Assembly (NCBI RefSeq): GCF_006345805.1
Contig: NC_043012.1
Location: 31,558,001 to 31,622,000, forward strand
Length of the DNA: 64,000 nt
Source of the DNA: Octopus sinensis
Lineage: Eukaryota
Direction of reading: 5' to 3'
Both the position numbers and the translations under genes were made by a program. Below the pieces are notes generated by a model. It was given only the letters and a program-made list of their open reading frames with translations. It had not been told where the DNA came from and ran no database searches. Every line of letters starts with the position of its first letter. The first letter of the stretch is position 1. Positions 1 through 64,000 of this stretch are shown here, one piece after another.

Positions 1-275
1 GCCTAGTACTTATTCTATCGGTCTCTTTTGCCGAACCGCTAAGTTACCACACCAGCATCGGTTGTCAAGCGATGTTGTGGGGACAAACATAGACACACAT
101 ACATATATACATATATACGACGGCTTCTTTCAGTTTCCGTCTACCAAATCCACTCGCTTTGGTCGGCCCAAGGCTATAGTAGAAGACACTTGCCCAAGGT
201 GCCACAGAGTGGGACTGAAACCGGAACCATGTGGTTGGTAAGCAAGCTTCTTACTACACAGGAACTCCTGCGCCT
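1..275 (-). mobile_element. SINE family A (tRNA-derived head, CORE-like motif, internal CA/TA microsatellite), cut by the window start
   Basis: Reverse complement of the copy at 9223-9612; carries GGCACCTTGGGCAAGTG, similar to the CORE-SINE motif GACCTTGGGCAAGT. Confidence 0.85.
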
Positions 276-1337
276 ATATGCATAAACGAGAGCGAAAGAT
301 GTACCCGTGAGTTCTGTTGTGATACACACACCAGCGAGTGCAAATTTAACCAGAAACATACACGAGCAAGAACACGCGCATGTATACAACGACATGCACA
401 CATATATACACATCAAACAATCTAGGTAACCAGAAACCCCAATAAATATTTTGAATCTAAGAAAAGAGCTTTGCCGTTTGGTCAGCAACTGGCTAGAATT
501 CTGCTATGGAAAGAAAGGAAAAACAGCTTAAAATAATCCTACACACACATATCTGCAATGTTTGTACATGTGGATGTGTGTATACGTGCGCGCGTGTCCA
601 TTATTATTTATTGTATATTTGTGTTTGTATGTGTGCGTATATAAGGAGATGGACCGAGAGAGAGCGAGAGAGAAGTTTAAGAGATAGAAAGATAGAGAGA
701 AGGCAGAGAGATAGAAGGACAGAGGAAAGGCCGAGACAGAGAGAAGAGAGTGACATAGAAAGACAGAGAAAAAGACTTATCGACGACACAGCACGACTAT
801 AGCAGCGTTGATAGAAAACTTCCGGCACAGAAAACGCGTGATGGGCGACGCCCTTTATTTGGCAGGTTGATAAACATTCTTCCAACAGTTACATTTCTAT
901 ACTCATTTTATACACAAGATAGACATGCACACACTCTGTCTCACACACACAAACACGCACGCAAACACATTGGTTCTCAGGCGCATATTACAAAGCGGGT
1001 TATTTAGAGAATGCGTTTCCATTAGTCACTTGAATGTTTCATTATTGCTTAGTTACAGAGAACGAAAGAATTGTTGACTATATTGTGTGGCAATAAATTT
1101 ACTTCTACTCCGACCATGATGGACATCAACTACATTATTTATTGGAGATCTACTTTTGAATATATTTACTTAAACATTCCACCACATCTCCCCGCCTCTT
1201 TAAGTTTCCATTCTTTCTTTCCACAGCTCTCTGAAACAATTATAACATATACTGTGAGTTTTGCTTGTTTGCTTGTCTCTTCCTTTACTTATCCCTTTCT
1301 TGCTGTGTTTTGCACATTTACACACACACAAGCACAC

Positions 1338-1344
1338 AGACAGA

Positions 1345-1390
<46 letters not shown>

Positions 1391-1420
1391 GGACAGACAG
1401 ACACACACACACACACACAC
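1338..1420. repeat. (CAGA)n/(CA)n microsatellite
   Basis: Direct reading. Confidence 0.95.
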
Positions 1421-1639
1421 TCGCAGTCACGTGTGCGCACATATATATTGTATTTCTGCACTTGCTATACATATACACACAAACGTAAAATTCTATAATT
1501 ATAAGCATAATTATAATTAGGGTTCAGCAAAAATCGCTTCCCCACATAACAAAATTTAGAAATAGCAGTTAAATACTATTTAACTGCTATTTCTGGAATA
1601 GTATTTAAGTGCTATTTCTAAATTTCGGTATGTGGTGAA

Positions 1640-2335
1640 AGGGTCATAAAGCGAACCATTTCTGCATCGTATTGTTACGTGTAATGAAAAATGAGTTCTT
1701 TTCAACAATAGCAAGCATTCTGCACGGTGGTTGTGTAGATACGAAATGCCAAAACAATAAAAAAAATATATATTCACCAAAAAGAGCTAATAGTTTCTGT
1801 TTGGTGGTCCAGCGCTGGTATCATCCACTACGGCTTCATGAGACCTGGTAAGTCATTTACAGCGGATGTATACATCAACCAATTGCGTGAAATGATGAGT
1901 GAACTTGCAATTAAACAACCGAGATTTGTCAATAGATACAGACCAATTCTTCTGCAAGACAATGCTTGACAACATGTGGCACAAAAATGCTACTCAAGTT
2001 ACAGGAACTGAACCTGGAAGTACTCTGTCATTTACCATATTCACCAGGCCTTGCACCAACTGACTATCACGTTCTCCTGGAATTAGACATTTTTTTGCTA
2101 GAAAAAAAAAAAAAACTTCCAATCTGAAGGAGATGCAAAAACAGCCTTCCGTGATTTCACCTCCTCTTGCTCTCCAGAGCTCTTCGCTGTCAGCATAAAT
2201 AAGCTACCGATAAAATGGCAAAATTGTGTTGATAATTCAGGTGCATACTTTAGTTAACTGCATTGCATTTTGTTGAGATAAAGTAAAATAAACTTTCAGT
2301 TCAAACTCGGACATTTCATTCTTAATGACCTGATA
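1640..2335 (+). mobile_element. Decayed mariner transposase 3' half with probable right TIR
   Basis: Hand translation gives FLHRIVTCNEK*V (WVPHEL-downstream DEKW motif), LIVSVWWSSAGIIHY, PILLQDNA*QHVA, HLPYSPGLAPTDYH (YSPDLAP-D motif) and NKLPIKWQNCVDNSGAYF; ends in ...AATGACCTGATA. Confidence 0.85.
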
Positions 2336-2337
2336 TT

Positions 2338-2352
2338 CTATATAATATATAT

Positions 2353-2429
<77 letters not shown>

Positions 2430-2455
2430 ATATCTATTTATATAATATAATAATA

Positions 2456-2504
<49 letters not shown>

Positions 2505-2537
2505 TACAATATATATATATATATTATATATATATAT

Positions 2538-2626
<89 letters not shown>
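2338..2626. repeat. (TA)n microsatellite
   Basis: Direct reading. Confidence 0.95.
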
Positions 2627-2630
<4 letters not shown>

Positions 2631-3084
2631 ATGTATAAATTTCTTGTCTTCCTGTACTTGTTATGTAGCGTGTGTGTGTGTGTTGGTGTCGGTGTGTACG
2701 TATTGAATCCACGAGTTTCTACACAGTTCCAACATAAGTAATTCATTTTACGAGATCCAGCCGATACTATAATAAACGTCATATATATACACAAGATGTC
2801 TCATCGTGGTATCACATCTGGAACAATATATACACACGCTTTCGTAAGCAATGCAACACCAGTTATCAAGTGAGTGGCAGTGGGGAAACACACTAAGACA
2901 CACATGCACGCATGTATACACACACACATGTGCACGCACACGCACACATGTGCACGCACACGCACATGCACACTCATTTACATACACACACACAAGTGCG
3001 CACATATAGAACTAGCTTGTCAGTCATAATCCACCCACTAGGCGTGGTTATTCGAGTCGGCCGAGGTTATTCTAGAATACACAG

Positions 3085-3200
3085 CCCAAGGTGGCACGCA
3101 GCGAGACTGAACCCACAACCATGTGGTTGGAAAGCAAACTTCTTACCATAGAGCTACGTCTGCACCAATGCTGTACCGTCGTCTATGTCACGCCTGCGCC
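3085..3200 (-). mobile_element. SINE family A 5' fragment
   Basis: CCCAAGGTGGCACGCAG...ACCATGTGGTTGG...CCTGCGCCT matches the family A head. Confidence 0.65.
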
Positions 3201-3400
3201 TATAAATAATACAGTACCATTACCTAATGCGAACAGTGGGAATCTAACAAGTCAATGTCTAAAATATATATTATTGCTTAACCGTCTGAGTGTATCTTCG
3301 GGATGGTTGTGCTAACTTATTCAACATTAGGTTCTATCACATATACAAACTTTCAGAAACCCTGCTACATAATCGTAAGATTTTTTTTATCGCAGTACAT

Positions 3401-3609
3401 TTATACAGTTCTATATTTAAGAGATGAGGAATTATGTACATTATTTATATTATTTACATTTGACGGATATTTGTCTTCATCTTGTTTGTTAACACAAAGT
3501 TTCGGTTGATATACCGACGGGCATAACGCGTAGTGGTTAAGAACGCGGGTTACTAACCCCAAGATTCTGAGTTCGATTCCAGACAGTGACCTGAATAATA
3601 ATAATAATA

Positions 3610-3646
<37 letters not shown>

Positions 3647-3805
3647 AATGATAATAATAATAATAATAATAATAATGATAACATCGAAAAATACCCAGAT
3701 TCGAAATTTACCCAAGACACCTGATGAAGGCTGGAGGGTATATCAGCCGAAACGTTGTGTTAACAACAAACAAGATGAGGACAATAATGTAAATAAGTAC
3801 ATTCA
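3401..3805 (+). mobile_element. Composite element: inverted copy of the 3' end (3401-3515), tRNA-like head (3516-3593), (AAT)n, HHR-containing tail
   Basis: A-box-like GCGTAGTGG and B-box GTTCGATTCC; 3432-3515 is the approximate reverse complement of 3737-3804. Confidence 0.75.
3716..3761 (+). ncRNA. Minimal type I hammerhead ribozyme motif
   Basis: GACAC-CTGATGA-A-GGCTG-loop-CAGCC-GAAA-CG-TT-GTGTT: stem I GACAC/GTGTT, stem II GGCTG/CAGCC, palindromic ACGT stem III. Confidence 0.8.
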
Positions 3806-4061
3806 TGTTTTGAGAAACAAAAACAAACAGTTAGAAATTAAAATTGCACGACCTCTTCGAAAATATGCCGATCCGTATAAACAAAGTATTCGCATTCAGT
3901 CTTTGTATCTTGGAAGTAAAAAAAAAAACAAAAAAAACTTGCACGTCAGGGATATTCCTAACAAGAATTCTGAATAAATCTACATCTGCTGCATATAATG
4001 CCAAGTACTATCAAGCTAAAACCCATACTAAGTTAAACGTGCATTAAATTATACCGAGACA

Positions 4062-4255
4062 AAGGCGATGAGCTGGCAAAATCGTTAGCGCATCGGGCAA
4101 CTCGTTTAGCAGCATTTTGTCCACTTTTACGTTGAGTTCAAATTCCGGCGACGTCGACTTTGCCTTTCATCATTCAAGTCAATCACTGGAGTAGAAGTAA
4201 TCAACTTATTTCCCCACCTTAAATTTCAGGCCTTGTGACTATAGTAGAAAGGAAA
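4062..4255 (+). mobile_element. SINE family B (Nin/Deu-like domain), diverged, tail type 2
   Basis: AAGGCGATGAGCTGGCA...GAGTTCAAATTCC...GTCGACTTTGCCTTTCATC...GGCCTTGTG. Confidence 0.75.
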
Positions 4256-4350
4256 TTATACCGAATCATTCTTCTTACACTATAAATCTCATCAGTCCTA
4301 AGTTATTAGCTTTCATTTTGAATAATGCATATATGTGGTCAGCACAAACA

Positions 4351-4516
<166 letters not shown>

Positions 4517-4518
4517 TT

Positions 4519-5485
4519 ACCTCACCCGCCTGTTCGGGACGACTTTCGGGCCAGGGCCCATGGACAACTTCCAGAGATCCCTGGCCTGGCAGTGCTACCG
4601 AGAAGCGCTACCCGTTCGGGATAAGCTCTACAGACACGGCTCGAGAAACACGGGGCCGACCTGCCCGAGATGCGGTCAGAGCGACGGAACCGTTCTGCAC
4701 GCACTCGTGCAGTGTCCAACAATTTCCGACCTGTGGGCTTATGTCGAACAACTGCTGTCACGTGTGGGACGAGTCGGTTTATCAGCTGAGTCTATCGTCA
4801 ATATTGTCACGTCTCCTTCCTTCAAAAGGGAAGGAAGAGCTATTTTCATCATCCTTGGGGCCATGGCAAAAGAATGTATCTGGTGGACGCGTCTGAAAGG
4901 ATTGGAGACAAACACTTTCCTCTCTGGTCAATCTCTCATCAACTTCTTCAAGTACCACTTGAAAAGGAAAGTGAGAGTAGAGAGACAAGTTTTGTCTAGC
5001 GAATGTTTTAAAAAAAAGATGGGTGAATGTAGCAAGGATGCCACCTTGAGCATAATCCTATGAACCCAGTAATTGAAAACAGAGGGTTACCCACTTGCAA
5101 ACAAATGTGGTAACATATAACAATATTGACCGAGGTTACCGTGGTCTTTTTCGTAGGCTTTTCTTCCCACGGATAAACCTTATCTGCTTCCCCCTTTACA
5201 CCGTACATCATGACACTGTGATACACGATCCCTATTGATCGTTTTTTTTCCTCTTCCCCTTTTTTCCCCTTTTTTCTTTTTTTTTCCTTTTTCTTCTCTT
5301 TTGTTTCTTTTCCTTTTTCTCCCCTTTTTTTCCCTTTTACGATCCCTTCTGATCGAAAACCTACGCCACGTTTTTTTTTGTTTCTTTTGTTTTTTGTTTT
5401 TTGTTTTTTTCATCCCCCAAAAGAAAAGCTCTACATTGTAATTTGTCCCATCTGTGTGCAGCCCTGTGTGGCCAATAAAGAATTT
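4519..5485 (+). mobile_element. 5'-truncated L1/Tx1-like LINE: ORF2 C-terminal zinc-binding region plus 3' UTR
   Basis: ORF 4335-5063 contains [16 protein letters not shown]...[19 protein letters not shown] (CCHC, zf-RVT-type) and KECIWWTR; T-rich UTR ending in AATAAAG; (TATC)n on both sides. Confidence 0.85.
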
Positions 5486-5612
<127 letters not shown>

Positions 5613-6054
5613 ATATATATATACAGACACACAGTACACACACATGTATATTACTTGATGCATTAGTCGTTGTATCTAAGAGTTAGTACGATTATTTGTT
5701 TGTGTGTTATTCGAACATGACTTCAGTCCAGACATACTGTATAAACCCCCGACTTCAAACGGACGATTAATCATGTAACACGTCTATCAGAATAAAGAAA
5801 TAAATCAAATGACTTTTAAAATATGTCACAAGTTGAGAGACGTTAATATCACGATGGTTTTATCTTAACGGAAGTGACGGGAAATTTCGTGATTAGTTAT
5901 TTGATAATATTTATGTGTGCGTATGTCTTGGAAGTTGGAGATTACGAAACGTAATACCAACACTCACTATCTCTTACTCGCTATACATACATACATACAT
6001 ACATACATACATGGATGCATACATACATGCATACATGTATGTGTGTGTATATAA

Positions 6055-6365
<311 letters not shown>

Positions 6366-6664
6366 GTATATATGTATGTATGAATATACATACATTCACA
6401 CATATATACACACAGAGATATACATGTATATATACACACACAGACATGAATCAGGTACTTGTCTAAAATTCTATTTATGGAACGCGTAATAGGAATATAA
6501 TTGAATACGAATAAACAAACGCAGAAACCTAATGAGACTATTACTTCTCACATATTACATGTATACGTCTGTCTGTCTGTCTGTCTGTCTGTCTGTATGT
6601 ATGTATGTATGTATGTATCAGTGTGTATGTATATATATGTGTGTGTCTCTGTATATTTGTGTAA

Positions 6665-6720
6665 GATCGCGGGCTACTAACCCCAAGATTCTGAGTTCGA
6701 TTCCAGATTCCAGATAGTGA

Positions 6721-6777
<57 letters not shown>

Positions 6778-6835
6778 TGATGATAATAATAGTAATAAAA
6801 ATAATAATAACATCGAAAAGTACCTTAGGAATGAA
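6665..6835 (+). mobile_element. Partial copy of the tRNA-head/(AAT)n element seen at 3516
   Basis: GGGCTACTAACCCCAAGATTCTGAGTTCGATTCC...GTGACCTG(AAT)n CATCGAAAA. Confidence 0.8.
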
Positions 6836-7021
6836 CATAGCAAGTGACCTGATCTGAGATCTTGTGCTGGAACGAAACCAATTGCAGCGTGGAAGGTTCA
6901 AATGTTGAAGCGTTGTGTGTTTCTTAAATGGCTTATAAACACCTTCCACGCTGCATTTGTTTATATACATACATGCATACACACACACACACACAACACA
7001 CACACACACACACACACACAC

Positions 7022-7081
<60 letters not shown>

Positions 7082-7412
7082 GTATTTATATATATATATA
7101 TATATAATACATACATATATATATATATATATTTGTATATATCCCTTAAATATAGGACTATGTGTTAGGGTCAAGTACTCAATTACGTATGGCATGATGA
7201 AGAAAATTGTTTATATAGATGACGACACTTACAAGGTTAGCGTCGTTCATTTCGAATTCGAAACCACCCGGCAAAATTCAGAAGCCCCAAGTATGCTTCA
7301 AGTACTGTTTCCTAAAACAGAAAACATATATTCGCACACACACGCACACACAAACAACATACACGCGCGCGCGCGTGCTCACACACACACACACACACAC
7401 ATACACACTCAT

Positions 7413-7646
7413 ACTCTTTTAGTCTTTTACTTGTTTCAGTCATTTGACTGCGGCCATGCTGAAGCACCGCCTTTAGTCGAACAAATCGACCCCAGGACTT
7501 TTTCTTTGTAAGCCTAGTACTTATTCTATCGGTCTATTTTTGCTGAACCGCTATGTTACAGACGTAAACACACGAGCATCGGTTGTCAAGCAATGTTGGG
7601 GGGGGGCAAACACAGATAGACAAACATATACACACACATACATATG

Positions 7647-7685
<39 letters not shown>

Positions 7686-7847
7686 GACGGCTTCTTTCAG
7701 TTTCCGTCTACCAAATCCGCTCACAAGACTTTGGTCGGCCCGAAGCTATAGTACAAGACACTTGCCCAAGGTGCCACGCAGTGGGAATGAACCCGTGACC
7801 ATGTGGTTAGTAAGTAAGCTACTTACCACACAGCCACTCCTGCACCT
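7413..7847 (-). mobile_element. SINE family A, full length
   Basis: Colinear reverse complement of 9223-9612. Confidence 0.9.
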
Positions 7848-9222
7848 TCATTCATATATATTTATATATGTGTGTAAATATATATCTATCTATGTAAGCA
7901 CACATGTATATATACATGTGTGTGTTTGTGTGAAAATGTGTATAATTATGCACACAAACATATGTATTCACGAACTAAATGATTAGGGAGAACATATGCT
8001 TAATATTAGCTTAGCTATCATTTAATAATCTGTTCATCTATTTAGGTTTCGCTTATAAGTGAGTAAACGAATGAATTGATTGCCTACTCAGACGTATCAT
8101 ATCAAGTCAGAGATCTTAGAAGTGAAAAGAAATTACTATTCGCAGAAATTCACATAATTTCGTGTATGTTTATAAATATCTACATATGAGTACATGAATG
8201 CTCATACACACTCATATGTAATTATCTGCATACATCAATCAAAATATAAGAACTGCAAAACATGTCTGAGTATGTGTGTATGCGTGTTTGTGCGTTTATA
8301 TCCATGTATGACTGTCTGTATGTATGTATGCATGTATGTATTTCTCTATATATGTAACACTGAGAACAGGCATAATCGTATACTAAATCCTGTAAGTACA
8401 TTAGAGTGGAAAGATATATGTAGTATGTCAAAGCCTGACGGTCTGTGCCAGTTTCCACTCTCGACAGTTGACATGAAACAGAAGGTGAAACGTGAGTAAA
8501 ATGCCAATTTCTCATAGAATTATATACGTACACACATACATGCATGCATACATGCTTGCATACATACATGCATACATACATGCAGATACGTGTGTATATG
8601 TGTGTGTGTACGTGTGCGCGTGTGCGAATGAGTTTGCTTGTCTGTGTGTGTATATATATATATATATATATGTTCATAGACACATACTCGCATATACCAT
8701 ATGCGTGTGGATTTTCGTTTGTGAATTCATTCCACTACCAAAACGTTTATAACAATTTCAAATCAATCCTCAGTCCCATGGATGACTTACGTATATATAT
8801 ATATATATAATGCGTGTGTATATGTGTGTGTGGTGTATATATAAATGCGCACACACACATATATACATAGGCATATATGTATATGTTTCTATGTGCGTGT
8901 GCATATTATAAATACAGTAATACACCTCTCGTCACACTTATACCCCTTTGCACAGAAATATTTCTCAATAGATCTTACCATTATCAAATTATAGAATGCT
9001 CCTTGTTACTTGCTTGTAGAACATAACATAGCAATACGCTGCAATAAATATACACTCAAAATACATGCGCAGTTATACGCATTATTTATTAATATGTATT
9101 CAAGATATAATTTTTATTTTCGCATCTATATTAAATTACATAATTGTTTCTTCGCCTTTTGAAGGAGATAGAAATATCAAAATACATGCTTTCCTACATA
9201 TATGTATATTGTATATACATAT

Positions 9223-9612
9223 AGGCGCAGGAGTGGCTGTGTGGTAAGTAGCTTGCTAACCAACCACATGGTTCTGGGTTCAGTCCCACTGCGTGGCATC
9301 TTGGGCATGTGTCTTCTGCTATAGCCCCGGGCCGACCAATGCCCTGTGAGTGGATTTGGTAGACGGAAACTGAAAGAAGCCTGTCGTATATATGTATATA
9401 TATATGTATGTGTGTGTGTGTTTGTCCCCCTAGCATTGCTTGACAACCGATGCTGGTGTGTTTACGTCCCCGTCACTTAGCGGTTCGGCAAAAGAGACCG
9501 ATAGAATAAGTACTGGGCTTACAAAGAATAAGTCCCGTGGTCGATTTGCTCGACTAAAGGTGGTGCTTCAGCATGGCCGCAGTCAAATGAGTGAAACAAA
9601 TAAAAGAGTAAA
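9223..9612 (+). mobile_element. SINE family A, full length
   Basis: Head GGCGCAGGAGTGGCTGTGTGGTAAG (A-box-like) and GGGTTCAGTCCC (B-box-like), CORE-like motif, internal (TA)(TG) tract, AAAAGAGT tail. Confidence 0.9.
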
Positions 9613-9854
9613 AGTGTATATGTACTTACTTGTAAACGCGTATATATGTTATAAAGGGGCGTTTCTTTGTGATAAATGCATGAGTAAATATATGCGATGC
9701 GTTTGCGGATTAAACGTTCGCATTTATTAAGATTATACACGCACATCTATCAACATCTATCAACATCTACACTGAACCTTCCTCCAGTCAAAGAGGCTCA
9801 TACGCGGATATAGACCCATATAAACTTTCATGTACATACACACACTCACCTACT

Positions 9855-11068
9855 CGTTTTAGTCTTTTATTCTTTTACTTGTTTCACTCATTTGACTGCG
9901 GACATGCTGGAGCACCGCCTTTAGTCGGAGCAATTCGACCCCGGGACATATTCTTTGGAAGCCTAGTTCTTATTCTATCGGTCTCTTTTTGCCGAACCGC
10001 TAGATTACGAGGACGTAGACACACCAGCATCGGTTGTAAAGCGATGTTAGGGGAGGGGGCAAACACAGACACACAAACACATACACACGTATATATATAT
10101 ATATATATATATAGGAGATAAATAAAAATATATGCATACATACAAACATATATGTACGTACCTACATCTACATGTATATATACATGCATATATAAATAAT
10201 TATACGGAAGTACAGGACATCACAATAAGACGTAGAAACAGAAAAAGCCAAAAAACAAAAAACAAGAAAACGGAAAACGAAAAACAAATACAGGACAGGT
10301 TACACAAGGACCAAACCCCCGTCATCAGCTGTCGCTAGAGGAGTCAGGCATGTTTCGAAGGCATAACAGAACACTAATCCAATAGGCCTTCCTGCGAGAG
10401 AATTAAAATAAAATTTCAAGCAGCGGGGCACAATGAGTACGAACACAAACAAGACGTAACAATAAGACTGCAAAATTAAAATACATGTACAAAAACAAAC
10501 ACAAGAGGACGAACGAAAAAGCCTTTTTTCTGGCATAGACAAACAATAAAACTGCAAAAATAAAAATACATGTACAAAAAGTAACTAGTAGTTACAAAAC
10601 GAGAAAATAACAAGAATACTATACAGGAAATTAACCACACATGGGGACGAACGAAGAAGCCTTTTGCTGGCGAGGACGAAAGTGTAGTAGCAGCGCGTGG
10701 AAGCAGTCTTTTCAATAGTGGTAACCACGTGTAAAGGAATTTTGTTTTATAGGCAAGGAAGAGGGAAGGAGGAGGGGGACACGCGGCGAAGAGAGAAGAG
10801 GAGGGGGAGGGAGAAAGATTGAAGAGGTTAAAGCAAAGGGAGAGAGTACCGCATCTTCAATATAATAATATTAATATAAAAAAAGGGGACCAAGAAGTGG
10901 ATCACGACGGGCTTCTTTCACTTTCCGTCTATCAAATCCACTCACAAGGCTTTGGTCAGCCCGAAGCTATAGTAGAAGACACTTGCCCAAGGTGCCACGC
11001 AGTGGGACTGAACCCAGAACCATGTAGTTGGTAAGCAAGCTACTTACCACACAGCCACTCCTGCGCCT
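9855..11068 (-). mobile_element. SINE family A split by an ~790-bp insertion (3' part ~9855-10110, 5' part 10904-11068)
   Basis: The two halves join to a complete element at the internal (TA)n tract. Confidence 0.75.
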
Positions 11069-11070
11069 AA

Positions 11071-11139
<69 letters not shown>

Positions 11140-11140
11140 C

Positions 11141-11190
<50 letters not shown>
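11069..11190. repeat. (TATC)n microsatellite
   Basis: Direct reading. Confidence 0.95.
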
Positions 11191-11193
<3 letters not shown>

Positions 11194-11585
11194 TATCTTT
11201 TATTTGTTTCAGTCATTAGACTGTGACCATCCTGGGGAAAAAGCTTGACCCAAATACTTCTTTGTTGTTTTTAAAGCTTAGTACTTATTCTATCGTCTGT
11301 TTTGCCGAACCGCTAATCTACGGGGAGGTAAACACGCCAGCACCAGTTGCCAAGTGGTGGTGGTGGGGAAACTCAGACACAGAGCAGTACAACCATACAC
11401 ACACACGCGCGCGCGCGCACACACACACAACACACACACATGACAAGCCTTCTTTCAGTTTCCGTCTACCAAATCCACTCACAATGTTTTGATCGATTCC
11501 ATGTTATTGTAGAAGGTACTTGCTCAAGGTGACATACAGTGGGACCGAAACCAGAACTATATGTTTGGGATGGGAAGCAACCATA
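11190..11585 (-). mobile_element. SINE family A, diverged
   Basis: AGTACTTATTCTATCG, TTTGCCGAACCGCTAA, TTTCAGTTTCCGTCTACCAAATCCACTCACAA. Confidence 0.8.
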
Positions 11586-11740
11586 TATACAAACTTTTTA
11601 TTGTCTAGTAGTATATTTCTGGTTATTGCGTTCCCATTGGTTTCTTCTCTACTATTGCGCTTGGCATCCATAAACCCACCCACCCACCCACCCATCCATC
11701 CATCCATCCATCCAGATGTATGTGTTGTGTGTGTCGTGTG

Positions 11741-11789
<49 letters not shown>

Positions 11790-11797
11790 ATGTGTGT

Positions 11798-11844
<47 letters not shown>

Positions 11845-12687
11845 TGTCAGTGTACGCATTATTTTGTACATGTGTGTTTGAGTACATCTGAAAAGAAAAA
11901 GGCAAAAAATGGGCAAAAATGAAATCTCATGTTTATGATGCCGCGATTATAACACCGACGATAGTGTATTTATTATCGTCGTTATGGCGTAACATGTGCG
12001 AGGTATTTTGTTTAATGATTTTATAATCCCCTTCAACCAGAATTCATGCTGATGGTATCATTTGAAGTAATTCATCGCTAAGACTCACTTTAAAAACTAG
12101 TAAAGCTAATGCGAATCAATCACCTTCATCTTTATTTTATTTTGATACAGTTTGTTCAGGTCCGCTGCATTTAATTATATCACGGTTGTAATCAAATTTA
12201 GCATACTTTAATGTCATCGGTATCAATGACAAGTTTGATGAAGTATATTATCAGGGCATTGTGAAATTATTATATATTTGTATCATAATAAAAAGCTTTA
12301 AGGTAGATTAGAGAATATACTGTAATTGTTTGTTAACTAAATGGATTCTATAATGCTTGGTATTTGTATGTTTATTCATGAGATCGTATATTAACAGTGA
12401 ATTAGGTGTGAGTTGAGTGGCTGCCTGCTGTAACTGTAGGAAAAAAATCATTTGTCTGAAGGAGAAAACAATAGATGTTTTCGATTTTCATTATCCATTC
12501 AAATGGCATATAATCAATTCTGTGACTATTAGAGGAGGATATATAGAATTTTATGTTAATGTTTTAAATAGCAGCCAATGACACTCTTGAGTTGCAAAGA
12601 TCCACATTGATTCTTCGCTCCAAAATCTTGCACATCAATCACTGTACTCATTAGGAAAGACATACACTATCAGGTTCACACTTAATA

Positions 12688-12870
12688 TACGTTCTTCGGT
12701 TTAAATTCCGCCGAGGTCGACTTTACTTTTCATCCTTTCGGGGTCAATAAATTAAGTTCTAGTTATGCACTGGGGTCAATGTAATCGACTTAATCCCTTC
12801 GTCTGTCCTTGTTTGTACCCTCTATGTTTAGCCCCTTGTGGGCAATAAAGAAATAAAGAAATAAAGAAAT
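12688..12870 (+). mobile_element. SINE family B, 5'-truncated, tail type 1 with (AAATAAAG)n end
   Basis: CCGCCGAGGTCGACTTT...CATCCTTTCGGGGTC...AGCCCCTTGTGGGCAATAAAG. Confidence 0.85.
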
Positions 12871-13554
12871 AAGTACTAATTGAGCACAGTTATCGGTGTA
12901 ATTGACTAACCCTACCGGAACAAAACTTGATACCCTGTGTCTATTATAGAAGTTATTACTTAACATAACATAGTATGGTATATTATGAGGTGTCAAAATT
13001 TGCTGTAGGATGTCCACAGTATGGTCACTAATAGGCTAGAGCTTTCTAGCTGGTAATATATAAAACAGAATGAAATATAAGGGTGTTGAAAGGATTCTCA
13101 GCGTATCTTTTTAGGTGATATGTAATTATTTGTAGAAAAGTCAGCTAAACAAAGACAGAAAATGTTGATATTTAAGGTATTGTACGAAAATTTATTTTTT
13201 CAAAGTTATTCATTTCTCAATCACACTATTATGAACTTACAAATTATAGATTGTGTCCAGGCATGAAATATCTGTCACTTCTTTCAGCGAAGACTGTACA
13301 AGAACTTGTGACGTCTCAGCTAGTTTAATTATCGTTTGTGTTGGCAACACAATACATATGATAAAATAATTAAGAATAACAAGATTTTTCATTTTCTGCA
13401 CAACAATTGTGCACCACTCTCCATTCATTTACGTGTAAAAAAAGAATTACATGGATTAAGCTTACAGCACGAGTTTTGAATGTCATTCCTTTCGGTTCAG
13501 AAGACGATATAAAAGTGAGCTTCAGTATGCAATTGTCTGCTGGAGTATGCGCGT

Positions 13555-13720
13555 ATGCATGCATGTATGTATGTATGTATGTATGTATGTATGTATGTAT
13601 GTATGTATGTATGTATGTATGTATGTATGCATGCATGTATGTATGTATGTATGTATGTATGAATGCGTGTGTGTATGTGTGTATGAATACATACATATAT
13701 CTGTATGTATGTCTGGTATT
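13555..13720. repeat. (ATGT)n microsatellite
   Basis: Direct reading. Confidence 0.95.
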
Positions 13721-14135
13721 TATGATAAATTTAATATACATATATAAGTACATATGTACATACATGCATACATTCCTATATAATACCTAGCTAGCTAGCC
13801 ACCTACTTACCTACCTACCTACCTACCTACCTACCTACCTACCTATCTATCTATCTACTTCTTTTTTTTATTTGACATCAGACTGTGGCCATGCTGAGGC
13901 ATCACATTGAAGAAATTTATCGAATGAGTCAACACTCAAGCTCTGTTTTTAGTTTTAAAACCAGGTACTTATTCTAACGGGCTCTTTTGCTGAACCGCTA
14001 TGTAACAAGGACGTAGACACAGCAGCAACTGTTGCTAAGCGATGCTGGGTAACACACATACAATGCTATACATACATACATACATACATACATACATACA
14101 TACATACATACATACATACATACATACAGACACAC

Positions 14136-14181
<46 letters not shown>

Positions 14182-14282
14182 GTGTGTGCGTGTTTGTGTA
14201 TACACACATATATACACACGCTCATACACACATATATACATGCAAATATACATATATAATATATATACATACACAGATATAT

Positions 14283-14336
<54 letters not shown>

Positions 14337-14545
14337 AATATATATATATAATATATATATATATATAATATATATATATACAAATCAAATTGCGATAAAA
14401 TAAAAATAATTATAATCGCTGGTATTACTAACACAAGCCATATATTTTTCATATATCAGTACATTAAGGCGAAATATGTGCTAGGAACACAGAAGCTAGA
14501 TAAATTAAGTGAAATGAAGATAAAAACATTTACTAAACCAGTAAT

Positions 14546-14617
14546 TCTCAGACTGCAGTTTCTTTCTTTTCAGCAATAAAGATAATTTATTTGCCCAGGG
14601 AGAATTCTTCAGTGAGA
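14546..14617 (-). ncRNA. Type I hammerhead ribozyme motif, monomer 1
   Basis: Minus strand: TCTCA-CTGAAGA-A-TTCT...AGAA-A-GAAA-CTGCAG-TC-TGAGA; GUC cleavage triplet, palindromic stem III ACTGCAGT. Confidence 0.8.
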
Positions 14618-14940
14618 CCCTGTTTTTCTGGGATCCTAACTCACTAGAAGCATGTGCGTCTAATGATTTACTCTCCCTAACTATCATATCACTGCGCAGA
14701 CTCCGAACGTCCCGACAACACTAGGGAATTCTGGTATATCGCCTGGCGCTCATAATTTATCGAGAAATATGTAAACAAATCAAATTGCGATAAAATAAAA
14801 ATAATTATAATCGCTGGTATTACTAACACAAGCCATATATTTTTCATATATCAGTACATTAAGGCGAAATACGTGCTAGGAATACAGAAGCTTGATAAAT
14901 TAAGTGAAATGAAGATAAAAACATTTACTAAACCGGTAAT

Positions 14941-15011
14941 TCTCAGACTGCAGTTTCTTTCTTTTCAGCAATAAAATAATTTATTTGCCCAGGGAGAATT
15001 CTTCAGTGAGA
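14941..15011 (-). ncRNA. Type I hammerhead ribozyme motif, monomer 2
   Basis: Same core and stems as monomer 1. Confidence 0.8.
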
Positions 15012-15329
15012 CCCTGTTTTTCTGGGATCCTAACTCACTAGAAGCATGTGCGTCTAATGATTTACTCTCCCTAACTAATCATATCACTGCGCAGACTCCG
15101 AACGTCCCGAAACACTAGGGAATTCTGGTATATCGCCTGGCGCTCATAATTTATCGAGAAATATGAAACAAATCAAATTGCGATAAAATAAAAATAATTA
15201 TAATCGCTGGTATACTAACACAGCCATATATTTTTCATATATCAGTACATTAAGGCGAAATACGTGCTAGGAAACAGAAGCTTGATAAATTAAGTGAAAT
15301 GAAGATAAAAACATTTACTAAACGGTAAT

Positions 15330-15397
15330 TCTCAGACTGCAGTTTCTTTCTTTTCAGCAATAAAGATAATTTATTTGCCCAGGGAGAATTCGTGAGA
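15330..15397 (-). ncRNA. Hammerhead motif, monomer 3, core disrupted
   Basis: A 4-nt deletion (plus strand GAATTCGTGAG versus GAATTCTTCAGTGAG) removes CTGAAGA. Confidence 0.6.
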
Positions 15398-15567
15398 CCC
15401 TGTTTTTCTGGGATCCAACTCACTAGAAGCATGTGCGTCTAATGATTTACTCTCCCTAACTAATCATATCACTGCGCAGACTCGAACGTCCCGACAAACA
15501 TAGGAAATTCTGGTATATCGCCTGGCGCTCATAATTTATCGAGAAATATGTATATATATATATCGAG

Positions 15568-15607
<40 letters not shown>

Positions 15608-15654
15608 CATATACACACATACAGTCACACACATACACACTCACATATATACAT

Positions 15655-16280
15655 ATACTATTGTATCTGGGGAGAGTCATTCTCTTTTAAGGCTTTATTA
15701 ATTTAACACACTCACTGGTCTGATTTCCACCAATTTACTTATTTATTTTTACTAAAATTTTGTTGCGTCTTACAACCTTTTCAATAGTCGTTGACTCTAC
15801 CTGTTATCGGAACTCGGTTCTTTGTTCCTCTTTTCTCTGGGCATGCGCGTGCTTCAGTACGTGTGCGCATACACATATGTATGCCATGATAAATCACACA
15901 TTTTTCTCTCTCCTTGTTTTTTTCTGTGTCCTTTTCTGTAGAAGAGCTTAGGCTCGAAACGTAAAAGACTTTTTCTATTCCTGAGCGTTATACTAATGCA
16001 TCTGTTTGTTTTGTACAGCACCTGTCTTCGTCTTTTGTTTTTTTCGTAAACTCTCCCTATGTATGTATGTATGTATGTATGTATGTATGTATGTATGTAT
16101 GTATGTATGTATGTATGTATGTATGTATGTATGTAGTATGTATGTATGTATACCAGTTTGTATGTGTGCATGCGTGTGCGTGTGCCCGTCAAATAAATGA
16201 GTGGAAATCGGACCGGTGAGTGTGTTAAATTAATAAGGCACTAAAAGAGAATGACTCTCCCCAGACACAATAAAATATGC
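15655..16280. repeat. ~75-bp inverted repeat pair (about 15660-15731 and 16200-16273) enclosing a PLE-terminus-like fragment
   Basis: GGGGAGAGTCATTCTCTTTTA...AATTTAACACACTCAC...GATTTCCAC versus its reverse complement at 16201. Confidence 0.85.
15900..16060 (+). mobile_element. Solo terminal fragment (pLTR-like) of the PLE seen at 37370-39275, with HHR-like motif at 15928-15969
   Basis: CTGTAGA-A-GAGC-TTAG-GCTC-GAAA-CG-TA; matches 55545-55718 and, more loosely, the reverse complement of 37370-37520. Confidence 0.65.
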
Positions 16281-16977
16281 TTCAACACACGAATTCACAT
16301 AAAGAATCTTGGAAACCAAATACAAAACGTAATATATATACATTCACATATATTTAAACAAATGTGTCATATATCATACCACAAATTCTTGATTAAGGAT
16401 TTCCCAACATGACATGCCACAAAGTAAGATGACAAGCTTATTGTCTGGAGAGATAAGAGAACAGTCTTGGACACGTATTTCTGGTGAAATGTATTTTATT
16501 GGTTTCCTTTTTTTTTACTGGTTCCAAATACGGGACTGCAAGCAAGTTGGAATATCATAATTATATTGTTTAGTTAATCATGTCAATCCTAGTATTTATT
16601 TTAATTGGGGAACTCCTAATATACGGGACATGAAAACAGTAGAGGTTGAGGAGTATAAACGTAATCGTAAGCAAGAACACAGGAACAAACACTCATACTA
16701 ACCTCATCTAATGTATACATATATACGCGCGTACATGCACACACACACACACAAGTATGTATATATGTATGTAATATATGTATGTACGTATGTAGTTTAT
16801 ATGTAATGCTTGTATGTGTGTATGCATTTATATATACGATGAGCTTCCGTATGATTTTCTCTCAATTTTTCCACACTCGACATTGGTCAACACATAGTTA
16901 CAGCTGACAACTATTTTCTTAGGGGCCACTCTACAGAATCGATGCTTAAGGCAATCCTGCAGCACCTCTAAGACATA

Positions 16978-16978
16978 C

Positions 16979-17065
<87 letters not shown>

Positions 17066-17080
17066 ACTAACTATCTATCT
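16978..17080. repeat. (TATC)n microsatellite
   Basis: Direct reading. Confidence 0.95.
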
Positions 17081-17145
17081 GAGAGCAAAGTGCTCTCTCT
17101 CTCTCGTAAAAGAGAGAGAGAGAGAGACAGAGCACTTTGCTCTCA

Positions 17146-17426
17146 TGTGTTTATTTCCTCCTTGCCTGAGGTTACCGTGGTCTTTTCTGTAGGCTTTTCT
17201 TTCAACAGATGAACATAATCTTGTTTGTTACTTGGAAAAGAACATTTTTTTTCTTTCTGTGATACACGATCCCTTTCGATCGCTTTTTTTTTTTCGATCC
17301 CTTTTGAACGAAATTTTACATTTGCTTCCTTTTTTTTGTCTTTTTCCTTTTCCATCTCCGAAAAGAAAAGGTCTACATTTGTATTTGTCCCCTCTGTGTC
17401 CAGCCTTGTGTGGCCAGTAAAGAAAG

Positions 17427-17430
<4 letters not shown>
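17146..17430 (+). mobile_element. 3' UTR fragment of the same Tx1-like LINE as 4519-5485, again inside (TATC)n
   Basis: GAGGTTACCGTGGTCTTTT, CTGTGATACACGATCCC and the terminal segment match 5132-5485. Confidence 0.85.
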
Positions 17431-17488
<58 letters not shown>

Positions 17489-18339
17489 CTCTCTCTATCT
17501 ATCTATCTATGTATATATCTACCGGTCTGTCTATCTATCGGTCTATCTATCTACCGGTCTATATGTATATATATGAGAAAGAGAAAAGAGGGTTAAGTGA
17601 AAGGGAGAAGGAGAGAAAGAGAGATAGAGAGAAAGAGAAAGAGAGAGAGAGAGCTAAATACACAGAGAGTGGCTGATGGAAAAAAATATATAATATACAG
17701 TACAGATGAATGGCAAAAGCGGAAGAGAGAAATGAGAACGAGGCAGCATTGCTGGGAAGAGCTGCCACACCGTAGGAATGTTTTGATGAAGGCAGTCTGG
17801 GAACAATTTAAATTCATGCTGAGCAAAGTGTATTGCAAAGTGCTTAGACGGAAATGATAAGATGGATGTATGTTGTAATTTGACGATGGAATTAAAGTGA
17901 AAATTAGATTACTATATCATAGTAAACAGCAGACTACAGTAAACAAATGATAACAGCAAGAATATTGAAATATCAATTTAAATAAACAGGCAAAACTTCA
18001 TACAAGTGACTCCTGGAACCTGATTACGTTCAACGTCATAAAATGAATTATGTCTAATTTTCAACAAGCATAACTAATACAGGCGTAGTGTTAGTAGTAG
18101 TAGTAGTAGTTGTCCTTTTGAACAAAGGTACATGACCTTAAATTGTGGTAGAGCAGTTAGTCGGTTAAATCAACACCGATCCTCGAGAGGCAATTAAAAT
18201 TTTATGGGCCCCAGAACGATGAAAAGCGTAGTTGATATCAACAGGATTTGAAATTATAGTGCAAATTTCCGGTAAAAATTTGCCGGAAGGCCTTTATCTA
18301 ACACTCTTACGATCCTGCTAATACAAATCGTTTCTAATT

Positions 18340-18550
18340 CGTTCTACTATAAGCACAAGGCTCGAACATTTTGGAAGGAGTGGGATAGTTTATTACGACG
18401 ACGCCAGTGCTTGACTGCTACTTATTTTATCTACCTTAAAAGGATGAAAGGCGAAGTCGACCCCGGCGAAATTTGAACTCAGAATGTAAAGCCGGAAGAA
18501 ATGCTGTGAAGCATTTTGTGCAGCGGAGAAAGGATTCTGCCAACTCTTCA
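18340..18550 (-). mobile_element. SINE family B, diverged, tail type 2
   Basis: AAAGGATGAAAGGCGAAGTCGACCCCGGCGAAATTTGAACTCAGAA. Confidence 0.75.
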
Positions 18551-18555
18551 CCTGA

Positions 18556-18599
18556 TAATAGTAGATAGTAGCAGTAGTAGTAGTAGAAGTAGTAGTAGT

Positions 18600-18652
<53 letters not shown>

Positions 18653-18770
18653 CAGTAGCAGTTGTAGTAGTAGCAGTAGTAGCAGCAGCAGTAGTAGTAG
18701 TAGTAGTAGTAGTAATAGTAATAATATTGAAAATAATAATGATAATGATGATGATGATAACAAAAATAAT
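18556..18770. repeat. (AGT)n/(AGC)n/(AAT)n trinucleotide tract
   Basis: Direct reading. Confidence 0.95.
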
Positions 18771-18829
18771 AGGCTGTGTAGTAAGTAGCTTATATATATA
18801 TGTGTGTGTGTCTGTTTGCCCCCCCCCCA

Positions 18830-19185
18830 ATAGCGTTATTTCGTCTGCTGCTACGTTCTGAGTTCAAATTCCGCCGGGTCAACTTTGCCTTTCATCCTTT
18901 CGGGGTCGATTAAATAAGTACCAGTTACGCACTGGGATCGATATAATCGACTTAATCCGTTTGTATGTTCTTGTTTGTCCCTTCTGTGTTTAGCCCCTTG
19001 TGGGTAGTAAAGAAATAGGTATTTCGTCTGTCTTTATGTTCTGAGTTCAAATTCCGCCGAGGTCGACATTGCCTTTCATCCTTTCGGGGTCGATAAATTA
19101 AGTACCATTTGCGTACTGGAGTCTGTCTAATCGACTGGCCCCGTTCCTAAAAACTTCGGGCCTTGTGCCTTGAGTAGAAAAGAAT
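18830..19185 (+). mobile_element. SINE family B internal dimer (tail type 1 unit followed by tail type 2 unit)
   Basis: ATTTCGTCTG...TTCTGAGTTCAAATTCCGCC occurs at ~18838 and ~19021. Confidence 0.85.
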
Positions 19186-19694
19186 ATACAATACTATGTT
19201 ATCTGAAGTAATAACTCGTTCTATCATTGACCGTGAATATTGCGGTAGGGCTAGGCAATTACACTGATAACAGTGCTTAACTAGTATTAACTGAATCGAT
19301 TCTGAAAGGTTTATATTTTATCAAATACATTGATCTACCATATTAGTGATCATACTGAAGACAAACTACAGAAAATTTTGACACTTAATGATATTCAGTA
19401 CTATGTTATGTTAAGTAATAATTCTTCCTGTTATAGGTAGAGGGTATGAAGTTTTAATTTAGGCACACGGGGAGGAACTATGACAAGTAGGGTTGACGAT
19501 AGCATCTAGAATATTTGTTTGTTTAATGGGTCTCGAAAGAATGATGTAACAAGGCTTCTAATAATAGATTCCATGCTTGAAAAGTAAGGGTTATCGACAG
19601 AAAAGGAATCCAGCTGTATAGCAATGCCCTATCAGTATATTCTAACGTATACATACATTGTAAAACGAACGAACGCATATATTGATATTATAAA

Positions 19695-19727
<33 letters not shown>

Positions 19728-20519
19728 GTATATATATATGTGTGTGTGTATGTGTGTGCGTGTGTGTGTGTGTGTGTGTGGATAAGCGAGAGAAAAGTGA
19801 TTCAGCACGTGTAGTAGTAGTTACATATATTATTTAAAACAGTTTGATTTGGTTTCGCAGGCCTCTGACAGAAGCCCATCTCTTGCAGGCTTTAGATAAC
19901 CGAATTTCGTACATGATTGTGTGTAGGCGTGTGTGTATGTGTGTGATTGTGTGAGAGAGGACAGCAAGGGAGAGAGAGAAAGAGAAAGAGAGAAAGAGAG
20001 AGAGCTCATTCGATGACTTTTACCGTTATTCAGAGATCCATCTTTGTCAGCGTGTTAAGTTGATTTTGCATGATGATTACATTAAGTGTACACACATACG
20101 CGGAATACTCAGCATCTTGCTTGCTAATTCATTGAGCATGTGAAACAGTTGAAAAAGTAACTTAGCAATCATTGCTGAAAGTGTTGGAAATCTATATACG
20201 AGTAATATGTTTGTTTTTCTTTTATATTTATGTAAGCTCTCGTTAATGGATTTCAAGGTTGTCACTAACAAATTGACAAAACTTATTGAGTTAAGACAAT
20301 ACCTGAGGATTGCAAATACTTGATTGAATTAGTGTGTGCATATATGTAGGTGTATGGACCAGCACTTATGTTTCGTGTGAACACATCTCTTTAACGCTTA
20401 GGTGTTAATGCATGTATATGTCTGTAAGCACATCATTATTTTTACATGTATGTCCTTGTAGATACACACAAACCAAATGTGAGCATATAATCACTTAAAG
20501 GATCTTAAACTGAGATCTC

Positions 20520-21030
20520 AAGGCGGCGAGCTGGCAGAATCGTTAGCACGCCGAGCGAAATGCGTAGCCGTATTTCGTCTGCCGTTACGTTGTGAGTTCA
20601 AATTCCGCCAAGGTCGTCTTTGCCTTTCATCCTTTCGGGGTCGATTAAATAAGTACCAGTTGCGTACTGGGGTCGATATAATCGACTTAATCCGTTTGTC
20701 TGTCCTTGTTTGTCCTCTCTGTGTTTAGCTCCTTGTGGGTAGTAAAGAAATAGGTATTTCCTCTGCCGTTACGTTCTGAGTTCAAATTCTACCGAGATCG
20801 TCTTTGCCTTTCATCCTAAAGGCGGCGAGCTGGCAGAAACGTTAGCAAGCCGGGCGAAATGCTTACCGGTATTTCGTCTGCCGCTACGTTCTTAGTTCAA
20901 ACTCCGCCGAGGTTGACTTTCCCTTTCATCCTTTCGAGGTCGATAAAATAAGTTCCAGCTGAACACTGGAGTCGATGTCATGGATTTACCCACTTCCCTT
21001 AAACTTGCTGGCCTGGTGCCAAAATTTAAA
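20520..21030 (+). mobile_element. SINE family B cluster (full unit, partial unit, second headed unit)
   Basis: AAGGCGGCGAGCTGGCAGAA at 20520 and 20819; Nin-like GCCTTTCATCCT three times. Confidence 0.85.
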
Positions 21031-24000
21031 ATCAATGTTTTGCCTCTTTCTAAAGAAAATCAAACTTGCAAATTTCAATTAGCCTCCAAAGTCACTATCT
21101 TTTCCTCAATTTTGCCACACACTTCTTCATAACTTCAAATGCTGTAAGTCTTTGACGCTTTCATTTTTGCAGTGCCTCTTCGTCCAAAGATTTTACACCG
21201 ACTTCTTACGTTTCTAGAAAGTTTCGCTTAAGTTTATCAAGAGTAAAATCTGAAGAATCGTCACTGCACATATTGCCAGGGAGGCGATTCTATAAGCGCG
21301 AAGTACTGAAGTTGTAATCTTCGTATGACAATGCATGGGGTAATATTTTCCAGATGGAGGTCAGGTTAATATATCAAACCTGACCCATTTCACTTACATG
21401 TTATCGTCTCTCCAACTACTTATAACAACACCTCCAAAATCGCTACCAACATGACATTGCACCATCACCGCCATCGCAAATAACTTTAACACCACTGACC
21501 GCAGCACAACGGCCGCCATCATACATTAGTGCAGTTGACTCCACAATGCTGGAGACAGGTCGTTTTTGCTCTGTCACCTTTGATATAATTATATACTTAT
21601 GTACATTATTATTAATTTAATGTATTGTCTATAAATTTTTTATATTATGTTGACTATTTGATAAGAACCATTTTCGTATTTTTATCCTCATATATATATA
21701 TATATTTGAGTGCAGGTGCGCGCATGCGTATGTGTGTAACATCTCATATGCATACATACATGCATTTATATATGTGTGTGTGTGTGTGTGTGTTAATTTA
21801 TATCTGAAGAATACAATGCAACTGTGCCCGTATTGAATGAAGTAAATATCAATTTTATGTTAACGTCTTTCTTTGATCAGGAAAAAATCTTCATTGTTCT
21901 TCACGATATCGTTATATTCAGAATTGCATTTCATGTGTTTTCCCCCCTTTTTCTTTAGATAACATTTTGGCAGTGTTTCTCGCTAATGTATAATATTAAA
22001 TTATCGATAAGATATCTTTCTTCTTCATATGTGATATTTACTCAGGTTCATGGGAATCTGGTTTTGGTGAGTTACAATATAAAAAATCCACTCTACACCT
22101 CTACACTAACGTAAATGGATACACATCCAGATTAATTTCATTTGCAAATTGATGATAGCGGAATGGCCTTCGTAATGTATCTGATTAGATATATACCTGA
22201 AAAATAGATATATATACGTGAAGGATCGTTTCATTTCCTCGTTTAGCAAGTTTAGAGCATCTGGTTAGTAGTACTTGAGATGTAATAGTAGGCAAGTACA
22301 TCACATTTTGAATTTATAGTAAAATGCTTGGACTACAATAATAAAGGTGTTTTACAAATTACTATGAATTCTCAATCGGTGAGCTCTAATAAAGTATAGA
22401 ATATCATTGAAACCACGATAACCTCTGGTTTATTGTCTTAACCGTATATTTCCACTGATTTCTTTCTATCTGGATGTCTCTGTATCCCTAAGTGTATACC
22501 TTATATATCTATATAGCTATATGTATATGTATGGGTATGTGTACATTTATGTGTGTGTGTGTGTGTGTGTGTATACATCAGAAAATAGAAATGCAATCAT
22601 TACACGCGCATACAAGAAAAGTTACAAGCGCAGCGCGCGCGGAAACACAAATACGCGAACACACACAGACACAGCCGTTCCCCCCAACTCGTAAACAATT
22701 CAAACACACAAAGACACACGCACTTACACCCCCAGAAGCATACTCAACTCCACGACCGGATAAAGAGTTACCGTTGAAAGGAAATAATCGTAAACATTTA
22801 CATTTTATTGTATATTTCACTAATTTAAGAGATGCCGCCAATATTTCGTTTTATTGTTGCCTCTTCTCGTTGCTTAAACTCCAAATATATGTATTCAGGT
22901 TGAAGTATTTCTGATCTATTATTACGAGAATACCAAATAATAACGAACACATAAACAACGAACAAGCTTTCTTCAAGGCTGCGAAGCTACACAATATTTA
23001 TGAGAATCCGTGTTTCAGGATATTATCTCAATAAACTGTATAATTTCTCTAAGCTATAGATATACAACTATCTAAGATGTATTTATTAAAAGAGAAACGA
23101 AGTCATGTGAATATTACCATAATGCAGATGATATAATATCTAAAAATTATATATTTTTTTTATCAGTAGAACATAGTTTCTGCAACATAGAAACGTAAAC
23201 TCCTAGCAACTAAACTATGAAACTAAAATGGCTGTATGCCGAGATTGTCGTAATAGGCATAGCTGTGCAGTGAATTACTGAGGAATATTTGATGACAAAT
23301 TAATAGCGACCAAGTAGCAGTGATTTATTATGCTGACTTGAATACAGAATATTGGTGAATATTTCGAAGATCAGGAAGAGTTTTGTTTTTCTTTATATAA
23401 ATTTACAGAAACCTGGTTTGTAGAGCAAGCGGCTAACTCATGACTATTGAATATTATATAGTAGTAACGGCTGGTGTTATAAACGCTGTAGGAGGACTAA
23501 AAGTAAACAAAAGAATTTCTACGACTACGGAGATATATGAATTTGATTTGTTGTTAGTCGATAGTAAAAAAAAAATAGTCTGCAAGTGATGATATTTTAG
23601 TGAGTCTCAATTAGAGTGTTAAGCCCGTTGGGAATCCTTTTACAGAATATAATTTATTACGCAAGTTTCACTCTCCATCCTATCTTTACTGGAGTGAGCT
23701 GATTTAACAAGAAAGAATTTTTCGTTCATTTGCTGCTAGTATTTCAGATTTTAAGAGTAGTGGACTTATTTGATTATCATTGATGTTTTTTATAGCTAAA
23801 CTTTGAATTCTCTATAAATCAGATCGGATGCCAATTCTCTTCGAATGAAGTTCTTCGTCTGCTAAAAAAATAGCTGATATGGTAGCTAAATAACTATCCA
23901 AAAGAAAAAGCGGTGTTATACTTAAACCAGATTACATTAAAAAGTAGTTATTCAAAATTTTGATTATAAATAATTTGTATTTCAATTTCATCACGCGATT

Positions 24001-25216
24001 TATGTCGTTCCTTGTCAGATCATTACTAGGAACCGAACATAGTGTTTGAGCCAATTATGCGGCAAGGAAAGAGCATACTTATACTTGTTCTTATATTCAT
24101 GGAAGTTTTATATTAAGAAAGTATATTTATGCGTCTACCCCAGTCCGAGCCGAACAACTCCAAGCTCAAAACACCCTCGTTTCTCTTCAGGCATAGGGCA
24201 GATCCAATTGTAATATCCAATTGTACTTTTAAAGGCGATCAGGTGCTATATGATAGAAATGTGGCTGCTATTTACTAGCAGATCGAACGGTAACATAAGG
24301 GCTTTCCTGTTGGTTTAAATGTGTATGTATTGAAGAAGTACCATCATTTCCATATTTGAAAGTTTCTTAATTCTTTAGTCATTATTTACCAAGGTATCTT
24401 TCGACATTTATCCCGTCTCATTTGAGGCCGTGCTTTAGCCCTGCCTCCCAGCTCTACAAGAGACATGGATCACGCTATACTCTCAAGAATATTTTGTTAC
24501 TCAACTGGAAAACGACTATCTCCGTATCAGTTCATCAGTTGGACTTGGACTTCGGATCAGCGAACGATACCATATAGTTGCAGGTCTGCATTAAACTTTT
24601 ACAATTTCAACCTCAGCGCTGGCTGTTCCCTTGGTATAGCACCAACAATGATATCGTCGTCTCTCGTAATTTGGATGCCGCTGGTTTTTAGTAGTAACTG
24701 GAGTCGACGAGGCTAGACTGTGTGGACGCAAAAGATCAAATAGCATCACAGCTTTTCTTGTTCTGAGGCGGCAAATCTAACATTTTGGAGACATGTTTCA
24801 TCCTAGATAATGCAATCTGGTGGAGTGGTCATCAGCATTACGTTTCATCGTCCGACGGTAGGAAATCGCAAGTTGGCAAAACAGTATCTATTCTCCGATA
24901 GGTTTCTTTTCGAACCTATAACAGTCGAAGCATCTGGCGTTTTGGAACATCAAGCCACCTCTAAATCTTGTAGCTGGCAATCCGGGTATGTTATGTGTCA
25001 GTATGATAAAAATATATACAAAAATTCAAAATGCGAGCAAAATCAAAGTAGATAGCCCTCTCTTAAAGGTACCAATAACTGACTAGCTTTATTCTACGGC
25101 ACCTCACATTTATAAACATCCTCTCATGATGTTTTGTGTCATCATTTTTTATTTCGTTAATCACAGGGCTTCTTGATCAGGGCCGTCTGTAGCTAAATGT
25201 CAACAATGGAATCTTG

Positions 25217-25504
25217 TTTGTTCCTTCTCGAGCCATGCCTAGCTCATAAGGGCCGGTTTCCCGGTTTCCTTGGCGTATAGGTTCCCCACCTGAACGGGAC
25301 GCCAGTCTATCGCAGGTGAGCTGTAAGATGCAGGAGGAAAGAGTGAGAGAAAGTTGTGGCGAAAGAGTCAGCAGAGGCTCGCCATTACTGCGTGAAGCTT
25401 AGGTGTTTCGCTCATAAGCACACACATCGCCTGGTCTGAGATTCGAACCCGCGATCCCTCGACCGCGAGTCCGCTGTTCTAACCACTAGGCCATGTGCCT
25501 CCAC
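25217..25504 (-). mobile_element. SINE family C (tRNA-derived) with 11-bp target-site duplication
   Basis: Minus-strand A box TGGCCTAGTGG and B box GGTTCGAATCT; TSD ATGGAATCTTG at 25206-25216 and 25505-25515. Confidence 0.9.
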
Positions 25505-28500
25505 ATGGAATCTTGCACCAGCATCAGCTACATTCTCTATTCCGTTACGGAATTTCTTTTCATGAATAGTCAATCATTCCATTCCACCAATATCACATTC
25601 ACATGAGATTATGCATTGTGCCATTAGCAGTTTAATTCGTTATCTTCTTACCATCCATCACTCTAGTACGAACCCTTCACTGCCAAACTCGTGCACTCAT
25701 TCTCACACAACCTCTCAATTACTGAAATATGCGTGCGCACGCGCGCGTTCTCATAGTCACATTCACATATGAAGATCCAAATATTTTTTTTCTGGTACAC
25801 ATACCAATTGAGCTCCAGTATAGCCTCCTCTATATTTTATTTGTAAAGAAGTTTCAACACTAGCCACTTACTGGGCGTGTTGTCCCAACACACCTCCTTC
25901 CCACCTGTGGTACCCATGCTAGTCTCTTATGAACATACATTTGTTTTATTTATATATAATTTCCCCCCTTTTCGTCTTGTATTTGTTGACAAAGGGTCAA
26001 CTGCCCGAAACATCGACGTCTTTTTCTATCCTTCAAAGTATAATGCCTAGCTGTTGTACGTCTGTTCATTGGTTTTTCGAGTTTATCTCGCTTTACTTGT
26101 GATTTACTTTCAGGTTTATACCAAGTGGGCATTCTGCATTGTAGAAGATGTTGAAAGGGCTCAACAGTTTTAGGGTAGAGACTATACACTGTCAGCAGGC
26201 GACTGTTAGAGTGAACACGGGCTTCTGGATAAGTTTAGAATCAGGAGAAGAATACAGCAAAATAGTATTGCTTTAAACTCTACTCTGAAGGGGTAATGCG
26301 GAGGTCAGTGGATAAGTTTGGCTAGATGTATGCGTGCTTTAACGGCCATGACTAAATAACCGTTGTTATGCTGATGACATATGCCGATCGTTATCTATCT
26401 GCTAAGCTCCAGTGATAAAGTTAATTGCGACTTATGTGAGTTTTACCTAGATATCAGCAACAAAACGACCTAGATCGTAGCAACCAGCATGGAACTAGAT
26501 CAGCTTACCATACGACACCAAGTACCTGAACTCTATTAGGGCCCAAACAAGAAACTGTTTATGGGGTGATTGTATCCTCAGTGAAAGTATCAGATTGAAA
26601 ATTCTTTGACCGGTAGCTTTGTATGGGTATGAAGTAAGGTCCAAGAGTTGATGATATCAGTTGACTGAAATCATTGTTGACGATATGTTATAAGCTAGCG
26701 CTTTGCAGCCGTCGGGTAGTCCACCGAACGAACGATTTAATTCTGGAGGAGGTGAGAACAAAGTTGGTGACGCCGATAGCTGCAATATTTTGGCCTCGTT
26801 CTTAGGGCTCAGAACCTCTGTACTCACATCTCCGGAAGTTGGGTGTTAAAAATGGGCTCGTGAGAAACAAAGATAATAAAAAAGAATGACACCTAGGACT
26901 GAGAGCCGAGCACACTGGAGGACTTTACAGTTGTGTCTGAGGCTCCAGGCCTTCAGCTTTGAGAACGAGGAATCGACCAACCGAAATGCACACTAGAATG
27001 AGGCATATATTCGTTTGATTTACTGTTATTATTCTTGTTGTTATCGTCGGATGGACTACTGCTGCTGCTACTACTACTACTACTACTACTCAGGTTTTGT
27101 CTCGAGGTTTCCCTATTAATACAACTTCTCCCGCGTTCAATTGCATCCTACTTTTCCATGAATATTTGAAGAGAAAGTGGTTCAATGTTTACCAACATAA
27201 CTGGATTCTCATTGACTGGATTCTTATTTCCATATTCTAGACTGACTTCTACTCAGCTCTGTAAGGTTTCTGGAAATATTTAGTTCCTACTGTATTCTTA
27301 CATTTAGATAACAAGCCAGTAGTGAACGCTGCAATTTAGTAGATGTTTTACTATGTAACTTTGGTCATATACCTGTGTCCTGATGTAGTAGCCATATTTC
27401 CTTGACTAGTGCAGTAATGACTTGTTCTGCAAGGACGAATTTATAATAGTTTTGTCGTTTATTGACATATATTTGAGTGACATGGCATTTGTAGTTGATA
27501 TAGTATTAGTGTTACTGTTGTCTTCATTTATTGTTACTGATTGGAAGTTAGAATTTCTAAAAGCGGATGATGCATAAATATTTCGCCAAACCGTCAGTGC
27601 AATACAGTTGTAGGAAGTTGACTTCTCATACGTATGTAATTTCCACAGGCAAATTCTTAATGTTGCAACATCCATTATCCTCTTATCCTAAAAATAAGAA
27701 CGCTGGTCAAGTTACAATATATCATTTAATAATTCTATAAACATTTACAAGCTTTATTCAACGTGGTACATATACTAGTAAAATATGTACGTGGTTTTAG
27801 ACGTTTTACATCGCATTTGTTAGTAGCTCTATTCACGCTGCAGCAGGCTAAACTTCAAAGGACTTAGACCTAACATATTCATATGATATACTATAGAAAT
27901 ACTTTTCAGTTGGTAGCATGCGTTATTGTCAAGAAGTAATTATTGCCCAGTAGGAAACTTGGATCAATATTATTTATTTTTTCGGCAGAATAAACGAGTT
28001 ACATCGTAGACTAGGATTAACATCTTATCGGGATAGATAGGATTAACAATAATCGGGATAAAATATTCTTTGTTGTTGTTACTTTCTCAGTTAAACTATA
28101 TTACTAACATATTTGAAAAAGCTCTGAGCCTCACAAATCCAATTTGAATGTGTTGTTCATTTCTGAGTATAAAATAATTATCTTAACCGAACAGCTGTCA
28201 AGTACTGAAGTTGAATTAATCCTAAAATGTTTGGCTTTCTACCGAAGTTACAAATTACTAACATAAACTATCTCACAATCGAATTTTGCAGTTTATTTTT
28301 TCTTGGCGTAACAAAAAACTAGCATCGGATAGTAAATCTATTGCCTACGTTTATTTAAACAGTGTTACACTGATACATAAAGTAAATTTAGACATGAATA
28401 AAGAATAAATAAAATGTGAGGGCTGAACGTATCTGGTGTTGCTTGGTTATATAAATAACATGGCAAACTTTATATCAGTAATCATAAAAATCTTAGTTTT

Positions 28501-31067
28501 ATTTCTGCGATATCAAAGAAACATCTTGAATCTGAATTTCTTTGCGATCACAGAAAATATGTGTAGTTTATGAGGTATATTTCAGTCAAAAATAAAAAGC
28601 TAAAATATTTAATGCTTCCCTATAAAGATTATTATTTCTTTTTGACTAAGTTAGATGTTGTTGCTTTTCTTTTGTCCCGGGTCAACCATGAATGAGCCGG
28701 ATAATAACAAAAGACTTTGTAACCCATATACGAAGTGGTAACATCTCCTTTGTTTTATGGGCATTTAGAACTATATTATCGAATCGTCCTTTTCTTTTTT
28801 AAGAGGTTATTTTGAGAACAATGCGCTCGCTGTTTCTAACAAGTTTGATTACTGTCTAAAACTCACTTCGATAGCTTGATTTATAGACGTCAAGAGACAA
28901 AAGTTATTTCCATCGCTTACTGTCGAACTATTAACCATACCAGAGGCAATGTTACTAAATGTTTAAAGCAGTGTATTTTGTCTGACGAGGGATAACCATT
29001 ATCTCTCTTTCATAAATAGGAGACTTGGTTATTCACAAAAGGATGATCCTTATTTATTCGATTATTTACAAAAAATAATTTTCAGCAAGAAAATCTGATC
29101 TCATTTCGAATCAGGAAGATCCATAGCCAGATAGACACACATGCGTATATATATAATCGGTTTCCGTTATTTTAGACTGATTAGGGCTATATCCTCCTCT
29201 GGATACGACGCTGGTTTGTCAAGGGAAATTTGCTCACAGACGAAACTAATAGTTCAAACGTATGAAATAACTCAACTGGGTATTCCACCAACAGCTAGGA
29301 GTAGTGAGTCATATCGTCTACGTATTCTATGTAATCTACATAGATATAAGTGGATTCAACCGTGGAAAACTTAAATATTTCGGCAGTACAGATGATTGAC
29401 CGCGCGTCGCTGGCTCCTTTCTTGGTTCTTCATTATTCAATTAGTGGACAATTATCTTGGATCTTACGTTGTTTATAGCAAGAAAGACTTCCCGACATGT
29501 AAGAAACTAGTCTGGTGGGCCTGTAATAATTTTCAAAACATTTGGCAATCGTGCATTTCATACTTAACAAACACGGTCTTCTTCAGTATATCTTTTCAGA
29601 GTATTCTTCTCTATGAAAAAGAAGCTTCAAGGCTTTTCACGAAGCTACAAAATAACTATGGTCTGAACAAAAGGCTAAAGAGAAGATTAATGGACCCCCC
29701 CCCCCAGCTGTATTTCTGTTATTTAACACAACATTTGTTAAATGCTATACTTTAGAAACGTCTGCATTCTTGTAGACAGCAAAGCCAATTTATCTTAACT
29801 TGATGCTATCAAGTGATATACGCAACATGAAGTTGAGGACATAACAAAGCTAATAACGAAGAGAGACCCTTGGTATGGCACTAGAGATCATTGGTATGGC
29901 ATTATGAAATGCATCTCTGTTGCAGCCACTTGGAATTAGATTTTCTGAAAATTAGTTCTGAAGTTTTCACGTGGCAAATTGTTGGCTGCATATGTAAATA
30001 TCAACTCAAAGAGAATTGTATAAAATGTTTAAAAGTTTTGAGGAGCTGGGAATATTAGGTGTAGAGTAGTCCTTTCTACTGGAATTAGTTGTAGCGATCT
30101 GAGCGGAGTTATTAAGTCAAATTCTGAACACTGTTCCTTCTTAAAAACATATTAATAACTCGCATTGTTCTGATGAGCTAGATAACAAAGCACCGAGTCA
30201 ATGTAGCATGATACTAGATATTAAACACCATACAAAACACTCTAAGTAATAGCTTTCTAGCTAACAATAGAATTATTTTTTTAAAGTTAATATTCAGACA
30301 TTGTATTGACAAAATGATATGTTGCAAAATGCGTTAAATCTATGTTTTGGTAATTTTAACAAAATTGGCAAGTTTAGCGTTAGTGTTATTAATGGCGTGG
30401 TTGACAAAATAGGCAAATAGAGATAGTTTACTTAGATACAGAATGCACACCAAAATAATTATTTGAAAACGAAGACTAAATTTTTATCGAGAATTACAAA
30501 TAAAAGATTACAATGAAATGAATGAGCGTCCATGTAATCATTTCTGTTTCCGTGTAATTATTCTTCAGAATGAGATATATTGAATTAAAAGTTTGTACTG
30601 GGTGAACCAATGATAGCTTCAACAATTTTGTTTTTGAAACATTTGTGCTTCAAATATTGATAATGTAATTAGAACAGCTGCATTGTTCCCACTGCAATTG
30701 TTTTTGGTTACTGTTTCTTTCTGTTAGATATTTATATTTTTTTATACTTTAATGGAGATAATAGCTTTGCCAACATTATAGTGTTTATTTTTTTACTTTC
30801 TCTGCTGTGTATTTTCACTAAAATATATTCTCATTTCATCAATCCCAATTTCATGTTTTGAGAATATTTACCTCAGGTACATTTTCAATATAGCTCTCAG
30901 AATTTCTTCAATGTGCAAGAATCTGTATTGTATTCAGTATTCGTATAAGATATGCATGTGGGGATAAAACAGAATAAGGTTGTGTAAGGTAATTTTCTTT
31001 TATCGAATATTTCCAAATATCTCTAAAATCTATTTTATACATATTCTTACATACGTACATACACCCG

Positions 31068-31110
<43 letters not shown>

Positions 31111-31511
31111 TTACACATATATACATATATATATGCATGCCTACACACATATATACATATATATACCTGCACACTTACATACATATATATGTATGCACAC
31201 TTACATATATATATATATATATATAATTTCAGCAATTGAGGGTAAAATTAATTAATTATTAATCAATTTCACCAAGTATTCAGTATGTAAAGGGACCATT
31301 TTAGGCGAATTCAAAATATTACATTATATATAAGGGCTTAGTAAAATAAATTACTTTGCCACATACTGAACTCATTAGAAATAGCAGCTAAAGAAATTTC
31401 TTCAGCTATTTCTAATACTTAAAGAAGATCTCTCTCAGATAGTGTTTGCCTAAACCAACTCACAAAGGTATGGGGGAAAAAAACATTAAAAAATCAAGTG
31501 CAAAGGTTATT

Positions 31512-31563
31512 TGAGAACGTACGTTTCTAGATTAGTCAATTCGACATTTCTTTCGTCAGCTCA
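31512..31563 (-). ncRNA. Type I hammerhead ribozyme motif (left arm)
   Basis: Reverse complement of 32148-32199. Confidence 0.7.
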
Positions 31564-32147
31564 GAATTCCTTGAATCGGATTTGGGAACACTGAAAGTTG
31601 GGAGCATACCCTTTCGGCTTCTCATCACCTCTAGAATTCTGCTCGAACTAAAAGTGCTATCAAATTCGAATATGCAAGCGAAGAATTTCTGCTCTCCCCT
31701 TTCCACCAGCGTGGGTTAAAATTGACAAACACCATGTATTAACGGTGAAGACCGCAGCATTTAACAGAGAGAGATGAATTATAATTTCAGCAATTGAGGG
31801 TAAAATTAATTAATTATTAATCAATTTCACCAAGTATTTTGAATTCGCCTAAAATGGTCCCTTTACATACTGAATACTTGGTGAAATTGATTAATAATTA
31901 ATTAATTTTACCCTCAATTGCTGAAATTATAATTCATCTCTCTCTGTTAAATGCTGCGGTCTTCACCGTTAATACATGGTGTTTGTCAATTTTAACCCAC
32001 GCTGGTGGAAAGGGGAGAGCAGAAATTCTTCGCTTGCATATTCGAATTTGATAGCACTTTTAGTTCGAGCAGAATTCTAGAGGTGATGAGAAGCCGAAAG
32101 GGTATGCTCCCAACTTTCAGTGTTCCCAAATCCGATTCAAGGAATTC

Positions 32148-32199
32148 TGAGCTGACGAAAGAAATGTCGAATTGACTAATCTAGAAACGTACGTTCTCA
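32148..32199 (+). ncRNA. Type I hammerhead ribozyme motif (right arm)
   Basis: TGAG-CTGACGA-A-AGA.aat.GTC-gaatt-GAC.taa.TCT-A-GAAA-CGTACG-TT-CTCA; palindromic stem III ACGTACGT; stem II is weak. Confidence 0.7.
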
Positions 32200-32378
32200 A
32201 ATAACCTTTGCACTTGATTTTTTAATGTTTTTTTCCCCCATACCTTTGTGAGTTGGTTTAGGCAAACACTATCTGAGAGAGATCTTCTTTAAGTATTAGA
32301 AATAGCTGAAGAAATTTCTTTAGCTGCTATTTCTAATGAGTTCAGTATGTGGCAAAGTAATTTATTTTACTAAGCCCT

Positions 32379-32421
<43 letters not shown>

Positions 32422-35400
32422 ATATGCATACTTATACACAAAGTTATTCACAAGTATATTGATTGACATACATGCAGACATGCACAGGAACATATACGTA
32501 TGTATATACATCTCTTATTCTTAAACAAGAATACTATTGACAGCAACTTTGCATATATACATGCACACGTATACGAAAGTAGGTTCACACACACACACTC
32601 ACACACACACACACACACACATACACACACACACACACACACTCACACACACACACACACACAAATACACATTGGTCATGCTGGAATATTGTCTTTATCA
32701 GACATGCTGTGTGGGTAGGAAAATATGCAAAAAACAAGCAATTGAATATATACAGGCCTTTTGATATTGTCTGAAAGACGAGACTCTACCCGGCCCTTAA
32801 AAGTAGATCTGTAATCCATGGTGAGATATCAAGCATGATTGAAGATTTGCAGAGGGAAAAAAAGGAACTGCGAACGTTTGTGGGACAAAATAAAAATGGT
32901 ATATCATTAACAAACCTGGAAGACCACTGTAAAAATCAGTACATATATCGGGTTCTAATAACCCTCTTAGGCTTAGTTTAGATGTGAACGTCATATAGGA
33001 ACCTTTAGTTAAGAATGAAAGCATATCATAACATCCCCAAATAGTTCAGAGCTCCTCATCCTTTTATTTAACAGTCCAATAGGTCAATGGCTGAGGAGTA
33101 TAAGTGTTGGTCGAGTGTTAAGTCTTGCAGTTTATATGGTGGGCATCAGAAGAAAGAATATAACTAGCTTACTAAACCATTAAGTGGAATGGCGAGGAAG
33201 TTACCCTGGTACGGACAACAGATGGGAATAATCAACGCCTAAGGATTAAATAAAGGATTCTTCGCCAAATTCCGAGAATGGTATCTTATTCGATGCACGC
33301 CTGAAGAAGGCCTGAGCATAGAACGACAGAAATGTTTTGAATATAACAACCCTGAAGAAGATACTAGTCCGAATATTTTAGTGTATAATAAAGTCGTGTT
33401 TGAGAAATCCTGTCAAAGTGACAAATATTCCTTTCCTGTCTGTATTACCTAAATGTTTGCAATACATAAATGTTTTCTTATATTATGCCGTATGTTCCTT
33501 TCCTTAAAATTATTTTAACAATTATTTTACTCCCACTTCATTTTAGAACAAGTTTTTGTTATATCCAATTGTAATTTAGGCTGCTTCAATTTGCTATATT
33601 TTATCCCGTCTGACTCAATTCACAAAGCTTAGAATACATTACTATTCAATATTAATGAAATTTTCAATATTAGTCGTCTAGATTTTATTAACATGATTTA
33701 TTCTCCACTATATTATATTTTGTAACATTAACTATTAATATTAATGTAGTTGACAATATTAGTCCAACATTTTATTCTGCTTGTTTCGCTTAACCGTTGT
33801 ATTAATCTGTCTTAAAACAATACATTATACATATCTCCTCAGAACGGCCAATGGATTCCAATCATTAAACCTCAACTTTGATATTACTTCTCCTTCTCAG
33901 TCAAACCTCAATTACGCCTCTTTGCCCAACCAAAACTATTCGCCACTTCAGCTAATACTATTGATTCTCTGCCGTCATATATTCATTGTCACATCGTTTA
34001 TGAATGATTTCAAGTGTACTTAAATTTTTCCCATTCTTATCTCTCCTCAATAATTATACAGCTCATTCTTCTCATCATATCGTATTCCCTTTTACTGCTA
34101 CTGTCCGCAACGGTCTTATGTATCTTAGCTTACTTTTAATCCTTTTAACTCACTTAAGACCGGCTTCAGCATCAACACAATCTATCCATCATTCCAAATT
34201 TCAATACACCATATCCCACCTAAGCTTTAACTAAAACTCGCCATATTCCCGTACAGTTTTCATTTAGCTTTTAATATCTTTGCTCTGTTTATATTTTTAT
34301 TTCAACTTCAACGATGACTCCGAGGGTTTATAAACTTATCCCCGCCCCCTTGCGATCTGTTAAGTTTTGTTACAACTTTAACATACCGTAACTTACCCAT
34401 CGCTTCCTATACATAAGCATTTTTATTTACTTCAGTGTAGAACAATTCTCTTCTTTAAAGTAGTTTAGAAGTGGTTTTCTAACACCTGCTCCTCTCATTT
34501 GAATTTACAAGTGTTGATCTCACCCCGCCCGCAGTGAATTCTTTATCTTAAATTTATCAGTTCACTCTTTGATAAATTTGCTTTGAAATAAAACAAAGAA
34601 GCTATTTATAAGAGGTTTCTCGATTAAAAATCAATATTCCAAACTTACACTTCATATAATGAATACTTTGAAAGCTTGCCTAACAGATATTTAAAAATAA
34701 GTATGTGTGTATATTATGTGTTTATGAATGCATGTGGATATATTTATGTATGTAAGCATGTATAATACTTACATACATACATATAGACATACATACGTGC
34801 ATACATATTTATATATATGTGTGTGTGTTTGAGTGTGTGTGTGGACATACATGCAAACACATCACACATATATACATATAGAGACACTCATAGCACACGC
34901 ATACAGTTCATATACAAACACACATATATAACATACATATACAAACGCGCACGAATTCTAGCCGAATATTGGTTTTATGACCGAATCAACCGTTGAAATG
35001 TCTGGTAGAGATTTCCTTAGGAGTCGAATATTAACGAATGGTTGATGAGGTCAGTTCAGACAGAAATATTTAAAATCACAAAAATAAACAAAAACATTTG
35101 TAAAATGAAGCATTTAAGAAGCCCCTTAATAAAACTTGACCTATATTCGAAAAGGAATTATGGGATAGGGAAACACGATTATGTGCGTTATCTTGCAGTT
35201 TCCTGTTTAAAATATATTTAAATTCTGTCTACAAATATTAAGTAAGTTTTAACTCTGTATCCCCTTGTTAATAATATTTTTCTTAAAGATGTCAGGAGAA
35301 ATAACTTTTACCCTTTAAAATGTTTATGTTTACTCACTTTAGTTTACATTAGAATAATTCAAGAGTCTTATGATACTTAAGAAAAAAATTTAGGACCAAA

Positions 35401-35427
35401 ATATTAGTAATTAGGTACATATTAAAA

Positions 35428-35780
35428 GGAAGGGATAACGCAATTACCTGGCCACCTCGTTGCTCGGATGTCATTCCCATGGACTTTTCTCTATGGGGTT
35501 ATGTTAAAGATAATATGTATCGAACAAAGATACAGGACATCAATGACCTGAAGCAACGGATCTCTGAATTCCATTGGCACCATTGATAAGGTTATGTTAC
35601 AGCGAACGTGGCAAGAAATTAATTACCGTGTTCATGAGATTTGTACAACTAATGGTGCTTAAATAGAGATATATTAAATGAAGCCAAAAAAAAACTTCAC
35701 TTTCTACTCTACATTTTGCACAGATTTATATATTTATTTACTTTTGTAACATATTTTTGAAATTGTGAAGAGACTTTATA
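35428..35780 (+). mobile_element. Tc1/mariner-superfamily transposase C-terminal relic
   Basis: Translates GRDNAITWPPRCSDVIPMDFSLWGYVKDNMY, matching the WPPRSPDLTPxDFFLWGYVK motif. Confidence 0.8.
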
Positions 35781-37306
35781 CACACACACATACATTGTAT
35801 GTGTGTGTATGCAAGTATGTATATACGTACACACACGTTTTAAAAGGAGAGTGCGTCAAACAAATGAGATATTAAAAATCTAATTGGTTCTGCTCTAATA
35901 TTAAACGTTAAATTCATCTCATAATGTTATTTTGCTGCGTATAAAGAAAAAATACTGCTACTCCATCTCATATTAGTAGTCTGGACTATATTATAGAACT
36001 TAAAAGAAAGCAAACGTTGTTAGGAGATATCTGACATGTTACCTTATTTTCATTGATTTCTTTTTCATTATTCTTACAATTATTTCGGTTTCACACTAAA
36101 TTATTTGTGAAATTCTAATTTTGGTCACACAGAAAATTAACATTGCCGGTGATAACACAAGTGTGCAAACTATGTCTGTGTGTATGTAGGTCAAATTATG
36201 ATGATGGCTTAGATTACCAGATCAGATTGCTGTGCGTAGTGTTCTGAAGCAAAACACTTCATCTCACTTTGCTTCAGTCACCTCATCTGTAAATAGATAA
36301 CTATGCGATGGACTGGAGTTGCTTTCAGAGGAAGAATGTTGGCCTGCCCGCCTAGACAGTGGAGAGGTATAGTTCGAAAGTTACAATAAGAGGAGGTGCA
36401 TTGTATATTAAAAAAATCCGATATTCTGATCTCTGCATCCTGGTCTCTATTATGATAAGTTAAGCATTATTCTGCTAAATATTAATATGCTTTGTAGACC
36501 CTCACTAGCGTCATGTTGATTTAAGAGAATCGATCTTCTGATAATTATTGATGCGAGCTGATCGAATTAACGTGCTCCTTATAAATTCAATATTCAATTT
36601 TCAGTACAATTCAGTGAATATAATCAGTGATAAGAGCGAATTTAGTGATAAAATCATTTTACCTTTCACATCTGATTCACAAACAAGAGCAATAATAACA
36701 TTAGTAGTTTACGCTAGTTTCTCCATAATACTAAAAAGATATTTTGTTTGCGTCATAAAATAATAATAAATTCCCGTTTCTATATCCGAAGAGTCTTTCA
36801 TTTATATGCCATTTCTCAAAATACCAACATAAGAAAATATAGAATAAAATAGAAAATGATTTCTGTTGAAATGGAAAATGTTTGTGCGCTGGGGACGAGC
36901 ACTTCAGAACACAAAAGCTGTTACTTTTGTAATTACATATTTCCATGTCCTTCGAAAATGTCAATATAGTCTACTAGTTTTTATTACACAAAGGAAATGA
37001 AACAATTTCTATTCTGTATTGTGGCTTTGGACGAATCATTTAACTTGCCGTGAGATTATTCGACTTTATTCTCGTGTTTGGAAATTACTATTCTAGGCCA
37101 CAGGAAGTAAACATTTAACAAAAATGCGGAACATGGTAAAACTGTGATATAATATAGAGTCATAAAAGAAGATTTTGTCCAATGAAAAGTTTACTCTTCG
37201 TTCGTCACAGACCTCTCCATCATCGGACAGTTTCTGCATATTACTCTACCACTGGTATTTGAGTACTCTTTTTTTCCACCTTGTTTCACATTTATGTGTT
37301 TACTCC

Positions 37307-37353
<47 letters not shown>

Positions 37354-37369
37354 TATATATATGTATAAT

Positions 37370-39275
37370 TCAAATTTACCGAAAACAAAAGACGAAGACA
37401 GGTGACAGAACACAGTCAGGTGTATTAGTTTAACGCACAGGAAGAATGGAAAAGTCTTTGACATTTCAAGTCTAAACTCTGTGACAGAAAGGATTAAGAG
37501 GAAAAATAAAACGGGAGAGAGAAGGAAAGAAATACGGAGAGAGGAAACATATGTATAGGGAATAACGGTTCAACATGATGAGATAGCCGTAAGAAAGAGG
37601 CTGAGTGGAAGGGAGATAATAACGGTGACTCGGTCGAACGATGGGCAAACGCGTGTTTGTATGTGAGAATGGTGAGTGGGGCGAGTGCGTAAGTATATAT
37701 GCAGTTATGGGCGAGCTTAAAATTATGTGGGCCTGTGTGTGTGTGCTTCTAAGTAACCTAGTGCGTACATGTTGTGCGTTTCATGTACTAGTATGTATCT
37801 CAGTGTGTGTGTGTGTGTGTGTGTGTGTTTGGACGTGTGTACATATGTGTAGTGTTATCATGTGCGTGTGTGTGTGTGTGTGTGCGTGTTTGCGCGTGCA
37901 CGTTTGTATGGATGCAAACGCATGAGCCTGTGTGTGTGTATGTGTACAAGTAGGTTAGTGCGTGCGTTGTGTGGAGTGATGTACGTTTCGTGTATTTGTG
38001 TGTATGTGTGTGTGCTTATAGACGTATGTATATGTGCGTGAGGCTATCGTGTGTGTGTGTGTGTGTGCGTGCGTGTGCAAACGCTTCTGTTTAGCAGTTG
38101 ATGTGTGCTTGTTCGGGTGGTGTGTGCACGTGTGTGTGTGAAACCCTATAGTGTGCATATGTATTGTGTATGTTTTTGTGCCACAGTTGTATGCGTTTAT
38201 GCGTGCTGCGTCAGTGCGTATACTGCCTGTGTCCGGGCGTTTTGCGCACTGTGCGTGCTTTTTGAAGTGAATAATGTGTTGTGAGATAGGGGTGGCAAGA
38301 TATAGGGTATCGGAGGTGGGATTGGGCTGAGATGAAGCGAAATAGGAGAGATGAGGTGGGATAGGGGTGAGGGGATGTGGGATATGGTTGAGGGAAGATG
38401 GGATAGGGGTGAGGGAAAGGCGGGATAGGGGTGAGGGAAGGTGGGATAGGGATGAGGGGAAGTTGGGATAAGGGTGAGGAGAGGTGGGATAGGGGTGAGG
38501 GGAGGTGGGATAGGGGTGAGGGGAAGGCGGGATAGGGGTGAGGGAAGGTGGGATAGGGATGAGGGGAAGTTGGGATAAGGGTGAGGAGAGGTGGGATAGG
38601 GGTGAGGGGAGGTGGGATAGGGGTGAGGGGAAGATGGGATAGGGGTGAGGGGAAGATGGGATAGGGTTGACGGGAGTCAAAGGTTGGCAGATATTGGGTG
38701 CTAGTGTGTGTGAATGCATGTGAGTGTGTGTGGATGTAGGAATGTTCATAATGGTGTTCGGTGTGTATACTGAGTTGAACAGTGTGTAGGGGTGTTTGTA
38801 TACACCCCCTATAGTGGCGTGTGTGTGTGGGGGATTATGGTTTGTTGTGTGGGTATTGGGAGGCGCTGGGTGCTGGTGTGTATGGAGGGGGAAGTTGTGT
38901 ATGGGTGTGCGCGCAATGATGTGTGAGGTGAGTTGAGCAGTGTGTTTGGGTGTTTGCACAGTGGTGTGTGGTGAGGGCCTAGTTAGTCGGTGCGCAGGTG
39001 TGGAGGTGGAGGGAAGGGGCTATTGAAAGTGGGAGGTGTCTGGGAAATTGTGTGGGGTTGGAGTTAGATGAAGAGAGAGAGAGAGGTAAATTCTTCAGAC
39101 CACAAGGAGGAAAGGAATGTAGGGAGAAGATTAAATCCTGTTCACAGCGAAGGCGGGAGTCCCGTTGGCCCCTGAGCAGGCAGAAACAGTCCAAACATTG
39201 ACATGTTGTAGCGAATGAACGGTGGAGCAGAAGTGGCGCGAGACCGGGATGTCATTGCCGAGTCTGATGTTTTGG
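37370..39275 (-). mobile_element. 3' end of a second Penelope-like element: GIY-YIG C-terminus, long simple-repeat 3' UTR, pLTR-like end next to (TA)n
   Basis: Minus-strand LQNIRLGNDIPVSRHF...H and RLRCEQDLIFSLHSFPPCGL (PLE endonuclease C-terminal pattern); the end is homologous to the 15900 and 55545 fragments. Confidence 0.65.
38345..38668. repeat. G-rich ~21-22-bp minisatellite (GGGATAGGGGTGAGGGGAAGGT-like)
   Basis: About 15 units, with a ~107-bp higher-order duplication. Confidence 0.9.
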
Positions 39276-39279
39276 AGGT

Positions 39280-39490
39280 TTCAAATTTTGCCACAAGGGC
39301 AGCAATTTTGGGAGAGGATATGAGTCGGTTACATCGATCCCAGTAAACAACTGGTACTCATTTTATCGACCCAGAGGGGATCAAAGGCGAAGTCGACTTC
39401 GACGGAATTTGAACTCGGAACATAAAGACGGACGAAATAACACTAAGCATTTTACCTGGCGTGCTAACGATTCTGCCAGCGTGCCAACTT
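39280..39490 (-). mobile_element. SINE family B, diverged, tail type 2
   Basis: CTGGTACTCATTTTATCGACCC...GGAATTTGAACTC...GCTAACGATTCTGCCAGC. Confidence 0.75.
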
Positions 39491-39807
39491 CCTTTCGTAA
39501 GATATAATGAGACGTAGATCAGACCTAAACATAAAGTTTCACATTATTTAGCATACAAAGTCTCTTGTTGAAAATGTCCTAGCTCTTTGCAAAACGTTCA
39601 AATCTATACTCCAGATCATCTTGTGTGCACAAAACTTATCCAACAATATTTGTAACGGTAAAAATAAGCTTGACCTAATAAGTGTACCATTAGTTTAAAC
39701 TCATCTCCTTTCTACTTCTGTATCTCTGCTGCCAATCATCAACCAAATCACTAAATGCATTCTATTTTGTAACATGCACTGCATTAACATTGTGGCCTCA
39801 GATATAG

Positions 39808-40050
39808 TGGAGGCGCTTGGTTTAGTAATTAAGGTGTTGGAGTCTTCATCGTAAGATTCTGGTTTCTATTCCTGGGTCGGACGACGAGTTGTGTTCTTGA
39901 GCAGAACACTTCATTTCACGTTGCTCCAATCTACATGGCTGGCAAAAATAGGTAATCTTGCGACGGACCGGTGTTTCATCCAGCTGGAGAATATATACGC
40001 GATGAAACCAGGAAACCGGTTCTTGTGACACGGTTTGACTTGTGAAGGTA
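39808..40050 (+). mobile_element. Old SINE related to family C
   Basis: TGGAGGCGCTTGG...GGTTTCTATTCCTGG...CTTGAGCAGAACACTT...GGAAACCGG. Confidence 0.5.
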
Positions 40051-40797
40051 ACTTTAACTTTACTTCAGATATCCATTACTTTGTGACCGGACCATTATTG
40101 CGAACAGAATCTATCTTAATTTTGGTGTCAGTATTTCAAATACTCATTGGAAATATCAATGGAGGGAAGTCCGTCGGATTTATTGGCGAGCGTACATATT
40201 AGCCTGATAGAATATAGAGCATTTAACCTTACTATTGTGCTTTTTATTCATATACAAATGGCATTCGAATGCTCCTGTCTGTTGGTATAGGAGACAACAT
40301 AAATGACATGTTCATCGACATTGATGGCCATATAAATTTTGAAATCGAACATATCAACAACACCGGACCTCTTAAATTTAAGCAACTGTAGAACTGTTTG
40401 AATTTGGTATTCATTAATAACAAATTACATAGAAAGCTAGCTCCACACCTTTAGTTGTGTATTAAAGACTAGTCTTGTTAATCAGTGCTTGAGCCACCTA
40501 CGTTCGGAATGAAATATCACGTATCGTCTGTAAATGCCGAAAGAACAAGGTATAGAAGTGCACAACAAGTTAGTTCAACATGATGCAAATAGATAACGAC
40601 TAGCTTTTATCATACAAGTGACTCTGGCGTGATTTAAACTTCAAAAGAAATTTAACACTTTCAGCAGCAGTAGTAGCTACGACTATAACGATGTTAGTGA
40701 TGCAGTTCACCAGCAAATCGGTTCAATGGAACCGAATATACTACTGGCCTACTGGTGCATTCTTGGTTTCCTTTCAGAAGAAGGCTAGTTTGGGAAT

Positions 40798-41092
40798 CCT
40801 TCTCGAGCCATGCCTGGCTCATATGGGCCGGTTTTCCGGTTCCCTTGGTGTATAGGTTCCCCACCTGGATGGGACGCCGGTCCGTCGCAGGTGAGCTGCA
40901 AGATGCAGGAGAAAAGAGTGAGAGAAAGTAGTGGCGAAAGTCTCAGCAGAAGTTCGCCATTACCTTCTGCCGGAGCCGCGTGGGGCTTAGGTGTTTCGCT
41001 CATAAACACACACATCGCCCGGTCTGAGATTCGAACCCGCGATCCCTCAACCGCGAGTCTGCTGCTCTAACCACTAGGCCATGTGCCTCCAC
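40798..41092 (-). mobile_element. SINE family C with 13-bp target-site duplication
   Basis: Close to 25217-25504; TSD CTAGTTTGGGAAT at 40785-40797 and 41093-41105. Confidence 0.9.
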
Positions 41093-41321
41093 CTAGTTTG
41101 GGAATGGACCCAACAACTGTAACAATATATACAAAACGATTAACAACACCCTCAACAATGTAGTTTTGTTTTAATGGGATACATGGTGTAACACGCTTCT
41201 GTTACAAGAGACATCGGAAGATGCCATAACCAGGTTAGAACACGTGTCATCAGAACCACACATTTAAATGTAAATTATTTGATGGTTTATGCTGTGTTCT
41301 TATTAGAAGCTTAAATAGTTA

Positions 41322-41552
41322 TTCCTTTATTACTCACAAGGGGCTAAACATAGAGGGGACAAACAAGAACAGACATAGGTATTAAGTCGATTACATCGAC
41401 CCCAGTGCGTAACTGATACTTATTTAATCGACCCCGAAAGGATGAAAGGCAAAGTCGACCTCGGCGGAATTTGAATTCAGAACGTAGCGGCAGACGAAAT
41501 ACCGCAAAGCATTTCGCCCGGCGTGCTAACGTTTCTGCCAGCTCGCCGCCTT
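41322..41552 (-). mobile_element. SINE family B, full length, tail type 1
   Basis: Colinear reverse complement of 59321-59555. Confidence 0.9.
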
Positions 41553-42225
41553 TTAGAAACTTAAATACCACTCTCAACTATAACATCTGAGAGGGAATAA
41601 GCGTTCTGCGTTGGCTGAAACAAGTAAACGATAGAGATGAAAGATATCATTTCGAGGAGGAATTGTTGGTATTCATGAAATATTTGGAGAAAATATATTT
41701 CTTCACCATCTATTGGAATATGTGATTTCGATATTTATTGGGATATCATGGTAAAATGAATAACCTATTGAAAAAAATATTGTGCTAAATTTCATTTCAT
41801 ACACAAAATCGTATTCCAGCAAAGCTAATAGCTTATATTTTCTCCGTATGTCTGGAGTTACATGGCTACTGACCAAATTTATATTAATTTTGTAATGGCT
41901 GCTGTGGAATAAAAAATAGGCTCTGATGACAGAGCGTTAATAGCTAAAATCATACTTAGTATTTCTAGCGTTAAAATTGGTCGGGTGTTTAATAAATATA
42001 CTCATTTATTAATTTAAAAATCATACGCTTAGATTATTTAATTTAATAATGCTTTCCTATCTTAAACTAAGCTAATTTAGGATGTTTAATTGAAATGTAT
42101 TTTCTTTCTCTAAAACCGAGTTTTTATTTCTTTCATATATTTTATCTTTTAATATTCTAAGACATTTGTGTATTGAAGCATTGCTTCCTATCAACCTTCC
42201 CTAAACACACTTAATTATTATATAA

Positions 42226-42400
42226 TCTTTTCTACTCTAGGCACACGGCCCGAAATTTTTTTTGGGGGGACCAGTCGATTAGTTCGACCCCAGTACGCAA
42301 CTGGTACTTAAGTTATCGACTCTGAAAGGATAAAGACAAAGTCGACCTCAGCGGAATTTGAACTGAGAACGTAAAGACAGACGAAATACCGCCAAGCATT
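42226..42400 (-). mobile_element. SINE family B, 5'-truncated, tail type 2
   Basis: TCTTTTCTACTCTAGGCAC...CTGGTACTT...GTCGACCTC. Confidence 0.8.
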
Positions 42401-42564
42401 AATAAATACTAATCATTATATAGTAATTAAACTTAATTACTATATAATGATCAAGCGAAATTTATTTCTATTTTCTTAAAAGTAATTGAGAGCGGTAGAG
42501 ATTTCGGTTACAAACACTAGGTTCTCTTCATTCATTGAAGTGGGTGTTATAATCATTGGAATGC

Positions 42565-42622
<58 letters not shown>

Positions 42623-45561
42623 TTACATACATAATATATATATATATGCACATGTATGTATGAGCGTGTGTATGTGTGTAAATAGTTACACGCATATATA
42701 TGTATACACATATATATGCACATACATACACACAAACAAACACAAACACATACACACATACTAAGCTTGTAGTCAAAACTCATTATTTCTTCAAAAAGTT
42801 AAGAAAAATACAAAATCTTAAATTACATTGCTTTAGTTATCTTTTTAGAAGAAAACTATTTAAGCGTTTGCTTAATCCTTACGGATGGGCTAAATATAAA
42901 ATATGTGGCAGAACAATTAACTACACTTAATCAGCGAAATATATAGCATATGTGGTTCTGAAGGTAATTAATTTTACTACTTTAAACGTTTAGTTGTTGC
43001 AGAATTACGAATCAATATAATGATGATATATCTCTTAAGAAAGTGGTCGTTAAATCTCCCTAATATAATTGTATTATGGTCCTGAACTTAGGTACGTGAC
43101 TCACAACGGCGTAACTTATAAATAATCACCGTCACCACATAGAGCTATAGTTCCCCATAGTAACTTTTGAGGTGAATAAATAATTGCCTAATATTACGTT
43201 AAATTGATATTTTGGGCCTATTTCTTACTGACGAAATTGAAAAGGTAACAAGTAATTATTTTAATGCATTCTTATATGAATTTAATTGCTCAGTAGGCAC
43301 CAAGCACTTATAATATATTCCCTGTGGTGGGAATTCGACGCTGTAATTCCGGACGTAATTACGTGGTCTCTATTTTAAAGTATTTCATAGTTTGATCGAC
43401 TTTGATAAATCATTTCCAATACTTGGTACCAGAGAAGTCAAAATTATCGATGGAATATACTTGGTTTAAGAAATCGGATGTAAATGTGGTTAAATATTAC
43501 TTAATTTGAGATTTTAGATTTTATTGACTTGATGCAAATTTCAGTAACCCCTAGAGCGAAAGGAGCATTGTTTCAACCTCTAGATATCTATGCCTTCATT
43601 TTTCAGTATTTATACATTATTATTGTTTTGTTTTGGAAGGACATGATACGTAAGCTGTTATATCTAGCACATGACGTACTATAGTACATTGAAATTTGAA
43701 TTATTTTAAACCTAAGTCAGCTTCGTTGTGTAATATTTTCCCATAGGTGAATTTCATTATTTCCTTATTAATAAAATATATACCACTGATATACTGGTGC
43801 CAACTCAATTGATTATGATGTTCATTAGTTGGTAACTGTTAACATGCTCCGTTTTCAAACTGATTAACATTAGGTTCCACTCATTTTTGATGTAGATGAT
43901 GATTATAAACTTTGAAAACTCAACGTAAAATTATTTGGGTACTCCCACCACCTTTTCATGCACACACATTGATAATTCTTTTACCAGCTTTTGATATATT
44001 TCTTGTTCTTTTATGCAATCTGTTATCCAGGGATGCTATATCAATTGTTGTGTAATAGCTTTCCTCTGTTTTGACGATATTAACCACTGGTCTTTTTGAC
44101 TTGATCACTTGATCACATTGAAATTTGAAATGTTATAACAACTTAACATCCTAATTTTCTTCGATCCCATTAGACTAATGCTCTTATAAATTCTATCCAA
44201 ATTTTAAGTTTTACATGGTTTCCTCTGAACAATGTTTGCAATACAAGATGGAGAAGCGGCATTGTACATAGTGTTCTAATGAACAATATTTGCAATGCCG
44301 TTTCTCCGACTTAATTTCCCTTTAATTCATCGACAAAGAAACATTGCCCAACAAAGCTGTTTTAGCTTTAAGTCACTTGAAATCTATATCTTAAGGAAGG
44401 CCGTGTGCTACATATTACCGTTAACATATATCTTTCTCACAAAACACGAATAAATTGAAGTGAAAGCATATCAATCAGTTTCTGAAAACAGTTTAAGGTT
44501 GGCTCAAACAATGCTCCTATCGTTTATTATAGTTGCGCAGTTTTACCGCATTCGTTCATTATGTGGCTAATGCTTTATCATTTCCAACGTAAGAGTAATT
44601 CAATATTATCAACGTGTCATTTCAGATTAATTCGTTCTGTTTTTTTCTTCTTTATAACGAACAAATTAAGGATTCCTTTCCAAACTTTTAGGATCTGATA
44701 TTTACATTCACTACCACGTCTCTTTAGCCACACCGTCGTCCATATTGCTACAGAAAACTACACAGTTTTCCCGCTGTTTTCCACAGCTCTTTTACTTCAC
44801 CATGTCTCCTTTTCTTCCATTCTGATCCTTATGATTATACTTCTCCACCTCAATATGCATCCTACATCCATCCGGTCAAGCGCTTTTACTCCAACCAGCA
44901 ACAATTCATCTCTGATAGTTTTCTGTTCTTTCACATTACTTACAACAGATCGATATTTTTCGTCCACTTATTTTTTTTTTCTGTGTATATAAGGTCTACG
45001 AATGTTACTCTTAATGTTTATTGCTTCGTTTATTGTCATCGATTTCCGTATCAATTCACACATTGGCCGGTTGATATGGTAGATATATTTTGACAATAAT
45101 TAAAACAAGGTCTTTCTTTCGATATCTAGCAGAGAGATCTCTCGAGACTGGTCAAGTTTTACTGAGTTTTCTTTGTAGAGACAAAACAGCCAGCAAGAAA
45201 TGTCCCTGCTTCTTCCAGATCGAATGTGAAAATCTTGTTAGCTTTCTAAGCAACAGGTGTCAGTTATTGTATGGTGCCAGAATCTTGGTTTGAGAAATAT
45301 AGAAAGGGTTTTCATTCTTCAAAACGCATTGAATATACCCCAGAAAAAGTCATGAAATAGTTCAATGTAAATGCTTTGAGGATGCTCTAATAATATTTAC
45401 TGTAATCTGTAGCGGTTGTGTCTCAATCTGTAGTATCAATCTTAATTGGGATAGTATAAGTTTTTACTTCAACAGCTTGGTTCATAAAACTTCGTCGTTT
45501 ATAGTGATCGTCTGAACTACATAAGTAGTCGTTAGGTTTTACTATATCATTTATTAGTACA

Positions 45562-45755
45562 AAGGCGGCGAGCTGGTAGACACGTTAGCGCGCCGGGCGG
45601 AATGTCGTTATGTTCTGGGTTCAAATTGCCTTTCATCCTTTCGGGGTCGATAAATAAAGTACCAGTTACGCACTGGGGGTCGATGTAATCGACTTAATCC
45701 CTTTGTCCTTGTTTGTCCCCTCTATGTTTAGCCCCTTGTGGGCAATAAAGAAACA
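45562..45755 (+). mobile_element. SINE family B with internal deletions, tail type 1
   Basis: AAGGCGGCGAGCTGG...GCCTTTCATCCTTTCGGGGTCG...AGCCCCTTGTGGGCAATAAAG. Confidence 0.85.
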
Positions 45756-47056
45756 TATTTCGTTTATTAGTACAATATTGTCATTGTTACATTGGTTTAT
45801 ATGCAATATGTTGTGGTCTGTCTATATAGTGAGGACGCGTCCCCTAGTATTTAGGGTGTTGCACTCACGTTCGCGAAATTGTGGTTTCTATCCCCAGTGA
45901 GGGTGGGGCGTTTTGTTATTGAGCAAATCACTTCATTTCACGTTGCTCTGCCATAATTTCGACATCCGATGTGTGGCTCGCCTTGTACCATACAGGCAAT
46001 GTCGATTTGATGGATGGAGGGAGTTTATGTACAGCATTAAAATGTGAACGCTATAAGAAAATCATGTGTGTAGGTTGTTCAGTGAGAAATTACGGAGTTG
46101 TGTTTCTCGGACTCGAGAGACTACCAAGAAAAGTCTCTCTGCTAAAATTCTATTGTTTGTTTTTTCATTATCCTTTTTTTAGGACCACAGGCTTTTTGAA
46201 GGAATTGAAATCAGATGACCGAGAATTCTTGTATGCTACTGTGTCTTCGCATCTTTGTCACACCCTAAATATGACAAATACACATGACGTTTATCAGTTA
46301 TATTGTCGTTATCATGAATATTCCGAGCAATATATCTTGTAGCTTTGGTTCGCACCTGTATGTTACTTCTACAATCCCATTGAAATTGGATTTGCCCATC
46401 TAATACAATTATTATTTTTATTCTTATAAGATAGACATAATTCGTGGAAGTCTTGGTCGTTTAAAGGATGATTTTAAGTTTATTTACCAGGATTTGCTTA
46501 TGAGCCAAAGAAAGCGCTATCGGCTTCGTTGCTGATGTAGGCTTAGACTTTAGGTATTTGAAATCTAATCTAATTTCCTGCAAGAATTTTGTTGCTACGG
46601 TGATAATTGACTTATTACGCTTTGTACGATTTTATTTTTACGTAGACAGAGAGCGTCCACTTCTCAAACTAAACATATACGACACGATTTTTCACAAAAT
46701 AGATAATTCAATTACTTGAACATGTGAACGAATTAGTATAAAAGCTTTAATTGTGAATTCGAAAGGTAGTGAGCCATACTAATGACTACTTTCTAAAACT
46801 GACCCTTGACATTCAATAATCCTTACCACTCTTCCCCATAGAAATTTTCAGTCGGAAGATACAGGGCTTTTTGTATAATATGCTGCACTGTATAACTAGA
46901 TATCTCATATTACGGTCAACAGAAACTAGGTCTGTTGCATTTCAACCTCATACTTCGATGCCATATGTCATGGCTGGCACGGCAAATGTATGCTGCTACA
47001 CAGTCTATCCTTAACGCATCTTCATTTTGTATACTCGTTAGTTTATCTTTCTCTTA

Positions 47057-47127
47057 TGGCGTAGTGGTTAAGAGCGCTGGTTACTAACCCCAAGATTCCA
47101 AGTTCGATTCCAGACGGGTGACCTGAA

Positions 47128-47159
<32 letters not shown>

Positions 47160-47165
47160 TTACTG
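47057..47165 (+). mobile_element. tRNA-like head of the 3516 family followed by (ACT)n
   Basis: A box TGGCGTAGTGG, B box GTTCGATTCC, GTGACCTGAATA. Confidence 0.8.
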
Positions 47166-48280
47166 GAACCCTCGTCGTTGTGATCAACGGAGTAATAGTA
47201 GTAGTAGCAGTTATTATAGTTGTAGAAGTAGTAGCAGCAACAGGCCAGTAGAGCTGAGGACCAAACATCTTGCAATGTTCTGACTTCAAACGTAATCATA
47301 CGCTATTTTGACCTTCGCCCTTCCAATACTTAAGTATGAAGGGGAGGGATGATCATCCTGTTTTCCATATAAATTCACTTGCCTCCAACAAAATATGCCT
47401 TAACTTCACATGTCCAAATAATTGCATTATCCCATTTGTGCATACTCGCGTTGTACATATCTAATTCAAGAAGAGGACCCTCTCTTTTTGTTTAAAAAAA
47501 TATGTGTTGTATTTAGTAATGGTATTTGTTTGAGTAGATAGCTATATAATTACTACAGCACTCCTTTCTGTAGGAACTACTAAATCTTGATTCATAAGAA
47601 GCGAATCTTTCTACATGCATTCCAGACTTCATACAGTTTAACACTAAATCATAATAATTTGATATCAGAGACTTCAAACGCTGTCTAAGCATTGCGTTTG
47701 CCAGAAACAATTATTATGTCAATAAAGAGAATTATTTCTTAATTCTGTATTAAACAATCTCTCGATGTTTGCTTTTATATATAAATATTCATTTGCTCCG
47801 TCATATTCTAGAGTATTTTGACCTCAATGGCAGCTTTTGTATTGTTTATCAACGACTGCTTATGGATACGCTATGATTATTTGTTTAAGCCAGCGAAGGA
47901 GTCAGCAATGCTAGAAATAGCAGGCAAATCTCCATCAAATAAAACCCCCATTGTCTTAAAAAATGAAAGAAGCATTCAATAATGTGATCCTAAATGCATT
48001 AAGAATGCTTAAAGACGAGGTGTTTACAGACGGAGTGCATTTGATAATGTGGTTGTTTATTCAGAACCATCGAACAGAACGAAAGCTTGCTGCGAACGAA
48101 GGAGCCTCAACAGTTTGGCTCGATCTCCATGAATTAATAGCCAAATCGCTCGCAAATCAAACTTGTTAACCTGACTTCATTTATACTTCTATGAACTTAA
48201 TAGGGTCTCCAATTGTCATTCTTGGTCAATTTTTGTTCCTCCTCCTCGTCCTCCTTCCACAACAACAACAGCAACAACAA

Positions 48281-48660
48281 TGGAGGCACAATGGCTCAAT
48301 GGTTAGGGCAGCGGACTCGCGGTCGGAGGATCGCGGTTTCGATTCCCAGACCGGATGTTGTGTGTATTTATTGAGCGAAAACACCTAAAAGCTCCACGAG
48401 GCTCCGGTAGGGGGTGGGGAGGTGGCGACCCCCTGTTGTACTCTTTCACCACAACTTTCTCTTACCCTTTCTTCTTGTTTCTTGTCCCCGACTTCCTACG
48501 CAACCGCTGAGCCTGGATGCGCATTCATCCATCCGTCGATGCTCTCGGTGTCGGGGGTTGACCTGCTTTCTCTTCTGCGGGTCTTACGAATAGCAAAGGA
48601 CCACGTTTCGGACTTCTCCCACTACTGGGACGAAGACAGTTCGCTCAACAAACAAACAAA
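48281..48660 (+). mobile_element. SINE family C, alternative tail
   Basis: TGGAGGCACAATGG...GCGGACTCGCGGTC...GTTTCGATTCCC; matches the reverse complement of 52340-52695. Confidence 0.9.
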
Positions 48661-48677
48661 CAGTAACAACAATAAAA

Positions 48678-48679
<2 letters not shown>

Positions 48680-48754
<75 letters not shown>

Positions 48755-48820
48755 CACCACCACCACTACCACCACCACTACCACCACCACTACCACCACT
48801 ACTACTACTACTACTACTAC
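48680..48820. repeat. (CTA)n/(CCA)n microsatellite
   Basis: Direct reading. Confidence 0.95.
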
Positions 48821-50310
48821 TGGTGTGTTGAGCACATCCTTTTGTACACTGGGTAAAAGTTTTTTTGTACAAAAAAAAAACCCCGGACAGTTCTTCGTTC
48901 TAATTCCACATTGGTCCCATGTGGGAGGGAATCATAATACAGCTTGTGTGGAATTCGAACATCAGCAGCCTGCTTATATTAATAATATCTCCATCGTTTT
49001 ACAAAGCTTCTACCGAGTCGCTTTGACTTCTAGAAATAGTAGACAAGATATCTCTTAAATTTGATCATATTGTCTTAAATGATAACGAATACACTGGGGG
49101 GATGCGTACTCGACACCACGTTCACGTTCGGAAAGGCTTTGGCCACGAACGAGTCTGTTAGATCGTGCTTAACCTTGGCTTAAACAATAACTACGCAGAT
49201 TCAATTGAAATTCTCCGTTGTAACATTATCAAGTTTTTTTTCTTCTTTTAAACAATTACGCACTTTGCATCTAATGATCAAAGATGATATTTGAAGAGAA
49301 ACTAGTCACAAAGAACTGGACAAAATATTGATTCTTTATCGTCTCCTATTTTTTCCTTTCTTGCTAATACGTCACGATTTTGTTGTATAATCGACAATAC
49401 AGTTCTTCAATAATTTCACCAACACTTGTCTGGTTTATTTTTCACAGCGCTAAATGCTAATTTGTATTTGTATAGGAGCAATATGAACTGTAAACAAAGA
49501 GAAGGCATTAAATACGTGTTACTGTTTTTTTTGAAAACTATTTCTTGTAATGTAGCGACACCATGTTTACAATAACAATGGTTTCAAGATTTTGTACAGG
49601 GCCAGCAATGTCGGTTTGTGTGTGTGTGTGTGTGTGTGTATGGAGGAAATAAGTTGATTACATTGACCGCTGAGTTCAAATAGTACTTATTTTATCGACC
49701 CGAAAATTATGAAAGGTAACGTGATACAATATATCGATAAAAAAATTGATATAAGTCAAAGCATGGAATTTATATATAAGTTTATATAAAATATGCAATA
49801 ATTTAAATGAGTTACAATTTAACTAATAAAAAACAAAAAAATTATTAACCACCGAAACACGGGTAAATGTTTTCACCTCGATCAAGTCATTCAATCAATT
49901 CTGTTTAATTTCCTCAGCAATAATTTTTCCTTTCTTGTAGCCAACTGTCTCCTTCAAAAAAAAAAAGAAAAAAGAAAAAAGAAAAAATGTCCACGAAAAC
50001 GGTCAACATAGATTATTCATTTGATTGTTCGAATGATCTTTTTAGAACTTCATATCTTTTGCAAACTCCAGGCTTATCGAAGATTATTTCAGCAGCAATC
50101 TATATTAAATTTATATCGTGATGGCCAAGAAAATCGTTTATATCTGTTAGCGATAATGCACTCTTACACAAATATACATAATTTATTTAAAATTTCGAAT
50201 TAATCTGATGTAGGAAATGGCTCGTCATTTTGATAGTGAAACTATAGTGACGGCGGTGGCGGTGATGTGTTGCTATTTGGCTTCTTCCTAGCTTTTAACC
50301 GCTACTGCTG

Positions 50311-50800
50311 TCTTCTTCTTCTTCTTCCAATCGCGACTCATGCCATTAGCCACAAAGAATAATCTCTAATTCGAGCCTACTCTAAGCTACTAAGAAGGCG
50401 CGCGGCAACTTGAAGATCCACCCACCACACGCGATAGACTGGCGGTTGCACGGGCGCGAAAGCTACGTTGTTATCCTCATTCCGTAAACGGTAGCTTTTA
50501 ACGGGTGGAGAGCTGAACCATCCTGCGGTACAGAGGGTTCACAATATAGACTAGGGTCTGAAAGTTTACCACACCATAGTGGGTTACACCATGGTTCCTC
50601 TGCTTTGTGGCAGAAGTAGGAAGAAAGAGTGAGAGAAAGTTGAGGTGAAAGAGTATAGCGGGTTTCACCCTCCCACCCGGAGCCTCGTGGAATTTAGGTA
50701 TTTCGCTCAATAAACACTCACAATGCCCAGTCTGGGAATCGAAACTGCGTTCTTACGACCGCGAGTCCGCTGCCCTAACCACCGCGCCATGGCGCCTCCA
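50311..50800 (-). mobile_element. SINE family C head and body (~50615-50800) with a long distinct 3' region ending in (GAA)n
   Basis: Head homology is clear; the tail extent is inferred from the (TTC)n at 50311-50327. Confidence 0.65.
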
Positions 50801-51654
50801 CTCCTGCTGCTGTTGTCGCTACTGCTGTTCTTGTTGTCGTTGTTTTTGTTGTCACTGTTAGTTTTCGAACTTAGTGAATATCCGTTTTCCTTTGTAACAC
50901 TGTAGTTACATTGGTACATGGATACTCCATCTGATCTACAGATATATTAAAGCCAAACAAACAGAATGGAAAAGAAAGAAGAAGAAAAAGATAGAGAAAA
51001 TGAAATAAAAGATCCGCTAATAATTACGGAAATAACGAAACGACACGAATGAAAAAAAAAAGAAAAAGAAAAACAAAACAGAAGCGACAAAGACTGGAGA
51101 ATTATAGAATGGAAACAGAAGTATCCAAAATCAAAAATTGCCCGAAGCAAGAGTTCCTCACTAAATCATAAAATATCCATCGATAACAAAAGTGGCAGAG
51201 ATTCTTTGAACAAAACAAAATATTTCAACTCCAACATGAAATGATTTTATCTAGAACCTGACAAAAGAAAAAAAAATGCAAAGAAGTAGAAGAATTCTGG
51301 GGAGGGGGATATTGGTGTAGAAGGAATCACTAGACATACAATTGTTTAAAACAATGTACACAGTATCTGAACATTATGCGAAGTAACAATTCTTGAAGTT
51401 GTTCAGATATTTCTAAAAAGAAAAAGGATAAAAAAATGAATAAATAGATAAAAGTACAACAGACATGCAAATAACTGAAAGACATTAGGATAGGATACGG
51501 TCCCAAACTTCTGGTCAATATATTTGGCAGTGACATATAAGGTGCTTGTAAATTTGTTGAATAGGATGCTGTTGGAAACTTTTTGCCCACCACTAAGAGA
51601 ATCAGTGATGGGTAAAAGCGATGCTGTACAACTCCCTTCTGCAGCATTGTACCA

Positions 51655-51880
51655 CTGGCAGAATCGTTAGCACGCCGGTCGAAATGCCTAGCGGTATTTT
51701 GTCTGCCGTTACGTTCTGAGTTCAAATTCCGCCGAGGTCGACTTTGCTTTTCATCCTTTCGTGGTCGATAAATTAAGTACCAGTTACGCACTGGGGTCGA
51801 TATAATCGACTTGATCTGTTTGTCTGTCCTTGTTTGTCCTCTCAGTGTTTAGCCACTTGTGGGTAGTACAGAAATAGGTA
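51655..51880 (+). mobile_element. SINE family B, tail type 1
   Basis: CTGGCAGAATCGTTAGCACGCC...GTCGACTTTGC...CTTGTGGGTAGTA. Confidence 0.85.
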
Positions 51881-52290
51881 GAGTCCTGTGAGCTCTTGGC
51901 ATCATTTCAGATGCCCAGTGCCTTGTGTCGGTCTTTACTTGAACCAGAAATTCAGATATAACAAAACAAGCTGGGGAAAAAACGCATCTGACAAACGGTG
52001 GCCCCACTTATTCACCACCAGAGAATCGCTGGAGATGTTCCAGTCTCAAAGCATGCCTGCGCACCGTCAGCCTCAGAATGCCTAATCCTTCATTCAGAGG
52101 TTCTCGACAGCAAATCGATCACCTAACCAGTCACAGACATCCTTTCCGCAATAGACAGAAGAGTAGACGCTCCATACAGGCCAGACATGAATTGGGACAA
52201 AGCACGGCAGTGAGGAAGTGTTAAGTGAAGTGGGCATTCGGTCAGAGATAGTGGCGGAGGTGTGACAGGTCCTTCACAATATTACTGATG
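51881..52290 (-). mobile_element. Decayed L1/Tx1-like ORF2 fragment (post-RT region)
   Basis: Minus-strand GLGILRLTVRRHALRLEHLQRF resembles the GGLG motif region of L1/Tx1 ORF2; heavily degraded. Confidence 0.4.
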
Positions 52291-52339
52291 ATATAAGTGT
52301 GGTGGAAACAGTTGCTGTTACTGCTGTTGCTGTTGCTGT

Positions 52340-52695
52340 TGAGCGTAGCGGTCTTCGTCCAGTGGGAGAAGTCCGAAACGTGGTCCTTTGCTATTCGTAA
52401 GACCCGCAGAAGAGAAAGCAGGTCAACCCCCGACACCGAGAGCATCGACGGATGGATGAATGCGCAATCAGGTTGAGCGGTTGCGTAGGAAGTCGGGGAC
52501 AAGAAACAGGAAGAAAGAGTGAGAGAAAGTTGTGGTGAAAGAGTACAGCAGGGTTCACCACCACCCCCTGCCGGAGGCTCGTGGAGCTTTAGGTGTTTTC
52601 GCTCAATAAACACACACAATGCCCGATCTGGGAATCGAAACCGCGATCCTCCGACCGCGAGTTCGCTGCCCTAACCATTGGGCCATTGCATCTCC
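52340..52695 (-). mobile_element. SINE family C, same tail as 48281-48660
   Basis: Colinear reverse complement of 48281-48660. Confidence 0.9.
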
Positions 52696-54270
52696 TTGCT
52701 GTTACTGCTGCATGCGCGATGGTTATTGAGGTTGTATTTGTGTTACAGATATAACAAGTATTTGGGACAGATGACACCACAGCATATATAACTGCATAGG
52801 GCAGCAGATCCACAGGGCAGATGACCCTTAAGTGGTTCGTCGTCACGTTTGAGACACTTGCCTTCTATTATAATGCAAACTTGCATCTCCTTAATGCAGA
52901 AATCGTCACCGAGTGGGCAAGTATTTTCAATAGTTATCCGTAAAGCGGTGAGCTCGATCAGATTGTCTTTAATAGGAATCCGTTCTCGGTCACTTAGCTA
53001 CATATGAGATTTCTTCTATCCTGTTTCAACAGCTCTTCATTTGAATACGATGTTAAATCTTGCCTTACGATATTCCCGATGTACCTCGATCGTTTTGTGT
53101 GTCTTTTTAAGGACCCTATTATTTAAGAAAACAATAACACTATGACAATTATAAAAAAGGAAATTCTTTATTTCTTTTCTTGAAGAACAACAATAATAAC
53201 TGTTTCCAATATAGTCACTCGGTTACAGGTTACAGTTTCGCTAAATAATTGTTTGTCGATTAAATCGATATCACTTTATAATTGGAACGTTATCGGCAAA
53301 GAAAGAATGGATGTCAAAGTTGACCTCAGCAGGAGTCAGAATAAATAACAGCAGATATCATCCACGTTCATTAGAGCAGCAAAAAATGATGATACGCAAC
53401 AGTATGTAACAAAACTCTAAGCATGTAAATGTGTCTTAAATAGCTAAAAAATAGTGTCTCTCAAAGAAAAGAGTATTCGAACTATAATTTGCTATGAGTT
53501 CCTTATACAACATTCTATCAGACCAGTTTGTATAAGAAAACAGAAGGTTAAACCAGCCATCGACGTGTATTTTTCTAGGTTTTGCTTATCCTTCGTAAAA
53601 TATATATAGTAGGGTGATGTGTTTGTAACAGTTTATTGTTTCGTATTTTCACAAGAGGTTGAGCGAGAAATAAGATGAAGACCTGAATCTTAGTCTGTTC
53701 TAGTTTGTCCGCCATACTACTCCAGTCATTGCATGCACTAATCACACAAAAATATGTCTTGTTGTTTATTCTATGGCGATCGATTTAATGCGAACAGCTC
53801 CAAACTGGTCTTTTATGCTTTACATATTTCGCTCACTACCTGACTGTTCAAACTTCCCATCACACTTATATCGATTTGGTCTATTCAACTACGGAGAACC
53901 ATTCAGACGGGTACCAGTAATACAGTGTTTAGTTCGTATTTAATCGAAAGAAATCGATATAATGCGTGTTAATTCTGTTTGCATTGTGGAAGATTTCGTT
54001 CTCTGCTTTACTGGTGCTGCTTTTAGATGATGACTTTCTTGCTGGTATTAATGACATAGAGGTAGCAGAGTTCGTTGGACCGCGTACAGAAATTACTTGT
54101 GATATATATATAGTTACGCCCCTTTTCTCCTTTCATCCCTTCAAAACTGAAAAATCATGTATTAATGAGTACTGGGGTAGTCAAACAGCTAAACCTAACT
54201 TCCAATTTTGAGGTATTTGGTATAATTTTGAAACGGTTGGTGTTAATTTGATTTTGGTTGAATCTGTTAA

Positions 54271-54677
54271 TACTCTTTACTCTCTTCTACTTGTTTCAGT
54301 AATTTGACTGGTCATGCTGGAGCACCGCCTTTAATCGAGCAACTCGACCCCGGGACTTATTCTTTTGTAAGCTCAATACTTATTCTATCGGTCTCTTTTG
54401 CCGAACCGCTAAGTAACGGAGACATAAACACACCAGCATCGGTTGTCAAGCAATGCTAGGGGGACAAACACAGACACACAAATACACACACGCATATATA
54501 TATATATACATATATACGACGGGCTTTCAGTTTCCGTCTACGAAATCCACTCACAAGGCTTTGGTCGGCCCGAGGCTATAGTAGAAGACACTCGCCCAAG
54601 GTGCCACGCAGTGGGACTGAACCCGGAACCATGTAGTTGGTAAACAACCGACTTACCACACAGCCACTCCTGCGCCT
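54271..54677 (-). mobile_element. SINE family A, full length
   Basis: Colinear reverse complement of 9223-9612. Confidence 0.9.
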
Positions 54678-54695
54678 GTTGAAGATGTGCTTGAA

Positions 54696-54758
<63 letters not shown>

Positions 54759-55544
54759 GAAGTGTTATAACGCCGCTGTGACTGATTCACATGGAACACT
54801 TGGACGTGGAGCTTGTTTTCTGTGGGGGATGTAGAAGGATTCCGAAATATCTCAAACGCCTGTTTCTCATTGGTCTGTGCTGCCAGGAATAATTTACTCG
54901 TAAGTGGTGGAGCTGTCCCTAATTTGCTAATTAGACGTGCCATAAGGCCCTGGGTTTGGTATTGTTGCTGTGTATTGTAATAATGTTTGGGTTTAAGAAT
55001 CCGCAATAAAGCAACGGTTGACCGACCCAATTGTGGCAGAGACAGTCATGGTGGGGATGCGTTTGAAGGTAAAGAATCAAAAGTGTTTGGATTGTCTGTG
55101 AGTCGGTCGTGGAAATAACGGATAAAACTAGTCGATGTAGGGAGTTTAAGAGATACTTAAGTTTCAGGTTCTGCTAATAAGAAAGTTACTGCTTCTACAT
55201 TGATTAAATTATTGCTCAACTTTAAAATAGCTTTACGTAAGCCGTACTTGTTATAAGATGTTATAAGACTACAACATCAATGAGTTGGACGAATGTAACT
55301 CTTGAAAACCATGTGGGAAAATAAACAAGCAAGTCAAATATCGCTGCCGGAGAAGTAGTTGATGTCGCTGGTGCTATACGACTATTTAGAAGTCTGGAAT
55401 AACTTGACATTTATTTCACCACAACTTCAGATACAGCCATGTATTTATTGGAATTATTTCAGGAGACAAAATTTCTTACATGTTACACCATATTTTTGTT
55501 GGAATTACTTCAGTAACATAAGATGCTATATATATATATATATA

Positions 55545-55718
55545 TTCTCTCCTTTTTTCTCTCCTTGTTTCTATCCTTGTTTTTTCTGTGTCCCTTTCTG
55601 TAGAAGAGCGTAGGCTGGAAACGTAAAATACTTTTTCTATTCCTGGGCGTTATACTAATACATCTGTTTGTTTTGTACACCACCTGTCTTCGTCTTTTTT
55701 TTTCCGTAAACTCTCCCT
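55545..55718 (+). mobile_element. Solo PLE-terminus-like fragment inside (TA)n, with HHR-like motif
   Basis: CTGTAGAAGAGCGTAGGCTGGAAACGTA at 55598; matches 15900-16060. Confidence 0.65.
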
Positions 55719-55722
55719 ATAT

Positions 55723-55770
<48 letters not shown>

Positions 55771-57046
55771 TTTCCATTCTAACTGGCAAACAAATCAAGT
55801 GACGCTCTTTTTAGTATGCACCATAAGTAGATCAGCAAATTAATACAAAGCCAGATATTTCTTACCACCAAAAAAGAAAAATAACATATATCAGCAATTT
55901 TGTGTTCAGTTGAGATAATGTTTACAGACCTCTTCACACAAGATTTCATGCCATCTGGTGTGCCAATGTATATAGTTAAATGTCAAATACATAAATTGCA
56001 TGTGTATATTAGTCTATCTATAATAGCAAATGCACGTTTTGAATCCATGCCAGAAAATCTAGATCAGCTCTTAAGAAATTTGGTAAAGATTAGGATTTTC
56101 CACGAGCAACACGGTATCAATTTGTGTGAAATTCTTTGGAAACGGGAGCCTGCATATCCTTGTCAATGTTTGATACTTGTCTTAATTTGAATGCGAATCA
56201 TTTATTTGTTTCGGGCCTCATTTTTGTTTGGTGGTATTCATTTCCTCATTTCAATATGAATGAAACAGACGTGACAATTTTTACGAGAGATTAAACTATT
56301 CCCCGAATCGTTAGCGTTAATAATCTGATCATTTTACGCTATGTTGTCAAGTTCATTTATATTTGAAGGGCTAAGCTTACGGCTAATATCCATATATTTT
56401 CGTGAAGATATTTCTATTCATTAAGTTAACAATAAAATATGGAGATGTATTTACGCTTATTTCTGCACATCGATCTGAATATTCGTTTGTTAGCACGTTT
56501 TAGGAGCCTACATGCATGTAAATATATATATATGAACACAGACAGCAGCGCATGTATTAACTGAAGCGCATAAACTGTAGAACATGAAATCAGTGAAGTG
56601 TATAGTTTAGAATGAACTATAATAATGGGCATATATGTCAGTTTTATATATTATTTATGTGAGATAGTGTATTTTGTATATATTTATAATATGTGTGTTT
56701 AGTGATGTTTGTAAGCATTGAGACTAGACACATATGATGACTATAGGACACATTCTAATTCGACCAGTGGATGCATCTTTTTATTGTGGATACAGGGACT
56801 ATAAAAGAGAGGATCAACTCGTAAATCAACAGGAAAAGAGACGATCAAAGAAAAATCCATAACTCTTTGGCAAGAACCTTACTTCGAAAGAAAAAGCAAA
56901 AATAAAAAGACAAAAAATACCCCAGAACAAAGCAAAAAGCGGCACCCTTTAAATTGTAAAAGCCCTTCCCTCTCAATTCTCGATTCTCAAAACTAGTGTT
57001 GTTCCGCCTTGCAAAATCCCTCTTCCTCTGGGAGAGTATACAATAT

Positions 57047-57085
57047 ATCAGGTCATCCCATAAGTTCTGTCCGATTTTATCTATT
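57047..57085 (+). mobile_element. Probable Tc1/mariner-type terminal inverted repeat
   Basis: TATCAGGTCAT is the reverse complement of the ATGACCTGATA end of the mariner at ~2324-2334; no partner end found. Confidence 0.35.
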
Positions 57086-57979
57086 TTAAAATTGAATGAA
57101 ATTTAATAGTATTTTAGAATGTCCAGTGGAATTAAAAATTATTTTTATGCATTTATGTACATTTAAACTAATTAAATGTTATTTTACAGAATAATAGAAT
57201 TAGTTAAAATTTATTTGATTAGCACACTAATTTGGACCGTTATTAGTTTTATAAGAATTGGATGGATCATAACTGAAAACAGCTTCATGACTTATGAAGA
57301 ACGAATTTGTACGTAATCTGTTTCTGAGGGCTATTCTATTAAACCTCTGTCTAATCATTAAAACATTGATTTAATGATCCAGCATTAAGTGATGGAACAT
57401 GCATTTGCTGATCTTGAGAAAATCTCATCTCTCTTCTGACTCTCGCCTTCGGTTTTCTACAATCCTCCTGGCTTTATACTTGTTTCTGGAGAGATTATGT
57501 CTTTTCTTTAGTGGCATATTTTTTTCAGTATCATAAACAAAAAATTATGAACTCAGAAAGAAATTATACATTAATCCTTATTTTTGTAAGCAGTTGTATC
57601 CGTAAAAATTTATTTGAGGAGAGCAGAAATTGAAAGAAGAGAAAGCGAAAAGAACAGAGAAAGAAAGTGAAAGATGTATGTACGTCGATATGAAATGGAC
57701 GTGTGTGTGTGTGTGTGTGTGCGTGAGAGAGAAAGAGGTTGAGAAATAGAGATAGAGTGAGTGAGTGAAGGTGCGTGTCGTGATGATTGATGTCTTTTAA
57801 GGTACACGCACATAGAAAATGTGACGTTATCGTATAAAATGTTTACGATAGTTGATTTATGGAAAAGGTTATAATGTTAAAAATGCCAATATGTGAATGG
57901 AAATTAAGTTTAATTTGCAGCCGAAATAGTACTGAATCTTTTGATACTCCATACGTCAAAATTTTGGAATGCATAAGGA

Positions 57980-58212
<233 letters not shown>

Positions 58213-58926
58213 ACAGACTTCTTTGAAACTGAAAGTATTATCTCACATTACAATAGAGACGGGCTTTTCACAGATTTCGTATAAGACATATGCCTGCTCG
58301 AATTTCACGTTTCTCCGCAATGTTCCTAGCCCCAAATGGCTTATTTTTTATATCTAGCACTATGTCTTTCTCCATTTCTAAGTTAAGAGTTAAAATAAAG
58401 CAACCCTGCAAAACACAACTGATCTTTACACATAGACACACAAAATAACACCAATCAAATAACTACAACAGAATGGACGACAAGCATCAGCGATCTGACA
58501 GTCTCCTTTTCGCTTGACAAGAGATACCAGTTAGTCCTTTACACCTACCAAGCTCATTCGTATTAGCCCGAGTTGCTGGATAAATTTTCGTTCCTATAAG
58601 AATATTGTAGAACGGAAGCTTTTCATAGATTGGAATTTAAATCCTAATCTCTATAGAAACTCATTGTTTCAAGAAAACATTGAATTTAAATTACTCGGGC
58701 TATAACTTGTGAGCCCGAGTCAGGCGCATGTGAACGATGTCGAGAGGACGTCTGCTACGAATGATATCTTTTGACACAGGGCACTTCTGAGACGACCGCC
58801 AAACGCTGAACGAAAATAAATGAACTTCGACCAGGTTCAATAAAAGGAACCCGAGTCGCCACTGATGCATATATTTCTACATATTCACGTAAGTGTCTGC
58901 ATTTCTGTACTGTATTTAAAGATGTG

Positions 58927-59241
58927 TGGAGGTGCAATGGCCCAGTGGTTAGGTCAGCGGACTCGCGGTTGTAGGATCGTGGTTTCGATTCCCAGACCGG
59001 GCGTTGTGAGTGTTTATTGAGAGAAAACACCTAAAAGCTCCGCGCGGCTCCGGCAGGGAGTGGTGGCGATCCCTCCTGTACTCTTTCGCCGCACCTTTCT
59101 CTCTCTCTCTTTCTTCTGTTGGCCTGCTCGCTTAGCCAACTAGGTGGCGTCATTTGAAGGCTAAAACAAAGCGAAGCGCATTGTGACCAGCGATGTGTAG
59201 CAACATCTGATAGCCTTGTTGGTCACGGTGATCACGGTGAT
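58927..59241 (+). mobile_element. SINE family C with another tail, ending in (CACGGTGAT)2
   Basis: TGGAGGTGCAATGGCCCAGTGGTTAGG...GTTTCGATTCCCAGACCGGG. Confidence 0.85.
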
Positions 59242-59320
59242 TTTAAGATGTCTATGTATATTTAAAGATGTTCATGTATATGAGTGTATGTATGTTTATA
59301 TAAAGGTGTATATACACAAT

Positions 59321-59555
59321 AAGGCGGCGAGCTGGCAGAAATGTTAGCACGCCGGGCTAAATGCTTAGCAGTATTTCGTCTGGCGCTACGTTCTGAGTTC
59401 AAATTCCGCCAAGGTCGACTTTGCCTTTCATCCTTTCGGGGTCGATTAAATAAGTACCAGTTACGCACTGGGGTTGATGTAACCGACTGAATCCGTTTAT
59501 CTGTCCTTGTTTGTCCCCTCTGTGTTTAGCCCCTTGTGGGTAGTAAAGAATTAGG
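59321..59555 (+). mobile_element. SINE family B, full length, tail type 1
   Basis: Head GAGCTGGCAGAA, B-box GAGTTCAAATTCC, Nin/Deu-like GCCTTTCATCCTTTCGGGGTCGATTAAATAAGTACCAG. Confidence 0.9.
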
Positions 59556-59894
59556 TATATATACACAACGGGGACGCTGGTAAGCCTGTGCGACTGCAGG
59601 TCTTCCATAAATTACTTGGCCCGGACTTGTGCTTCCGAGGGTAACTTTCTAGGTTCAATCCTATGATCATTCATGACCGATAGAGGTTTTTACTCGTTAG
59701 CCTTTTCTTACATACACAGGGTTTTCGGGTTAAACTTGTCAGTTGGAAACAAACGGAAAAGTAAATAAATAGCCCATCCAAAGCTAAAAGTGTTTAAAAA
59801 AAATCAAAAAAGTATCAACTATACTACCGCTGGGAGATAACAACTAACTCAAATAACCGCGCTCAGCTTCCACCACAAATACTTCTACTAATGT

Positions 59895-59899
59895 TGCAG

Positions 59900-59946
<47 letters not shown>

Positions 59947-59970
59947 GCTGCTGCTGCTACTACTACTACA

Positions 59971-60016
<46 letters not shown>

Positions 60017-60150
60017 AAGTTAAGTAGTATTTGTAGTAGTAGTAGCAGCATTAGCATCTGCAATAGCGGTAGTAGTAGTTTTAGTAGTAGCAGCATCAGT
60101 ATCTGCAATAGCGGTAGTAGTAGCAGCAGCAGCAGCAGCTGTAGTAGTAT

Positions 60151-60184
<34 letters not shown>

Positions 60185-60197
60185 CAGCAGCAGCAGA
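59895..60197. repeat. (CTA)n tract followed by complementary (TAG)n/(CAG)n tract
   Basis: Direct reading. Confidence 0.9.
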
Positions 60198-60517
60198 TGA
60201 TATGGTTTTATGAACCGTGAAACTGGTAAGAGATAGCGAGTGAATAAACAGCAGAGTATAGTTGGGATGCTTAGCTTATGGCAAGAAAGTGAAGTTCTAG
60301 AAACAACAACTGCACTGGTTTACATTAACGTTCGGAGCTGTGTTTATATTCTAAAATCTTTGCTGTAGAGCGAAGAGAATTGATCGAGGAGAGGGGGGCG
60401 GGGGGCGGGGGTAGCGTTCGCTTGACGTTGTCACTCCACGCTATATTTAAAGGTTATTTGAATACTTGTTGTATGTGTAGGTGTAATGCCCGCGCGAATT
60501 TGTTTGTACGTGTGTCT

Positions 60518-60576
<59 letters not shown>

Positions 60577-60628
60577 TAAAAAAAACAAGTAAAAAATAGA
60601 AAATGCTAAAATAATTTTATAGTGAACA

Positions 60629-60672
60629 TTTCAGTACCGGTTTCGGTCATTTTGAGACCTTTTCAACTGTAA
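60629..60672 (-). ncRNA. Minimal type I hammerhead in the PLE terminus, with U3-A8 covariant core
   Basis: Minus strand: CAG-TTGAAAA-GGTC-tcaaaat-GACC-GAAA-CCGG-TA-CTG; palindromic stem III ACCGGT. Confidence 0.75.
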
Positions 60673-61438
60673 CGATTAAATAATTAAATTTAGAAAAATT
60701 AGAAGAAAAGTTTTTTTAAAAGAATATTTCTATAGTAGTGTTCAGATTTAAGTGGCATTCTGCCTTTCTCTGACTCCCTTGTTTGCACTTGTGTGTTCGA
60801 GGGTTGTGAGTTCTTGTGTGTAGTAGGTAGGTAGTAGAGTGAAGGCTGGTGAGGAAAGGGGGGTGGGAGAATCTGGGAGTGCCCTGATGGTCGTATTTTG
60901 AATGGTCAGTGGCGGCTGGCAGTCTCAGTTCAATTCAGGAGAATATTTATATTGACAGGCTTGTTTATAGAATTAGCGTAGGTGTTATACTAAAAAACAT
61001 TAGTGACAAACTTAAGGGGTAGGGGGTGAGAAGAAGAAGAAGAGAAGAAGAAGAAGAAGAGAAGAAGAAGAAGAGAAGAAAGGAAGAAGAGAGAAGGAGA
61101 AGGAGAGAGAGATGACGATGATGGTGATGGTGGTGATGATTATGACGACGATGATGATGATAACGATGATGAAGAAGAAGAAGAAGAAGAAGAAGAAGGA
61201 GGAGAAGGAGAAGATGGTGGTGATGATGGTGGCGATGATGATGATGCCGATGATGATGATAACGATGATGATGAAGAAGAAAAGGAAGAAGAAGAAGAAG
61301 AAAAAAACAGAGAAGGGAGAATATGAATGGGTGTAAATATAGCTATGAAGGGGCTGATTAGTAATGGATTCTATGGAGTGTGTAGTATTGGTGTGTGTAT
61401 ATATATTTTTTTTCTTTTATTCTAAAGTTGAGGTATAT

Positions 61439-63586
61439 TAATTGTTTGTCGTAGACCCGTTAAGAAGTGGCTTGTATTTTGTAATAAAGAGATTTTCTTT
61501 ACTTATTCGTTGTCTCGAGGTTGTATCGTCCCTAAATTGGTAGAGGGGGAAAATTCTGAAGTTTGGTGTTTTTTTTGTTGGCGCAAGTATCTATGTGTTG
61601 GCTAAAAGCTATTTTTGTTTTGGGGAATTTTTATCTGGGATCTGTGCAGGGCCATTCGTTTACGCAAACCATTTTTTGTTTGGCCTATGTACTGCTCTTG
61701 ACACCCGGAGCAGGTTAGTGAGTATATTAGGTTCTCCGAAGCACATGTGAAGTTGCTTTTCACTGTAAAACGTTGTCCCTGTTTGAAGGAGAACTCAGAA
61801 CCCTCGATTAGATAGTCGCATATCCCGCAATTGGGTCTTCCACATTTTTTTACTGTCGGCTTCTGTGTTGAAGAGTGAATTCGGCTTGTGTAAGGAGACT
61901 TTTCATGGATCTAGGCTGTCTTTTGCTTTTTATGATCGTGTGTGTTTGGAGGATTGTGTTCATTCTGTGGTCTTTTTTTAGGAGGGGTATGTTGTGGAGG
62001 ATGGTGTCGAAGGCTTCGTTATTGAGAGGGTGTGTGTGGAGATGTATGGTAAGGCTTTTGGTTGTAAGTTTTTCTTTGATTTGGATGTCTCAGTTCCTTG
62101 ATGTTAAGTTGAAGGGCACGTTGAATGCATTTGTCAATAAGTGAAGGTGGATAGTTCCTGGTGATTGGGTATCTTTTAGTTCTTGTAGTCGTGTGTCTCT
62201 GGTGTTTGCGTTAGAGACTATAGTGCATATCCTTTTTGCTAGATTGAAGGGGATATTCATCCTGGTGTGTCTGGGGTGGCATGAATTGAATGGAAGATAT
62301 TGCTTAGAGTCTGTAGGCTTATAGTATATGTCTGTTTCTATTATATTATTAGCTTTCTTAATGAGGATATCGAGGAAGGGGAGTTGTTGTTGGCTATATT
62401 CCATCGTGAATTGGATGTTTACGTCCAGTCCGTTTAAAATTTTCTGGAATTCTATGAGTTTTTCTATATTTTTATACCAAAGGATGAACAGTCATCTAGA
62501 TATCTCTTCCAGTTGTTTTCTATGTAGATGGAGAAAGGGCTGCCATATCTTTCTAGAACCTTACGATACACAGACTGATCTCTAGGTATCCTATGACTAG
62601 GTTGGCAAAGGAGGGGCCATTCGTGTACACATCGCAGTCCCCGATTTTTGTCGGTAGAAGTTGTCATTGAAGGCGAAGAAGTTATTTTCCAGGATGAATT
62701 TAACCCCTTCTATCACAAATTCTTTTTTGATGCGGTGTGTAGTTCGTTGGCGTGATTCTCTAGCCAGAATTGGATTGCCTCTAGTCCTAGGTTGTGGGGG
62801 ATATTGGAGTAGAGGTTGACTACATCGAAGAATACCAGTATGGTGTTTTTGTTTATAGTATTCGGTAGGTGATTGAGCAATATCTAAGTCGTCCCTTATA
62901 TAGCTTTTGACATGTTTGAGGAGTGGTTTTAACAGGGTGTCTAAAAAGTTACTGAGGCGGTGGGTTTCGCATGCGGGACCTGCTATTATGGGTCTCAATT
63001 TGAGGTCATTAGGATTAGGGACTTTAATTATTTTGTCTGTAGCTATCTTGCATGCGTTGCTTATTTTTTCACTTTTGTGGATCTTAGGTATACCGTAGAA
63101 TTGGCTAGTTTTACTTGTGAAATTGGTCATATAATCATATTCTTTGTCGGTTAGCCCTGCTTTGTATGGGTTTACTATGGATTTTAGTTCCCTCATTATT
63201 TTTTGTTGACTGTAGTTTTGTGCCTTTTCATAGTATGTTGTGTCTTCCAGCATAGAAAGTACCAAAGTTATGTAAAATGTCGTATCCATTAAGACAACAG
63301 CACTCCCTTTATCGGCCTCTTTGATTGTTATTGTTTTATCTAGTTTTAATTTGTTCAACTCAGCCCATTCTTTTTTGCTGAAGTTTGGTTTGTGTTTTTG
63401 TTTGTGCATATGTTGATATGGGTAATTTGATATGTGGTCACAGAAATCATCAAGTGTTTTATTCTTACCTTTCGAGGGGGTGTAGTTACTCCTATTTCTG
63501 GCTAACGATTCGTCCTCGTTGTATTTATCGTATAGCTCCTCAGTAAGTCTTAATTTTCTGCAGAATTCTGCGATGTCTTCTTTCAT
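61439..63586 (-). pseudogene. Frameshifted PLE reverse transcriptase / GIY-YIG endonuclease ORF
   Basis: ADKGSAVV, FYGIPKIHK, LRPIIAG, FDVVNLYSNIP, YRQKSGTAM, WKRYLDDC, LPFLDI, YYKPTD...SCHP, CGRPNCGIC, ENLIYSLTCSGCQEQYIGQT and ENLFITKYKPLLN, spread over several frames. Confidence 0.92.
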
Positions 63587-63680
63587 TTCATTTCATTGTA
63601 GTTGGTGGTGTTATATATATATATATATACTAGCAGTATAGCACACACAGATCCTGCCTTATATATATATATACAGATTA

Positions 63681-63736
<56 letters not shown>

Positions 63737-64000
63737 TATATATATATATATAGATATATATATATATATATATGCATGCAGTGTCTTTTTTTGTCTAATG
63801 TTAGATTTAATGCGGTGATATTGATAGCTCTTAATGATACTGGCATTTCGGTGGTTATATTTGTGATCGCGATTTCGCTGGTGGTAATAATGACTTTACT
63901 GAAATCAACTGTGTATACTTACTTACTTAACTGGCGGCGACTTAATTACAGGATTATCAATAACCAGATTTTACATTCTCTTTGATGATACGTTATGGTA

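Follow-up and report, generated by a model that had tools for sequence, protein, structure and literature searches.

The tandem array found in the octopus DNA analysed here (a stretch of 64,000 nucleotides, the window) is, judging from its sequence, a copy of a young and still-recognisable non-LTR retrozyme family, of a kind for which no cephalopod report was found in openly accessible papers, and the insertions of this family are polar, which is a new observation. The array would be a retrozyme insertion made by the reverse transcriptase-endonuclease of a Penelope-like element (PLE), with the retrozyme's own RNA, probably in circular form, as the template and (TA)n as the target, and this reading as a whole is considered probable. 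Of its parts, copying by PLE-type target-primed reverse transcription is very likely, and the circle as the main template is slightly favoured.

Structure of the tandem array

TRF placed a (TA)n-embedded tandem array at 14372-15552 (period 395, 3.0 copies, 96% matches) with bordering (AT)n runs at 14246-14380 and 15546-15613, and because the unit-end motif starts at 14381, 14776, and 15169 the periods are 395 and 393. Thus TRF and the motif spacing together confirm the three head-to-tail non-coding units in (TA)n that an earlier note on this DNA had described. The array has a GC content of 35% and units of 395-396 bp, the unit of the repeat family being a non-coding sequence of 396 bases. No ORF of at least 110 aa was found within the array and no PLE protein match inside the arrays, so the RT plus GIY-YIG ORF between pLTRs that marks an autonomous PLE is absent from them; a tRNA gene was found nowhere in the 64,000-nt window. 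The features of the locus are collected in Table 1.

Table 1. Features of the retrozyme array and its (TA)n surroundings, in window positions
Feature	Positions	Strand	Remarks
Array	14380..15552	-	about three ~395-bp tandem units, read as a single retrozyme insertion
Unit 1	14380..14774	-	3'-most; four substitutions vs unit 2 in last 160 nt
Unit 2	14775..15167	-	
Unit 3	15168..15552	-	core without 4 nt; several 1-nt gaps
Hammerhead of unit 1	14546..14617	-	type I; palindrome ACUGCAGU at 14552-14559; A·A at 10.1-11.1
Hammerhead of unit 2	14941..15011	-	type I; predicted cut 14946/14945
Broken hammerhead of unit 3	15330..15397	-	U4-A7 absent between 15391 and 15392
Predicted monomer	14551..14945	-	395 nt, released by both intact cuts
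Fixed 3' end	14380..14420	-	common to the family (inferred reverse-transcription start); T-rich; weakly resembles resident Penelope-like 3' end
(TA)n target, 3' side of the insertion	14246..14379	.	
(TA)n target, 5' side of the insertion	15553..15613	.	end of the element itself repeated over 13 nt (15561-15573)

The core of the third monomer had been reported as deleted; it is broken indeed, but just four bases are gone, a loss which was seen in one of 135 monomers examined. Since unit 3 also contains several 1-base gaps, part of its damage may be an assembly error. The many gaps of this kind could point to an assembly artefact of a unique sequence, an explanation whose probability is practically negligible and which is refuted for the family, since its copies number hundreds and lie on many different contigs. 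Contigs of all four sequencing runs compared (four of 24 listed; four organism labels), three of them only guessed to be RNA, contain the unit as well as the joint between successive units, where contigs cannot separate a circle from a tandem; therefore this assembly did not create the tandem unit as an artefact.

Four sites in the 3' part of unit 1 carry alleles other than those of units 2 and 3, and these alleles are shared with one other locus only. Template jumping at the cut site was considered as their source and is rare at best, because the arrays are mostly homogeneous.

The hammerhead motif

The minus-strand type I hammerheads proposed for units 1 and 2 were confirmed in both: the CUGANGA, GAAA, and NUH core elements and stems I, II, and III are present and read, from stem I, UCUCA / CUGAAGA / A-UUCU...AGAA-A / GAAA-C-UGCA-G-UC / UGAGA, with predicted cuts at 14551/14550 and 14946/14945, which lie 395 nt apart. 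Stem II (UUCU/AGAA) is lengthened by an internal loop and a distal hairpin, while stem III consists of two pairs within the palindrome ACUGCAGU and the cut-site triplet is GUC. The hammerhead descriptor was matched by 8 of 20,000 dinucleotide shuffles of the unit, counted on both strands, so the match is above chance. The comparison with Rfam, for which the hammerhead models had been recommended, returned neither a hammerhead nor another credible match in the units, even at E 10. Among 135 monomers of 40 arrays the core pattern is intact in 124, and two consecutive units qualify at the locus.

At the locus an A·A mismatch, which the earlier note does not mention, takes the place of the first stem II pair (10.1-11.1). 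According to the accessible part of PMC3088659 this pair is among the most conserved of hammerheads and an active exception with U-U exists, which is known also from the axolotl retrozymes (HHR_Amex2, with U·U instead of the A·A of the octopus family; PMC7229834, seen in part). The canonical G10.1-C11.1 occurs in four of 20 aligned copies, all of them older.

Covariation in stems I and II across genomic copies, the absence of which would have counted against a ribozyme, was seen in 20 hand-picked copies of subfamilies that are 82-99% alike. One stem I pair is C-G in 10 copies, U·G in 2, and U-A in 8, the sixth pair of the same stem is C-G in 6 and A-U in 1, and copy L200 carries a swap from U-A to C-G in stem II; stem III with its palindrome is invariant throughout the set. 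None of 500 shuffles reached the covariation score, a score which the relatedness of the copies inflates. Among 17 units, U, A, and C all occur at N7 and either C or A at position 17, and CUGANGA has U4C in 4 of the 20 aligned copies; the subfamily with this U4C core (L190, L191, L196, and L199) nevertheless spread to several loci. The excess of conservation of core positions over the rest was not significant (p 0.09-0.11), and RNAalifold picked a different fold, in which CUCA is paired with loop II.

Predicted folding and activity

The predicted circle is 60% paired with -85.1 kcal/mol, and 22 of 100 shuffles fold equally well (z -0.8). It is thus not unusually self-paired, strong self-pairing being a tendency described for metazoan retrozymes in the texts available and no defining rule. 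The hammerhead fold lies 10.5 kcal/mol above the best fold of this circle. The duplex of the palindrome is favoured (-11.1 kcal/mol vs +2.2 for the hairpin), and the double hammerhead is more stable than a pair of single hammerheads by 11 kcal/mol, still being 12 kcal/mol above the best fold of the dimer. The ribozyme of the young subfamily is likely to be active, modest and dimer-dependent activity being the best-favoured reading.

Of 22 copies listed, 21 could form a 5-bp pseudoknot CAGGG/CCCUG, in which no compensatory change was seen, and RNAalifold pairs the same loop otherwise. At the locus (14594-14622, minus strand) the loop after stem II (CCCUGRG) can pair with CAGGG just before stem I in a pseudoknot compatible with the ribozyme, or it may pair instead with the 5' strand of stem I and block the ribozyme; both options are kept across subfamilies.

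The family in the genome

The genome searched is microsatellite-dense and comprises 2.72 Gb in 13,516 contigs. The search with unit 1 gave at least 164 matches, taken from the best 40 of 746 candidates; the intact-core pattern gave 408 matches vs 0 in the control and the junction of the unit end with (TA)n gave 205 vs 0, both counts leaving out the older subfamilies (identity down to 82%). The earlier suggestion of a multi-copy retrozyme family of this genome is supported by the 408 core matches together with the type I hammerhead, the palindromic stem III, and the covarying stems.

Substitution distance amounts to 0.64% within arrays and 2.2% between them (254 unit pieces from 64 loci, two of which are halves of one array). 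Most subfamily alleles stay constant along a given array and turn up again on other chromosomes. A single template for each insertion would produce this pattern, and so would homogeneous sources.

Polarity of the insertions

From the earlier note circularly permuted copies would be expected. Instead, the 3' end is fixed and the 5' end alone varies. Of the first 40 arrays 39 share one 3' end position followed by (TA)n, and 31 of 32 loci that were chosen on the ribozyme core alone end at the same base; in the pooled set it is 79 of 80 loci, 33 of which had been chosen on that end. This end lies about 171 nt downstream of the predicted cut. The 5' ends are spread over the whole unit, none of the 80 falling within 3 nt of the cut vs 225 unit passes across it, and 11 of 80 start at TATA/ATAT vs 2.8% of positions; for a few diverged or inverted loci the 5' end was placed approximately. 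The two largest contigs (1 and 2) carry 35 end matches, which correspond to 33 loci with lengths from 35 to 11,281 nt, of which 12 stop before the cut and 17 are shorter than one unit, while the longest arrays reach 18-29 units. Inverted 5' pieces were found in two loci (L077 and L166). At the array ends the unit sequence stands directly against (TA)n, in a dispersed, multi-copy, non-LTR pattern.

A fixed 3' end with scattered 5' ends speaks against a linear monomer, cut and then copied a single time, as the template, and the polar ends indicate that copying began inside the RNA. This polarity is consistent with internally initiated target-primed reverse transcription, as far as can be read from insertion ends. 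A circular template is compatible with fixed 3' and variable 5' ends, and an uncut multimeric transcript is equally so. One lone array (L040, G000:C3, near 29734031) ends one base before the cut and without (TA)n; a search of the following 20 kb did not recover the rest of it, and it is a single case.

The same ends bear on the proposal that the arrays are a satellite, in which single pLTR-derived copies were expanded in place by unequal crossing-over without any RNA multimer or circle; such an on-the-spot route is discussed in the accessible text of Li, Clavereau and Pollet 2026 (10.64898/2026.07.22.740005). In favour of it are the period-3 patterns of L032 and L066, a period-2 pattern in L043, scattered, interspersed haplotypes in L047, and the arrays of 18-29 units, whereas insertions of 1.0-1.9 units are common, possess the fixed 3' and the free 5' end, and already cross the unit joint, and crossing-over requires a pre-existing repeat. 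The incomplete last unit of L066 does not carry the period-3 marker, a sign of local duplication after insertion, and for this reason a trimeric circle as the source of the period-3 pattern was rejected for this locus; for L032 such a circle may apply. Local duplication accounts for the later growth of arrays and not for their birth, and the satellite as the sole route, a highly improbable explanation, is largely refuted.

Penelope-like elements and the source of the reverse transcriptase

The window contains a broken PLE (61440-63592, minus strand), ending in (TA)n at 60572. Over 60572-63592 (minus strand) it shows RT, zinc finger, and GIY-YIG as well as a 3' pLTR with a U3-A8 hammerhead variant at 60635-60666. 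Its relatives elsewhere in the genome include intact open frames of 784 aa, which match RVT_1 with E 3.5e-8 (above the Pfam cut-off) and GIY-YIG with E 4e-4, just under the cut-off, and which contain the C-x4-C-x2-C finger; this finger marks the Neptune and Nematis clades according to the part of 10.1101/2021.04.23.441226 consulted. The PDB yielded no relative for the PLE ORF.

The pLTR of the resident PLE carries the type I U3-A8 hammerhead, and its end in (TA)n comes in two forms, one of which has a tail of about 40 nt; they resemble the pair of start sites used by the anole PLE (PMC11167929, seen in part). The last bases of this PLE match the retrozyme end at 26 of 37 positions, a value reached by 63 and 62 of 2,000 shuffles (about 3%). 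It was one of three families tried, the other two being without a match, and 121 of 9,238 PLE candidates were scored; since the match is weak and limited to one family, that PLE is a candidate partner only. The search for a PLE with the exact end of the unit found family members only, and no PLE with clear homology. Nevertheless, the Penelope-type mobilisation that had been suggested for the array is better supported than before, through the polar ends, the (TA)n target, and the intact PLE ORFs.

A fixed 3' end with 5' truncation is general to target-primed elements, and so a microsatellite-targeting LINE could have supplied the reverse transcriptase instead of a PLE. The weak end match between retrozyme and PLE and a fragment of LINE type within the window leave some room for such a source (zf-RVT, 4326-5063, plus strand, Pfam E 5.8e-7). 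Copying that starts inside a tandem RNA without poly(A) or a tail repeat argues against it, and the resident PLEs likewise end in (TA)n and carry type I hammerheads, while a second tandem family with two alternative 3' ends and inverted heads is PLE-like. On balance a LINE is an improbable supplier, though somewhat less so than the satellite route.

Circular or linear template

The preferred mechanism, PLE-driven insertion of a retrozyme copied from its own RNA, may be outlined as follows. The arrays would be transcribed on the hammerhead strand, neighbouring ribozymes would cut as a double hammerhead through the ACUGCAGU palindrome into 395-nt monomers, and a host ligase would close these. 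The PLE protein would then nick (TA)n and reverse transcription would start inside the RNA, about 171 nt past the cut; the enzyme would cross the ligation site, proceed for a variable distance, and drop off, leaving insertions from 35 nt to several units, some of which may expand later through local duplication.

In the main alternative the PLE-driven insertion is the same, but its template is a linear multimeric RNA left uncut; the young subfamily would then have a slow or vestigial hammerhead, and circles would be minor. It is a doubtful alternative that nevertheless has several observations on its side: the A·A at 10.1-11.1 together with the blocked predicted fold, the anole PLE, whose hammerhead is dispensable and whose main substrate is uncut RNA (PMC11167929, accessible part), and the inactivity of 8 of 9 predicted Xenopus dimers (10.64898/2026.07.22.740005, likewise seen in part). 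Moreover, read-through of the cut site is expected equally, and homogeneous source arrays also yield homogeneous copies. Against a linear multimer stand the compensatory changes and the invariant palindrome over subfamilies 82-99% alike, and a weak hint of stalling on a circle given by loci with a 5' end shortly beyond a completed turn. There are 16 such loci, at least 11 of which hold about one unit. The first count of their excess (16 loci vs 2 and 4 in control windows) is void, because the control anchors were present in just 4 and 7 of the 16, and fairer anchors gave 11 and 23 loci; for 14 independent loci p is 0.008 vs an extrapolated decay and 0.22 vs a flat rate, so whole-turn ends as stalls on a circle are a hint.

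A more specific version of the circular route is tentative and less likely than not. In this version the PLE reverse transcriptase starts at the fixed internal site on a ribozyme-made circle, rolls round it, and often stalls after one turn, and in the youngest subfamily the A·A mismatch and the switchable pseudoknot would replace G10.1-C11.1, sparing the circle from cutting itself.

Other hammerhead-like repeats

The second tandem family has a unit of about 503 bp (L176:2066-3925, also L177-L180) and is unrelated in sequence, with the same ACUGCAGU stem III; its 3' ends border (TA)n at a distance of 166 or 252 nt from the cut, downstream of it, and it has inverted heads. Other hammerhead-like matches with the same stem III palindrome, among them loci L130-L148, number 1,150 vs 63 in the control. 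One family of these has the loop CAAAUA and both C3-G8 and U3-A8 cores, often as inverted pairs, and no PLE ORF was found within 1.5 kb of the 20 loci of this type examined.

Minimal hammerhead-like motifs on the plus strand of the window at 3721-3756 and at 15936-15963 (CUGUAGA), the latter about 400 bp from the array, are probably ends of other Penelope-type repeats. By eye, an inverted pair of about 60 bp (15658-15725 and 16200-16270) surrounds a minimal hammerhead motif and is perhaps a MITE. The window also contains a G-rich tandem repeat at 38354-38675 with periods of 43, 64, and 107 and G-quadruplex-like runs.

Comparison with known systems

The closest described elements are the metazoan non-LTR retrozymes (Cervera and de la Pena 2020, PMC7229834, compared through the available part of the text), chiefly the 350-390-bp family of Mytilus galloprovincialis. 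Common features are non-coding tandem units in the range of 150-450 bp with GC below 45%, one type I hammerhead per unit with a two-pair stem III and tetraloop, a series from dimers up to large multimers, and co-resident PLEs. The octopus family differs from them in lineage, in sequence, and in the long, internally looped stem II; its target is (TA)n, where a duplication is unreadable, unlike in the retrozymes of that study, and a fixed 3' end with 5' truncation is not among the features given for them in the portion consulted. The hammerhead repeats of newt and axolotl satellite-2, treated in the same source, likewise have a weak palindromic stem III and a predicted need for a dimer, but they count about 120,000 copies vs hundreds in the octopus, where activity is predicted.

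With the vertebrate non-LTR retrozymes, which are PLE derivatives (10.64898/2026.07.22.740005, available text), the octopus family shares the co-occurrence with PLEs and the two consecutive units with complete hammerheads by which an active element is defined there. In the text seen no mollusc is mentioned, the octopus unit is without a clear pLTR homologue, and the polarity of its ends favours birth as more than one unit, as opposed to local amplification alone.

The Neptune and Nematis PLEs and the mechanism of the anole Poseidon PAc (PMC11167929; 10.1101/2021.04.23.441226; PMC4209133; all in part) offer the third likeness, namely the AT-rich target with internal initiation described for the anole PLE, the fixed internal start downstream of the hammerhead, 5' truncation, partial tandems, and inverted heads. 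Compared with these PLEs the octopus family has no ORF, carries a full hammerhead rather than the minimal pLTR form, and was seen without a second "tail" end.

In a literature search that covered openly accessible papers no report of a cephalopod retrozyme or of polar retrozyme ends was found; in the accessible text and supplement of PMC13282606 the word "ribozyme" is absent.

Significance

Since retrozymes are already known, the class itself is unsurprising and the value of the family is that of a test system. As far as the accessible text of the publications goes, it is open in print which retroelement moves animal retrozymes, and whether they multiply by rolling-circle or by local amplification (PMC7229834, PMC7761336, 10.64898/2026.07.22.740005). 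Both questions become testable in vitro with this family, since its ends are clean and polar, its subfamilies form a dated series, and the same genome encodes intact PLE proteins as candidates. If the fixed internal start and the rolling on a circle are true, they would provide direct genomic support for a proposed and unproven retrozyme life cycle and name its motor. The octopus family would also extend retrozymes to a cephalopod.

Follow-up and report, generated by a model that had tools for sequence, protein, structure and literature searches.

Near the middle of the 64-kb window (the whole stretch of DNA analysed), which is animal DNA rich in microsatellites, positions 31325-31838 and 31873-32386 are exact reverse complements of each other over 514 nt each (100% identity in an exact sequence test). 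The two mirror-image arms are separated by a non-palindromic 34-bp spacer (31839-31872) that is the reverse complement of 31281-31314, and a 59-bp direct repeat places the sequence of 31222-31280 again at 31780-31838. The underlying unit is a non-coding monomer of 558 bp with a GC content of 35%; written out in tandem, this 558-mer contains, without a mismatch, both the reverse complement of 31222-31838 (617 nt) and the sequence of 31835-32386 (552 nt). Arms, spacer, direct repeat and monomer had all been proposed in the original prediction, and their coordinates proved exact, as did the placement of (TA)n on both flanks.

The unit is numbered in the sense of its hammerhead motif, with p1 at 31838 and p558 at 31281. 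In this numbering, the left arm runs toward the left flank through p1-558 and then p1-59 (617 nt), while the right arm runs toward the right flank through p521-558 and then p1-514 (552 nt). The arms meet 5' to 5' (head to head), and their RNA-sense 3' ends both face outward into (TA)n. The features of the locus are:

31071-31221, no strand: left flank, a TA-rich microsatellite tract, the putative target
31222-31838, minus strand: left arm, 617 nt or 1.1 units of the 558-bp monomer, 3' end toward the left flank
31222-31324, minus strand: one-sided, tail-like extension of 103 nt beyond the outer end of the right arm
31512-31563, minus strand: type I hammerhead motif, predicted cut after 31516
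31835-31838, no strand: 4-nt overlap at the inversion junction
31839-31872, plus strand: 34-bp spacer, unit sequence in the register of the right arm
31835-32386, plus strand: right arm, 552 nt, 4-18 nt below one full unit
32148-32199, plus strand: second hammerhead motif, predicted cut after 32195, on the opposite strand and 593 nt from the first
32387-32425, no strand: right flank, a (TA)n tract

The ends of the locus and the integrity of the inverted repeat

The outer ends show TA-type overlaps with the target of 4 nt on the left and 8 nt on the right. The left and right flanks are unrelated to each other and show no mirror image; no matching copy of either was found elsewhere in the 64-kb window, the empty site could not be rebuilt, and no target-site duplication is readable in the (TA)n. 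In a list of 15 inverted pairs for the window (the arms of a pair lying within 3 kb), the 514-bp arms form the sole long perfect pair and, a 97-nt pair internal to the locus apart, the other 13 are at most 91% identical.

Perfect identity of this kind is also what would be expected of an assembly or library artefact, either a fold-back chimera or a pair of arms homogenised by polishing. In keeping with this explanation, the arms are 100% identical while units 3 and 2 of a 395-bp tandem in the same window differ by 16 gap columns, perhaps residual read error, and no read spans the locus, the best run containing 0.84 of the sampled words. However, chimeras are symmetric and have mirrored flanks, whereas the flanks of this locus are unlike each other and its centre is displaced, exactly in register with the unit. 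Polishing with reads of the family would yield the family's A and not the near-private G that stands at three places (described below), and the layout agrees with that of real inserts of Penelope-like elements (PLEs). We therefore regard an artefact as very unlikely.

The TA repeats at the start and end of the arms would suit a fold-back DNA transposon or a MITE, in which the arms would be 514-bp terminal inverted repeats and the target duplication would be of TA type, and an older palindrome of about 150 bp at 1510-1660 consists of related end sequence. This explanation is highly improbable, since the 103 nt outside the left mirror point (31222-31324) are element sequence that is continuous in contigs of the family, and the unit repeats head to tail and carries a hammerhead motif. 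The palindrome at 1510-1660 is old, with 80% self-identity over 102 nt; its sequence resembles the 558-bp unit's terminal 90 nt at about 70% and both its outer ends lie near the same terminus, so that it is possibly a stump insertion of a related family. Elsewhere in the window are what we take to be, from a motif judged by eye, the remnant of a mariner transposase (about 1700-2338) and a LINE fragment with a zf-RVT domain at 4551-5060 on the plus strand (PF13966, E 2.7e-07).

The hammerhead motif and its family in sequencing runs

Each arm carries one hammerhead motif, as had been predicted from the sequence, made up of a helix I of 4 bp, CUGACGA, a helix II with a basal A·A, GAAA and a helix III that is a palindromic octamer. 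Among metazoan motifs, a palindromic helix III is described as the form that depends on dimers (PMC4209133). A type I descriptor was composed with the motif already known, which favours matching; it requires at least 4 bp in helix I, CUGANGA, at least 3 bp in helix II (whose basal pair may be mismatched), GAAA, helix III and UH. It gave four matches in the window, two in the arms and two in units of the 395-bp tandem. The same descriptor matched 1 of 20,000 dinucleotide shuffles of the monomer and none of 30 shuffled windows. At the gathering threshold, the window holds no Rfam hammerhead (0 matches of any model), and at E<=10 the 44 sub-threshold matches in 31000-32600 are mostly to miRNA hairpin models and include no hammerhead. 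The motif is atypical in its helix I of only 4 bp, in its cut triplet GUU and in pair 10.1-11.1, which is not the usual G-C.

The 395-bp tandem occupies 14372-15552 as three units in (TA)n, with the descriptor matches at -15006 and -14612, a helix II whose basal position is A·A, and a helix III that is palindromic. It shows no significant similarity to the 558-bp unit (best E 0.08), in agreement with the proposal that the palindrome belongs to a second, unrelated retrozyme family. Other hammerhead-like sequences in the window are a PLE-type minimal motif at 3711-3765 on the plus strand and two decayed CUGAAGA motifs at 33301 and 33352 on the plus strand, 51 bp apart, all of which fail the stricter type I descriptor.

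When the unit is folded as a circle, the predicted pairing probability is about 0.45 for helix I and about 0.8 for helix II, and the fold as a whole is more stable than any of 60 shuffles (z -5.3). Free folding of four stretches around the hammerhead gave stabilities not above those of shuffles (z -0.1 to 1.8). A strong fold is predicted for 31215-31430 on the minus strand, the part of the unit that contains both outer and both inner ends (z -6.4; 0 of 200 shuffles as stable), making it a candidate binding site for the mobilising enzyme. Coding capacity is minimal: the longest ATG-started frame round the circle has 34 aa, the two stop-to-stop frames scanned (59 and 62 aa) have no match in Pfam, and the RT plus GIY-YIG ORF of an autonomous PLE is absent from the unit.

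Each strand of the locus has a single hammerhead, against the two consecutive units, each with a whole hammerhead, that Li et al. use as the criterion for an active copy; this concerns the present copy rather than the family. Since one dimer-dependent hammerhead is present per strand, this copy alone is predicted to be unable to release a monomer. Of nine predicted retrozyme dimers assayed for cleavage in a published study, eight stayed uncleaved (bioRxiv 10.64898/2026.07.22.740005).

A search of sequencing runs returned 24 listed runs, of which 20 contain the stretch or part of it and 11 at least half of its words; these runs come from 10 studies and carry four organism labels, and no RNA run is among those listed with the stretch. 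One unit (31281-31838) was aligned to the contigs of four of the 24 (organism labels A, B, C and A), with run X1 covered to about 76% and run X9 only guessed to be RNA; contigs show neither strand, ends, circles nor expression. Matching contigs number 7939, 2023, 448 and 121 per run, and the head-to-tail unit junction is present in all four runs and under three organism labels. The family is abundant, and it is diverse across the three labels. The original prediction of a very recent event holds for the insertion, whose arms are identical, but not for the family, which is itself abundant and diverse in three organism labels. Pattern scans gave no match in metagenome contigs and none in viral contigs; a lone 29-nt AT-rich match in a prokaryote genome (n=1, L001) was taken as chance.

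The best support for the hammerhead fold comes from variation at 31528, where an alternative letter, accounting for 71, 61, 58 and 84% of summed contig depth in the four runs (contig depth is not copy number), turns the A·A into an A-U and completes the predicted helix II. Replacing the window letter with this majority letter does not lower the free energy of the isolated helix II (-3.2 against -3.3). Copies of the family keep the hammerhead core, as judged from contig variants: none falls in the 27 core positions among 40 of the 45 rows (P=0.13, not significant alone). Of the variants at paired positions, 11 of 16 keep the pair and five break it, and one more restores a mismatch, which is unconvincing for conservation of structure.

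Two further observations bear on how the locus arose. First, at 31790, where the window has G, all four runs have A in 99.99-100% of their depth, and this near-private G stands in all three copies of the position (31232, 31790 and 31921, read on the minus strand), indicating that the pieces come from one template lineage. Secondly, loose ends at 31333 run into TA-rich letters in 17 contigs of X1 and 2 of X9 (2 of 4 runs, among the 24 of 228 rows considered), and the right outer end is probably a regular terminus of the family. No joint with a change of strand was listed, and neither reads nor contigs span the locus, the junction lying at the edge of the stretch and contigs showing presence only.

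The same runs bear on another possible origin, in which the unit would be an autonomous PLE's pLTR and the locus an ORF-less stump insertion of that element. The anatomy is the same as that of PLE stumps, PLE hammerheads 100-700 bp apart on opposite strands have been described (PMC4209133), and retrozymes are reported to be related to pLTRs (bioRxiv 10.64898/2026.07.22.740005). However, the unit closes head to tail in 4 of 4 runs, the share of contigs continuing into unlike sequence is 0, 0, 0 and 0.04 (a low-copy parent would stay invisible here), and the longest ATG frame round the circle is the one of 34 aa. We consider this origin unlikely.

Proposed insertion of a retrozyme by a Penelope-type enzyme

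The data point to a model, to which we assign a probability of about 0.7, whereby the two identical retrozyme arms in (TA)n arose by recent insertion of a retrozyme in trans by the reverse transcriptase-endonuclease of a PLE. A TA-targeting enzyme, probably of Neptune or Naiad type, would nick both strands of the tract, and each 3' end would prime cDNA synthesis on retrozyme RNA with an intact hammerhead site, at two priming sites separated by about 103 nt (unit positions ~514 and ~617). From ~514, the cDNA would extend for almost one unit and stop at 521, where its last four bases would pair with their complement 34 nt back, located either on the same cDNA or at the end of the second one; extension would then complete the mirror image, and both pairing routes would lead to the same product. 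We infer priming from both target strands because two outward 3' ends lie in TA, each with a short overlap.

The inversion junction carries some information on this last step. The chance of an overlap of at least 4 nt at random inverted junctions is 2.3%, 4-nt snap-back sites are available at 75 of the 558 unit positions, and folding indicates that the snap-back hairpin alone is not stable. Moreover, p515-520 are found only in the left arm, so pure snap-back is insufficient and must be complemented by a second template strand. The two inner ends each fall at the 3' base of a predicted helix (27 sites, 5-nt windows; joint chance roughly 6% by our own estimate), which is suggestive only.

The same product could in principle have formed without a reverse transcriptase, if an ordinary tandem was inserted first and, after a DNA break at some later time, the end folded back at the interrupted inverted repeat of 4 nt. 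Formally, the product is a fold-back whose loop measures 34 nt, resected ends that self-anneal are reported to give inverted duplications (bioRxiv 10.1101/2024.12.14.628481), and the shared private base would be accounted for. However, after 31931 the right arm continues into the unit and not into the left flank, so that the present left arm cannot be its source; six bases of the left arm are missing from the right arm; and the flanks are unmirrored, with the right outer end on a recurrent terminus of the family. We judge this route quite unlikely.

The arms place limits on the RNA template. Both arms cross the predicted cut site intact, which means that a cut linear monomer cannot have been the template. 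The original prediction of a circular or multimeric template stands to the extent that the template was either longer than one unit or circular; circle and multimer are indistinguishable in the product. We take the template to have been a single RNA species and hold the odds about even between a ligated 558-nt circle and the uncut read-through of a young, homogeneous tandem, as linear RNA of 655 nt or more in which one hammerhead stayed uncut would explain the arms equally. The right arm ends 4-18 nt short of a full lap (the range reflects end ambiguities). This hints at a circle, on which a stop just short of the lap would be expected if the enzyme met its own primer; by a rough post hoc estimate such a stop would occur by chance in about 3% of cases, but a hairpin is also predicted to have its 3' base at p521.

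Only tentatively do we go further and read the locus as the footprint of a Penelope enzyme that reverse-transcribed circular retrozyme RNA from both target strands. One cDNA would then have made its way along the 558-nt circle until it halted 4-18 nt ahead of its own primer, the other having made 1.1 laps, with the near-private base present in every lap, and copies with a helix II weakened by the A·A would have stayed uncut long enough for insertion; the A·A at this position is shared with the 395-bp family of the window. Use of the retrozyme circle to template reverse transcription has been put forward as a proposal without demonstration (PMC7229834). Arms of lap length at many loci would testify directly to the circRNA step that has been proposed for animal retrozymes.

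It had also been suggested that the perfect inverted repeat could form a cruciform and, if read through, long dsRNA. A non-palindromic 34-bp spacer disfavours cruciform extrusion from duplex DNA, and the first possibility is unlikely at this locus. A hairpin in single strands, or a 514-bp dsRNA upon read-through, is plausible; a perfect hairpin of 514 bp would, if read through, give long dsRNA. Inverted Penelope copies are reported to yield siRNAs in transgenic Drosophila (PMC3681739).

Relation to Penelope-like elements, L1 and retrozymes

The PLE-type layout recognised in the original prediction matches the published head-to-head anatomy. PLE insertions have been described as a partial tandem with an inverted, 5'-truncated copy, a one-sided tail of 30-40 bp and (TA)n targets (Craig et al. 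2021, PMC8557442), and head-to-head is reported as the most frequent arrangement of PLE inserts (Arkhipova et al. 2013, PMC3846280). In Pen2a_Av, the direct and the inverted pLTR share an overlap of 15 bp, and the inverted one falls 37 bp short of the direct one (PMC3846280). The present locus likewise has a direct and an inverted copy head to head with a short central overlap (4 bp here, 15 bp in Pen2a_Av), an inverted copy that is shorter at its 5' end (by 38 nt, against 37 bp in Pen2a_Av), an extension at one end only and a target that is AT-rich or (TA)n. It differs from PLE inserts in its lack of an ORF, in arms that are one whole unit long, and in its extension of 103 nt in place of a 30-40 bp tail.

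Published work on PLEs offers precedents for the proposed steps. Head-to-head centres were read as self-priming on the antisense strand (Arkhipova et al., PMC3846280), and a purified PLE protein cut and extended both strands (Frangieh et al. 2024, PMC11167929); the same protein started internally at two adjacent RNA sites and preferred uncut RNA (PMC11167929). The window itself contains a broken PLE at 60574-63611 on the minus strand, with RT, a CX4CxxC linker and GIY-YIG at the C terminus, frameshifted and with (TA)n on both sides. By motif, as judged by eye, this element is Neptune-like, and a hammerhead-like variant lies near its 3' end. The CX4CxxC linker has been tied to microsatellite targeting in Neptune PLEs (Craig et al., PMC8557442). 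The 558-bp unit shows no similarity to this PLE, the one compared (best E 0.21), which is thus not linked to it as an autonomous partner.

The nearest named mechanisms are twin priming and dual priming of L1 (Meyer et al. 2010, PMC2837659), in which, as proposed here, cDNA is primed by both target strands and two inverted pieces are joined centrally. In L1 twin priming, however, the pieces come from different stretches of the RNA and an internal part is deleted, whereas here they overlap by 514 nt, and unlike L1 insertions the locus has no poly(A) and no readable target duplication.

Retrozymes, head-to-head inserts of PLEs and opposite-strand hammerhead pairs are all already in print. By title and abstract, no octopus or cephalopod retrozyme was found described in the open literature searched; nor was a head-to-head retrozyme with reverse transcription of circular RNA, or the present family, found in the main texts of that literature. 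Against that literature, the analysis adds an abundant retrozyme-like family and a clean case of an element that has no gene of its own but is laid out like a Penelope insertion; the partnership that has been proposed between PLEs and retrozymes gains support here from structure and not from co-occurrence.

With metazoan non-LTR retrozymes the unit shares its non-coding, AT-rich tandem organisation, its one type I hammerhead with a short palindromic helix III and its predicted well-paired circle, and the weak base of its helix II resembles that of the axolotl HHR_Amex2 (U·U). At 558 nt, it is larger than the 170-400 nt given by Cervera and de la Pena (2020, PMC7229834) and lies within the 51-972 bp given by Li et al. 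(2026, bioRxiv 10.64898/2026.07.22.740005). The locus is set apart from these retrozymes by its head-to-head arrangement, with one hammerhead on each strand.
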